Assembly: GCF_000315625.1 (NCBI RefSeq)
Contig: NW_005434638.1
Span: 313,300-377,299, forward strand
Length of the DNA stretch: 64,000 nt
From: Guillardia theta CCMP2712
Lineage: Eukaryota > Protista > Cryptophyta
Direction: 5' to 3'
Position 1 is the first letter of the stretch. Each line of letters begins with the position of its first letter. The translations under genes were made by a program, and so were the position numbers. Below, one piece after another: positions 1 through 64,000 of the stretch. Under the pieces are notes generated by a model. That model was not told where the DNA came from, ran no database searches, and saw nothing but the letters and a program-made list of their open reading frames with translations.

Positions 1-196
1 GCCTCAAGCAAGAGATCCGCTACATCCGGGATGTGGAGATTGTGAGATTGCAGCGAACGCTCAGTGCAGTACAAGACACCATGGACCATGTGACAAGATC
101 CCTCGCAATGTGGTGTGATGACTCGGCTGACAGGTGCTATCCATCCTCGGCCCCGCCATCGGGGGCTACGGAGTCAGAGAGGATGAGGAGAGCTGA
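1..196 (+). CDS. 3' end of an unknown gene (coiled-coil-like tail), truncated by the window edge
   Basis: Open frame LKQEIRYIRDVEIVRLQRTLSAVQDTMDH, a probable short GT..AG intron, then VLSILGPAIGGYGVREDEES* (TGA 194-196). Confidence 0.35.
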
Positions 197-843
197 AACA
201 TTCTGGTAGAGCACGAAGACGAACGGGCCAGGGAGTCCCGGGGAGGCAGCTAGCATACTGAGCCAGCTGCTAGTAAAACTGCCAAATGTCTGCTGAACCT
301 CCTGCTGAACCCTTCCCGGGTAGTTCCGAAGTTCCCGAAAATGTTTTGATAATGAGCGGGGATGAGGGGAGGTTCTGGAATGATTCGGTGGTCGCCCAAC
401 GGTGGGTACCTGATTGTACTACCCTACCCCCTTTCACAGCTAATTATAGTGTAAAAGCACGGGTAGTGATATGGAATTGTCGTTCTACTCCACCGGTTTC
501 ACCACCGCGACAGAAGGTTTCCCGCCATCGGTTGCGCGCATGCGAGGGGTTTGTGGGTTGACGGAAGAGGGGGAGGAGGAGATGGGCGAGGAGGAACAGA
601 AGCATAACCATGAAATGAGAGCCAATGAGAAAGAGAAGGGCGGAAAGAGCTTACAAGATGAAACTTCTTAGGCATGCGATGATGCATTCTCAACGAATGG
701 AAGAAGCGATTACGCAAGGAGGACAGGAATTTCAGTGCTTTGAGCTCAGATAGGAATGTGCAGACCCTCCCAGACTCTTGTAGCTCTTAGTTGCCTGAAA
801 TGTTGGAAACGCTTTTGACTTTCTATCGTTCTCAGACCTCGTC

Positions 844-2039
844 ATGGCTGGCAACACCAAGTACGATGACACACTCTTCGCCATGATGACTCAGCATGAG
901 AGTGAAATGGAGTTCCTGAACACAATTTTCGGATTTTTGCAACGTAGAACACAATGCTTCAATGGACCGAAGGTCTCCAATGTTTCGCTGCCATGTCCAT
1001 GGCATGACTTTCTCAACAGGCGGAAAACAACTTTCAGACGCTCATCAACACGCTCTCCCACCAGCTGGACGTTTACCGGAAAGCAGAGTATAAGAAGCAG
1101 CAGGGGATCGACGAAGATGACGAGGAGCTGAAGAAAATCGAAGAGGAGAAGAAAAAGAAGCAGCTTGCAGAAGAAAAAGCCGCTAAAGAGGTTCCTAAAA
1201 TAATTGTAACTCGCTGATTCCTGCCTGACGCTTGACCAGGCCAGGGAGCTGGCAGAGGCACGAAAGAAGGAGCAGGCGGAACGTGAAAAGTTGCGCAAAG
1301 CCAAAGAAGAAAGGGGAGAAATACCCAAAGAGCCTGAAGAACCCAAGGATAAGGAATCCGAAGACGAAGATGAAGGCGAAGACAATAAGGGGGCCAAGCC
1401 GATATCCAACGGAGGAGTCACGGACAAATACACCTGGACTCAGACGCTGTCGGAAGTGCAAGTAATCATCGATTCCCAGAAGCTAGGGTTGCCGCCTGGA
1501 GTTCCATTGAAATCTCGTGATCTTACGGTCTCGTTGACAAAGAAGAAGCTCAAGATTCAGTTGAAGGGGAAGGAGCCTCTTGTGGATGGTGAGCTTCATA
1601 AGGAGGTCAAGACTGACACTTTCATCTGGACTATCGGTGATGCTTCATTTCTCTTCTATTCCCCCCGAACTTTCGCTGAAACATGTTTCATCACAGAGGA
1701 TGCGAACCGGCTGGTGTTGAGCATGGACAAAGAGAACGGGATGGAATGGTGGAAATGCGTGATTATTGGAGACCCAGAGATCAACACTCGTAAAGTAGAG
1801 CCGGAGAACTCGTCGCTTTCAGATTTGGATGGCGATACTCGACAAACTGTTGAGAAGATGATGTTTGATCAGCGGCAAAAGGCAATGGGTCTTCCTACCA
1901 GGTAAGATCTCTCCTTTGATGTCCCGCTGTACCAGACTGACCATTCGATCATAGTGAAGAGCAGAAGAAACAAGACATGCTCAAGAAATTTATGGAGCAA
2001 CATCCAGAAATGGACTTTTCAAAGTGCAAGTTTAACTAG
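844..2039 (+). CDS. NUDC: Nuclear distribution protein C (NudC family, CS/p23 domain), multi-exon
   Basis: N-terminal [25 protein letters not shown]; CS domain [28 protein letters not shown]; C-terminal [69 protein letters not shown]. Introns include 973-1019 and 1191-1239. Confidence 0.95.
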
Positions 2040-2940
2040 ATCTGCTCGATGTCATAATAAAAGTGAAGTTAAGACACTCAAATCTTTGATGTGAAATGAT
2101 TGCACGAATAGAAATTATGATTGCACGAAGAGAAATTGAAACTGTGCAAACACATACTCTTCGATGTTGCCCTAGCCAACAGTTGAGTTTCCTCACAATC
2201 ATTGAATCCTTCATCAACTTGCTCTGGCTGTTTAGAAAGATGTTTCATTCCAAATGAACAAATCTCTCTTTAAAAAAATAAGGAAGAAAAGCGTCAATGG
2301 GATTCTGAGGTGCTTTGAGCGTGCAGCTGCAGAAACCAACTGCTCAATCATGTCAATACGGAGAAATGTACGGCAACTCCTTCACAGCTTTCCCGTGTCT
2401 GTATTCGACTGAATTTCCAGTTTTCTCATCAATCAGCATCACATCATTGCTGTAAGAGACATGAGAAGCCCACTTACTCTGCACAACAATCGTCAGAAGA
2501 CCCTCGGCAGTCGACAACAAGGCAATTAATTACCTGCTTCAACGATTCCATGAGTGGTTGGGAGGACTCTTGGAGAGTGCGGACACACATCTCGAACACC
2601 ATTTCAACAGCAGGCGGAAAGACGGCAGGGAAGCTCTTGATATACACGAGGAGAAGCGCTCAAGCAAGTCAAGGAAAGGACAGACTCCTTCCTCCTGCCA
2701 TGCAGGACACCAACCCGAAATAGCTAATCATTACACAATCCGCCTCAGATACCTCCACCCCTACCGTCTGAACATTGCAATTCCCATGGCTACCCCTACT
2801 ATCATATAGTAACATTACCCCTGTTTGTTCACCCCCACCTCCTACAAAAACCTTCACCCTTCACCCCTGCCAAATGGCTTGAAATCACCCCTCCCCGCCT
2901 CCTTCTGAAATCTCTGGTCGTCCAAGAAGGCGGATCCTGC

Positions 2941-4141
2941 ATGGAACGAGTCGAAGCGCTGGCAAGGCAGATGCAGGTTACCACCACCTCCTCCTCCTAC
3001 TCCACCTTCCCCCCCCCCCCCCCCCCTTTCACCACCACCACCCTCCTCCTTCTATGCCACGACCACCACCTCCTCCTCCTCCTACTACTACTACTACTAC
3101 CTATTACAACTACTACTAAGGATGCCAACTCATGCACCTCCTCCTCCTCCTCCTCCTCCCATGCCACCACCATCACCATCACCACCACTTCCTCCTCCCC
3201 CACCCCTCCCCTCCTTCATATACCACCACTGCCACCACTTCCTCCTCCTCCTCCTCCTAATTCCCCTCCTCTCCCTCCTCCTATACCACCACTGCCACCA
3301 CTTCCTCCTCCTCCTCCTCCTAATTCCCGTTCTCCCCCTCCTCCTATACCACCACCACCACCTCCTCCTCTTCTTCGTAAGTTCTCTTCCTAGTGTTGAC
3401 ATTCCCATACTATCCTCATCCTCCAATCGGATTTTGACTTGTATTCATCTCACCTCTAAAGTCACATGTATTGTTTCCCGCACATTACTCTCGTGCTTCC
3501 TGAGATCCCTGATCAGCATGACTGACCTGCACCCCCAGCAACCAGCGCCGATGCCGAATCCTGGAAAGAGACCACCCATCACTTCGCATGTCCTGGACTG
3601 TGGAGTTGGAAGGTGAACAGATCTCCCCCTGTCTTAGACTGAGAGCTACGGTCAGACCAGCCGCCGACCTCCTCGTCGTCCTCGAGCAGAAAGTTGCGAA
3701 CCAATGGCAGGAGGTTCCTTTCATTCTCCCCCGGCATGGGGACCTCTGACCGCAACCACTCTCTGGTAGATCGGTCGAGACAAAACCAACTCTGATGGAA
3801 GGTGTCCTAAGGTACTACTACATTTTGCTATGATGGCACGTCTGATCTCCTCTTCCTTCCTCCCTCTTCCTTGCCCTCTCATGATCTCTGCAGCTCCTCT
3901 CTGTGGACCACAAGCTGCAGCCAGGGATCTACCGCTGCACGTTCGACACGGCAGGATATTATGCTGCAAGTGGAGGGACTTGCTTCTACCCTGAAGTCAC
4001 CATCGCCTTTGTAAGCTGTGGCCCCTCTGTCTCCTTCTCCGCACTCACAGGTATCGTCAGGAGATCGTCAATGTCAACGAGCACTATCACATCCCTCTAC
4101 TGCTGAATCAGTATGGCTACAGCACGTACCGAGGCAGTTAA
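2941..4141 (+). CDS. URAH: 5-hydroxyisourate hydrolase (transthyretin-like), multi-exon
   Basis: Spliced product [12 protein letters not shown]|[77 protein letters not shown]. The diagnostic HVLD, DGR and C-terminal YRGS motifs are present. Confidence 0.95.
2977..3538 (+). repeat. Expanded intron 1 of HIU hydrolase with CCT/CCA/CTA microsatellites and a ~63-bp tandem unit (~3220-3365)
   Basis: GTTACC donor at 2977, CTGAC branch and CCCCAG acceptor at 3538; low-complexity C-rich content. Confidence 0.8.
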
Positions 4142-7100
4142 CTAGTTTACATGGCTCCTTGGCTGGCGAGGATGGACAGCATTGCGTCGGACTGCACGAG
4201 GGAATGAGGTCGAGGATCGAAGAGGCAGGAAACGTACCGATTGGGAGAGAGGGATAGCCTCCGTTCTGAGGTCCAGCGCTGCAAGGAAGCCCTCTCTCTC
4301 TTTCGCTACCACTGACATCTGCAACAACAGAATAAACAACTCTGATCGTGTCAGCGTGCAGTAGTCGAGGACCTGCTCCTCGCTCAAGGCTTGCAGCTTG
4401 ATCAGCTCGTCGATGATCTCCACCTCTCGTTTCTTCTCCGCCCGCTGCTTCACAGCTTCCTCGTCGTATCGCATGTACTTCTTCAACGCTTCCCTCTCAT
4501 CTCCTTCCTCCCTTGACAGCGCGTACAAGTCCGCTGCCTTGGTTTTCATAGGAAGGCTCTCTCTTCCGTCGATGATCCTCATCAGGTCCTCGTGGTTCTG
4601 TCGCTCCGTAAACTTGCTCTCCTGCTCCTCCTGGGATTTCCCGGAGAGGATCTCCGGGCGTTCCAGAAGAATGTCGCTGTACGCTTTGAACGAGATCTCA
4701 GCTACCTTGACGGTCCCCTGGCAGCGGAGGGTACACGGCCATGGCTCTCCGAAGAAGAGCTGTCTCTCTCCAACGACGCTCTTTGGCTCCTGAATGTGTC
4801 CGAGGATTGTTCCGTATTGCTCTAGAGCAATCAGGCCAAGCTCCTTGTTCAGCTTCCGAACAGTGAATGCCTCCTCCGCCTCCTCCGCCTCCTCCTCCGA
4901 GGAAGGTTCGGACGGGTGTGATTTGGGCGTCATGGGAGCCTTTCCCTTACTCAGCAGAGCCTCGAGCGAATTCTTCTTGGGCTCCCGCTGCTGGGACTCG
5001 GTCAGCCTGTGCACGACCAAGGTCCCAGCAAGCAGTATGTACAAGGAACGAGCTCTCCTTCCGTCCTGCTCCTCATCCTCTCCCTGGTGGGCCAGGACCG
5101 AAGACGGCTGCAGCACAAGCACCTGGCTCGCTTCTGCCAGCCTCCTCCTCTCGTGACTGTAGAGATGCTTGAAGAGGTACGAGGAGCAGGTGTCGATCGA
5201 CTCGATCAGAGGCTGCACGAGGGACTCACTCATTTTCTTGATCTCGATTTCTCTCCACCCCGGGCTGTTATGATCGACAGCAGGAACGAACTTCTCAAAG
5301 TGTTTCTTGTAGATCTTCTCAAACTCGGGCAGCAGGTGGGGATATCTCATCGTGAAGTACTGTCGTGCTGTGATGAATTTCCCGCTCCCAGCATACAAGG
5401 GTCTTCTTTCCAGCTGGATGTTCTGACAAGTGAAGTCACCTCGTGACTCAGGTACATGTTGCAGTGAAAACCTTTCCAGAAGTTAAGAGGTCGCCGACCT
5501 TGATGTACATTTGCTGCCCCTGAAAGACCTTCTCGGTGAAGTGCAGTTCCGCTACAGCATCGGTTCCCTGACATTTACAGAGTTAGCACTCGTACTTGGC
5601 ATTTCGAGCAACACTTGCCTCTGGGACGACATCTCCTATCGCAACAAAGCAAGCTTCACCTTCCTCAAGCTCTGAAAGCTCATCCTTCAGCTTCACAACT
5701 CCAGTTGTTACACTCACTGTCAGATTGAACTATCTTCCTGTGCCCGTAGCCATCGCGTATCTTGATCGCATACCCTTCACAGCGTATGTCAGCAAGTGTG
5801 CTTCTGCCTCAAATGCTTCACCTCGCACGCTAGCAGTCGGGACATCGAGCTCGACGTACTTGTAGCCTGGCAGAATCTTCTTGGCGACAGGCTCAGAGCC
5901 CTTGAGCAACGCCAGGACCTCATCCTAAGAGAACCGTCAGGTGCTAGACTGATCTCAGTCTGTCGACTTACCCGAGCACCCGATGACTCCCTCACGGAAA
6001 AGATAGGCGAGGCGATGGGTGTTGAGCGAGCGCGGAGGGGGGAGTGAAGCGATCTCGATGGGTCGCCTCTCCAGAACGTCGCGTCCTCTAGCGCTGGCTC
6101 GACTGACATCGGAGAGAAAGGCACCTGCCTCACGCCGCTCGTGAACGTGTTGTTCAAGGAGGAGAGGTTCTGGGGTTCAGGGCTGGCGTTGGACTTGGGA
6201 TACAAGATGTCCTACGTGACTAGGTCAGGGCCCTTGGCACGCGGAGGACTTGGCAACCTTGAAGGGTCTTGTCTTGAGTCTGATGGATCCCGCCTCTTGG
6301 TGTGACGAGCAGACGCTGCTCACGGCTCGATTGAACGTCACGCTCACGATCTCTCCCCATCTGCTGTCGTGAGGAGCCTGAGGCTTCCGCTCTGATGACT
6401 CGGGTCTTGGCAGCCATGTCAGAGGTCGTCAGAGCTTCAACTTCATCCCTCACCTTCGAAATCGATCGCCGTCCTGTTTGACTCTTTGAGAACTTTGCTT
6501 GACATTATCGGACTTGTCAGCATTTTTAAGGATGGTGCTCGTGATGTTCAAGTCTGTCATCGGAAAGTTTCCAGCCCATCCTTGCTTTCGGCGCTAGAGC
6601 TACAAGTAAAGAGATTGGATGCAGCTTGATGATATTGATCTCACCTGATTCGAGCTCGAGATGTTTCCTACTATCACTGACTTCCAGATGTTCTCCATTT
6701 TCTCTTTCAGCCCCGGTCGGTACCCTCCGCCAGCTCCTTTCTGAGACATCGTGATGGTGGGGATGAATCGGTCCAAGAAAACCATGACTCTGAACTCGCA
6801 CTTGTCTACCCCGCTCATCATCTGCACGTGATACTTCCCCAGCGTGTAGTTGTTGTCAGTCGGCAGAACTTTCAGGTTCGTTTTTACATGCCAAACACAT
6901 TTGTCTTTGGTAGGATACCCCAGCTCTGGGATGCGGATGTCCGGGGTGATGAAGCAATCTGGGTTTCCTTGGTCGACAGCAAGAGAGATTGCAAGGTAAT
7001 GTGGCACGAAACTTCTCTTGTTTCCAGCGTTCAGAACTTTCATGTCAGACACATCGATCAAAAATTCTTTCGCGTCGTATTCTAACAAGCACATGGTCAG

Positions 7101-7653
7101 TAAAGCGGGAGGCTTAGGAGTCATCTCACTCTCTAGGGTGACCAAAAGTCCATCTTTCTTGTTGATAGGAATTTTCTCTGTTGTTTTCGTGCTCAGCCCC
7201 TTCTTTGCCTGATTGACCAACATTCACTTCTCAAGCCATTGATACAGCAACACACCTTCAGTTTCATGTATTCTTTATCGATCTGAGCAGTCTGACTGTC
7301 CTCTAGAGGAGCACTTATGTTGATCGATTCGTTAGGTCTAGCAGCTGTGCTCTTCATCTTCACCCTTCTGAACCCGCTCTGTGTGACTGTCGTGAACATA
7401 GAACGGTGCCTAGACCTGAAAGTTGAGATTTGAGTTTCTCCAATTTGTTCAACACAAACATGGCAAGGAGCAGCATGTGAGCACTTACTGTGCCTCTTGA
7501 AATCTGATTCGTTTCCTGATGCCTCGGGCAATATCTTTAGCTCCAAGAATGCTCTGGTAACATATTGAGAACTTCGAATCGTGAAGCAAGGAGCTCTCAC
7601 GCCGAAGTCAAACTCTTCCGATGTCCTTCGTGAGCTTCTTCCTTTCTTCGTCA
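4142..7653 (-). CDS. Cyclic-nucleotide-binding (cNMP) domain protein, multi-exon; both ends uncertain
   Basis: Large exon 4142-5398 carries VLAHQGED..SLYILLAGTLVVH and VGERQLFFGEPWPCTLRCQGTVKVAEISFKAY, a split CNB-fold pattern. Upstream minus ORFs (5789-6205, 6600-7223, 7193-7807) look like further exons. Confidence 0.55.
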
Positions 7654-8560
7654 TCTGAATACTTCCTCGCCTGCTCGTTGCTCCTTCCTCCTCATCCTCC
7701 TCTCCTCCTTCCCCCTCCCCCTCCCCACCTCCCCCAGCTGGTGCTCCACTTGCTTGCATAGGACGACCACAGCAACCGTTCCTGACCACCCCTACCCCCT
7801 CCCTCACTCTCCTAATAACAAAAACAACGAAAATACCCTATATCTTCGTACTACCCTCTTGACTTCAGTACCCCTTTTAATTCCATTAAAAGTACCCCTG
7901 AATGACTTAAGCAAAAAAGGGATGCTACCGGTAAAAATCACCTTGTAAAACCCTCCAGGGGAGCGGATCTGAAAGCCTTCAAGATGGGGGTGGGTGTACC
8001 CACAGTACCCGTAGCCCAATATGGGGTTGGTGAAGTTTCACCAATCGATGGTGGGTCAATCTCTGATTACCGGTATCTAATACATGCAAAACACGGACTT
8101 TGATACGGGTAGGTAGCGGAAGCTGGAGGAGGGGGAGGGGTTTTTCCGTTTGTCAGAGCATGGAGGGTGGGGTAGTCACAGGACCTCAAAGGGTTTGGGG
8201 GCAATACCGGTGTGCAATGGAACTGGGACGGCGATGGAAAGGAGGAGGGGGGGAGAGGAGGAGTGGGGGAGGAGAGGAGACGATGGAAAATGAATGAAGA
8301 CAACTCCGCAACAGTGAAAAGTTTTCACATTGAACAACAGACAATGATGCTCCTGAAGTATAAGATATTCAGTTGCATGGTGCGGGCGGCGGTTGAACGC
8401 GACGTTGAAATGTCACGATAAATACCTGCAGTCCATAGCAGCCAGCACACCTTGTCGAAAGTCAAGTGAAACCAAGTTCATCCCATTGCTTGTTTCCAAG
8501 AGGAAAGCGTTCCGAAGTGAATCGAATTGCTGTTTGAAGAGTGCATAAGTTTCATTTACG

Positions 8561-10905
8561 ATGCCTATCTTCGTTGGACACAACTCTAATCGTATTGTGA
8601 ACGAGTCCATGGCTCAAATGGAGAATTCTGAAGGTACACATGACTGGATAGTTACGCATGAGTGTTGACTAGCTGGAGCAGGAACACGAGTGGGGCGAAT
8701 GACAAGGTTTGCCTCGTTCAGAACACGGATCACAGCACACAAGATCGAGAACCCAGATGTAGGGGTGAGATTGCTTCTCGACGTGTGTTGTTACATGTTG
8801 ACATGGATACCCAAGAGTCCTCTGTGGAAATTCCTGGAAGACAACGACTCTAGCAAAGCTGCCTGGTGGTGGTCCATCCTCTCTATCTGCGTCATTGCAA
8901 TCAACTCTGTATCATTCGTCGTGGAGAGCCAGCCCAACTTGTGAGAACCGTGCCCGACGACCCATCTCCTCTAGTTGTTGATGATTGCTCAACGAATCAT
9001 CTCTTCTTCTCCTCTTCTTCTTGATGATTGCTGAACGAATCATCTCTTCTCCTCCTCTTCTTCTTGATGATTGCTGAACGAATCATCTCTTCATTTCTAG
9101 TTGTTGATGGTTGTGCAGCTGCTGTGGTAACTACACCCTGATCTGGGACATCATCAACTGGGTTTGCCTTGGATTCTTCACGATCGAGTACGGGCTTCGG
9201 TTCTATTCGTGCCCGCTGTCGTATGGCTTGACCGGACCAAGGATGAGGGAAGCTGCTGTGTACGATCAGATGAAGGAAACTGGCAAGGTAGAGTCCATAT
9301 TGCCTTGTCCTCACCTCATGTTGTGCATCGCAGTACAAGAGTGCTATTTTCTGGCAGTTCCTTGTGAGATCGCGGATTCGTTTCTTCCTGAATTTTCAAA
9401 ATCTGATCGACATCACGGCAATCCTTCCATTCTACGTGCAGCTCATGGTAGGTGAAGTGAACGTTGACATCAGTGGCTGACGAATATTGTCTGCAAGCTG
9501 ACAAACCCCGGTCCTGGGCTGAGATTTATTAGAGTCATACGTATTGTGCGTATCTTCCGACTGCTGAAGATTGGCAAGTACTCCAAGGGACTGAAGCTCT
9601 TGATGAACACGATGAAGAAGAGCATGAAAGCTCTGAGCTCCCTGGCTCTAGTGATGATACTCCTGGTTGTCATCATGTCAACGATCATATGGATGCTTGA
9701 GAGAGGGGTGTGGTGCGATGAAAGCAACAATTACTGCAGCGGATCAGGAGTCGATGAAGAAGGGAATTTCACTGCTGGATGGTATTACTACGTAGGAGCG
9801 TTTCAAGGATCGACGTACTCGGAGGGCTGCAGCACTGCTCCCTACTGCAGACAGCCGAGCAAGTTCACGAGCATCTTCCCATCAACTTGTACGGCCCTCC
9901 TGTGATGTCAGAGACTTGTACTGACACAGGTATGACAGACTGGACCCTCACAACCATCACAACTACCGGTACTTGAGTGCTCTGCCACCCTCCATGTGCT
10001 CATTCTGGCTCCTCAGGGTACGGGGATATGTACCCTCACACCCCTACCGGGAAGGTGCTCGGTTGTATCGTCATGCTGGCGGGACTTTTGCTTCTTGCCC
10101 TGCCGGTCACGGTGATGACCATCGTGCTCGATGATCGAATGCATGCTGAACGCGCTTGTTTGCCGGCGTCAGGTCATCAGCGGCAACTTTGCAACGGAGT
10201 ATGCCTCGGAAGAGTTGATCCGGCTGGTGAAGGAGGAGAAGAAGCAGAAACAGCTGGAGGAGATTCAAAGATGGGAGCAAGAGTTTGATCATTCCATGAG
10301 CCAGGCGCCGGCATCCTTCGCTCGGTACTGTCACTCTCCCTCTCTCCTCCTGCCATTGTTGTTTCTCACAGTGAACGCGACAGGGGCAACCGCATGCTCT
10401 CCATGCCCGTAACTCCCACATGTACAAGTTTGACGAAGACGTCTGTGGACCTGACTTGTCTCCCAGCAAACACCGCCTCTTTCGTCTCACCGTCCAATGG
10501 CACGCACAACGAGGATGAATCTGCTGAAGAGAATCTAGGAGAGAATCATCATTCGAACGGCAGAGCACCCATCAAGTCGCTCTCCATGCCGACGGACCTG
10601 ATCCTCTCCGCGCCTTCACCAGAGCTGTATGTCATCGGCAAACGCTTTGGGGACGAAAGTGATCCACAGGGTGCTTCTCTCCTCCCTCCTCCTCCTCCCA
10701 GAGTTCGACTCGGAAGCGTGGACTTCAGCGACCAGATCAACGAGTTGATGCGCCAGCATCTCAACTTGCTCATGGCAGAGCTCGAGGTGAGGACGATTGA
10801 CCCCCTGGCCCTCCCCTGACATGTCGCCCTCAGGACCTGCTGGTCGAGAAAACCAAGGACATAGTGTCGGCCGTGTTGGAGGAGGAGGCCAAGGCTGAGC
10901 CCTGA
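8561..10905 (+). CDS. Voltage-gated potassium channel (6TM Kv-like), multi-exon
   Basis: S1 WSILSICVIAINSVSFVVESQP; S2 CLGFFTIEYGLRF; S3 NLIDITAILPFYV; S4 LRFIRVIRIVRIFRLLKIGKYSKGL; pore WTLTTITTTGYGDMYP (split by intron 9969-10016); S6 AGLLLLALPVTVISGNF; stop TGA 10903-10905. Confidence 0.92.
8978..9092 (+). repeat. Three ~42-bp tandem units in a Kv channel intron, each with a GATGATT-N8-AATCATC hairpin
   Basis: tgatgattgct(c/g)aacgaatcatctcttc occurs three times. Confidence 0.85.
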
Positions 10906-11164
10906 CGGGAAGGAGTCTAGGGGCACAAACTTGTAACATAACTTGTTGGTCATCCTTTGGATGAGATTTTCGCTGAATTTGTTAAATTTCCGAGGGAAAG
11001 AAGTTGGAGTTTCACTGATTGCAAGGAGGATGGAAACGAAAATCAGGTTCAATCTGTGTCTGAGCCAATGGGGAAGCGAAAGCACATCAGCCTAGCTGCT
11101 TCAGCGGCTACTTGTCCTTTATTGTACAAAGATGTCAGGAGCACGTCTTCGCATTCAACGCTTT

Positions 11165-12908
11165 TCAATCACTTCTTCGAACTCGGAAGTTTATGGTCTT
11201 GGATTTCTCTATCATCCCGTCGTAATCACAAGGATCTTCACCCCCCAATCTGCACGGTCGTTAGAGATTGGAACTGATCGGTTGCAGAAGAGAGGTGGCA
11301 AGGGAGAGATCGAGGAAGGAGGACGAGGAAGGAGAGAAGACCTCCTTGGCAGACAATCTCGTCCAACCCTGTCTCAGCCTCAGCAGTGCTCACATACATC
11401 GTTAACGTTCACCAGTAAGAAAGCTTCTCCTCCTCCTTCTCAGCAGCGAAACGAGTGAAGTGAACCTGAAAGGAGGCGACCAACGTCATGAGCATGCGGC
11501 ATTAAACTAGTTCAAGTGGCTCGCACCTTGTCGCGGGTAGCAGCGTTCAGCCATGGCTTGATGAGAGGCCTTGAGACAAGGTCAGGGAGGAGGAGGAGGA
11601 GGAGGAGGAGGAGGAGGAGGAGGAGGATGAGGATGAGGAGGATGAGGAGGATGAGGAGGATGAGGATGAGGAGGAGGAGGAGGAAGGGTACCAGCAGAAG
11701 GTAGGGAAGAAGGTTGGCGCCTGGTGGATCAGCATGACCCCGAGCCTCTCAGGGTAGAAGTTGGTGAGGATGAAGATGAATCGCTTGACGAGCTCGTAGT
11801 CCACGTTCTTGAGGGAGGCCCCGCTCATGTCGAAGATGACGGAGAAGTGCGAAGGGTAGGGGTCCCTCAGGAGCCCCTCGGCCTCCATGAGAACATGGAT
11901 GACGAACCTGGTCGTCTCGTCCACGGGGGAGACGTCAGGATCGTGGCGGCTGACTTGCACTACAACCACAGGCCTCTGCTCCACGTCAGCCTTGGACAGG
12001 ATGTAAGACTTCTTCATCGCTATCTGCCGCCCGACCCCGTCCGAGGAGCTCGTGATGTCCGCCACGCGCTGCATGCCGTAGGCTGAGCTCTCCAGCCACT
12101 CCAGGTGCTTCAAGATGGACTGCAGAGCCGTGGTCGGGTCTTTGCGCAGGAGAAAGAAGCGCAGGAGGTCGTACTCGGACACGCCATCCAAGGACCTGTG
12201 CTCCTTCGCTCGTGCTTGCAGGAGTTTGAAGTCATCGGTTGAGAGGACGGCGAGCGGTAGCTGAGACTTCTGTGTGCCCGCTTCTGACCCCTCCGTCCCC
12301 CGCGCCTCGAGCTCCTTCTCTTCTTCCTCAAGGGCTCGCAAGATGGCATCAAACCACTGCTTCTCGATGACCCTCCATGCACCCGCACCTTCTCCTCTTT
12401 CACCTACAATCGCTCCCTGACCGCCTGCTGCATCGAGCATAGCGGCCCCGCCCCGCGTGCCAGCAAGCGTCATGTTCATGGTCGTGTTGATCAGAGGGCT
12501 CTCTGTCACATGTGGCTGGCTGACAAGGAGGCTGGATGACAAGAAGCCCTCCTCCTCCTTCCCAAAGACGATCTTGGATATCCGGGCCAGCCTCCTCGAG
12601 CCCAGCAGCACCTTGACGTCGCTCTCGTCGGAGCTGTTGAATCCTCTCAGGGCCTTGCGGACAAGCTCCAGCCTTCGGGAGCCGAAGAGCCGATTGTTCG
12701 TCTTTTTTGAGGCTCCTGCAGGAGAAATTCCCTCTCCCCCACCAAGACCAGCGACGTCCTCCTGCTCCGATCGCTGCATCCGCAAGCTCCACCTCCGAGA
12801 AAGACAGGGCGTGCATCCTCTGGTGGCGACAGGAAAGGGAAGATGCAAGAATGAAGACACTTCGGGCAAAGAGAGGAGGACGCAGGAAAGCAGGAAAGCA
12901 GGAGTCAT
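11165..12908 (-). CDS. CRAL-TRIO (Sec14-like) lipid-binding protein with a bipartite plastid-targeting leader
   Basis: Signal MTPAFLLSCVLLSLPEVSS|F plus an R/S-rich transit-like region; CRAL-N DLLRFFLLRK; TRIO domain DVEQRPVVVV..VIFDMSGASLKNVD..YPERLGVMLIHQAP..WPLIKPWL..TRDKVHF..LPRRLGG. Small 3' exons end at the TGA at 11165. Confidence 0.85.
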
Positions 12909-13068
12909 GCGCTCAGGTCTGAAATCCCGAGGCCAACTCTATGCTCCTAGCATCAAGACAGCAAGACTTCCTTGCGGAGACGAGCAGGGAAGGAAAGGAC
13001 CAAGACCGGAGATTACGAGACAGGGGAAGGAGGAGCTGACGTTGTTCAGGAACGAGCTTGTTGAACGA

Positions 13069-13120
<52 letters not shown>

Positions 13121-14428
13121 AGCAGGAACTTATAATAGCAACAGGGGTGGGTGAGTAGGGCGCAAACAAGGGGTAGTTTGGAGGATTCATTTCTTGGGGC
13201 AAGTGTCCGCATTCGATCAATTGCAGGCATAGAGGCAGCGAGGAAGGAGCGAAGGAAAGAGCAAGGTTGAGGGTGAAGGACAGCAGTGAGAGAAAGAGAG
13301 AGTAGAAGCATGTGCTGATGATGATATCTTGATGACAACATGACAGGGAATGTATGCAAGTAAAAAACTGAAACACGAAAGAACATGAAGCCATGACATC
13401 GTGGGCAGGTTTTATTAGAGTGAACAAAACTATTGTGTCAAGTAGCGATCTTCAGATTCAACCTTTCTCCTTCCCGTTTAGAGACCAAACTGTATCATCG
13501 ACCTGACTTCCCGGTACACTCTCTTGCTTCGTTTGTAGCATGAGATCCCGTATCACAGGTCAAACAAAATTTTGCGGAAGTTTGATAGAGCAAACAAGAG
13601 ACTGCATGGATATTTCAAAAGCTTTGAATTATGATGGAATCACATTCATCTTTGGCTTCGCACTACCTTTTGCAACAACTGCTCTAGTTAGACGTTTTTG
13701 TGCCTTTAACATCGCATTATAGTCCTGTACAATCCTTTCCTCCTATCGTATCCCCTGACGGAGCTTTCCGCACTTCTACCAATTCCTCTTGTCGCTCTTC
13801 GCCGATGAGCTTCATACTATCTTCTGCTCTGTCAAAGATCTCAAACAAACCGCTCTCGTTGGTCACTTTATACATGTCATTCTCCTACAAAACTTCCGCT
13901 CGCACTCTCTCACACTCCCTTCGCTTCCTCCATCTCTTTGCATCCAACAATTGGACCCATCACAGTTGAGACAATTTCTATCATCTCTACTCTATCAAAA
14001 CTGTAGTGTGAAATGAAGACATTATTCAAAACGGGAGAAAGAATTGGAGGAGTCGAGCGACTGGGAGAGGAAAAAAGAGAAATCTGAGAATCGATCTGAG
14101 ATACGCTAATACAATAGAAGGTGTCGTAGAGGACCCAACTTCTGTAATCTCTGATCTGTACTCAACACTCACTAGTCTCCAGCCTCCATAGATCTTGTCT
14201 AAGACCTCCAATTCTTTTGAACACCAACAGACGTTCTCGTCGTCATGACGTTCGATCACATCTACAAAACTTGGGGATGAGAAAGGGAGGAGAGAATCTG
14301 ATTTCTCTCTATCGTTCTCTCCTCTGTCCTTTTCCTGCTTTCTTCCGTCTCCGCTCTCCTCCTAAAGCCGTTTTCCCTCCCACCTCCCGTACTTGCATTT
14401 CTTTGGGGACATGTCCCTACCAAAACGA

Positions 14429-15027
14429 GGGGTAGGGTAATCTTGAGGGTAGTGTGTGCAACATTTGGGTGGGTACTGAAATTATCATGTGGGTAGGGGT
14501 AATGTCAGCTCACTAAAAGTTGCACCATATCTAATTGATGGCATATAGAATACCAGGGGTACTCTTGAAGAAGTACTCCAAGATCACCGGTGATAAAGAA
14601 AATACAGGGGTTCTAATTAATAGAAGGGGGGTGGTCATCTGATGCCGTGTACAACCTTTGGGGTCTTGCAATGAAGCTTGCGGACTACCCCCACCCCCAT
14701 TCGTGACAATTACTCTTTAGAGGTTGTGTCATTTTTAAAATAAGACCCTACCCTCCTACTTGAACAATCCTTGCATTCATTCATCGTTTATCTTTACGAC
14801 TATACCCCTTTTCACTAGAGAGTTATATGAGGGATATTCTCAAAATAAGGACCCCTAACGACATCTGCGATGTCTACCCCCTATCCCTGGACCATCCTTT
14901 TAAAAACGCGTACCCCACCTACAGGAAATGCATGTTCATCTACACATGAGTACCCCCACCGTCCATTCTACTCAGCCCCACCCCCAATATCGCCAGTTCC
15001 GATGCCTATAAAAGGAAGGAGGGGGTA
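14429..15027. promoter_or_regulatory. Cluster of TACCCC/GGGGTA motifs upstream of the GST gene (candidate cis-element)
   Basis: Nine copies in ~600 bp, at 14429, 14496, 14556, 14686, 14803, 14875, 14911, 14951 and 15022. Confidence 0.45.
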
Positions 15028-15047
15028 GGGGTTTTCTGTATCCCCCC

Positions 15048-16366
15048 ATGGTATTAAAAGGGTCCCGTGGAAGGATCCATACACACCTCCTTTCCTCGTC
15101 CTCTGCCTTGTCAACCGGCGCTCTCCCTTCGACCAGGCTATCCTCCTCCCTCCCTTCCTCCACATCGGCTCCTTCCTCCCAGCGACGCACTCGTGGTAGA
15201 GCCTTCTCTGCCTGGACAAGAACTTTCTTCAGGAAAGAGCCCAGTACCCTCTGTGCTCTCTTACTCGGTGCGAATTTCATCCCCGTGAACGCATCCAAGG
15301 GTTTGTTCTCCAACAGACATCCTTTGCTCTTTGCACGACCAGCCTCAACCGACAGCAACAGCAAACCTTCAGCTACTTCTCCAACGATGTCCAGCGACAC
15401 CCCTGTGCCCACCCTTCCCGAAGGCTACGTCGTCCCCGCAGTTTGGACTGAGCCTAACGACGGTCTCGGTGGAACCATGGGCAAGATGAATAGGCCTGTT
15501 GCTGGAGCGAGGTTTGACAAGCCTCTTCCACGTGGCGAGCATCCTCTTCAGCTCTACAGCTTGGGAACACCAAATGGACACAAGGTCACGATCCTCCTGG
15601 AGGAGCTTGGCATCGAGTACGATGCCTGGAAGATCAACATCATGCAGCTCGATCAGTTTGGATCTGAGTTCACCAAGATCAATCCCAACTCCAAGATCCC
15701 TGCCTTGCTCGACTACAGCGAGAACCCACCCATCCGCGTGTTCGAGTCGGGATCGATTTTGATGTACATCGCGGACAAGTACGGCAAGTTCTTCCCCAAG
15801 GAGCTTCGTCCTAGGACTGAGTGCCTCAACTGGTTGATGTGGCAGATGGGAACGGCACCCTTCATCGGCGGTGGGTTTGGCCATTTCTACAAGTACGCCC
15901 CTATCAAGATTGAGTACGCCATCGACCGTTACAGCATGGAGACTAAGCGCCAGCTCGATTTGCTCGACAAGCACTTGGCCGAGAACAAGTACATCTGTGG
16001 TGAGGAGTACACCATCGCCGATATGGCAATCTTCCCCTGGATCCGTGCCATCCCTGTCTTCTATGGGGCTACAGAGTTCCTTCAATTCCCTTCATACAAG
16101 CACCTCAACGTAAGTTTCGGATTTGTTCTCAATAGGAGAGGAGGGGATTGTGGCGACAAGCTGTTGGCATATACTCACGCAGTCATGCAGGCATGGATGG
16201 AGAGAGTTGGAGAGCGCCCGGCCGTCAAGCGCGGCCTGAAGGTTAGCATTCGCATGCAAACAAAACCATAATGTTGCTTACGTGGCGGTAGGTCAATGGC
16301 TTCACTGACAAGGATCTTGCCGAGCGCCACTCAGCAGCCGACTTTGACAAGCTCCCCAAGGAGTGA
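15048..16366 (+). CDS. yghU: Nu-class glutathione S-transferase / disulfide oxidoreductase (YghU-like); alternative start at 15387
   Basis: YVVPAVWT..NRPVAGARFDKPLPRGEHPLQLYSLGTPNGHKVTILLEEL..QFGSEFTKINPNSKIPAL..FESGSIL..GGGFGHFYKYAPIKIEYAIDRYSMETKRQLDLLDKHL..ERHSAADF. Only two short introns, both near the 3' end. Confidence 0.9.
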
Positions 16367-17096
16367 ACCATGCCTGTCCAAGCTTGCTGATAGTACAATG
16401 ATTGGATAGTGATGTGAAATGTGAGCTTTGTGATTCTAGAAGTGTCTGGTAAAATACAGATCAAATCGTGAGCAAACTCGCATTGTGCAAATCTTTATTC
16501 TACACGTTTTGTGCACCATCGTTCTCGATGCCCCGACCTCGGTTGGTCTGAATGCAGCAAGCAACAGTACTTCTAACACGGCAAACCACACACCCACAGC
16601 ATGCCGACCACGATCTGCTGCTTCTTTATGACAGGATGATGCAGGTCGCTCGCACCAGTCAGCCCAACAAGATGATCCTTCCAGTCATCAGTCCAGCTCT
16701 TTTCCTCCTGTCTCTGACCTCTCCCTCCCCCCCCTCCCTCTGACTCCTCCCACTTCGGCATTGCGGCTTGGTTACAGTACGCTCACCCCCTTGTTGAGTA
16801 AACTGTGCAAGCCTGCCTCAACAACCACCCCACCCATGGTAGACAACGGGATAAAAGGGGTGGGGAGGGCACGTGCGAAAATGGCAGGCCGCAGAGCAGG
16901 GGGGATGTGGAGGGGACGAGGAGGAGAAGCGGAGGAGGGACGGGGAAGGAGAAGGAAGGAGTCATAGAGATAGTTTATAGGATGCAAACTCTCCGGAACG
17001 GCAGCATAGTTCAGGGCTGGATCATTAGCCACGTGCTGTGCCAATACCTCGCGCAAGTTTGGTTGACGTGATATCGTAGCGGCAAGGTGAGAAGAA

Positions 17097-18656
17097 ATGG
17101 GGAGAGCGGCAAAGGACAAGCGGGACATCTATTACCGGAAAGCAAAGGAAGTCGGATTCAGGTGGATTATCTCTTTATCTGCTGTAGCTCACAACTTCCC
17201 CTCATTGCAGAGCTCGATCAGCCTTTAAGTTGCTTCAGCTTGATGAAGAATTCAAACTGCTCGAGGGTGTCAACCGCGTCGTTGATCTCTGTGCAGGTCG
17301 TCCTCGTCCTCGTCCTTGTCCTCGTCCTCGTTCCAACCCTTGTTGTTTGTTTTTCGTCGGTCTCGTCTTCGCCCTCTTCACTATCCCCGTCCCACTTCCT
17401 CGCATGAAGCTCATGACACATGCAGCACCTGGGAGCTGGAGCCAGGTTATAAGTCGCCAGCTTGCAGACAGGAGGGATCAGAGCAAGATCGTGGCAGTAG
17501 ACCTGCAGGAGATGGCGCCCATCGAAGGCGTTACTCTCGTCCAGGGGGACATCACGAGCTCCGTTGTTGCAGACAAGATAGTGCAGCTGTTTGATGGACA
17601 GAAAGCAGGTCTTCAATCATAATTATTGTCTTTCACTTCGATGACATAAGCTCACAAGACATTGTCGTGTCCGATGGAGCTCCTGATGTCACCGGCTTGC
17701 ATGATATTGACGAGTACGTGCAATCACAAGTGAGTTTGTTCGGCAAGTGAAACGTGTTGTTGAGTTTGACATCATGTTTGCTGCTGTACAAAAGCTCCTT
17801 CTGTCTGCTCTCAACATTACAACTGTCCTCCTGAGGCCCGGAGGAAGCTTTGTTGCAAAGATTTTCCGTGGAAAGGACGTCACACTCTTATACTCACAGG
17901 TATTTCATATGGCTCGATCAGTTTCTGTCGATGACGTCGTAGCGTAGCTGAAGATCTTCTTCCCCTTCGTCACATGCGCGAAGCCAAAGAGCAGTAGAAA
18001 TTCGAGCATTGAGAGTTTCATCGTTTGCAAGGTGAACGGTCGGCTGCAGCGTCAGCGATTTCGTCCCACCCCCTGACTTCGCCTCTTGTAGGGATACTGC
18101 CCCCCTGCCGGCTACATCCCCTGCCTGGACAAACCGTGTGCTACTTGCCAGACCCTCCCATGCCAGTGATGAAAGACCGTTGCAGGCTCCTCGACTTCAA
18201 GTACGGCCAGGACGATGCCCTGCTGGGTTACAATCGCTGCATCGTGCCATTTGTTGCCTGTGGGGATTTGAGCGGGTGAGGAGCAGGAGAAGTAAAGTTT
18301 CGCTCCTGATGGAGGCGGACAGGTACGATCCGGATACAGTATATGCGCTAGAAGACGAGAGCATGGAGGAATCTGGAACGTCGTACACTACCAGGGCACC
18401 AGTGCAGGTTAGTTCTTCACTACCTCCTACCTTGTTCTTCCCCTGACAGTCGCGCGTTTGTTCCAGGCTCCCATCAACCCCCCGTACAAAGCTGCTCTCG
18501 ATGCCAAGAGGATTCATAGCGTGAGTGGCGTCATCGTGCTTGAGGGGCTGCGCTGACGTGTAGCAGGCGAAGGAGAACCTAAAGGCTGAGCCGGAGGCCT
18601 CGCTCGACCCTAAGAGTACAGAGGCGAATGTTGAGGCAGCGATGGACGTCCTGTGA
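17097..18656 (+). CDS. FTSJ1: tRNA (C32/N34) 2'-O-methyltransferase, FtsJ family, multi-exon
   Basis: [22 protein letters not shown]|[20 protein letters not shown]|[82 protein letters not shown]. Confidence 0.95.
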
Positions 18657-18894
18657 GATGTTTCTACCTGCTCCTGCGAGCTCTTCTAATTGTTGGGATG
18701 CAGCCACAGGAAGAAGAACGCCCTCTCCTCATAACGCCCTGCCAGGACCGAACTGCTCCCTTCACCTGCCGCTGTGGGCACCGTCAAACATGTACATAAG
18801 GCCGTTTGCGTGAAGTCTTGTTCAAATTGTTTCCATTAATAGGCGACTTGTCAGTCATTCTTATCTCCTCCAACTTCCTCTGTCTTGTCGCTCC

Positions 18895-20421
18895 TCATGC
18901 ATAGTAGCCGACCCCCGGGAACCACAACCTGCCATCGCAACTGAGTCACCAGGCACCACGAGGGCGTTAGGTGCTGCTCACTTGAGGCGGAAAGCATCTC
19001 CTCCGTTCAAGTAATATCGCAAAAGGCGCCTGAAACAGCAATGAAACAGTTGTTTCATATCACCTTCCTGGCACTCCCCTTCCCACCACTCACTTCCTCC
19101 TCCTCCTCCTCCTCCTCCTCCTCCTCCTCCTCCTCCTCCTCCTCCTCCTCTCACTTATCGCGAAAAAATCCCAGGTTCTCGTAAAGTCGAAGAGCACCAG
19201 TGTTGCTGCACTCGGTCTCCAGAACGACCTGACACCTAGTCAGGCTTGAATCTTACAGCACAAGCTCTCACCTCCTCGCATCCCTCCGCTCTCATCGAGC
19301 GTATCGCCTTCCCCACCAGGCACGTTCCGATCCCTTTCCCTCTCAGATCCGAGTCTACCGCCAGCATGGCGATGTATCCCCTGAAGTAGTCCCGATGCTG
19401 CCAGCATCGGTTGAGGGGAGGTCGGGGAGCAGGTGCCAAGTACCTGCTCGAGCTTGCAGACGACCACACCGCAGCATTTCCCGTTGTGCCTGTGAGAGAT
19501 GAGCGTCCATAGCAGGATGTTCAACGTCGCTCACATCGCCATGTGGGTGTGTTGAGGCCAGTTATAGATGAAGTATCGGTAGGTAAAGATGGAGTACGGC
19601 TCCGATAAATCCTTATCGATGAGAGCAACGATCTCTGCATGGAGATCATTCCCGAGGAAAGGAACGAAGATGCCTCACCTGCCATCTCCTCCTCCAGGGA
19701 AAAGGTCTTGTACGTGATACCTTCTTCAGTTCCTACCACACGTTAAGAACAGCCAGACAGGCCTCTCTGGACTCACCAGCTTCATGTGTTGGCAGAGGAA
19801 GGCGATTGTAAGTCGTCCGGTAAGTTTGCTCCTCGTCATACACACCCCGTTCCTGAGGTTCCTTGTCCTCGACTGAATGATGACCCGCGCTACCCCGCCC
19901 AGCTGCATGATTCATATGCCCCGAATCCCTGTCAGCGCAACTTCAAGGAAGGGTCGGAGCGACAAGCACGAGAGAACAAGTGATCGAAGGATAGAGAAGA
20001 AGGAATCGAAGGATAGAGAAGAAGGAATCGAAGGATAGAGAAGAAGGAATCGAAGGATATAGAACAAGTGATCGAAGGATAGAGGAGAAGGAATCGAAGG
20101 ATAGAGAAGAAGGAATCGAAGGATAGAGAACAGGTGATCGAAGGATAGAGAAGAAGGGATCGAAGGATAGAGAAACACGATTTAACATGTTGAAAGTCAA
20201 GATGATGATCCGAGAGATGCTCGAGATCAAGAGGAGGAACAGGAGGGGGATCCAGCAAGGGGACTAGACCTTCGGCCGTCCTCGGAGTTCTCGAGCTGCA
20301 GTCTCTCGACCTCCTTGTGAATCTTCTCCTCGAGCTTCGCCTGCGCTATCCTCCTCCTGATCGCCTCTCGCTTCCTCTCCCTCTCCTCCTCCTCCGCATT
20401 CTCAACTTGCCCGCGCTCCAT
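18895..20421 (-). CDS. NAA30: N-alpha-acetyltransferase 30 (NatC catalytic subunit, Mak3), multi-exon
   Basis: [98 protein letters not shown]. The first exon (20421-20270) splices in frame across a repeat-containing intron. Confidence 0.92.
19972..20175. repeat. ~22-bp minisatellite (~9 copies) in NAA30 intron 1
   Basis: Core ATCGAAGGATAGAGAA alternates with GAAGGA or CA(A/G)GTG. Confidence 0.9.
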
Positions 20422-20547
20422 GCATGCAATCTTCAGAGGACCCTCCTGGTGCGGTACCCCTGTAATGTAGTATGGAATTCTCGGGGTGGGGTGGCAAGCA
20501 AAAGTCAGGATTACCCTCGGGACGATGGCGCGCTGAGGGAAGTAGAG

Positions 20548-20671
20548 GAGGGAGGGAGGGAGGGAGGGAGGGAGGGAGGGAGGGAGGGAGGGAGGGAGGG
20601 AGGGAGGGAGGGAGGGAGACAGGGAGGGAGGGAGGGAGGGGAGGGGAGGGGAGGGGAGGGGAGGGGGGGGG
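20548..20671. repeat. (GGGA)n/(GGGGA)n tract with G-quadruplex potential
   Basis: More than 20 consecutive GGG runs. Confidence 0.9.
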
Positions 20672-20804
20672 AAGTTTCGTGGGGTTGCTGACGTGTCTTG
20701 TTCGTTTTGTTCGAGCGCGTGTCGGGGGGGATCGTTGAGTCTTCCTGCGTGTGAGTGAGTGTGTTTGTGTCTCGGAATCGTATAGATCGATCCTTCCGCG
20801 ATCG

Positions 20805-20904
20805 NNNNNNNNNNNNNNNNNNNNNNNNNNNNNNNNNNNNNNNNNNNNNNNNNNNNNNNNNNNNNNNNNNNNNNNNNNNNNNNNNNNNNNNNNNNNNNNN
20901 NNNN
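20805..20904. other. Assembly gap (100 N)
   Basis: Run of N flanked by GGGA/GGAT repeats. Confidence 1.
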
Positions 20905-20994
20905 CTGTGAGGGAGGGAGGGAGGGAGGGATGGATGGATGGATGGATGGATGGATGGATGGAGGCTGTTCAGCTCTGGTGTGTCGTGTAGGATT

Positions 20995-23900
20995 TTATCT
21001 TGTAACGGGTACGAAGAAAGTTGCCCCCATCCTGATGTTCTCTTGCTCGATCCAAGACACGTTCCTCCTATCGTTCACACCCGCCCCCTCCCCTCCTTTC
21101 CTTGCGCTCCCATGGGTTTCTCTCAGTCCAGATGAAATTTGTTTCTGGGTAGCAGCAGCAGAGGGAGAAGAAGACGAAGACGAAGAAGAAGAAGCCTTAG
21201 TGGTTGACGGCATTGGCACGAATGGTCTTAAGAGACGGACAGCAACGTCATTTTCTGTTGAGATTGGAATAGTCAGTGAGGGAATGCAGAGGAACGAGTT
21301 GAAGAGAAGGAACCAGATAGGGGATAGAGGAAGAGGAAGGGATAGGGAACAAAGACGAGGAAGAGGAAGATTGTGAGGGAGGGGGGGAAGATCAAGGGAG
21401 GGAGGGGAAGTATGGAAGCAGCTGGCTCACCAACTCTCAGGGCGAGATCCATCGGCGTTTCTCCATCCTTGGTTGTTCGGTTGACGTCTGCGTTCGCCTG
21501 CAGCGAAGTTTGAGAGAGATGCGGGGAGGAGGGAGGAAGGGAGGCAGTCAGGGAGGGAGGGCAGGCAGGCAGGCAGGCAGGCAGGTAGCTTACCTGGGTT
21601 AATGATCGTATGATGAACTCAAGCTTCTTTTCCCATTCCTTGTCCTCTGCTCTATCACTTCAGCTCCCTGGAGTATCCAACAACCCCAAACGTCCTCTCA
21701 CCACATCCTGACGTTCGTAGACCCTCAGCACCGTCCACGCCCTGGCCCGAGACCTTCTCTAGCTCATTAGCCCTCTTATCATTCTCTTTCTCTCCTTCCT
21801 TCCCGCCCTCTCCCCCCTCATTCCTTTCTGGTCGCGCCATGGCGGCAAAGTGGAGGGCCTGGGTCAAGCTCAGTCATGTCAAGGCAGCAGTTCAGCTCGT
21901 CACCGTCCATCCCTGCACATCTTGGTCGTCGACAGAGATCAGCAGGCGCTCTCTCAGCTCGATCAGCTGGGAGAGGATGGCCGAGTACTCGCCCTCCTTC
22001 CCGTTCGAGCTCAGGTAGTTCTCTACCACCAGGGAGAGCACAGGGCACCAGCTGTTTCCCAGGCGCCGCTGCCGGGCAAGCTGCGGCTGCTTCCTGTTCC
22101 GCTCCCCTCCCTCGTGCAGCCCGGCTCCGTGCTCGAGGAGCAGCCGCATGACGCCTGGGTGGCCCATGGAGGCAGCGTAGGAGAGAGGCGTCCTGCCCCA
22201 GCGATCCTTCAGATTGACTTCAACTCCTCTGCTCAGAAGCGCTGCAGTCACTTCCTCTTGCCCGTGGAAGGAAGCATGATGTAGCAAGCTCCACTTGCTC
22301 AAGTCCCTGGCGTTCACGATCGACCGAGTCTCCTGCCCCGTGGCCGTCGCCTCCCCTGCGTCCAGCAGCTCAGACAGGATCTCTGCATGTCCTCCAGCTG
22401 CCGCAAGGTGAGCAGCGTTCAGGTGGGCGCCGTTGACGAGGGAGAGGGAGGCTCCCGCAGAGAGGAGGAGGCGGACGATAGGGAGGTTACCTCGGGCTAC
22501 AGCCCGCATGAGGGGGGAGGAGCCCTTGTTGAATCGGGTGATCGCTCCGTCGGGGCTCGCGCACAGGGACAGGAGGGAGGAGACAACTTCCTCTTGATTT
22601 CCTCCCACCGCCAGCTCCAGGGCAGCAGCCTCGCGCTTGAGGACGTCAGCTCTAACTGACATCTCGTCCTCCATCCTCGCCAGCATCTCCTCTGCTCCTT
22701 CCAGCCCCCCGCTGTCCTCCTCCACCCCGTGCCACTGCAGCAGGGAGCGCTTGCTCTGCGTGTTGAGGGTCGGGGAGTTGATGAAAGTCCACTGAAGGAA
22801 GAGGGCGAACTCCCGCAGCCTTGGCTTCCTGTGGAGGCCGCAAAGGCGAACTCTAGAGCGATCAGCAGGCGTGCTGAGGGAGGAGCTGGTTCCAACCAGC
22901 CTGGCGAACTCGACGCCGCTCAATCCCTGCTCCAACATCCCCAGCATTCTCACAGCTGAGACTGAGTTCCCTCCCATCTCGAAGAAGTTGGTCATCGGGC
23001 CCAGCGGCCCCTCCAGCTGCAGCACCTGACTCCAGATTTCCGAAACCAGCTCCTCCAGCTCGGTCCGCAGACTCTCCTCCCCTGCTTGTTGCCCTGCTTC
23101 CGTCCCGCTGGATTTTGCACCCTGCGCGGAGAGTGGGGGAGGAGGAGGGAGAGAGTTTCGATCTACTTTACCGTTAGAAGAGAGGGGCAAGCCTCCCTCC
23201 AGGAGGACGAACTGAGAAGGAACGTGGTACTGCGGCATGTACTTGAGGCAGAGCAGGCGGAGGCATACCTCCCCGCCGTGCTCCATCATCCTCCTCGCCG
23301 CCTCCCCTCTCTTCTCCCTCACGCTCAGGTACGCGACTAGCCGCTCGCTGCTCTCAGAGCCGACTTTCACCACCACCACCCCTTCCACGAAGGAGCAGCG
23401 GCTAATCACCGACTCGATCTCCTGCAGCTCGATCCGGAACCCCCTCAGCTTCACCTGGAAGTCTATCCTCCCCAGCACCTCAAGCTCGAGGTCCGAGTTC
23501 TTACCCCCTCCCCCTCTCCTCCTCCACCGCCCGACGTCTCCTGTGCGGAACCATCGGACTTGCTGATCATCCTCGAAGAACTTGGAACGGGTGAGCTCAT
23601 CTCGCCTCAGGTACCCACATGCTACTTGTACTCCACCTACCAAGATCTCCCCCTCGACGGCTCCTCCTTCCCCTTCATCCCCTTCCACCTTGACCAGCAC
23701 GTCCTTGAAGGGTCGGCCCACAACCTTGAACTCATCCTCTTCCCTCCCATCGCACACGTGCCATGTCTGATAAACCGTCGCCTCCGTCACCCCGTACGTG
23801 TTGATCAGACGCAAGGCTCTGGACCACTTGGCTACGATGCTCGCAGTCAGCGCCGCCCCCCCCAGGGCCAGCACCCTCAGGTGGGGAAGGTCAGCAGCAG

Positions 23901-24961
23901 ACACCGAGCCATCCAGCAGGCCCCACAGAGCTGGGGTAGTGCAGACATGGGTCACTCTACCCTGCACAAGCACGTCCAAGAGGCTGGTGGTGAGCGACGC
24001 GCGGGGGGCGATGCAGAGCAGAGCAGCTTGAGCGAGGGTCGAGAAGATGTCGCCAAGGGAAGGGTCCCACGTGATAGCAGCAGCCAGCAGCACGCGGGAG
24101 TTAGAGTCGATCTCGTGAGCAAGAGCTTTGCTCTGCATGTAGGCCAAGAGGCCCCTGCCCTCACCGTCGTCAGCTCATTCAACCTCCCCCGCCGTCTCAC
24201 CTGTGCTCGCAGACCACTCCCTTGGGCTCCCCCGTCGTACCAGACGTGTAGATGATGTGGCTTCTCAAGTGACTTACCTCCATGTCGTCTCCATCCACAC
24301 AGCTCTCCCGTCCAGTCTCAGCTCGCTGCTTCCCATCGGCATTTAGGAACTCCCGCAGGCCATCGCAACCTCCATCAACAGAGCCCTCCAGCACGTCCTC
24401 GACAACGACTAGCACGAGGGCTCGGGATGTTTTACCTCCTTCCTTCTTGGCGGAGGCTTCAACACGCTCACAGCTCTCGGCGATCACGAACACGTCCATC
24501 CCCTCCGACACGAGCTTGTTTCGGATCACTCGGCACGCTGCTCTCAGGACGAGAGCCACGCGCGCCGAAGAGTCTCGGAGGATGTAGGCGATGCGAGCAT
24601 CAGGCCACGTGGGATCGATGGGTACGAAGACAGAACGGCACTTGAGCACTGCTAGCTCGCTCATCACGATCTCCGGCCCCTCGTCCACCAGGATCGCCAC
24701 ATGCTGCTGGGCGGCCTCCGGCATATCCCAGCAGGACCTCACCAGCTCCAGCACTTCCCCCAGCAGCGAGGAGAGGACGTAACTATAGCGATTGACTTGA
24801 GCGTACGTAATGATGTGTCCCTCCTGATGACCGTCTCCTGACAGCCAAAGTATTGCTGCCTTGCTAGGGTTCAGCTCGGCCACTCGCTCCACAACCTGGT
24901 GAACCAGGACCTCGGAGCATTCCGGACCTCCCATGCCGTTTGGGCGTCGAGAGGAGTCCAA
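20995..24961 (-). CDS. NRPS-like protein: adenylation domain + peptidyl-carrier (T) domain + ankyrin repeats, multi-exon
   Basis: A3 IIYTSGTTGEPKGV; A4 TWDPSLGD; A5 NTYGVTEAT; A6 GEILVGGVQVACGYL; A7 FRTGD; A8 GRIDFQVKLRGFRIELQEIE; A10 LPLSSNGKVDR; PCP NFFEMGGNSVSAVRM; ANK repeats GSSPLMRAVARGN, NAAHLAAAGGH, SLLHHASFHGQ, GRTPLSYAASMGH, GWT|ALHFAA, GETPMDLA. Confidence 0.9.
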
Positions 24962-25965
24962 CGGAGCAGCAGAGGTGGTGGTGGTGGTGGGGTATTCTGA
25001 TCGCTCGCTCCTCCTACTGTCCTCCTACTGTCCTCCTACTGTCTTCCTATCCTCCCACTGCCCTCCTACTCTTCTCTCCCCTCCTCCTACTCTTCTCTCC
25101 CCTCCTCCTCCTCCTCCTCCTCCCCTGTCTGGTTGCCTGGGCAGTCCCTAGCGGGATTTGTCGCACATGCCCGACAACCGCAAACTTTGAAACTTTGAAA
25201 CTTTGAGGCCCTTGAAACTCCGAGAGTTTTGAGTCGCACCATGTTTCTTTCCGCCAGGGGTACTAATCATGTATTATTTGATATGTGTAGTTCGGAAGAT
25301 CATGAAATTGTTCAATAATATTTGAAAATTTTATGAAATTTATGAGCCCTGTTGGAGAACAAACATCCAAAATTAGATCAGTTAACATGGTCGTCGTGGC
25401 ATCTCGTGATGGCAGAGAGCGAAAGCACCGGGAGCATGCAGGGGGGGAGGCAGAGGGAGGGAGGACAAGGTTCTGGAGCATGTACAGGGAAGAGAGATGG
25501 CGACAGGCTGAGTACGAGTTGAGCCATCAAGGTTGTGTGGAGGAGGTGCAGAGGGTTTGAAGGAGTCATACGTCACAACAGGCTGGGTTTGATATGCGGG
25601 ATTCGCATGTAGGATTTGATTGGAGGAGTTGAGGAACCTAGTATGTCTCCATCTAGAGAGAGAAACCAAGACGATCAAACATCACTTTCCCGCTTCTTCT
25701 TCCATCCATGTGTGTGATCGCAAGTATGCAGTGTGATGATGTTGTCACAAAGAACTTTGGGGCTGGAACATACCATTGTTCCTTGCACCTCAAGAAAGCT
25801 GGAGCAGCAGTATTATAAATCAATGTATGAGACTGTGATGCGAAGAAATCACACTCGAGGAGAGGGATAGTTTGAAATTACATCGGGATGCTGCTGCAGC
25901 GCTTTCTGTCTATGTTGTACTGAACAGCACTGTGCAGCCTGGATCTCTGCTGCAAGAGTTTGAAT

Positions 25966-28157
25966 ATGGCGGTATGCTGCATTTATTCATTTCTACCCTC
26001 CATAGCCTCACTTTTACTCCTCAGGCGCCCGGCTCAGACATTCAGAGCATCGCCGACATGCTGGACAAACAAGGCAGCCAAGTTCAGACGCTCCGAGTCT
26101 CCTTTGCTGAGAACGCCGACCCGTCCCAGGTGCTAGGCGGCGGTTCTTCTCCTCCTGTCGCTGAGGCTCGTCACAGGCCGAAACGCTGAGCAAGGCTGAA
26201 AGAAAGGCGCTGTGGGAGGCGCAAAACGCGCAGAAGGCGGGTGAGAAGCAGAAGCTGAGCAAGGCGGAGCGGAGAGAGATCCAGGAGAAGCAGAGAGCCG
26301 CCAAGGCCGGAACGGAAGAGCCCGAGGTCTGACAACGTGTGACTAGTCGTTTGACGCGCTCATGGAGTTGTGCGGCAACCAGCAGGCAGCGGCGGCTCCG
26401 AAGCAGAAGGATCCAGCGAGCAAACCAGCCAAGAGTGAGAATCAAACCCCCAACGTCCAACCAGCCAAGTCAGCCCAGCCGGTGAGGGACGCGATGGAGA
26501 GGCTGGGGGGTCTGCTGATCGTCTGACTTTTCTGTTCCCAGGGAGATGCAGCCTCGGGCAACGCGCCCGGCAAGGGAAGTGCAGGGACTAGGCTGCAGCA
26601 TGATGACCCCAAGGCAAGCTCCTGTCCTGCCGTCCTGTGCTGGTGTGGCTGATCCTTTGCGCCTCAGGCCATGGCGAAAGCGAAGAGAAACCAGGCGCTT
26701 CACAGGACTGAGATGCAGAAGAAGGTCCCCTGGTTCTCGCATCTCCCTCAGTACGAGAGGGAGGCTTCGTTGTCGGCACAGCTCGCCGAGAGGACGGACA
26801 ACGACATCCATCCTGAAGTGCTGAAGCTCGGTCTGAAGTTGGCTGACTGGTTGATTGTCGGAGGAAACGCCCGCACGGAGGCCATGTTGAAGGCCTTCAG
26901 CAAGGTAATCATGGACTACAACCCTCCCAAGGACCACGAGACAGGAGCCGACATGAGCCGCCATCTGGACACAAGGCTGAAGCCCATGATCTCGTACCTG
27001 GTTGCCTGCCGACCGCTCTGCATCGGCATGGGCAACGCGATCAGATGGTTGAAGGGAAAGATTGCGCACCTTCCCCCGACTCTCTCACTGGATGACGCAA
27101 AACAGCACCTTCATGAGCAGATGGAAGGATATGTCACTGAGAAGATTGTGTTTGCTGACAGAATCATCTCAAAGCATGCTGCCGCTAAGATCAACAACAA
27201 CGACGTGATCCTCGTCTACGCGCGGTCCATGGCAGTCGAGGCGGCGATTCTTCGGGCACACAAGGAGGGGACAACCTTCAGGGTGATTGTCGTCGACTCA
27301 CGTCCGAAGGTGAGGACGCTCTGTAGCTGCTGCCTCGACTGACTGTCGTGAAAGATGGAGGGGAAGCAGCTGCTGGACAGAGTCAGTGCTGCTGGGGTCG
27401 CTTGCACTTACATCATGATCAATTCTCTCAGCTTCGTGATGAAGGAAGTGACCAAGGTCAGTTGCGATGAAGCTCGTCCAGCAGACTGACGTTGCGCTCC
27501 AGGTGTTCCTTGGCGCATCTGCCATGCTCGCCAACGGCAACGTGATCTCGCGCGTCGGAACGGCGTCTGTCGCGATGATGGCGAGGCAGTACAAGGTCCC
27601 CGTCCTGGTGTGCTGTGAGACGTACAAGTTCTCGGAGAAGGTGAGGAGGGGGGAGGGGGGGGGGGGGACGAGGGCGGGAGGGAGAGGGAAGAACGAGAAT
27701 GAGAAGACAACGGGGGGGAGGAGATAAGCATGACTAAGGGGAGGTGATGATGTCAGGAGGAGCTGACTGACGTTCAGGTGATGTTGGACTCTATCTGCAA
27801 CAATGAGCTCGGAGATCCTGACGAGTTGGTTGCGTCCAACAACGTGAGTCCTTCCTCCACCTCCCTCCTCCTCCTGCTTCCTTCCTCCACCTCCCTCCTC
27901 CATCCTCCCTCCTCCCTCCTCCCTCCCCTGAAGGCTGCCGGCAGACGCTGGCCGACTGGAGGGACGTCAAGGACATGAAGCTCCTCAACCTGGTGTACGA
28001 CCTGACCCCTGCCGAGTCGTTGACGCTAGTGATCACGGTGACGGATCCCTGCTGTGATGCCCTCCGGTATCTGATTGGCTTGCAGGAGCTGGGATATCTA
28101 CCGCCGTCTTCAGTACCCGTTGTCATCCGTGAATACCGCAAAGAAGTCACACTCTAG
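25966..28157 (+). CDS. EIF2B4: Translation initiation factor eIF2B subunit delta, multi-exon
   Basis: [18 protein letters not shown]; [10 protein letters not shown]; [18 protein letters not shown]; [16 protein letters not shown]; [11 protein letters not shown]; [25 protein letters not shown]; [12 protein letters not shown]; NELGDPDEL; [10 protein letters not shown]; [17 protein letters not shown]. Confidence 0.95.
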
Positions 28158-28915
28158 CCTTAACTCTCTCTAAAAGTGCTCAAAGTGCCTTGGTAAATCC
28201 TCCTCCCAGTTCGTTGACCTCGCTAGAAATACCATACATTTGAGTAGCTCTGGGAATAGGGCCCGAGAAACTCTCACCACCAAATCAGTTGTCTCCTCCC
28301 GCACCCAGTCGTCCTCCTCTCCTCTCTACCCCTTTCTCCTCCTCTTTCTCTCCTCCTGCTATCTCTCACTCTCCTCCTGCTCTCTCCTGCTCTCTCTCTC
28401 TCCCTCCTACTCTCTCCTCCTCTCCTCTCTAGCTTGCTTCGTAACCTGCCTGTACTAGTTCTCGATTACCTCTAGCTACCTCAAGCTCGTCACTGTTGGT
28501 TTCCCGTTTCAATTCAGGGGGTGGGGGTGAAAATTAACCGGGTATATCCCCCTTTTCAACCAGACTATTCATGGGTGGAGAATGAAAAAATAGTCGTTGG
28601 GGTAGGGTGGAGGCTTGTCAACACCAGGCAACGGCTTATGGCGGAGGCTTCGTGGAAGAGAGGGAGGAGGGAGGAGGAGGAGAAGTGAGATAGCAGAGCA
28701 GCAGAAGGTGCAGGAGAGAAGAAGGACAGGGAAGGGAGACAACACCATCGAGTATAGGAGGAGAAGTCGTCACGTTGTCGAACGACAACTGACCAAGGAA
28801 GGTCTGTCGGTGGTTGGAACAAGGTATTAGAGTTTAACAAGTCTAAGAGCACTCACTAGTAGCTCATAGCTTCTCCCCCTCAGTCTGCATGCATCAGTAA
28901 GTCCAGCCAGCGACC

Positions 28916-31900
28916 ATGGCTCCCAACTTTCATCCAGACGAGAGGTCTTATCAGTTCGCCAAGTGGACGACGGAAGAATGCCTTGAAGTCGGCATTGACT
29001 GGACAGACCCAGAGTCCCTGATCAACAAGAGGTCAATCCCAGTTACCTACTTCCTTGAGTACCCCGTGATCCCCAACATCAACCTCAAGAAACAAGCGGA
29101 GGATGAAGGAGTAGAGGGCTGCTGCGTCGACTACGACATCGAAGGCAGCGGGGTATGGGTACCTTGCCTGGTGCTCTCGGCGGCCAAGCTGTTCACTGTC
29201 ATAGTTGCGGGATACAACCATCCCACTCAAGTGCCTCGTCATCGCGTCCTCCTGCTCGACGAGAATCCTCGACTCTTTGCCAGAAGTCTGCACAAGGCGC
29301 TGAGGGAGCGGGAGCGAGCGGAGACGTTCTTGCGATACAACATCTACGCCGAGAATATGCCGACGTCAGACCTGCCTCCGATGGTGTGAACTTTCTCTGT
29401 CTCTCTGTCTCTCTCGCCCCTGCTGCCTCTCTCCCAGCCCACAAAGTCCCTCCCTCCCTCCCTCCCTCCCTCCCTCCCTCCCTCCCTCCCTCCTCTTCTG
29501 TCTGAAAGCCCCCTCCTAAAACTTATATGCTCTGTCAGACGCCATGGGAAATCTCCCGCATCACCAGCTCCGCGCTGAACTCAAAGACGCTTGCAAAGTT
29601 TGGAGAAGGAGGTAAGGGCAAGAGGCAGCTGTTCGTACATAATCACCTGCGTCCCTAACTTCCCCGGCAGGGATGACAAGCATGCTGCTGGACGAGGTCA
29701 GGACTGATCATGAGCTGACTCTAAATCAGATCGTCCTCAAGTCCGTCCTGCAAGACAAGAAGGACCAGAAGGATTTCTCCCTCCTCGACCTGACCTGCCT
29801 GGACATCAACACGCCCAAGGCACCGGCCCCGCAGACTGGAACCATCGTGGTGGAGCCGTACAGCTTCGCAAACGCGTTGAGAGAGTTCCAGGAGAAGACC
29901 CTGCTCTCGTTCAAGGAGGTCGTGCACGCCCTGTGCAACGTGCGATCGGAGTGCAGCAAGGTGTTGGAGCTGCAGCTGCTGGTCACTGAGTTCAAGTCCA
30001 GCGTTAGCCTCACCGAGTTCAAGCGCATCCAGACCGACACGGTCAAGTATGTCGTGCAGACCCTCAAGCGGAACTGGATCGACGGGATCCGCATCGGCAT
30101 CTCGACGCAGCTGGACGGGCTCAAGAACGAGCTGGACCTGGAGGTCAACGACAAGAAGAAGTTCGAAGAGAGCCCCCTCCCCATCCTTCTGCGCCAGGTG
30201 AGCGAAGCCTGCTGGAATCGTGCTTGGGTAGACTGACGTTGTGAGCAGGTGAGGTATGTCATGGAGCAGAGCCTTCGAGTGCTGGTGGAAGAGAGCGCCT
30301 CTGCCTACACCAAGTTCCTCTCGGATCTGACGGACATGGACGTGCAAGTACTGTCCACCGACTCCGTGACCATCAGGCACAACCAGCAGGAAGAGCACCT
30401 GCGGGAGAGAGACCCGTTCTTCCTCGTCGAGCTCAAGTTCGAGGACGGGATGTTCGTCTACACCACCAGCCCAGCTGACTTTGAGCGAGAGCCAGTCGAT
30501 CTCTTCATCGAAGCCCTTGTTGCAGTCTCCGACATCCCCCGCGCCGACTCCTACGTCCTCAAGAAGCTCTTCCTTGGTCGACTCATGTGTCTCTACTCGA
30601 TCGGGCCCGAGGAAGACCAGATGGTGAGGAGGATCGAGCTGATGAGGGAGCAGCTGCACAAGGTCTGCAGTCCCCTCACTGAGTACCTCCGGCTGTACGA
30701 CGAGTACCTCGAGTTCCTCAACATGGACCTGAGCGAGTACGTTCGCTCGCACGAGGAGAAGGGTTTGTCGCTGCAGGAGGACAAGGACGAGGTCAGACGA
30801 CTCAATGACGAGAAGGCTCGGATTACAGAGAGCATCCCTCCCTCCATCAGGATCGGTATCTTCCAGGTGGACTGTCAGAACGTCAAGCAGCAGCTGCAGA
30901 CCAAGTTCGACCTGCTCGTCAGAATGATTCTTTCCCTCATTGCGCAGAAGGTAAACCAATCATCCCAGTGTTACTCTCTCTTCCTCCTCCTCCTCCTCCT
31001 CCTCCTCTCTCTTCCTCCCGAAAACTCTTTTCTCCCATTGTCTTCCTCTTCGTCTCATGACTGTAAACGTTCTTCTTGCACTGACTTGTGCGGTGGAGGC
31101 GTCGGAGCTGAGCAAGAACATCGGCTCCAAGTTCACTGACATCCACAAGAAGTTGCTCCTGCATCCGGAGAGCGTCGAGCAGATCGTTGAGATGGAGGAG
31201 TACATCAAAGAGATCCCTAAAAAGACGGCAGAGATCCACATGGTTCTAGTCGACATGCTCTCACAGTTCGAAGTCCTCGAGAACTTCTCCTTCCAGCTCA
31301 GTGACGAGCAGTTCAGCGACAAGTGGTCGGCGTACGCCTGGCCAAAGACGCTGGAGCAGACGATCGGCGACGCCAGCCAGAAGATGGAGGAGAAGAGAGA
31401 TGCGTTCAAGAACGAGCAGATCGCTGAGCAGGAGGCGTTCGTGGACAAGCTCGACCAGATGGAGGCGATCATCGAGACCTACCACCAACACAACTCCCTC
31501 AGTAACATCGATACCATCGCCCCTGACGTCCGGGCCAAGGCGCAGACTCTCAAGGAGTACACGGAGTTGTCCAAGGTCTTCAATCAGCGAGAAGTCCTCT
31601 TCGGCCTCGAGCCGACCAACTACGAGCGGGTGCACAGGATGGGCAAACAGTTCGAGCCCTACACGCAGCTGTGGATCTCAACGGACGACTGGAGGACGTG
31701 GAAGCAGTCGTGGCTGGTGGACGACTTCACCTCCCTGCAGCCCGAGACCATGGACCAGGAGATCCAGGAGACCTGGAGAAACCTGCTCAAGGCCAGCAAG
31801 GCTCTTGCCGACTACCCCGAGTGTCAGAATATCGCTGACGAGATCCGGGCTGACATCGACGAGTTCAAGCCGCTCATGCCCGTCATCGCCTCCCTGCGCA

Positions 31901-34900
31901 ACCCCGGGCTCAAGGATCGTCACTGGGAGCAGATGTCAGCAGAGCTGGGATTCGAGCTGAAGCTGGGAAAGACGCTGAAGAACCTGCAGGACGTGATCGC
32001 CCTCGACCTGCATGCCCAGCAGGAGAAGATCGTCAAGATCTGCGAGACGGCGGCCAAGGAGTACTCGATCGAGGCGGCGCTCAACAAGATGCAGAACGAG
32101 TGGGAGCATGTGGAGTTCGAGATCATGCCGTACCGCGAGACCGGCTCCTTCGTGCTCAAGGGGTCGGACGATATCCAGCAGATGCTTGATGACAACATCG
32201 TCATGGCGCAGGCCATGAGCTTCTCCCCCTTCAAGAAGCCTCACGCCGAGAGGCTCGAAGCCTGGGCCCAGAAGCTCAACATGATGTCGGAGATTCTAGA
32301 GCAGTGGCTCAACTGCCAGAGGTCCGCTATTTGCTCTTCCTCCTTCTTCCTCCTTCCTCCTTCCTCCTTCCTCCTTCCTCCTTCCTCCTTCCTCCTTCCT
32401 CCTCTGACAGAGCTTGACCTCTGGTGGCAGGAATTGGATGTACCTAGAGCCAATCTTCAGCTCTGACGACATCATGAAGCAGCTGCCGTCGGAGGGTCAG
32501 AAGTTCAAGGCCTGCGACCGGCAGTGGAGAAAGTACATGAAGATGGCAGCCGATGACCCCAACGCCCTTCGCTTCACCGACACGCCTGACCTCCTCGGGA
32601 TTTTCATGCAGGCCTACCTCACGCTCGAGCAGGTACAGAAGGGTCTGTCGGACTACCTCGAGACCAAAAGGCAGGCGTTCGCTCGCTTCTACTTCCTCAG
32701 CAATGAGGAGCTGCTCGAGATCCTGTCACAGACTAAAGACCCGCGGGCAGTCCAGCCACACCTGCGCAAGTGCTTCGAGGCCGTGGACCGAGTCACGTTC
32801 GAGGAGGACCTGGCCATGACGTCCATGTGGTCGGGGGAGGGAGAGAACGTCGTGTGGGACGGGAAGGTGTACCCTGAGGGGAACGTGGAGTTCTGGCTGA
32901 CCGACGTCGAGAGGATGATGCGCATGTCCATCAACACGCAGGTAGGATACTCGGTGGAGGACTATGCCAAGGAGAGCCGCCCGGTGTGGGTCCTCAAGTG
33001 GCCGGGCCAGATCATCCTGGCGTGCGACCAGATCTACTGGACGAGGGAGACGGAGGAGGCGATCAAGAAGCTACAGCTGAAGGAGTACCACGAGCAGTGC
33101 CATCAGCAGCTCCTGGACGTGACGAAGCTCGTCAGGACTGATCTGAGCAAGATGCAGAGGGTCTCCCTCGGCGCCCTCGTGACCCTCGATGTCCATGGCA
33201 GAGACGTCGTGGAGAACCTGCACAAGGTTGGCGTCCAGTCCACCAGAGACTTCGAGTGGTCCGCCCAGCTGAGGTACTACTGGGAGAAGAGCTCGGAGGG
33301 ATTCAGCGGCGACTTTGGGAGCTTCGTGGTGCAGGTGGAGAACAGGTTCCGCTACGGCTGCGAGTACCTGGGGAACAGCATGAGGCTCGTCGTCACTCCC
33401 CTCACCGACAGGATCTACCTCACCCTTACCGGGGCCCTCGGCATGGCACTCGGCGGGGCTCCGGCAGGGCCAGCAGGGACCGGGAAGACGGAGACGACCA
33501 AGGACCTCGCCAAGGCGCTGGCGAAGCAGTGCATCGTGTTCAACTGCCAGGAGGGGATGGACTACATCATGGTGGGGAAGTTCTTCAAGGGGCTGGCCAT
33601 GTCCGGGGCATGGGCCTGCTTCGACGAGTTCAACAGGATCAACATCGAAGTGCTCTCCGTCATCGCCCAGCAGCTGCTCACCATCAACCAGGCCATCGTC
33701 AACAAGCTGGAGCGGTTCGTGTTCGAGGGGGTGGAGATCTCGCTGAACCCGGAGAACGCTTCCTTCATCACCATGAACCCGGGCTACGCGGGGAGGACCG
33801 AGCTGCCCGACAACCTCAAGGTTCTCTTCCGCCCAGTCGCCTGCATGGTCCCCAACTACGCTCTCATCGGGGAGATCCGCCTCTTCTCCTTCGGCTTCCA
33901 GGACCCGAGGAACCTGGCGGAGAAGATGGTGAATTGCTTCAAGCTCTCTTCAGAGCAGCTCTCCTCCCAGGACCACTATGACTTCGGCATGCGAGCAGTC
34001 AACACTGTCATCTCCGCCGCCGGGCTCAACAAACGCAGCCAGCCGGACGCAGACGAGGGCATCCTTATGCTCCGCGCGCTCAAGGACTCGAACCTGCCCA
34101 AGTTCCTGACGGACGATATCGTGCTCTTCAGCGGTATCATCTCGGATCTCTTCCCCGGCGTGAAGCTGCCGGATCCCGACTACGGCTCGTTGATGGAGCA
34201 GATGAAGTTGACTACAGCTGAGATGGGCCTGCAGTGTGTTCCTAACTTCATGACCAAGGCAATCCAGTTCTACGACGTCACCGTCCTCCGCCACGGACTC
34301 ATGACTGTCGGGCCCACCGGAGGAGGAAAGACTTGCTGCAAGAACATGCTGGCCAAGGCACTGACGATGCTCAAGAAGAATCAGGACGAGTACTACGAGG
34401 TCAGGCAGCTGATCATGAACCCCAAGTCCATCACCATGGGTCAGCTCTACGGCAGCTTCGACGAGGCTACTCACGAGTGGTCGGACGGCATCCTATGCAA
34501 GCTCTTCAGGGAGGCCGTCTACGACACCAGCGAGAAGCAGAAGTGGGTTGTCTTCGACGGGCCGGTTGACGCGCTCTGGATCGAGTCGATGAACACCGTG
34601 CTCGACGAGAACAAGAAGCTGTGCCTGGTCAGCGGGGAGATCATCACCATGACGTCATGGATGAGGATGGTGTTCGAGGTCGAGGACCTCTCCGTAGCCT
34701 CCCCCGCTACCGTCAGCCGCGTCGGCATCATCTACGTTGAGCCCAGCTCGTCCGTCGGCACTGCCGCCATGGTGACCTCCTGGCTCCAGACCCTCCCCGA
34801 GGCCGTCAGGCCGATGGAGAAGCAGCTCAAGACCCTGTTCGACCAGATGCTGGACGAGGCGCTGGACTTCCATCGAAGGAACCTGAGCAGCTTCGTCAAG

Positions 34901-37900
34901 ACGGTCGAGCCCAACCTGTGGCGTTCGGTGCTCAACGTGCTCGACGGCTTCCTCAAGGAGTACAACGTGATGGAGGGGCAGGCGGTGGACCCTGAGAGGC
35001 TGGAAGCTCTCAAGACCAACATCGAGCCGATCTTCCTCTTCTCCATCATCTGGGGCATCGGAGGGGCCCTGGACGCGCCGAGCAAGCTCAAGTTTGACCA
35101 GTGGATGAGGGGAAAGAAGAACTTCCCAGCCAAGAAGACCGTCTTCGACTACGCCTACGACACCCAGCAGTGCAAGTGGAAGGGATGGATGGAGACTATT
35201 GAGCAGGCTCCCATAGACCCCAGGAAGTCCTTCTCCGAGCTCATCGTTCAGACCCCCGAGTCCGTCAGCTACGCGTTCATGATCGAGCACATCTGCTCTC
35301 AGATGAAGCACGTCCTCTGCATCGGCCCCACGGGCACCGGCAAGACGCTGGTGGTAAAGCAGAAGCTGATGAAGGGGATGGACCCTTCGGTCTACAGCCC
35401 CATCTTCGTCACCTTCTCCGCTCAGACCACCGCCAACCAGACGCAGGACATCTTGGACGGCAAGTTTGACAAGCGGAGGAAGGGAGTGTTCGGCCCTCCC
35501 GCAGGGAAGAAGTTCACCATCTTTGTCGACGATACCAACATGCCTCTGAGGGAGCAGTACTTCGCCCAGCCCCCCATCGAGCTCCTGCGGCAGTGGATGG
35601 ACCATGGCGGCTGGTATGACAGGAAGACTCATCAGTTCTGCCAGATCATCGACGTCATGTTCGTAGGAGCCATGGGTCCCCCGGGAGGCGGGCGCCAACC
35701 CGTGACCAACAGGTTCCTCAGGCACTTCAACCATGTTTCCTTCCCCGACATGAACGACGACAGTTTGCGTCTTATCTTCCGAACCATCTTTGCTGCCCAC
35801 CTGGAGACCTTCTTTCCGCCCAAAATGAAGGCCCTCCTGGACCCGATCTGCGAGGCTTCGCTCGACCTCTACAACAACTGCCTCAAGTCGCTGCTGCCCA
35901 CCCCCGCCAAGTCGCACTACACCTTCAACCTGAGGGACCTGGCCAAGATTTTTCAGGGGATCATGATGGCAGATAGCAAGAAGATCGGGGAGGACGAGGG
36001 GATGGTTATCCGCCTTTGGGTCCATGAGTGCACTCGTATCCTCAGGGATCGCCTGACCGACACCCCGGACAGAGAATGGTTCGACGACCTCGTCGTTGAC
36101 TTGGTCAGCCTCTCCTGCTCCGCCCCCTCCTCCCCCCTTTCTATCTAAATTCTCCTCCTTCCTCATCATTGCTTTCTTTCTCCTCCCCTCCTCCTCCATC
36201 CCCCCACCCACCACCACCTCCTCCTCCTCCTCCTGTCTCCACCCCAGTTCCTCTTGCTCGTCCTCTTGCTCTTCTCCTCCCTCCCCCGCATCTAGATTCT
36301 CTTTCTACATCTCCCTCTCCCTCCACCATTGCTCCATTCTTCGGAGATCTTCTACTTGCCGTCCTCTCCTCTCCTCTACTTGTCGTGTCTCGTCGGTCTC
36401 TGCTCACCGTCTCCTTCCACAGGTCAAGACGACATTCACAAAAGATTGGTCGAAAATCAGAGTATGCGAGCGCTGCATCTGGGGTGAGACGACTTTGTCC
36501 TATCCTATCCTGTCCTGTCCTGTCCTGTCCTGTCCTGTCCTGTCCTGTCCTGTCCTGTCCTGTCCTGTCCTGTCCTGTCCTGTCCTGTCCTGTCCTTGTT
36601 GCTTTGCCCTCCCCTGCTTATTTCCGTCTCCTCTCCATTGCTTGCGTCTGCTCACTTCTTCCCTGCAGGAGACTACATGGTTCCTGGAGCTGATCCAAGG
36701 ATGTACGTCGAAGTTCAGGACCTCGCGCTGCTGAGGAGAACGATGGAAGGATATCTGGAAGAGTTCAACGTGTTGACCAACAAGCCCATGAAGCTGGTGA
36801 GAAGGATGGGAACTTGACTGAAATTATTCTCTCCTCTTCCGGGAATTTGACGGAAAAATTATCTCTATCTCAGTCGTATTTCATCATCATCATCATCATC
36901 ATCTCCTCCTCCTCCTCCTCCTCCTCCTCCTCCTCCTCCTCCTCCTCCTTCTATTACTCCCTCTACACCTCCTCGTCTCTCGCACATGTTGTCTTTAGCT
37001 CTCTTCCTCACATAAGTACAGGTTCTCTTTCTCGATGCCATCGAGCACGTGTCAAGGATCTCAAGGATTCTTCGTCAGCCTCGCAGCAACGCTCTGCTGT
37101 TGGGAGTGGGAGGAAGCGGCAGGCAGAGCTTAACTGTAAGAGAGGATCATGACGACGATACTCTTGCCCTTGCCCTTGCCCTTGCCCTTGCCCTTGCCCT
37201 TGCCCTTGCCCTTGCCCTTGCCCTTGCCCTTGCCCTTGCCCTTGCCCTTGCCCTTGCCCTTGCCCTCGCTCTCGCTCTCGCTCTCGCTCTCGCTCTCGCT
37301 CTCGCTCTCGCTCTCGCTGGTTCTCACGGTGTTCTCCAGCGAGTCGCAGCCTTCTGCGCGAGCATGGACTGCACTCAGATCGAGATCGCCAAGGGCTACG
37401 GGAAGAACGAGTGGAGGGAGGACATCAAGAAGATTTTGCTAAGGGCTGGAAAGGACGGAAAGCCAACGGTCTTCCTCTTCACAGACACTCAGATAGTGAT
37501 GGAATCATTCTTAGAGGTACCTCTTGCTCCTCCTCCTCCTCCTCCTCCTCCTCCTCCTCCTCCTCCTCTGTTCCTCTCCTCCTCCTTGACCCCCTAGTCC
37601 TTCCTCTCCTCCTCTCCTCCTCCTCCCTTCTACATCCCTCCTCGCCTGTTCTCATCCCTCCCTCAGGACCTCAACAACATCCTCAACTCAGGAGAAGTCC
37701 CCAACATCTTCGACATGGCGGATCAGGATCAGATCATGATGTCCATCCGATCCATCTGCCAGGCCGAAGGCATTCCCCTCACGAAGCAGAACATGTACGA
37801 AAGGTTCTTAGTCCGCATACAGGCCAACCTCCACCTCGTCCTCGCCTTCTCGCCCGTCGGCAACTCCTTCAGGAACAGACTGCGGCAGTTCCCCAGCCTC

Positions 37901-40900
37901 GTCACCTGCTGCACCATCGACTGGTTCACCGAGTGGCCGGCGGAGGCGCTGCGGGGAGTCGCGAGCGAATCGTTTGCGGAGATCGAGTTCCCGTCGCAGG
38001 AGGTCAAGGATGGGATCATATCCATCTGCCGGGACATTCACCAGGGGGTCGAGGAGGCGTCGCATCGATACGCGGAGGAGATGAGGAGATACAACTATGT
38101 TACTCCCAGCTCCTACCTGGAGCTCCTGACCACCTTCAAGAAGGTGCTGAAGGAGAAGAGGGAGGAGATCGGGACGGCGAAGAGGAGGCTCTCGGTCGGG
38201 CTGGACAAGTTGATATCGACGGAGAAGGACGTCGAGACGATGAAGCAGGACCTGATTGAGCTCCGTCCCATCCTGGAGAAGACGACGCAGGAAACCGAAG
38301 AGCTCATGGTCACGATCGAGAAGGACAAGATCAGTGCTGCGGAGACCAAGGCCGTGGTGGAGGTGGAGGAGGCAGCGGCTGCCAAGAAAGCGGCCGAGTG
38401 CAAGGAGATCAAAGACTCGGCTGAGGCCGGGCTGGCGGAGGCTCTGCCAGCCCTCGACGAGGCGGTGGCGGTCCTGAAGAACCTGAAGCTCTCGGACATC
38501 AGCGAGGTCGCCAAGTACTCGAACCCTCCCGCCCTCGTCAAGCTCGTCCTCGAGTCCCTCTGCATTATGTTCCAGATCGCTCCTGCCAAGGTCGGAGAGG
38601 CAGGCAAGAAGGTCGACGACTACTGGCCTCCTGGCAAGAAGCTGCTGGGAGACGCCAAGGGCCTTCTGGACAGCATGTTTGACTACGACAAGGATCACAT
38701 ACCGGACAAGGTGATTAAGAGAATCGAGCCGTTCATGGTCAACCCGGACTTCGAGCCCAACAAGATCTCCAGCGTCTCCAAGGCCTGCACTGCCATGTGC
38801 CAGTGGACCCGCGCCATGTACACCTACCACGAGGTTGCGCTGCAGGTGGAACCCAAAAGAATCGCGCTGGCCAAAGCGGAGGAGGAGCTGAAGATCGTAG
38901 AGGGGAAGCTACACGTGCTGCAGGCACAGCTGAAGGAGGTGATGGACCGCCTGGCCCACCTGGACGAGAAGTTCCAGGAGTCGATGCACAAGAAGGAGGA
39001 GCTAGCAAACAAGGCGGAGGACTGCCGGGTCAAGATGGACAGAGCAGATCGCCTGCTCGGGGGCCTCGGGGGGGAGAAGGTTCGCTGGTCGGAGACTGTG
39101 GTGAAGTTTTCCCACATGATGGACAACGTCATCGGGGACGTGGTGGTGGCTGCCGGGGGCATCGCGTACCTGGGCGCGTTCGTTGCCTCGTACAGGGAGG
39201 AGCAGGAGAAGTTCTGGTCGGAAAAGCTCAAGGAGTACGGCATCCAGCTGACAGCAGGAGCCGGAGTGCGCAGCACGCTCGCCGATCCCGTGCAGATCCG
39301 AGCATGGAACATCAGCGGGCTGCCGACCGACGTGTCGTCCATCGAGAACGCCATCATCCTCAGCAAGTCTCGCCGCTGGTCGCTGATGATCGACCCGCAA
39401 GGGCAGGCGAACAAGTGGATCAAGAACATGCAGAAGGGCAAGGGCCTGGAGGTCATCAAGCTCTCCGAGAAGGAGTTCCTCCGCACCCTCACCAACGCCG
39501 TGCGCTTTGGCAAACCCGTGCTGCTGGAGAATGTCGGGGAGGAGCTGGATCCCTCCCTGGAGCCCATCCTGGCGAAGCAGATCTTCATGCTCGGGGGTGT
39601 GGAGATGATCAAGATAGGAGATGAGACGCTGGAGTACAACCCGGACTTTTCCTTCTTCATCACCAGCAAGCTCCCCAACCCTCACTACTCCCCTGAGACC
39701 TGCGTCAAGGTCACCCTCCTCAACTTCACCGTCAACCAGTCCGGGCTCGAGGATCAGATTCTCGGCATCGTGGTGGGGAAGGAGCGCCCCGACCTTCAGG
39801 AAGCGAAGAACCAGCTCGTGATCTCCATGGCGGAGATGCGGAAGACGCAGAAGGAGCTGGAGGACAAGATCCTAAAGCTGCTCGCGGAGTCTGAGGGCGA
39901 CATCCTAGCAGACGAGAACCTGATCGTGATCCTGGGGGAGGCCAAGGTGACATCAGACGAGATCGCAGTGAAGGTGGCGGAGGCGGAGAAGACTGAGAAG
40001 GAGATCGACGAGACGAGGGGCAAGTACCGGCCGACGGCCTTCCGAGGCTCCATCCTCTTCTTCTGTGTGGCGGATCTTGCGGCGGTTGACTCCATGTACC
40101 AGTACTCCCTCCAGTGGTTCCTCCAGCTGTTCGAGTCCGGCCTTGAGAACTCCCCGCCAGCAGAGGAGATTGCTGAGAGGTGCAGGAACGTCAACGAGTT
40201 CTTCACCTTCTCACTCTACAAGAACATCTGCCGCGGGCTGTTCGAGAAGGACAAGCTCCTCTTCTCCTTCATCCTCTGCATGAAGATCATGCAAGGCGAC
40301 AACCGCATCGACGCCGCCGAGCTGAGGTTCTTGCTGGCAGGGGCCACCAGCAACGAGCCGCACATCGCGAACCCAGCCAAGGAGTGGCTGGTGGACAGCT
40401 CCTGGAACGACATCTCAGGCTTGTCAAAGTTGTCAAAGTTCCCGGAGTTTGACGTTGAGTTCTCGTCCCGGGTGTCCGAGTGGAAGGCTTTCTTCGACTC
40501 CAACACGTGCTATAAGGACCCTCTCCCCGGCCAGTGGGACTCCTCCCTCTCCACCTTCCAGAAGCTCCTCGTGCTCCGTTGCCTGAGGCAGGACAAGATA
40601 CAGGACGCCATCATGGGGTTCGTCACGGAAGAGATGGGAGAGAAGGTAAGGCTTGCTGCTTCTTCTTCCTCGCGCTGACTTGCTTCCGCCCTCCTCCAGT
40701 TCATTGAGCCTCCTCCCTTCAACCTTCCCCTCGCCTTCGACGACTCTCTTTCCACCGTCCCGTTGATCTTCATCCTCTCCACAGGGGCAGACCCGACCAT
40801 GGCGCTCCTCTCTTTCGCACAGAGCAAGGGCTTTAGCGAGCGCCTCGAGTCGATCTCCCTGGGACAGGGCCAGGGCCCCATAGCCGAGAAGAAGCTCGCG

Positions 40901-42544
40901 GCCTCGACCAAGAGCGGCTCCTGGCTCCTCCTACAGAACTGCCACCTGGCGGTCAGCTGGATGCCGAGGATGGAAGCGATAGTCGACGGCTTTGACCCCA
41001 ACTCTCTGCACCCTGACTTCCGGCTCTGGCTCACTGCCATGCCCTCCCCCCAGTTCCCCGTGGCTGTGCTTCAGAACGCGGTCAAGATGACGTTGGAGCC
41101 GCCCAAGGGGCTCAAGGCGAACATGATGGGCTCGTTTCAGAACTTCAGCGACGAGTTCTTCGAATCCTGCCAGAAGCCGGACGTGTTCAAGAAGCTCGTC
41201 TTCTCCCTCTGCTGGTTCCATGCTGTGATGCAGGAGCGCAGGAAGTTCGGACCCCTCGGCTGGAACATCTCCTACGACTTCTCCAACTCGGACCGAGACA
41301 TCTGCCTCGGCCAGCTCCAGATCTTCCTCGACAAGTACGAGGAGATCCCCTTCAAGGTCATCTTTCAGCTCTCCGGCGACGTCAACTACGGCGGCAGGGT
41401 GACCGACGACTGGGACCGCAGGACCATGAACACGCTCCTCGCCGGCTACATCTGCCCAGCTGCCCTCCAGGACGGCTACCAGTTCTCAGCTGACCCCAGC
41501 TACTGCCAACCCCAGGCCTCCTCCTTTTCCGACTACCTCGAGTGTCTCCAGTCCTGGCCCCTCCAACCGAGCCCGGAGGCCTTCGGCCTGCACGAGAACG
41601 CCGACATCACTTGCGCGCAGAACGAGGTCCGAGCGCTCTTCGAGAACGTCCTCGCGCTGCAGCCCAGGGTCTCCTCGGGGAGTGGGATGAGCAGGGACGA
41701 GACGATAGACATGATCGCTGAGAACATGCTGAACAAGCTCCCCAGCCCCTGGCTGCTGCTCGACGTGCAGAAGCAGTACCCGGTCATGTACGAGGAGTCG
41801 ATGAACACGGTGCTACAGCAGGAGTGCATACGCTACAACAACCTGCTGGTGACCATGAAGGCGACGCTCTCCGACGTCAGGAAGGCGCTCAAGGGCCTCG
41901 TGGTGATGTCTGCCGAGCTCGACGCGCTGGCTACCTCCCTGTTCAACAACCAGGTCCCTGGCGCATGGGAGTCGAAGGCGTACCCGAGCATGAAGCCTCT
42001 CGCGCTCTGGCAGGAGGACCTTCACAAGCGATGTTCCTTCATCCAGCTGTGGATCGACGAGGGGATCCCCGTCACCTTCTGGATCAGCGGCTTCTTCTTC
42101 CCCCAGGCCTTTCTGACGGCCATCTTGCAGAACTTTGCGAGGAAGCAGCAGATCGGTATCGACACCATCAGCCTGGACTTCGTCAACCAGACGGTGGAGC
42201 ACACCAGCATCTCCACGAAGCCTGAGAACGGCGCCGTCGTGTGGGGACTCTTCCTGGAGGGATGCAGGTGGGACATCTCTCAGAACAGTCTCATCGAGTC
42301 TAGACCAAAGGAGCTTTTCACCAGCTACGTTCCCATCCTCCTCCTGCCCATCCAGCATCGTCCGAAGCCGAATCCTGCGACGACGCTCATGTGCCCCTGC
42401 TACAAGATCCTGACGAGGAAAGGCGTCCTGTCAACCACCGGGCACTCGACAAACTTCGTGACGACCATCGAGGTCCCTACCAACACAGCACCCGAGCACT
42501 GGGTGAAGAGAGGAGTCGCATTGTTCCTTGCTCTTGCTTACTAG
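28916..42544 (+). CDS. DNAH1: Axonemal inner-arm dynein heavy chain (DNAH1-like); 5' end uncertain, possibly an extra exon near 28640-28822
   Basis: N-terminal VPRHRVLLLDENPRLFA..LRYNIYAENMP resembles DNAH1; LRNPGLKDRHW; WMYLEPIFSS; AAA1 GPAGTGKTETTKDL and WACFDEFNRI; AAA2 GPTGGGKT; AAA3 GPTGTGKT; AAA4 GVGGSGRQS; stalk/MTBD; C-terminal GVLSTTGHSTNFV..HWVKRGVAL. Confidence 0.93.
36496..36595 (+). repeat. (TGTCC)n pentanucleotide microsatellite in a dynein intron
   Basis: About 17 perfect units preceded by two TATCC variants. Confidence 0.95.
37161..37318 (+). repeat. (TTGCCC)n switching to (TCGCTC)n hexamer array in a dynein intron (37136-37339)
   Basis: Seen directly in the sequence. Confidence 0.95.
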
Positions 42545-43235
42545 CATGCGTGAGGGTACTGTACGGCTACTTGCTGCTGCTGCTGCTGCTGCTGCTTCCT
42601 CCCTTCTCATCCTCTTCCTCTCTCCTCGAGCATTTCTTGTTTCATACTCAGTTTGTTCTACAAGGACCCTACCCCCTAAGGGATCTCACACTACCCCCAT
42701 TCTGGTAAATCGGTGAAAGTAAATTCGTAGTATCCCACCAGTATAGACATAGTACCCCACCCCACCCTTCCCCTGTATAATAAGTTTGGCGCCAGCAGTG
42801 TGAGGGGCTCATGCGCGGGTAGGGAGGAGAGGAGAGGAGAGGAGAGGAGAGGAGAGGAGAGGAGAGGAGAGGAGAGGAACAGAGATAGAGAGGACAGAGA
42901 TAGAGCAGGACAGAGAGACTTCACGAGTAGACAAGAAGAGACAATAGTGAGAAGAAATACAGAGAGTGCAGACAAGTTGAACAGGACGGATAGCAGAAGG
43001 GAGGGGAAAGATTGAAGACATAAAGCACATCATAGGGAGTAGACTTCGGAGTGAGCTGAGAGCGGAAGATCGGTCCAGCAAGAGCCTTTGGAGAAGTTGA
43101 AACCAGCCATCATCCTTGATCGAGACGAGACTAGCAGAGGCAAACAACTCTTTCCACCATCCTCCTGATTCAGGTATGAGATTTCCGTGCCTTGCCCACT
43201 ACAGGAACTGATTGGGCTCCACCAACTACGACAGA

Positions 43236-43963
43236 ATGAGCAGCCTGGAAGAATTGAAGGATGCGCTAAGGGACACTCTGGCAGCACGAGGGACACTGGG
43301 CGATATCCAAGCAAGAATCAGAGCCGAGATCTTCAATGCACTCGAAGAATCTGTTCGTGTGCTACTGACCTCCCCATGGATGTGACTTGAGACTCGCAGG
43401 AGGAGGCGAAACCCGCTCTCTCGCACGAGAACCTCATCATCAACGAGCTGATCAGGGAGTACCTGGAGTACAACCACTACAAGCACACCCTGTCGGTGCT
43501 CGTCCCCGAGACTGGGCAGCCGATCGAGAAGATCAACAGGACGTTCTTAGTGCAGGTGCATAACTTTCAGATCTTATCTCAAGAGTGCTGACTGCAGGCT
43601 AGGAATTGGGAATGCGGGAAGACTCAAACTCAAGGCAGTTGCCAGTCCTCTACAACATTCTGGCGAGGTTGAAGCAGGAGAAAGGAGGGTTCAGAGCGTC
43701 TGCCCTCCCCGACTCCGCATCGATCAAGCCGTCCTCCTCTCACAGCTCTGGTGCGCTGGAGATCTCCGCACGGAGCAGAGAAGGCGGGAGTGCGAGGTAA
43801 GAGAGGGCAGAGGAGAAGTAGATGTTGATGTTGATGTTGATGTTGATGTTAATGTTGGGGCAGACAAGCTCTCACGTCGATGGCCAAGAGCTCGGAGTCA
43901 AGTGTAAGGGTGAGCACGGGAGACGTGAGGTCCCTTCATGACCCTCCTCCTCTCTACATGTAG
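43236..43963 (+). CDS. CEP20: LisH-domain centrosomal/basal-body protein FOR20 (FOPNL); 3' end uncertain
   Basis: MSSLEELKDALRDTLAARGTLGDIQARIRAEIFNALEES|EEAKPALSHENLIINELIREYLEYNHYKHTLSVLVPETGQP..|ELGMRED..LPVLYNIL. Confidence 0.88.
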
Positions 43964-44085
43964 GAAGGAGAGGAGACTTGAGTCAGGGGAGGGGATAAGA
44001 TCAGGGGTTAGTGCCATTGCGACATGTCGCTTTTAAAGATGTTATTTACAGCTATGTGACGACGGTGCTGGCTGCGACCTCAGCA

Positions 44086-44414
44086 TCACTCCGTCTTGAT
44101 CGTCTTGGCCTTGTCCTTGTCTCTCCCCAGCCTCGACTGCAGCCCCTCGAACCTCTCCTTGAGCACCCTAGACCTCTCCGAACGCTTTGGGACGTGGCTG
44201 GTCTCGAAAATGTTCTTGGTCTTGGGGGAGATCTCCAGGTCTTGAAGTGGGGAAGGAGCATCAGGGATCGTCATTGTGAGAAGGACGACGAAGATCCACA
44301 GGATCGCGTACTTGAACAAGCAGGAGACTGTGGCTAGCCCGTAGTAGTCTGCCGCCAGTCACATCAGGGAGGGGGGAGGGGTGGAAGTGGTGACCAGGAA
44401 GGGGAGGGAAGGAC

Positions 44415-44496
<82 letters not shown>

Positions 44497-44834
44497 GGGG
44501 CAACCTGAATTAGAAGCAAAGTAGGAGATGTTCGACTTGATCCATTCATCAGGGGTGTGCCATACCTGACACTGGACAGAACTGAGCACGAGTCAAACAC
44601 GAGAAGGCTGGGGAAGGTGCGCAGACCAGCAGACCAGCAGCAGGTCCCTGTAGTGCATGCCAGCCATGCCGAAGACCCATCCCTCTGTCACGTGTCGAAG
44701 GAACAAGCAGAAGCCTTGAGACAACCTAGGACAGCATCAGCGCTGCTGGTACGAGGAGCGGCACTCGCTCACAGCACAAAGATGGCCAGGTAGCAACTCA
44801 GCTCATACAAGATGCTCCTCGTGAACTCGAACAT
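44086..44834 (-). CDS. Small hypothetical two-TM membrane protein, multi-exon
   Basis: Hand-spliced MFEFTRSILYELSCYLAIFVLLSQGFCLFL..VWHTPDEWIKSNISYF..DYYGLATVSCLFKYAILWIFVVLLTMTIP.. with a basic tail. Consistent GT-AG introns, one containing (TGCTCC)n. Confidence 0.5.
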
Positions 44835-45192
44835 GCTCTTATCGCGCAGCCGCCAGGTGCGGGCAGGAGTGCGACGAGGACAAGCGCGGGGTGGGGGGGG
44901 CGACGAGAGTGCGGCAGAAGGGAGTGAGAGCAATGAGAAGGTGAGGACGAGGGGGAGGAGGAGGAGGAGGAGGAGGATCGGGAGGAGGAGGAGGAGGAGG
45001 AGGATCGGGAGGAGGAGGAGGAGGAGGAGGAGCAGCAGCAGCAGCAGCACAAGGAGCAGCACAAGGAGCAGCACAAGGAGCAGGAGCAGGAGCACAGGCC
45101 TTTCACAGGTTTCCATCAGCCTCGTCCCCTCTATGACCGCCGGGATAAGACCGTAGGACCATAGGGTGGGAGGCAGGCGAAGGCAGGTGACA

Positions 45193-47242
45193 ATGGCGGC
45201 TGTAACGCGCCTCCTCCTCTTTGCGGTGCTTGTATGGGGAGCAAGAGGAGGAGACGACGATGGGATGAAGGAAGGTAGGTGTTTGTCTTTCTTCCTCCCC
45301 CCCTGTTCCACATTCAAGGTCCCTTCCTCGTCTCCCCCACTCCTCCTCCTCCCTGTTCCGCCCGACTCGCGATCCCTGACGAGCAGTGCAGAGAAGCTAC
45401 CTCCTGCGTACGATCCAGCATCGTATCCCAGGTGAGCTCGAACCTCTCTGTCCTCCTCTGCTACAAGGCTGAGCAGGGCCCGCAGTCCCGCACACAACCA
45501 CTTGCTACACTTCCAGGAAGACGTCAACGAGTGGAAGTTCGAGACGACGCAGAACCTGCAGCGGCCCTTCATGCAGCAGCTTTACGAGACTTCCAAGCAG
45601 CTGTACGAGGATCCCTACGACGCCAAGTCCTACGTCGATCTCAGGGAGCAGCTCAACTCGCACTGCAACCGGGTGTACAACCAAACATGCGAATGGCAAT
45701 TCAGCCCTCCTTACAACCCAAGGAACCATGTGGAGAGGGAGGAGGGCACCTCGACGAATGCTGCCATCGTCTATCTGTGCTGTGCAGATGCGCAGGAGTT
45801 CCAGGACTTTCTGTGGTCCCTCAAGTTTCTTGATCTCAACTTCAACAATGAGTTCAAGTATCCGGTCGGTCGCGCAAATGGAGGGGGAGGAGGATGGGGG
45901 TTGGGGAGGGGAGCATGAAGGGAGAGAGGAGAAAGGGAGGAGCTAACAGCATAGCATGCAGGTGCTTATCTTCCATGAGAACTTCGGGACTGCTCAGTTC
46001 AACATGATCCGCCAAATGTCCCAGTCCAACATCAGTTTCCACAAAGTGAACCTGCAGGTCCCAAGGTTCCTGGACTTGCAGCAGGTACCCCGGTGGTACA
46101 AGGGATTCTCCCTGGGGTTTCGCAACATGATCCGGTTCCATGCTATCGAGCTGTACGAACATCCTGCCATGCAGCACTTCGACTACTACTGGAGGCTCGA
46201 CTCCGACTCCTTCATCCTGGGCAGGTGAGTACCCTGCCGGCTGCCGCCTCCCCTCGCTCATGGTGGCGCATGCTGACTAGGTTGTGGGTGGATCCCTTCG
46301 AGTTCATGAGGATCAACGACTACAAGTACGGCTTCATAGCGACCATGACGGAGAAGGAAGACTTCATCCAGGACTTGTGGGAGCTGCACGAGGCGCATCG
46401 AAGATCGGAGGGCATCGTGTCCGAATGGTTCAAGGGCAAGTGAGTAGACCGATGCTCCCTTCCCTTCCCTTCCCTTCCCTTTTTCCTTTCCCTCCCTTCC
46501 CTTTTTCCTTTCATTCCCTTCCCTTCCCTTCCCTTCCCTTCCCTTCCCTTCCCTTCCCTTCCCTTCCCTTCCCTTCCCTTCCCTTCCCTTCCCTTCCCTT
46601 CCCTTCCCTTTTCCCCTCCCTCCCTTTCTCTTGACCTCCCCTCCTCCACTCCCTAGTCTCCCACCAACACATTCCCTCACTCCGTCCTCGTGCTCGTCCG
46701 TGCTCTCATCACTCGCTCGCAGGTGGAACGGGTTCGGGTTCTACACCAACTGCGAGATCGCGCGACGAGACTTCTGGCAGCTGCCTCAGGTCCTCGCGTG
46801 CTGGGCGGGGGGAGGACGATGACAGACGGGGCAGGTCGCGTCCTATCTCAAGAGGATAGACCGGGAGGGAGGCATCTACAAGTCGAGGTGAGCGTGCTGT
46901 CAGATAAAGTCCGTCCGCCTCCTCACCCTCATCACAGATGGTCCGAGGCGACGATTCACTTCCTTGCAACCACCCTCTTCTTGGCCTCACAGGTGTTCGC
47001 ACCGAAAGAGAGGAGAAGTGGGGATGGGGGGAGGAAAGGGAGGAAGGGGAGGAGGGAGGAGCAACCCAGGAGGAGGAGGAGGAGGAGAGATGACAACGAG
47101 ACAGGAGCTGTTGCAGATTGTGTTTCTGCCTTACTGGCATCAAAATCTCGTCATCCTACCTCAGCCATGGTCGGAGACGGACCAGACCAACCCGGACGGG
47201 ACAGCCAAGGCGAGACAAGATAGACAAGAGCCGAGGAGTTAG
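45193..47242 (+). CDS. GT15 family alpha-1,2-mannosyltransferase (KRE2/KTR-like), multi-exon
   Basis: Signal MAAVTRLLLFAVLVWG; NAAIVYL; NFNNEFKYP|VLIFHE; GFRNMIRF; FDYYWRLDSDS; DPFEFMRINDYKYGF; FYTNCEIARRDFW; IDREGGIYKSRWSEATIH. Confidence 0.82.
46457..46612 (+). repeat. (TTCCC)n microsatellite in a GT15 intron
   Basis: Seen directly in the sequence. Confidence 0.9.
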
Positions 47243-47338
47243 AAAACCTTAACAAGTGTTGATTTCAAGTATTATAAGATGACGAGAGAGAGATACAAGA
47301 GAAAAGAATATAAACACAGATCAGATCATTGAGGAGCT

Positions 47339-49519
47339 TCAGATGCCCTCGCGCTCCAGGTGCTTCACGAACGCACTAGAACTTGAGAACCCGAGGGCTT
47401 CGATGCCCTTCATACCGATGCCTGACAACATCGTTAGCTCCCGAGCAACTTGAACCAACACGAGACCTTTCGCTTCATCCTCCGCGCGCACAACCTTAGG
47501 ATCCTCGCGCTTGGCCGAGAGCAGGACCTTGTTCTGCCATGCTGTCTCAGACGCCAATGTCGATCATTCGAGCCTTGACTTACCGCAGGAGGAAGACGAG
47601 GAGCGGAGAGTTTCATTCCATGCTTCTGCTCCCATTCAAGCGACTCTTGCTCCTGCCGGACGTGAGAGACGAAGAGCATGGAGGAGGAGACCTTGGAGCT
47701 CAAAGCTCTCTTGGTAGGTGCATCCCCTCGTTGAGCTCCATGGCTCGACGTTGGAGCGGCTGACGAGACCTGCACATGATGACGTCAGACCTCCTAGCCA
47801 GCGCCAGGAGGACGCGCTACCGGTCGAAGGCCTTCGGTCGACTCCCACTTGGCGTCACGTTTCAGCCCTTCGTGGACGATGTCGTGAATCTCATCCTTGA
47901 CCAACCTGACCAGAGATCAGCACAACAGCACCTTCACAACTTCACCCTCCCCTCAAAGCTCCTTCTCCTCCTTCACCCTCCCTCACCACTTTCCCTCCCT
48001 CTCTTTCCCCTCTGCTTACTTGATCGGAATCAGAGCTAAGCCGTCCACGCGGGCCTCATTCTCCAACATCTTGATTGATTGCTCCTTCTTGAGCTCATTC
48101 TGAGAGCTTGATTTCAAATCAGACTTTGAAACTTTGAAGTCAGCAAGATGATTTCGAGCTGATCCTGAAATTTTCGTTCAGTGGCACCAAGATCTCAGCA
48201 GGGGCAACATACTTGGCTGTTGTGCTTCCTGCTGCTTCGGCTTCAGACTGAGCGACATGATGGAGGCGCGCGACCCTCTGAGAGCATCGATCGGCTTGAT
48301 GCCATGCTCGAGATACCACTTGACCACCTGTCAAGTTCATAGCCGTCAGCTAGCCTACATGCCTTGAGAGCAAGCAAGACATCACAGGGTCCGTGCTTGC
48401 TTCTGCATCGCGTTTCCACGTCTTCAAAGTTGTTCGCTCAGACTTGTGCAGGTTGTTGAGATGGCTCGCTCGCTTGGCGGCGGCAAGCTTGTGCAGCTCC
48501 TCCTGACACAACTTGTTAAGCAGCATAGTAAGCAGTCAGCCCTCTCCCACCTTGGCCTGCTTGACCTTCTCCTCTGCCTTCTCCTCCTCCATCTTGACTT
48601 TTGCAACTTTCACATGAACGTCGGCAGGTGGATGCGACAGAGCAGGAACAGAGTGCGAGGTGCGAGTCTGAGGTCGTGGAGTTGGAGGAGCAGCCTTCTT
48701 CAAGCTTTTCTCCTGGGCATTCACGTGGTTGAGCGACTGCTGTTGTACCTTCGACTCTTCAGCTGCAAGCAGGACAAGACTTAGCGCCATCATGTGCCGT
48801 GAAGCGAAAGCAACCACCTTTGAGACGCATGCAATAGTCAACGCTGTGATAGAAGAAGCAGTCCGCATCGTAGGTGCCCCCGACCTGTCCCATGTCACAC
48901 ACAACTTCGAGAGCTCAGAGATCACGTACTGATGGCTTTGCTGTGGATGCTGATCCTGAGCCCTTCAAGGACTGCTCTCGTCGCGCGCAGTAGCTAGCAG
49001 GGTGCTTGTAATAGCAATCTACACCACTGCAGATGATTCAGCACAGCATTAACTTTGTAGCAAGAAATGAAGTCACGTGGCAGGATGACCACTCTTCTCT
49101 CCCTGAAACAGTTTTCCCGTCTGCAGGTATCTGATCGCCCACTTCGACTGCTCGCTGACTTCGGGCGAATGATCCTGCTGGTAAAGCTTTCAAGAGTGGC
49201 CTCTCGAGTGCGCTGGAGATCGCACACCTTGGCAGCCGGCGAGGATGACGAGTCAGCATGCGAGTTTGAGTTGGGAAACGTGAGAATGTTTGCATATGAC
49301 TCGAGCTCTGCGCTGGCTGACGGCTTCTGCAGTACAGTGTGACAAAGGCAGGCCATGGACATGGAAGCGGCTTACCACCATCCCATCCCCCCCAAAGATG
49401 TAAAGCACACTTCTGGAGCTTGTCGACTCATCTCCTCCTCTTATTGTCGTCAGCAAAAGCGCCATAGATAGCGCTAGTGCCGCCATCGCAGCGGCTGCTG
49501 ACCGCCCAAGACCTGCCAT
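47339..49519 (-). CDS. Hypothetical protein with an N-terminal signal/anchor, multi-exon
   Basis: MAGLGRSAAAAMAALALSMALLLTTIRGG.. followed by several spliceable minus-strand exons with A/K/E-rich coiled-coil-like segments; stop at 47339. No recognisable domain. Confidence 0.45.
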
Positions 49520-49850
49520 GGCGCCGAACCCTCTATTTCCGGACGAGCGCAGAAATGGGATTGTGAGGGGATGAGGGGTCATCAGATGAGGATGAGGGCG
49601 ATGAGCTGGAGACTTCAACTTCCTACCCTACCCCCTTTTAGGTCCGTGACTCCACCCCTACCCCATCCCCTGCCAGGAAACACAAGTTGATCACCCCACC
49701 TATCTCATTCCCTGATGACAATTGATCTGGGTACGGGTACTTGACTACTCAAATGTACCCCTGTGGGTGCCTTCACCATCGTTTCAAGGCACCCCCCCCT
49801 TATGTCCACCCCACCCCATCCCTGCAGGACCACATCACTGGCCGCCTGCC

Positions 49851-49953
49851 ATGCAGGAGGTTCTGCTCAGCTTCGGCCCCGCCACCTACCGCCTCCACCT
49901 CGACACGGAGCAGCCAGCCGCCTTGTTCCACACGTGAGAGGAGGAGGAGGAGG

Positions 49954-49989
<36 letters not shown>

Positions 49990-51417
49990 ATAGGGCGTCG
50001 ATGATGGGCAAGAGTTGCTGGTAGTGCTGTTACAGATGATGCAGGAAGGGTGAAGGTTGGTGAGGGAGAGCAGGTGGTGGAGGGTTCTCTAGCTTCTGAG
50101 AAGTAGAAGAGAAGCTCAGCAGCGCATACAATCAGGTGATCACCTCAGCTCTCAGTCGTGCGGATGAGAAGGCCAGGGTACCGTAAGAACAGTGCTGGGA
50201 AACAATGGTGCTGGAGTGTTTTACCTCCAGGTGCACGAGGAGCTAGCTTGTAGATGTAGTGCAAGATCTGCCAGCTATCTGTGTTAGTTCGAACGTCATG
50301 GGCTGATCAGATCGACAAAGAATGAGTCACACTGAATGACGTCGCCATTGAAGTCAGGTGTACCTGGCGACTGGCGTGCATCCAAAGAGGCAGAAGGTGA
50401 TCGGGTTCAAGGGGCCCGGAGGTCCCATCGCTCCTCTCCTCCCCGATGGAGATCTGACCAAGATGGGCATCCATGATGGGATGAAGCTGAGCCTGACCAT
50501 GTAAGGAGGGGGGAGCTTCCCCTGATGCCGTTTCCTCACGAGGGTTGGGTTCAGGTTGCCTGTGGGGCAGGAGATTGAGCCGACGCAGACATCTCCTCAC
50601 CCTGTGGATAGGATCGGAAAGAAAATCATGGTGATGGGGCAGCGGGTTGATGCGATCGAGAGGATCGTCTCGTTCCATGGGGAGGTGGTCGAGGTCATGC
50701 AGAAGCTGCACAAGCTCGCTCTCTACCTTGCTGAAGATGGGATGAAGGTTGGTTGTAGATGTTGATGTTGGTGATGGTTATACCAATGATGATGATGAAT
50801 GAATGATGAATGGGTGATGTTGATATTGCCATCAACTTTGTCGTCGTCATCTCCATCGAAGCACATTAGTGTTCTGGGCCTAGATATTTGCGTGATCAAT
50901 TTTGATTGTTGTTTGCTGCTCTTGCTCTTGCTCTTGCTCTTGCTCTTGCTCTTGCCCTTGCCCTTGCTCTTGTCGTTCCTCGCCCTCCCTTCTCACTCTG
51001 CTGGATGCGATCAGCTGATGTTGTCTGTCGACGAGCTCAACGGGGATGAGAACATTCGCATGGCGAGAAAGGGACTCGTGAAGAGCATGAACCACATCCT
51101 TGACAGGTCAATCTCTCTTACCTATTTCTCTCCTTCCTCTCCTTGCTCGTCCCTACCTCCTCCTCTTTCTCTCCCTTCACCCTTTCCTCTCCTTCCCCTT
51201 CTTTGTCTACTGCCTCTTTCTCTCCTCCCCTCTCCTTCGTCTCTCCCCTCTCCTCTCTCCTCTCTCTCCTATCCTCTCTCTCCGCTCTCTCTTCTCTCTC
51301 CCTGCGCTGCATTCTTTGCCCTGCCTTACTAGACTGCTTTCTGACCTGGATGTGATCAGATTGGAAAAGCTCAAGACGGAGCTCAACGTCCCTTCCCTTC
51401 AGAACGAGAGCTCCTGA
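49851..51417 (+). CDS. BAG-family co-chaperone (ubiquitin-like + BAG domain)
   Basis: UBL VYLATGVHPKRQKVIGFK..DLTKMGIHDGMKLSL; BAG LAEDGMK|LMLSVDELNGDENIRMARKGLVKSMNHILDR|LEKLK. Confidence 0.75.
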
Positions 51418-51695
51418 CCCCCATGCACTGGCGAGTGAGATGTGCATGGACGTGCTTTCGGATGGAGCCGGCGCAGCGAAGGCCCGGGGCCCGGAGGCCC
51501 GGCCAGTCCTACAGCCGAAGACTGAGCCGAAGACTGAAGAAGTGAATTGAGACGGACTGACGTTTCATTCATGTAGATTATGCGCTTACATGTAAGATCC
51601 TGTGAATAAGATGTCCTCAAAGTAGACCGAACGAGCGACAGAGAGTTCTTGGGATGATCCTCCTTCACTGATATCTTACTGTCCTCTCCTCTCCT

Positions 51696-53563
51696 TCACT
51701 TCCTCTGGACGATGGAGGGCAGCGCATGATGCGGGTGTGCGAAGAAGGGTAAGTTCTTGCTCAGGTCAATGACCGGCAGCTGGCCGAACCTCATGTAGTG
51801 CGGCTCGAAACCTACGTGGAACCAGTTAGCTCAAACTCAACTCATGCTGGCCCTCCTCCTGCCCCATCTCTCCCTCCCTCCCTCCCTTCCCTCCCTCCCT
51901 TCCCTCCCTCCCTTCCCTCCCTCCCTTTCTCGCTTCCCTCCTTTCTTCCTTCCCTCCTCCCTCTCCCCCTTCTTTCCTGCACCTTTCCTTCCTCCTTTCT
52001 TTCCTCTTCCCCCCTCCTTCCCTTTCCCTTCCTGCCAGCCATCTCCCAAACCGCTCACAAGCGGCACGAAGAGGCAGGGCTGCTCGCTTACCTGCCGCAT
52101 CCTGCGGGTGCGAGACCAAGTGAGGCTGGGCCGAGTGGACGTGCGCCAAGTGCCTCGCTGCTCCTGCACCTCCGACCGGCTCGTCGGGCGCGTATGTGAG
52201 GGGACGGGAGTGCGACAGGGCTGACTCGGGCCGAGGAGGGACGTCGCGCGGGGCTGCGCGAGGACGGAAGTGGGGGATTCCGTCCGGGTCCACGGAGGAC
52301 ACAACCTTTTCGGAAGCCAAGGCCCTGAGCAAATGGTTCCCGTCCAAGCTCTTGTACTTGACCTCCTCCCTGGACGGTTGCTGGGCAGCAGGAGGCGGCA
52401 TCTTCGATTTGCTTTCCTCCTCCTCCTGCCGTTGGATCCTCCAGTTCACCCGGTCAGCGAAGTACTGGCTGGGCTTGCCACTGTCGGAGGGAGCAGACCT
52501 GCGCGCATGGGTTTCATCCTCCCCCAGCTGACATTCAGCTCACCTTGCACTCGTCACCACGTGATGCCCCTGTGCCGGCACCACGTGATGCCCCTGTGCC
52601 CTGAGCTGGACCTCCTGCACGGCCTGGATGGGAACGTCGTAGAGCCTCTGCTGGACGGCAGCTCCGCTCTGCGGAGCTCTTGTACTGGAAGATGGAGGAA
52701 GAGACCTGGGGCAGGGAATGAGCTACGGCACCCTCGCTCCTCCTCTTACATCCCAATCTCCATGCTCGCGCTCATGTACGGCCGCGCGTCCATGCTCGCG
52801 CTCATGGACGGGACTCGCTCGCCATGCATCGCTTGGGGAGGCAGGACGGGCGACCGGCTGGTAGGAGGATGCGAGAAGATGTTGGAGCCGCTGATCCGGA
52901 GGCTGCCCTGGTCCAGCTGGGGGACAAGGGCGGGTACGCTCCTTCTGCTGTCTGGCTTGACCAGAGCAGGAGGAGGCGAGGCGACCTTGAGAATGGGCTG
53001 CGCTGGAGGAGAGGGGAGAGCTCTGTCCTTGCCCGCTAGTTCAGCTGCCGTTATATCAGAAAGCACGAACATCGCAAGGAGCAGCGCCCGCCACCTCGCC
53101 ATCCCGTCCGGTGCTGGCACAACTCCTCGTGGCTCGCTACTGTGTTGTAGTCCCCGGAGAACCCGCAGCCGAAGTCGCAGCGGAACAAGAGGGCGTTGTC
53201 CTTGTTCTCCTCCGCTGCCGAGGGGGCGGGGGCCGGGGGAGCAGGAAGGTGCTGGTCATGATGGTTCGCATGTCTGGCCGACCCCTCAAAGGCGATGTCG
53301 ACTCTGTGAGGAACGGCCTGGTCCTCGCTCGCCCCCGCCCCCTCCCTGCCCTGTTGTGCTGCTGGGAATCGAAACTCCTGCTGGGGGAGTCAGCGTTACT
53401 CTGTTTCTCCTGCTCCGATACCGTGGGAGTGCTGGCAGGAGGCGACAAGGTCTCTTCGGCCTCGGGGACGCTCTCCACAGGAGCGGACGGGGAGGAGAAG
53501 CCTGACGGGAGTATGGCAGCTTTGGACCTGACCTCCTCCTCCTTCTTCTGCCTCCCTTGTCAG

Positions 53564-53597
<34 letters not shown>

Positions 53598-54281
53598 CGA
53601 AGGTGGTGATGAGGGGGGGGGGGGGGGGGGGAGGCAGCGAGGTAGCAGCTGGAGGGTTCAGACCTTGGGGATCTTTGAATGAGAGGGAGAGCTTCGAGAG
53701 CTTCTGGAGATTGTCGGCGAGAACGACTGGGAGTGCTGCGAGATCGAGTGTGAACGAGGGAAGTCTCGAAATTCCTTCGTCCTACCGTCACTGGAGCCCT
53801 CAACAGCTTCACCACTCTCTCCACGTCGTCTTTCATGCTTCGAATCAACAGCTCCACCGCTGTCCCTTCAAGACCTGCGCCGTCGTCATGCCATGCTAGC
53901 GGGCTCTACCGTGACCGACCCAGAATCAGTTTGCTGACGTCCTTGGAGTCACTTCCTTCCAAGCTGAAACCGTCCACCGCTAGGATGATGTCGCCGGGAA
54001 ACAAGATCGCCTTGGATGGGCCGTGCCTGTGCAGGACCAGGCTGAACGGGAGCGGAAGGCACTCAGAGGCAGCAAGGGACTCACTCGGCAGCCTGCGTGA
54101 CGATGAACTGTCTTGATGTCTTGTCATGCCTGCCATGGCGATCAGACATGGCGGCAGTCGGTCGCAGAGGTCACTTGAAAGTTATCCCGATCCCCACAAA
54201 GTCTTCCAGCCCTTCCTTCTTGAGCGCTGCGTTGGCAGCGACAATCTTGGACTTCTTGTCGCTTAGAGGACGGATATCCAT
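51696..54281 (-). CDS. PDZ-domain protein with a long low-complexity C-terminal region; ends uncertain
   Basis: FVGIGITFK..FIVTQAAE..GPSKAILFPGDIILAVDGFSLEGSDSKDVSKLILG..VELLI matches a PDZ pattern. Confidence 0.6.
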
Positions 54282-54504
54282 AGCTAGCGACCTCTCCTCT
54301 CCTTAAATCCTGGTTCATCAGCACAAGGAACACACTGGCAGCCTGCTGAGAATCTTCCTGCATCATTTCCTCTAGTCCCACGTCCTCTCCCCCGGTCTCT
54401 CCCTTCCACTCCCGACCCCAATCCCTCGCTCCTTTATCCTCTTCGAATCTCCTCCCTCGCACATAAGGGTCCGAGGCTCCCCGGTGTCCTCCCTACTCCC
54501 TCCC

Positions 54505-54645
54505 TCTTCTCTCTCCCTCTCTCCTCTTCTCTCTCCCTCCCTCTCTCCTCTTCTCTCTCCCTCCCTCTCTCCTCTTCTCTCTCCCTCCCTCTCTCCTCTT
54601 CTCCCTCTCTTCCTCTCTCCTCTTCTCCCTCCCTCCCTCTCCTCC
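54505..54645. repeat. 24-bp CT-rich minisatellite (~5 copies)
   Basis: ctctctcctcttctctctccctcc is repeated. Confidence 0.85.
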
Positions 54646-54790
54646 TTGATTGTTCGGCGTCCCTTCTACACATTGACAAGCTCCGAGGGCTTGACAGCTG
54701 TGCATGTACATCATAGCCCTCCCCCTCATCCCCACACACACCCTATTTCCTAAAAAGTAAAAACCAGAGTAAAACCAGAGCAACGAGCCC

Positions 54791-56839
54791 ATGGTGCCAT
54801 GGCTGCTCAGCGACATCTTGATAGTCGCGGGGGCAGCGACTGCCGTAGCCTGGCATGGCAGAGGTGAGGAGGAGGAGGAGGAGGAAGAGGAAGAGGAGGA
54901 GGAGGAGGAGGAAGAGCTCAAAAATGGCCAACTTCCGCTAGAGCGGGTGCACGAGAGAAGGAGAGGAGGTCGATGAGGTCGGAACAGATGGAGGAGCGCG
55001 GTGTTTGGAGGTGGTTGGTGGGATTCAGGGGAGGAGAAGGAAGAGAGAAGGAGTTCTACTTGTTCTATCCCTCTCGATTTGCTAGTGGTGCCTGCTGAGA
55101 TGCCATGGTAGGGATGCTTCTCGTGTTCAAGACTCGTTCGGGGCCGTTCAATCAGATGTAAGCAGGAATCTTCTTTGTGATCGTTGCCGTTTACGTCTTG
55201 CTCCATTCAGGTGGTTTCCGAGGATGTGGATTTTGTTTCTCTTCCTGCTATGGACTGTGAGCGATGTTGCCTGCTGCTTTCTTGTTGCTGATGCTGTTCA
55301 AGTTTTCCTTTGGCCTCTGTATGTCGCAGGTTCAGGCATTGCTGCCGGGGAGCGCAGCAGAGGCATGTCAAGCCTTCTCCTTTGTCAAAGATGGAGTTCT
55401 TGAGCCATGGACTTGCATCCTCCTGGTCCTGCTGCTCAAGATACAATGGCCAGGTGTAGAGTGAGGTCGCGAGGCAATGCTTATGGGGGAGCAGGGACGG
55501 TTGTGATCGCGCTCCAGTGGATGAGGGGGCAGCTGCAGGGCTCCTTCAGTAGTGCCCTCAAGCAGTTCGATGCGTCGACAGTTCACTTGTCTCCTGCAGC
55601 GACGGTGAAGAAGAGAAGCAGAGGAGGAAGAAGAGGGGGGGGCGGAAGACGGGAGGGGAGGGAGAGGAGGGGAGGGAGGGGAGGGGAGGGGCGGAGGACT
55701 GACTGAAGGCATGCTGCAGATGTGGCTTTCAATGCTGCTGCTTGTCCCCTCGATCGCCTTCCATGTCACCTGGTGGCCCTTTTCCTCCTCCTGACGCTCT
55801 TGAGCCTCATCGGATGCTCCTCAGGTACAAGTTCAGCCTCTCGGGATCTGCGTGGGACCCGATGGCAGTGACCTACTCCAGCCCATGTGAGAGCAGGTGA
55901 AGAGCTGGGGACGAGTCGAGGGCTGCTTGTCAACGTACCGTAGGCTCGGCCACCTGCTGGGGTTTCTTTCTACGACCTCTGCGCCATCTTCTTCTTGCAG
56001 GTAGCCTTCCCCTCCTCAGCTCGCTCCTGCCTCACCCGAGCACGCAGCTCTATGCTACGAGACTGGCCGGCATGGCCATCAACAGGAAGATCAGAAGCAG
56101 GCTCTTCATGTGAGGCTTCTACCCCAGCTACGATCTAGCTGACGTCCACATGCTCAGGATGAAGTGGGTGATCTCGAGCTTGCTCCTGCTGCAGCTCCTT
56201 CTGCGGTACGTCTCGCTGCTCCACAGAGCGATCATGGGAGGCGACCTGGCGCAGTGGAAGAAGGAGATCATCTTCATCTGCTACTTCTGGACAGTGGTAT
56301 GCTCCCTCCTCTCCTCAGCTCGTTCTCCTCCCCTCCTCCTTCAGCTCCCTCTCCTCAGCTGGGCTCGTTCTCCTCCCCTCCTCCTTCAGCTCCCTCCTCT
56401 CCTTAGCTCGTTCTCCTCCCCTCCTCCTTAAGCTCCCTCCTCTCCTCAGCTCGTTCTCCTCCCCTCCTCCTTCAGCTCCCTCCTTTCTTCAGCTCGTTCT
56501 CCTCCCCTCCTCCTCCGTATCTTCCCGTCCGCTTCTCGCTCATCTTCCCTGTCTCTCCCTCCTCTCCCTCCTCTGCGTTGTCGTCCCTGGTTCTCCTATC
56601 CCGACTGTTGATGAGCATGTGCTCAGGTCGTGTTCGGCATGTCGTCCTCGTGGCTCCTCGTCTTCAGGCCCGTGCTGCAGTCCAGGTCTCTATCGATGCC
56701 CCGCAAGGAGAAGAAGGAGGAGGTGAAGGAGGCCAAGACAGCGAGCTCCTCGCAAGGGAGTCGAGGGCATGCCGACACGACTCTCCTGTACCATATGCCC
56801 TTGACAGACATAGTGGAGGGTGGCGGGAAGACGGAGTGA
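54791..56839 (+). CDS. Multi-pass membrane protein of unknown family, many small exons
   Basis: Successive hydrophobic exons (MVPWLLSDILIVAGAATAVAW; FYDLCAIFFLQ; MKWVISSLLLLQLLLRYV; EIIFICYFWTV; VVFGMSSSWLLVFRP) and a charged tail ending at TGA 56837-56839. Confidence 0.5.
56301..56515 (+). repeat. ~43-bp intronic minisatellite (~5 copies)
   Basis: gctccctcctctcctcagctcgttctcctcccctcctccttca is repeated with minor variants. Confidence 0.9.
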
Positions 56840-57076
56840 GGAAGGGGCAAATGAAAGAAGGGGCGATGAGCGAGGAGGAGGACGTGTACAATATTGCTAT
56901 GTGTGTAATTGTGTATAGTTTCGTATATTGCATCTCTTGGAAAAACAGAAGGCAATCTGATCCAGCAATGTGTGCAAATCTTCAAGTGGTGCAGTCCGGA
57001 AGGGCGAGAGGACGAGGTTGAAGGAGGAGGGAAAGGAGGAGGGGGGAGTGCGTTGAAGCGGGGGAAGTGGCAGACT

Positions 57077-59278
57077 TCATTCGTCAAGTGTCTCCATGTA
57101 GGGTGAGAAGTAAGATCTGCAAGTTCAAGTAAGCTGAGAGCGAACGGGCAACTCACGCACGTTTGGCTGAGAAGCGAACGGACGGGGCCGAGGCCAGCGA
57201 TGAGGACAGGGAAGAAAACGCCGATAGCCTGTGAAGAAGTGAGTGGGGGGAGAGGAGGAGGACGAGAGAAAATTGGGTGGAGGTTGGAACGGAAGGGAAA
57301 GAGGGTGGAGAAGGCGGGGATGGGTTGCAGAAAGTGGGATCGGGGGAGGAGAAGGGGGAGGGGGGAGGGGAGGAAAGTAAAGTGGAGGGGGAGGGGGGAG
57401 GGGAGGAGAGGGGAGGGGNNNNNNNNNNNNNNNNNNNNNNNNNNNNNNNNNNNNNNNNNNNNNNNNNNNNNNNNNNNNNNNNNNNNNNNNNNNNNNNNNN
57501 NNNNNNNNNNNNNNNNNNTGAGAACAAAATCCCATTCATGAAGGCACCTGTAAACACCACACCGGAAAATAATCCGTTAAAATCTGTAGGGAGTAGGAAA
57601 TCGAGGGGAGGGGGAGGAAGACAGGATAACAACCGATTCCTTCACGAGGAACATGCTGGCAAGGCAAGCCATCTGGATGAGAGTGAAGGAAGACAACTAG
57701 GGGGGAAACGTCAGAGAGCTCCCGTCACCCGAGCACGAACTCACCACTGTGCTGGGGATCAGCTTGTCCTTCCATAGGAACTTGTTGTCGTTCACCCTCT
57801 CAGAGATGAGCAGCTTCATTCGCTCCCACATGTCAACCCCGCCCAGCGAGGAGGCGCCGAGGTACATGAAGAGGCCTGCAGACGGTGAGAGGGCGACCAT
57901 GGCGGAGGCCTTCGCTACCTGTCATGACGCACTTGGGGACTGTTGCCAGGGTAGGACGGAGGAAGAGGATGGAGAGAGCGATGAGGAGGTGGATAAGAAA
58001 GCCAGTGACCCTCTGCTCCAGCACTCCTTGCACGTTGGTCGTTCCGCTCTGGTAGACGGTGTTGGCCCGCACGTGCGCCAACGAACGGACGGTGGCAGCG
58101 ACGAGCCAAGGGAACCCGATGACGGAGCAGCCTCCTGTGAGGAGAGCGATGATGAGCAGGTCGAGGTCGTAGCCGTGCCCCTTCTTTAGCTTGTGCTTGT
58201 CCGAGTTGACGAGCCTGACCGTGATGTTCTGATCCATAAAGAGCAGGATGGTCGCCATGAACGCGGGGACGGCGGACGCGAATCGGGCCCAGAGAGGAAG
58301 TTCCATCAAGTCGATGAGCCATGGACGTCCGCTGGTGGTGGAAAGAGCAGCAGGAACATCGAGGCCGCTCAAGCTGATACCGAAGTTGGACTTGAACTGC
58401 ATGCCGATAAACCATGCAAGCGCAACGCCGATGGTGGGAGCGAAGTTGGAAATCGTGTCACGTAGAGACTTGTTGAAGAATTTGGTGGCGCGGAGCTTGG
58501 AGAGGGAGGTAGCAGTGAGGAAGGCGGAGGAGGCGAGGATCAAGCTCGAGCTTGCGATGTTGAATGCAGCGGGAGTCCGAGCGACGGCAAAGAGCTTCCA
58601 AGACTCCTTGACGGCCTCGAAGATGAAGATGAAGGAGATGAGAAGCGAGAAGATCTCGTCCGTGAACCGCGTGAGCCGGGCGACCACGTTTGAGAAGGAG
58701 AAGAAACTTCCCATGAGGAGGAACAAGCTACTCCACAACCCCGTCCAGGCGTAGAGGGGAAGGAAGGGAAGGCCCATGCTGAGCGAGAACTGATAGAGGA
58801 CGGCAGTGAAGGCAAGGACAGGCCCCGTGCTCCCGATGATAGTCAGAGGCTGCCCAGAGAAAGCTGCGTAGACCATCCCGCAGATCCCCGTGCTCATCAG
58901 GTACTCGACGGTACCGATGTTTCCTCCTGTCATGCCGGACATGAGCCCTCCAAACGCCAAGGCAGGGGCGAGACACGCAAAGAAGAGGAAGGCGACGGTC
59001 GAGAGCGTCTGCAGCTTCAGCCCGTCCTTGATGTCGCTCCAGTACAACTTGGACCTCGAGCTCACGTCCTCCCGTAGCCCCTCCCCGAACCCTCTCACTA
59101 GAGGCGGAGGAGGAACGTGCGATGCCCGCAAAGCAGCAGCTCCCGATGCGGATTTTTCTCCTCGAGGAGGCCTCAAGATCAAGAGAGGATGCGAGAGCTG
59201 CGAGAGGATCGGAAGACTGATGCTGCCATCAATCAGCAGCACAACTGCGAGAAGACGGAGAGCGAACTTCGCCGCCAT
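57077..59278 (-). CDS. SLC4 (bicarbonate/anion exchanger/borate) family transporter with an N-terminal signal peptide
   Basis: YWSDIKDGL..FLFFACLAPALAFGGLM; FSGQPLTIIGSTGPVL; TRFTDEIFSLLISFIFI; LLFMDQNIT; KLKKGHGYDLDL; PWLVAATVRSLAH; VLEQRVTG; GLFMYLG; FTLIQMACL; IGVFFPVLI. The last exons lie beyond the N gap. Confidence 0.92.
57419..57518. other. Assembly gap (100 N) inside an SLC4 intron
   Basis: Run of N next to a G-rich tract; the flanking exons ..VKES| and |AIGVFFP join in frame. Confidence 0.95.
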
Positions 59279-59927
59279 GCCTGATGAGATCTCAGTCAAA
59301 CTCTCAGATCATCTTGTTAATACACAACTCTCCAACTCTCCGGCCTCTTTCTTCCCGCTTCTCAACTCGCTATCATTTCGCTAGCCACGAAATTCTCTGA
59401 TTCCTCTACTCCAACGGCGATACTCCTCCACTTTCCCTCTCGCTCTCCTCTCTCCCTCTCTCTCCCTCCCTCTCCATCTCTCTCCCCCTCTCTCCATGTT
59501 TCATCTTCACAACCATCAAATTCAACCATTCGATCCATGCCCGAGTGCATCCCCCTCCCCTTGGATATGAATCTTTCTATTCCTCCACTTACCGTTTCCT
59601 CGCCCAACCCCTCTTCCAATCCTCTTCCCTCCTCTCTCCTTGACCCTTTCCGTCACTCTTTCCCTCTTTGCCCCCTTCTCCCTCTCTTATTCTGCTCTCA
59701 GCTCACTGAGTTTCTCCACTTCTCCTCCTCCTCCTCTCTTCATCGCTCCACAAACTTCCGTCCCCTCCCTGCATTTTTCATTTTCGCGTCACTTTTCTTA
59801 TTATTTGTTTTAGTGCATTATTTCAAATAATATTTTCAAATTTTATTGTTTAAATTGAAAATACATGATAGCAGTTGAACTTGAAACCTTGTGTAAAAAG
59901 CGAAATATAAAAAAAGAACAATTTCGT

Positions 59928-60046
59928 TCCGACCCATCCGGGCCGCACGGGAGAGGCTCCCCGAAAGATCCGATCATGATCGGCGGCCCGGGACAACCGT
60001 GACGCCATGGCCGGACTCCGGCAAGTCACTGACCGTCGGACTTTTT
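59928..60046. other. Compact GC-rich multi-stem element (putative repeat/mobile-element terminus or small ncRNA)
   Basis: Nested inverted repeats TCCGAC/GTCGGA, CCGGGCCGC/GCGGCCCGG, GGGAG/CTCCC, palindrome CCGATCATGATCGG, GTGAC/GTCAC and GCCGG/CCGGC, followed by TTTTT. Confidence 0.5.
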
Positions 60047-60225
60047 AACTTAACTTCGAGTAAAGACTGGCTTCGGTGGAATCGGGCAGGTCCGGCCGCA
60101 TGATTTTCAACTTTCGGGGGCAGGAGCCAGAGTTTGCTGTCAGCTTGTCTACCGGGAACGAACCGTATTGTAGCGTTTCAATCGGAACAAATCTCTCAGC
60201 TCAGTAAAGCAGTTCAACGGTTCAT

Positions 60226-62601
60226 TCAGGCAGCAGAACTTTCCTCATCTTCTACCGGGAACGAACCGTATTGTTGGTTCCACTCTATGTAGTTAGAGAT
60301 GTCCTTGTCAGAAACGCTGGCTCGGACCTGAAGAGAGAAATGATCAGCTGGACTAGTAAAAATACAAGGGGACACCTGTCTCAAAGCGTTCTTGAAATCT
60401 TGAATGTTGATCGGACGAACGCTTTGATTGAACTCGGGTCAGCTTTCTCCAGCTTAATCCACGGAAGTCAGATTACCTTTGAGCACTAATCCTCCGTATA
60501 TCTGCAAGCCCTCGAATGGGACCCATCTGCAGACAGTGAGCTACATCGCATGCCACACCAAACGCCTTGACCGCAGCTTCGGTGCAGAGAGCCTTGACAT
60601 CTGCTCCTGAATAGCCCTTGGTCAAGTTTGCAATTTCTTGGAGGTCCTGAAAGAAAAATTCTTCAAAGAGTGTTTGACCAAACAGCAATGGTGCACACCA
60701 TTTCACAAAGGTCATGACTTTGATTCCTCATGAGATGTGTGACCAACTGTTGACGAGCTGCCGAGTCCGGGAGGGGGATGTACAGACGTTTCACCATCCT
60801 ACGTCTTGCAGCCTCATCAAGTTCCTGCAGATTGAGGCGAAGCATCAGGTCGGACAACCGTTTCGCCTGAGAGTTGGTATACTTGTGGACGATTCGTGGC
60901 GCCAACGAGCAAGATCCTTTCCTCTTGAGAACAGGCAACGCCGTCCATTTGTACCAGAAACTCTGTCTTGACTCGTCTCGAAGCTTCGAAGTCTCCTTCT
61001 GATCGTTGTGACAGCAAGGAGTCGATTTCATCTATGAAGATCACCGAAGGAGCCTGTTGATATTCGAAAATGTATGTAAATCAATCGCAATTCAGCAAAT
61101 TCAATGTTTACATTGACACGCGCAACAGCAAATAGGGCCCTAACCATTTTCTCTCCCTCCCCTGCAATTTGGGTCAAATAAAGATACTTTCGTGAAAGCT
61201 CATCACCTATCCATTTTGACATGAGTGAACTAGCAGAGATTGAGAAAAATGTTGCCCCTGACTCCGTAGCAATCGTCTTTCCAATCATGGTTTTCCCCGT
61301 TCCTGGAGGCCCAAACAGAAGCAACCCTTTGGGTGGCCCTCGCAGACCAGTAAAGATGTCTGGGCGAAGCATGGGCCAAACAACAATCTCCATCACACTT
61401 GCCTTAGCAAATTCGAGTCCAGCTATATCATCCCAACTTATTCCAGGACTCTGATCCAATATCTCACTCTCGATCATTTCGATCATTTTCGGTTCAATGT
61501 TTTTGAGTCGAGGATCCGTGGGCTCAGAATCTGCTCTTTGAGGGTTCGAGTCACGTTGTCTTGATTCTTGATTCATGCCCCCCTCGTCACCATCTTCTTT
61601 TTTCATCCAGGGTGGTACAAAGGCGTTGTTCAGGTTCGACCGTTTTCCGCCTAAAGTCTTTCTTTGACCTGCATTTGCTATATGCCAACCAGATGTATTT
61701 CCTCCTTGCATCTCGGAGCGATCATTCCTGTCAAACACTTTAATTGATCATCACAAGCAGTCTCCCTTGTTCACCTTTGCCCGTTTGCTTTGTCTAGCCT
61801 ATACTTGTCAGATCCTGACATGAAATCGTTCGGTCTGTTCTGAGAATTTTCGTCTCGACCAGAGTTGGCAGTATGCTCTTCTTGTCTCCAACCTGCCACT
61901 GGACCCATGGCTCCATTGTTCCACCTTAAAGCAATAATGAGGGAAAATACAACCTATCTCATCAGCACGTCTCACCTGGAAGCAATGCTGTTCTCACATC
62001 TTCCTGAAACCTCGATTATTTTGCGCTTTCTCATCTCCTCCGATTGTTTCCACGGATTTGCTTCATTGTCCTGCAAAAGATTCTCCTTCATGTTGAGCCC
62101 CTGCGGTGGAGGAGCAATTTCCAACGAATTTCTTGCGGTCCCACCAACTATAGCGTTGAGTTCTTGGAAACGTCGGCAGGCTGCATGAGAGAAAGTAATC
62201 GAGTTGTCGATTTCCATTCTTTCAGCCTTCTTCATGCTCTTTTTCATCTCTTGAAATGCAGGCAGAGACCAAATCTCGTCGAAATCGAAGGAAAAGCTCT
62301 CCTGATCATGCTGCAACTGCGGGCCGCAAGCATGCACCACCTGCATCACATCATCGTCGGAGACGTAGGCTCTCATCGCCCTCTGGAGCCTCGACGAAAC
62401 ATCTTCTCTCACTGTAAACGAAGTATGCAGAAGGTCCTTGCAGTCCACTGTCCTGTCCAATTCCATCCAGAATGGATCTTCGAGCATCAGCGAGCACTTC
62501 TGAAGGTTCTTCACTTTCATGGCAGGGTTCAAAGAATCGGTCAACGACAGCATTGCATCTGCAAATAGCCGACTCTTCATCGTCTCTGGCCTTGCCTGCA
62601 T
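60226..62601 (-). CDS. FIGNL1: Fidgetin-like 1 AAA+ ATPase, multi-exon
   Basis: FVPP motif; [72 protein letters not shown]; [14 protein letters not shown]; GATNRPQ|ELDEAARRR; [14 protein letters not shown]; [22 protein letters not shown]. Confidence 0.95.
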
Positions 62602-63028
62602 GTTGGAGTGATACAGATCGTCTCCTGCTCCTCCTGCTCCTCCTGCTCCTCCTGCTCCTCCTGCTCCTCCTGCTCCTCAGTTGTCTTCAGAAAATTTCAC
62701 CTTCCCGCCAAAAAACCATTCAAGGATTTCAGGTATTATTTTGAGTAAAAGAATTAGTTGACCCGGGCCTACCACGTGACCCGGCAAACTTGAAGTTTAC
62801 TCACAGGCTGAGAGTCACAGCTGAGAGGCTGAGAGGGGGCTTTCCTAGCCCTCTCATGTCTGGATGCTTGGGTTTCACATCCTAGCATACAGTCTATCTC
62901 TCATGTGCTCCTCAATTCTGATTTTGTGTGGCATAAAACTCGGAGTCGGTCTTGAGCAAAAACTGTCTTGTCGATGTGATATCTGCGTGACTTTGGTATA
63001 GTACAAGTCTAACAAGGCTTGTGCTCCG

Positions 63029-64000
63029 TCAACTTGTCAGGGTCAAGTCACAAGTTGCCCAGCTCTCCGGGGGCAGAGTCCTCAAATGCGGTGGCAGAGG
63101 CTCAATGTGAGCACTGTCCGATCGGCACTGAGCAGTGCAACGGCGGTCACCGGGCGGCCGCGGGAGTCCTCGGGCCGGGCCCCGGCAAGTGTGAGGGAAA
63201 TTTGAACTTGAGATGTAAAATTTCAAAAATTTGGAGGGAAAGCGAACCAAGGGAAGGCAGTCATGGAGGCGAAGGTGAAGATACTCGGGAGGTGAGTGGC
63301 ATGCAGAGGATGAAAGATGCGAAGACAAGAAGCAGAGGATGAAGGAGTGAGGGAGAAGGGTACATGCGCTAGGATTGGAACTAACAGATCCTGTCTGCAA
63401 AGTTATCTCAATCCTTCCAGGCAATACACTGACAAAGTTTTTCTTCAGCAACCATGAGCTTTCGAATCTGACCGACAAGTCGATCCGTCGCACCCGTGAG
63501 ACCATATCCTCGGAATGGCGGCGGAAGACACGGCAGCTCATCCGTATAGAAGAGAAGAAGTGAATCTCTGCTCCTCCGCTCCTTGCTGCTGAACCTGCTG
63601 AACCTGCTGAACCAACTTCAGGTTCGGTCGAGATCTCTCGGCGGATGAGCTCGAACATTTCATATCCGTGATTAAACAAGACAAGCTGCCCCGGCAAAAG
63701 CGAGTGCAGGCCTGCCAGGTACAATCTCTCCTTAGTCTGGTGCACCTGACATGTTGTGAATTGCGATTGGGATGAAAGGCACTGATGGAGGTTCTTGCTG
63801 CCTCCTTCCTTCCCTCCTTCCTGATGCTTTCCCAGGGCATCATCTTCCTCTTCGTCCGAGAGCCCATGATAGCATCTCATCTGATCTCCAACTTCTTCCT
63901 CGTAGTGCTGCTGTCCTGCCCGAGCCCCCTCTGATTCTAGCTTGCTAGGAGCTCGTGACGCAGGCTGAGGAGAGTACTCGAGTTCTCTCTCTGGATCTTC
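63029..64000 (-). CDS. 3' part of an unknown gene running off the window edge
   Basis: A 283-codon open minus frame plus small upstream spliceable segments; no recognisable domain. Confidence 0.3.
   Translation of the reverse strand, partial: EDPERELEYSPQPASRAPSKLESEGARAGQQHYEEEVGDQMRCYHGLSDEEEDDALGKHQEGGKEGGSKNLHQCLSSQSQFTTCQVHQTKERLYLAGLHSLLPGQLVLFNHGYEMFELIRREISTEPEVGSAGSAGSAARSGGAEIHFFSSIRMSCRVFRRHSEDMVSRVRRIDLSVRFESSWLLKKNFVSVLPGRIEITLQTGSVSSNPSACTLLPHSFILCFLSSHLSSSACHSPPEYLHLRLHDCLPLVRFPSKFLKFYISSSNFPHTCRGPARGLPRPPGDRRCTAQCRSDSAHIEPLPPHLRTLPPESWATCDLTLTS

What the first reader, a model, noticed from the sequence alone, without database searches (positions are those of the whole stretch)
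20995..24961. Stand-alone NRPS-like enzyme with adenylation-thiolation-ankyrin architecture
Seen: intact A-domain core motifs A3-A8 and A10 (including the catalytic Lys of NGKVDR), a carrier domain with the phosphopantetheine Ser (FFEMGGNS), then about six ankyrin repeats over several exons. There is no C, TE or R domain, and the gene is intron-bearing, so it is a resident nuclear gene. Known: single-module eukaryotic relatives end in a catalytic or propeller domain (Lys2 A-T-R, Ebony A-T-amine-selecting domain, AASDH/ACSF4 A-T-PQQ-like repeats). The TWDPS, VLALGG and NxYGxTE segments look AASDH-like to me. Inference: ankyrin repeats are non-catalytic protein binders, so the tethered aminoacyl/acyl group may be delivered to a docked partner protein or trans-acting enzyme. 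That would be an uncharacterised protein-modification or split-NRPS system in an alga.
Basis: partly seen in the sequence, partly recalled or inferred. Interest (0 to 1): 0.85.

Follow-up and report, generated by a model that had tools for sequence, protein, structure and literature searches.

The report
Stand-alone A-T-ankyrin NRPS-like enzyme
This is a real, expressed nuclear gene of the cryptophyte alga Guillardia theta that fuses an amino-acid-activating enzyme and its carrier domain to an ankyrin-repeat docking domain. It belongs to a small, uncharacterised family found in several distant groups of eukaryotes, all of which appear to activate the same unknown substrate.

Summary
A six-exon minus-strand gene (CDS 24934 to 20995, five GT..AG introns of 46, 45, 55, 96 and 176 nt) encodes a 1173-aa protein. 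It holds a complete NRPS-type adenylation domain, a thiolation domain with Ser642, and about eight ankyrin repeats. No C, TE or R domain is present. One 3657-nt spliced RNA contig spans all three regions, and its junctions recur in two further studies.

The genome is Guillardia theta CCMP2712. The gene is not a one-off. About 28 proteins, with or without the ANK part recovered, form one A-domain clade (SH-aLRT 99) apart from 86 bacterial NRPS A domains. They come from Cymbomonas, a choanoflagellate, Tara picoeukaryotes, and two further G. theta paralogues.

All share a near-invariant specificity code, D-P-G-x-A-G-T-V-Y-K, that matched no bacterial code in the set. They also share conserved Arg/Trp residues on the canonical ankyrin binding face. 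This points to one conserved substrate and one conserved ligand or partner.

Delivery of the tethered group to an ANK-docked partner is the best mechanism, but it is inferred. The AASDH likeness could not be tested. No characterisation was found in the literature. I class it as a new variant of a known kind, of moderate to high interest.

The parts
20960..25088 (-). Transcribed region seen in RNA contigs. The 5' UTR reaches at least 25088. The 3' end is not defined because of an assembly gap at about 20843-20906.
   Evidence: X1 record 1 (3657 nt) covers 21049-25088 with the introns removed, and X2 record 3 reaches 20960.
24201..24934 (-). CDS exon 1: Met1 (ATG 24934-24932) to the first two bases of codon 245. 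It holds the N-terminal half of the A domain, motifs A1-A3.
   Evidence: AMP-binding scores 85 bits. The first in-frame ATG follows an upstream stop.
24155..24200 (-). Intron 1, 46 nt, GT..AG.
   Evidence: joint 24153/24200 in X1, X2 and X3. Sequence read.
21904..24154 (-). CDS exon 2, residues 245-995. It holds A4-A10, the T domain, a linker and ankyrin repeats up to the GWT of the seventh repeat.
24064..24066 (-). Asp275, equivalent to GrsA Asp235, the ligand of the substrate amino group. It is the first residue of the family code D-P-G-x-A-G-T-V-Y-K.
   Evidence: The column mapping was validated by recovery of the classic bacterial codes DASTVAAVCK, DVWHVSLVDK, DFWNIGMVHK and DILQLGMVWK.
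23167..23169 (-). Lys574, the A10 catalytic lysine (equivalent to GrsA Lys517).
   Evidence: It is conserved in all full-length family members.
22789..23067 (-). Thiolation (PCP) domain, residues about 608-700. It includes the conserved basic stretch LCGLHRKPRLR before the last helix.
   Evidence: PP-binding 31 bits; alignment; helices at ORF residues 363-375, 395-411, 427-440 and 444-455.
22963..22965 (-). Ser642 (GGNS), the predicted phosphopantetheine attachment site.
   Evidence: and where it is an invariant column (S395 in ORF numbering).
21217..22626 (-). Ankyrin-repeat region, residues about 755-1100, spread over exons 2-6. There are about eight repeats, and repeats 5 and 6 carry long inserts.
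   Evidence: (Ank families). The later repeats GWTALHFAA and DGETPMDLALRV were read directly from the spliced sequence.
22192..22203 (-). Arg896-Trp897-Gly898-Arg899 of the hallmark repeat D-R-W-x-R-T-P-L. These are conserved residues at the canonical target-binding positions of an ankyrin repeat.
   Evidence: (D648 and W650 invariant in ORF numbering), and (the own C7 paralogue has DKWNRQPLHWA).
21859..21903 (-). Intron 2, 45 nt, GT..AG. It removes the TGA that ends ORF 21892-24147.
   Evidence: joint in X1 and X3. X2's loose end at 21859 reads the spliced form.
21702..21858 (-). CDS exon 3, residues 996-1048 (partial codon). It continues repeat 7 and holds an acidic, Gly-rich insert.
21647..21701 (-). 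Intron 3, 55 nt, GT..AG.
   Evidence: joint in X1, X2 and X3.
21594..21646 (-). CDS exon 4.
21498..21593 (-). Intron 4, 96 nt, GT..AG, rich in CT repeats.
   Evidence: table 8. X1 record 1 jumps from 21597 to 21500 with three ambiguous bases. The row was dropped from the joints table because it lies at a repeat. Boundaries were checked.
21431..21497 (-). CDS exon 5 (the last ankyrin repeat begins here).
21255..21430 (-). Intron 5, 176 nt, GT..AG.
   Evidence: joint in X1, X2 and X3.
20995..21254 (-). CDS exon 6: the end of the last repeat, a Ser-rich low-complexity tail, and stop TAA at 20997-20995.

Best explanation
The locus is an expressed nuclear gene of Guillardia theta. It encodes a 1173-aa stand-alone NRPS-like loading module fused to an ankyrin solenoid.

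Shown here:
- The A domain has all core motifs, including the Asp that binds a substrate amino group and the catalytic A10 Lys.
- The T domain has its Ser.
- The predicted A-T part superposes best on NRPS modules caught in the thioester-forming state.
- The genome encodes a phosphopantetheinyl transferase.
- There is no cis release domain.
- The protein belongs to a monophyletic eukaryotic family whose specificity code (D-P-G-x-A-G-T-V-Y-K) and ankyrin binding-face residues (D-R-W-x-R-T-P-L, N-K-W, P-Q-x-A-H-x-x-R-x4-W) are conserved from cryptophytes to green algae and a choanoflagellate.

Inferred mechanism:
- The enzyme adenylates one particular amino-group-bearing acid, the same in all members and of unknown identity.
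- It thioesterifies that acid onto the Ppant arm of Ser642.
- The ankyrin face holds a conserved partner or ligand, so the tethered group is handed on in trans. The recipient could be an acceptor bound to the ANK domain or an enzyme docked there.
- Conservation of substrate and binding face across such distant lineages argues for a cell-biological or primary-metabolic role, not lineage-specific secondary metabolism.
For: - Domains and motifs.
- Single spliced transcript with identical junctions in three studies.
- Family members with the same architecture. Atlas clusters named 'Ligase/ankyrin repeat fused protein', with 66 and 60 members, all eukaryotic.
- A-domain tree: a 28-row clade at SH-aLRT 99, separate from 86 bacterial A domains (99).
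- Near-invariant code in all clade members, including the own C7 and C8 paralogues. The best bacterial match is 5 of 10, and the mapping is validated by recovery of textbook codes.
- Conserved Arg/Trp at ankyrin positions known as target-binding (positions 2, 3, 5, 13 of the DARPin consensus; established knowledge).
- AF2 model at pLDDT 80 and pTM 0.71. The best low-rmsd matches are EntF thioester-forming 5t3d, LgrA thiolation-state 5es8 and holo-PA1221 4dg9.
- A PPTase (PF01648) in the genome.
- No Condensation hit above cut-off in the genome.
Against: - No partner, acceptor or product is known.
- The substrate is unidentified.
- Ankyrin repeats could serve only for localisation.
- Ser642 loading is untested, and the motif is GGNS where GGDS or GGHS is usual.
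- The tree has no eukaryotic outgroup (AASDH, Ebony, Lys2), so the family's origin is open.
- The family is small in the databases, with about 22 clusters at 90% identity plus fragments. Several members come from metagenome gene calls whose ends may be wrong.
Confidence: 0.5

Rival explanations
1. Ebony-like small-molecule amide synthetase. The loaded acid is released by direct attack of a small amine or other nucleophile held on the Arg/Trp-rich ankyrin face. The ANK domain would then play the part of Ebony's amine-selecting domain, and the product would be a small conjugate, not a modified macromolecule.
For: - The architecture is A-T plus a non-C C-terminal domain, as in Ebony (PMC10531068).
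- Conserved Trp and Arg on the binding face could form a pocket for a small charged or aromatic ligand. Ankyrin domains that bind small ligands are known, for example RNase L with 2-5A (my knowledge, not tested here).
- The invariant code fits a single conserved metabolite.
Against: - Ankyrin repeats have no known catalytic role in acyl transfer.
- No catalytic His or Cys motif is conserved in the ANK region.
- Homologues carry macromolecule-binding tails (SAP, LOTUS, zinc knuckles), which fit a macromolecular context better.
Confidence: 0.2
2. The ankyrin repeats only localise or scaffold the enzyme (membrane, cytoskeleton or ribonucleoprotein particle). The A-T part works like any stand-alone loading module for a separately encoded enzyme that recognises the T domain itself.
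For: - Ankyrin repeats are generic interaction modules.
- In dinoflagellates, single NRPS/PKS domains are often fused to ankyrin, HEAT or PPR repeats (PMC6361889).
- Subfamily 1 has a conserved basic patch on the T domain (LCGLHRKPRLR) that could itself be the docking site.
- The genome has a stand-alone HHxxxDG acyltransferase, G000:C80:323252-324658.
Against: - The ANK binding-face residues are conserved across both subfamilies and across very distant lineages. That is more than a generic anchor needs.
- No link between the C80 protein and this gene was found.
Confidence: 0.15
3. It is an AASDH/ACSF4-U26 derivative. The A-T part is orthologous to the beta-alanine-activating enzyme, and the PQQ-like propeller has been swapped for ankyrin repeats, so the substrate is beta-alanine.
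For: - My own memory of the human sequence agrees for the DPS and ALGGE segments, but that is a lead and not a test.
- Both are stand-alone eukaryotic A-T proteins with a repeat domain.
Against: - The defining propeller (PF13570) is absent.
- No propeller-bearing cluster is among the 100 nearest Atlas clusters.
- Bacterial NRPS modules rank next after the family.
- G. theta has an ACSF4-type propeller only as a stand-alone protein on another contig.
- No AASDH sequence could be fetched, so the phylogeny was not run.
Confidence: 0.1
4. Artefact: a chimeric gene model, a bacterial contaminant or a pseudogene.
For: - The A domain is most like bacterial NRPS outside its own family.
- An assembly gap lies just downstream.
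Against: - Five spliceosomal introns are removed in RNA contigs from three studies, and one contig covers A, T and ANK.
- The spliced frame is intact at 1173 aa.
- The neighbours are eukaryotic genes.
- Homologues have the same architecture.
Confidence: 0.02

Closest known systems
AASDH / ACSF4-U26 (vertebrate beta-alanine-activating enzyme, A-T-PQQ-like propeller)
   Same: It is a stand-alone eukaryotic NRPS-like A-T didomain followed by a non-catalytic repeat domain. Its physiological acceptor is also unknown, and post-translational modification has been proposed (PMC10531068).
   Different: The C-terminal domain here is an ankyrin solenoid, not the PF13570 beta-propeller. Orthology of the A domains is untested. 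The substrate is unknown.
Ebony (insect beta-alanyl-amine synthase, A-T plus amine-selecting domain)
   Same: It is a single A-T module whose thioester is released by a C-terminal domain that is not a canonical condensation domain.
   Different: Ebony's C-terminal domain is a catalytic acyltransferase-like fold. Ankyrin repeats are not known to catalyse transfer.
Bacterial NRPS A-PCP didomains (LgrA, EntF, PA1221, DhbF)
   Same: These are the best sequence and structure matches for the A-T part. They share the same core motifs and the predicted thioester-forming arrangement.
   Different: The window protein has no C, TE, E or MbtH context and is an intron-bearing nuclear gene. Its specificity code is not seen in the bacterial set. 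It forms a separate clade.
A-T-R / A-T-R1-R2 reductases (Lys2, fungal ATRR, diatom PtNRPS1)
   Same: They are stand-alone eukaryotic A-T loading modules. G. theta has one of its own at G000:C101.
   Different: Those release the product through a reductase domain, which is absent here. The own A-T-R-KR protein is much more distant (44 bits over part of the A domain).
Dinoflagellate single NRPS/PKS domains fused to ankyrin, HEAT or PPR repeats (PMC6361889)
   Same: A biosynthetic-type domain is fused to protein-interaction repeats in a protist, and these too are catalogued but uncharacterised.
   Different: That paper describes fusions in general. No A-T-ANK family, code or conserved ANK face is defined there, and I did not test whether those proteins belong to this clade.
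ACBD6 (acyl-CoA-binding domain plus ankyrin repeats that dock N-myristoyltransferase)
   Same: Functional analogy only, from my knowledge: a carrier of an activated acyl group fused to ankyrin repeats that bind the transferase using it.
   Different: It is unrelated in sequence. It binds acyl-CoA non-covalently and has no adenylation or Ppant chemistry.

Membership tests
NRPS-type adenylation domain (ANL superfamily, amino-acid-activating branch) | Pfam AMP-binding above the gathering score and core motifs A1-A10 | tested here: met
   (85 and 84 bits, cut-off 29.9). Motifs read.
NRPS-type adenylation domain (ANL superfamily, amino-acid-activating branch) | Asp at GrsA position 235 and Lys at position 517 | tested here: met
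   Asp275 and Lys574. The mapping was validated by recovery of textbook codes in bacterial rows.
NRPS-type adenylation domain (ANL superfamily, amino-acid-activating branch) | Measured adenylation of a defined substrate | not testable with these tools
   Needs an ATP-PPi exchange or hydroxamate assay.
Peptidyl carrier (thiolation) domain | PP-binding above cut-off, GGxS serine, four-helix bundle | tested here: met
   (31 bits, cut-off 20.8). Ser642 is invariant in the family. Helices in the AF2 model.
Peptidyl carrier (thiolation) domain | Phosphopantetheinylation by a PPTase | tested here: inconclusive
   A PPTase gene (PF01648, 39 bits) exists at G000:C13:862086-862316. Modification itself is not testable here.
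Canonical NRPS elongation or termination module | Condensation domain and/or a TE or R release domain in cis | tested here: not met
   No such Pfam hit in any exon. The linker between T and ANK is low-confidence and unconserved.
AASDH / ACSF4-U26 | C-terminal PQQ-like beta-propeller (PF13570) | tested here: not met
   The genome's PF13570 protein is a separate gene on contig C49.
AASDH / ACSF4-U26 | A domain orthologous to AASDH; beta-alanine activation | not tested
   No AASDH sequence could be obtained (one search returned only propeller proteins). Phylogeny and assay are still needed.
Ebony | C-terminal amine-selecting acyltransferase-like domain | tested here: not met
   The C-terminal region is ankyrin repeats only.
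Lys2 / ATRR / CAR reductases | NAD_binding_4 reductase domain after T | tested here: not met
   By contrast the own C101 gene has it.
Eukaryotic A-T-ANK family (Atlas name 'Ligase/ankyrin repeat fused protein') | AMP-binding + PP-binding + Ank on one chain | tested here: met
   Nearest Atlas clusters score 0.92 and 0.90.
Eukaryotic A-T-ANK family (Atlas name 'Ligase/ankyrin repeat fused protein') | A domain inside the family clade | tested here: met
   A 28-row clade at SH-aLRT 99, with the window protein in a 22-row subclade at 96.
Eukaryotic A-T-ANK family (Atlas name 'Ligase/ankyrin repeat fused protein') | Code D-P-G-x-A-G-T-V-Y-K and hallmark repeat D-x-W-x-R-T-P-L | tested here: met

The most novel reading that the evidence does not exclude
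The A-T-ANK proteins are an unrecognised, ancient eukaryotic system. It would attach one specific non-ribosomally activated amino acid to a macromolecular target (a protein, or an RNA or ribonucleoprotein component) that is recognised by the conserved Arg/Trp face of the ankyrin domain. This would be a post-translational or post-transcriptional aminoacylation independent of tRNA and ubiquitin-like chemistry. The recurrent nucleic-acid or chromatin-type tails in homologues would point to where it acts: SAP, OST-HTH/LOTUS, CCHC zinc knuckles, and DnaJ plus a CSL zinc finger.
Probability: 0.15. Interest if true: 0.85.

Novelty: new variant of a known kind. Interest (0 to 1): 0.6.

Why it matters
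Stand-alone eukaryotic A-T enzymes are few. The known ones are Lys2, Ebony, AASDH, ATRR and PtNRPS1. Each one that has been solved revealed unexpected primary or signalling chemistry, and AASDH's acceptor is still unknown.

This family has a substrate code that is frozen across cryptophytes, green algae, a choanoflagellate and marine picoeukaryotes. It also has a conserved ankyrin binding face, and it has no release domain. That combination makes a clear, testable case for trans delivery of a carrier-tethered group by docking.

Identifying the substrate and the ANK ligand would define a new output route for NRPS-type chemistry in eukaryotes. It might also shed light on what AASDH-type enzymes do.

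Tried and rejected
- **Exhaustive representative search.** The best 150 were all giant multi-module bacterial NRPSs, because bit scores sum over modules. It was useless for sizing the family.
- **Fetching AASDH through the genome's own ACSF4-type propeller protein.** It returned only stand-alone PQQ-like propellers. It did reveal the organism, but gave no AASDH, so the A-domain tree has no AASDH, Ebony or Lys2.
- **Drozak et al. 2014.** The paper is not held.
- **Complex prediction of the T-ANK part (ORF residues 355-751) with the genome's only HHxxxDG condensation-like protein, G000:C80.** The result was no verdict (score 0.00, controls not run). This is not evidence for or against binding.
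- **Raw-read RNA run X17.** Only one read was laid from about 6% of the run, so it is uninformative.
- **The search of earlier findings by place and by words.** Nothing relevant.
- **Substrate prediction from the code.** There was no match better than 5 of 10 to any bacterial code in the set. I could not assign a substrate and do not guess one.
- **N-terminal MGGPECS.** It fits the generic N-myristoylation pattern, but it is not conserved in homologues, so I dropped it.
- **Paralogue on C8.** Its A domain carries the family code, but assembly gaps hide whatever follows, so its architecture is unresolved.
- **Model coordinates.** They are not exposed, so I could not measure whether the conserved Trp and Arg residues cluster in space. 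Their placement rests on ankyrin consensus positions.


Full report
**What is in the sequence**

The interval holds two large minus-strand ORFs, 24197-24961 and 21892-24147. Pfam places the first half of an AMP-binding domain in the upstream ORF at 85 bits. In the downstream ORF it places the second half (84 bits), a weak AMP-binding_C, PP-binding (31 bits, cut-off 20.8) and several ankyrin families. No condensation, thioesterase or reductase family is hit.

**Gene model and expression**

I laid the contigs of three runs from three studies on 20960-25300. The same skips appear, and every one reads CT..AC on the plus strand, which is GT..AG on the minus strand. The junction pairs are 24153/24200, 21857/21903, 21646/21702 and 21254/21431. 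A fifth jump, 21500/21597, is visible in the pieces of X1 record 1.

That record is 3657 nt long. It runs from 25088 to 21049 with all five introns removed, so the A, T and ANK parts lie on one RNA.

Splicing the exons gives one open frame of 1173 residues.
- It starts at ATG 24934-24932.
- It ends at TAA 20997-20995.
- The introns are 46, 45, 55, 96 and 176 nt.
- The stop that closes ORF 21892-24147 lies inside the 45-nt intron 2.
- The last ankyrin repeats are encoded by exons 3 to 6.

The neighbouring genes are ordinary nuclear genes: a GNAT acetyltransferase, eIF2B, a GST, a CRAL-TRIO protein and a dynein heavy chain. There is no biosynthetic cluster.

**Organism**

The assembly has 87.1 Mb in 669 contigs. 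A protein on its contig C49 is identical to GUITHDRAFT_140903 of Guillardia theta CCMP2712, on a contig of the same length. The host is therefore a cryptophyte alga.

**Integrity of the catalytic parts**

All ten A-domain core motifs are present. I aligned the protein to LgrA and to 113 other A domains to read the ten specificity positions.

The mapping is sound, because the same columns give textbook codes in the bacterial rows: DASTVAAVCK, DVWHVSLVDK, DFWNIGMVHK and DILQLGMVWK. The window protein reads D-P-G-C-A-G-T-V-Y-K. The amino-group-binding Asp (Asp275) and the A10 Lys (Lys574) are both in place.

The carrier serine, Ser642 in FFEMGGNS, is an invariant column of the family alignment.

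An AlphaFold2 model of the 751-residue ORF has pLDDT 80 and pTM 0.71. It shows the A core, the A subdomain, a four-helix T domain and an ankyrin solenoid. Foldseek's best low-rmsd matches are NRPS modules in the thioester-forming state: EntF 5t3d, LgrA 5es8 and holo-PA1221 4dg9.

The genome also encodes a phosphopantetheinyl transferase.

**The family**

The word-indexed search found about twenty proteins of 733-1281 residues with the same AMP-binding, PP-binding and Ank composition. The best is a hypothetical protein of the prasinophyte Cymbomonas tetramitiformis, at 45% identity. After these come bacterial C-A-T modules at 33-37% identity.

A profile search added two longer members. One of their clusters contains a EukProt protein of the choanoflagellate Bicosta minor. 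Another cluster comes from Tara Oceans picoplankton contigs, where the gene lies next to a ribosomal protein gene. The ESM Atlas holds two eukaryotic clusters of 66 and 60 members, automatically named 'Ligase/ankyrin repeat fused protein'.

The tree of 114 A domains shows the following.
- All A-T-ANK proteins form one clade with SH-aLRT 99.
- Six short A or A-T fragments that I had first labelled bacterial fall in the same clade.
- The 86 bacterial NRPS domains form a separate clade, also at 99.
- The window protein sits in a 22-row subfamily (96).
- A second G. theta gene on contig C7 groups with the other subfamily. It also has ankyrin exons after its T domain.
- A third G. theta A domain on C8 carries the same code, but assembly gaps hide its continuation.

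**Two conserved signatures**

1. The specificity code is almost invariant through the whole clade, in both subfamilies and all lineages. Only the fourth position varies freely (C, L, F, T or V). No bacterial row shares more than five of the ten positions, and that count includes the trivial Asp and Lys. The family therefore very probably activates one and the same substrate, which I cannot name.

2. The ankyrin region is not generic. The conserved residues in the window protein are:
   - Arg861-Asp862 and Trp866;
   - Asp895-Arg896-Trp897 and Arg899;
   - Pro934-Gln935, Arg941 and Trp947.

   The motif D-x-W-x-R-T-P-L-x-W-A recurs in both subfamilies, including the C7 paralogue. Measured against the ankyrin consensus, these Arg and Trp residues fall at positions 2, 3, 5 and 13. 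Those are the positions that form the target-binding face and are randomised in designed ankyrin binders (established knowledge, not computed here). This argues for one conserved ligand or partner.

Subfamily 1 also has a conserved basic stretch, L-C-G-L-H-R-K-P-R-L-R, before the last T-domain helix.

**Accessory domains in homologues**

All of the following score above the Pfam cut-offs.
- A C-terminal SAP domain in P0349.
- OST-HTH/LOTUS in P0350.
- A CCHC zinc knuckle in P0008, with similar Cys/His knuckles in the tails of the Cymbomonas protein and P0002.
- An N-terminal DnaJ plus CSL zinc finger in P0098.

The window protein has only a Ser-rich tail. These tails hint at a nucleic-acid or ribonucleoprotein setting. 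Some may be gene-call fusions, however, and I treat this as a lead only.

**Mechanism**

The shown steps are a competent-looking A-T loading module without any cis release domain, and an ankyrin face under family-wide constraint.

The inferred steps are as follows.
1. The A domain adenylates an amino-group-bearing acid.
2. The acid is transferred to the Ppant arm of Ser642.
3. The ankyrin domain holds a partner or acceptor that takes the tethered group.

The rivals are:
- an Ebony-like small-molecule conjugation on the ankyrin face;
- a pure localisation role for the repeats, with a separate enzyme recognising the T domain;
- an AASDH-derived beta-alanine enzyme.

The genome has no condensation domain above the Pfam cut-off. 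It does have one stand-alone 468-residue protein with an HHVLGDG motif, at 28.6 bits against a cut-off of 30.6. Nothing links that protein to this gene.

**Comparison with the known**

The A-T part works like a bacterial A-PCP didomain and like the stand-alone eukaryotic modules AASDH, Ebony, Lys2 and ATRR. It fails the defining C-terminal feature of each of those families.

G. theta has its own A-T-R-KR protein on C101, which is much more distant. It also has an ACSF4-type propeller as a separate gene.

The rankings give it no support.

The literature held here notes only that dinoflagellate single NRPS/PKS domains are often fused to ankyrin, HEAT or PPR repeats (PMC6361889). It also notes that ACSF4-U26 may act in post-translational modification (PMC10531068). 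Four further searches found no study of an A-T-ANK protein.

**Verdict**

The thing is a member of a conserved but uncharacterised eukaryotic A-T-ANK family, which is already visible in databases as hypothetical proteins.

I class it as a new variant of a known kind, a stand-alone NRPS-like loading enzyme. Interest is 0.6, because the frozen substrate code and the conserved docking face make a specific new chemistry directly testable.

No earlier finding of the scan bore on this gene.

Noticed in passing
G000:C7:1143163-1146000 (L011 6269-7783 +; L022 1271-1969 +): A second A-T-ANK gene lies in the same genome and belongs to the other subfamily. Its code is DPGCAGVVYK, its carrier motif is the canonical GGDS, and it has ankyrin exons including DKWNRQPLHWA.
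   Followed up: partly
G000:C8:182603-183502 (L012 6460-7689 -): A third A domain carries the family code (DPGLAGVVY). Runs of N downstream hide whether T and ANK follow.
   Followed up: partly
G000:C101:180415-184583 (L013 4415-8583 -): This is an A-T-R-KR gene (AMP-binding, PP-binding, NAD_binding_4, adh_short). The architecture matches fungal ATRR and diatom PtNRPS1 (A-T-R1-R2).
   Followed up: no
G000:C49:536450-539662 (L020 451-3663 -): A stand-alone protein of about 1050 aa (GUITHDRAFT_140903) has the ACSF4-type beta-propeller (PF13570, 227 bits) but no A-T part next to it. Its nearest relatives are bacterial and archaeal PQQ-like propeller proteins.
   Followed up: partly
G000:C80:323252-324658 (L026 2252-3658 +): A single-exon ORF of 468 aa has an HHVLGDG motif and sub-threshold matches to the Condensation and BAHD Transferase families. 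It is the only condensation-like candidate found in the genome.
   Followed up: partly
window 20843-20906: A run of N (assembly gap) lies about 90 nt downstream of the stop codon, so the 3' UTR and polyadenylation site of the gene are not in the assembly.
   Followed up: no
window 20907-20990, 21523-21596, 25020-25130: Short-unit simple repeats (CCAT/CCCT, CTGC, GGAGGA/GGACAGTAGGAG units) lie in the 3' flank, intron 4 and the 5' UTR. The reads tool skipped them as repeats.
   Followed up: no
window 21859-21903 and 24155-24200: These are very short spliceosomal introns of 45-46 nt. Retention of intron 2 would restore an in-frame TGA and truncate the last ankyrin repeats.
   Followed up: no
window 19236-19739 (-): A GNAT-type N-acetyltransferase gene in several exons lies immediately downstream on the same strand (Acetyltransf_1, 39 bits). 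Nothing links it to the A-T-ANK gene.
   Followed up: no
window 31057-36148 (+): Part of a dynein heavy chain gene (DHC_N2, AAA_6, AAA_7, AAA lid domains).
   Followed up: no
P0007, P0010, P0012, P0014, P0015 C-terminal tails: Several picoeukaryote family members end in repeated short W-x-W-P-P motifs, where others carry zinc knuckles. Their function is unknown.
   Followed up: no
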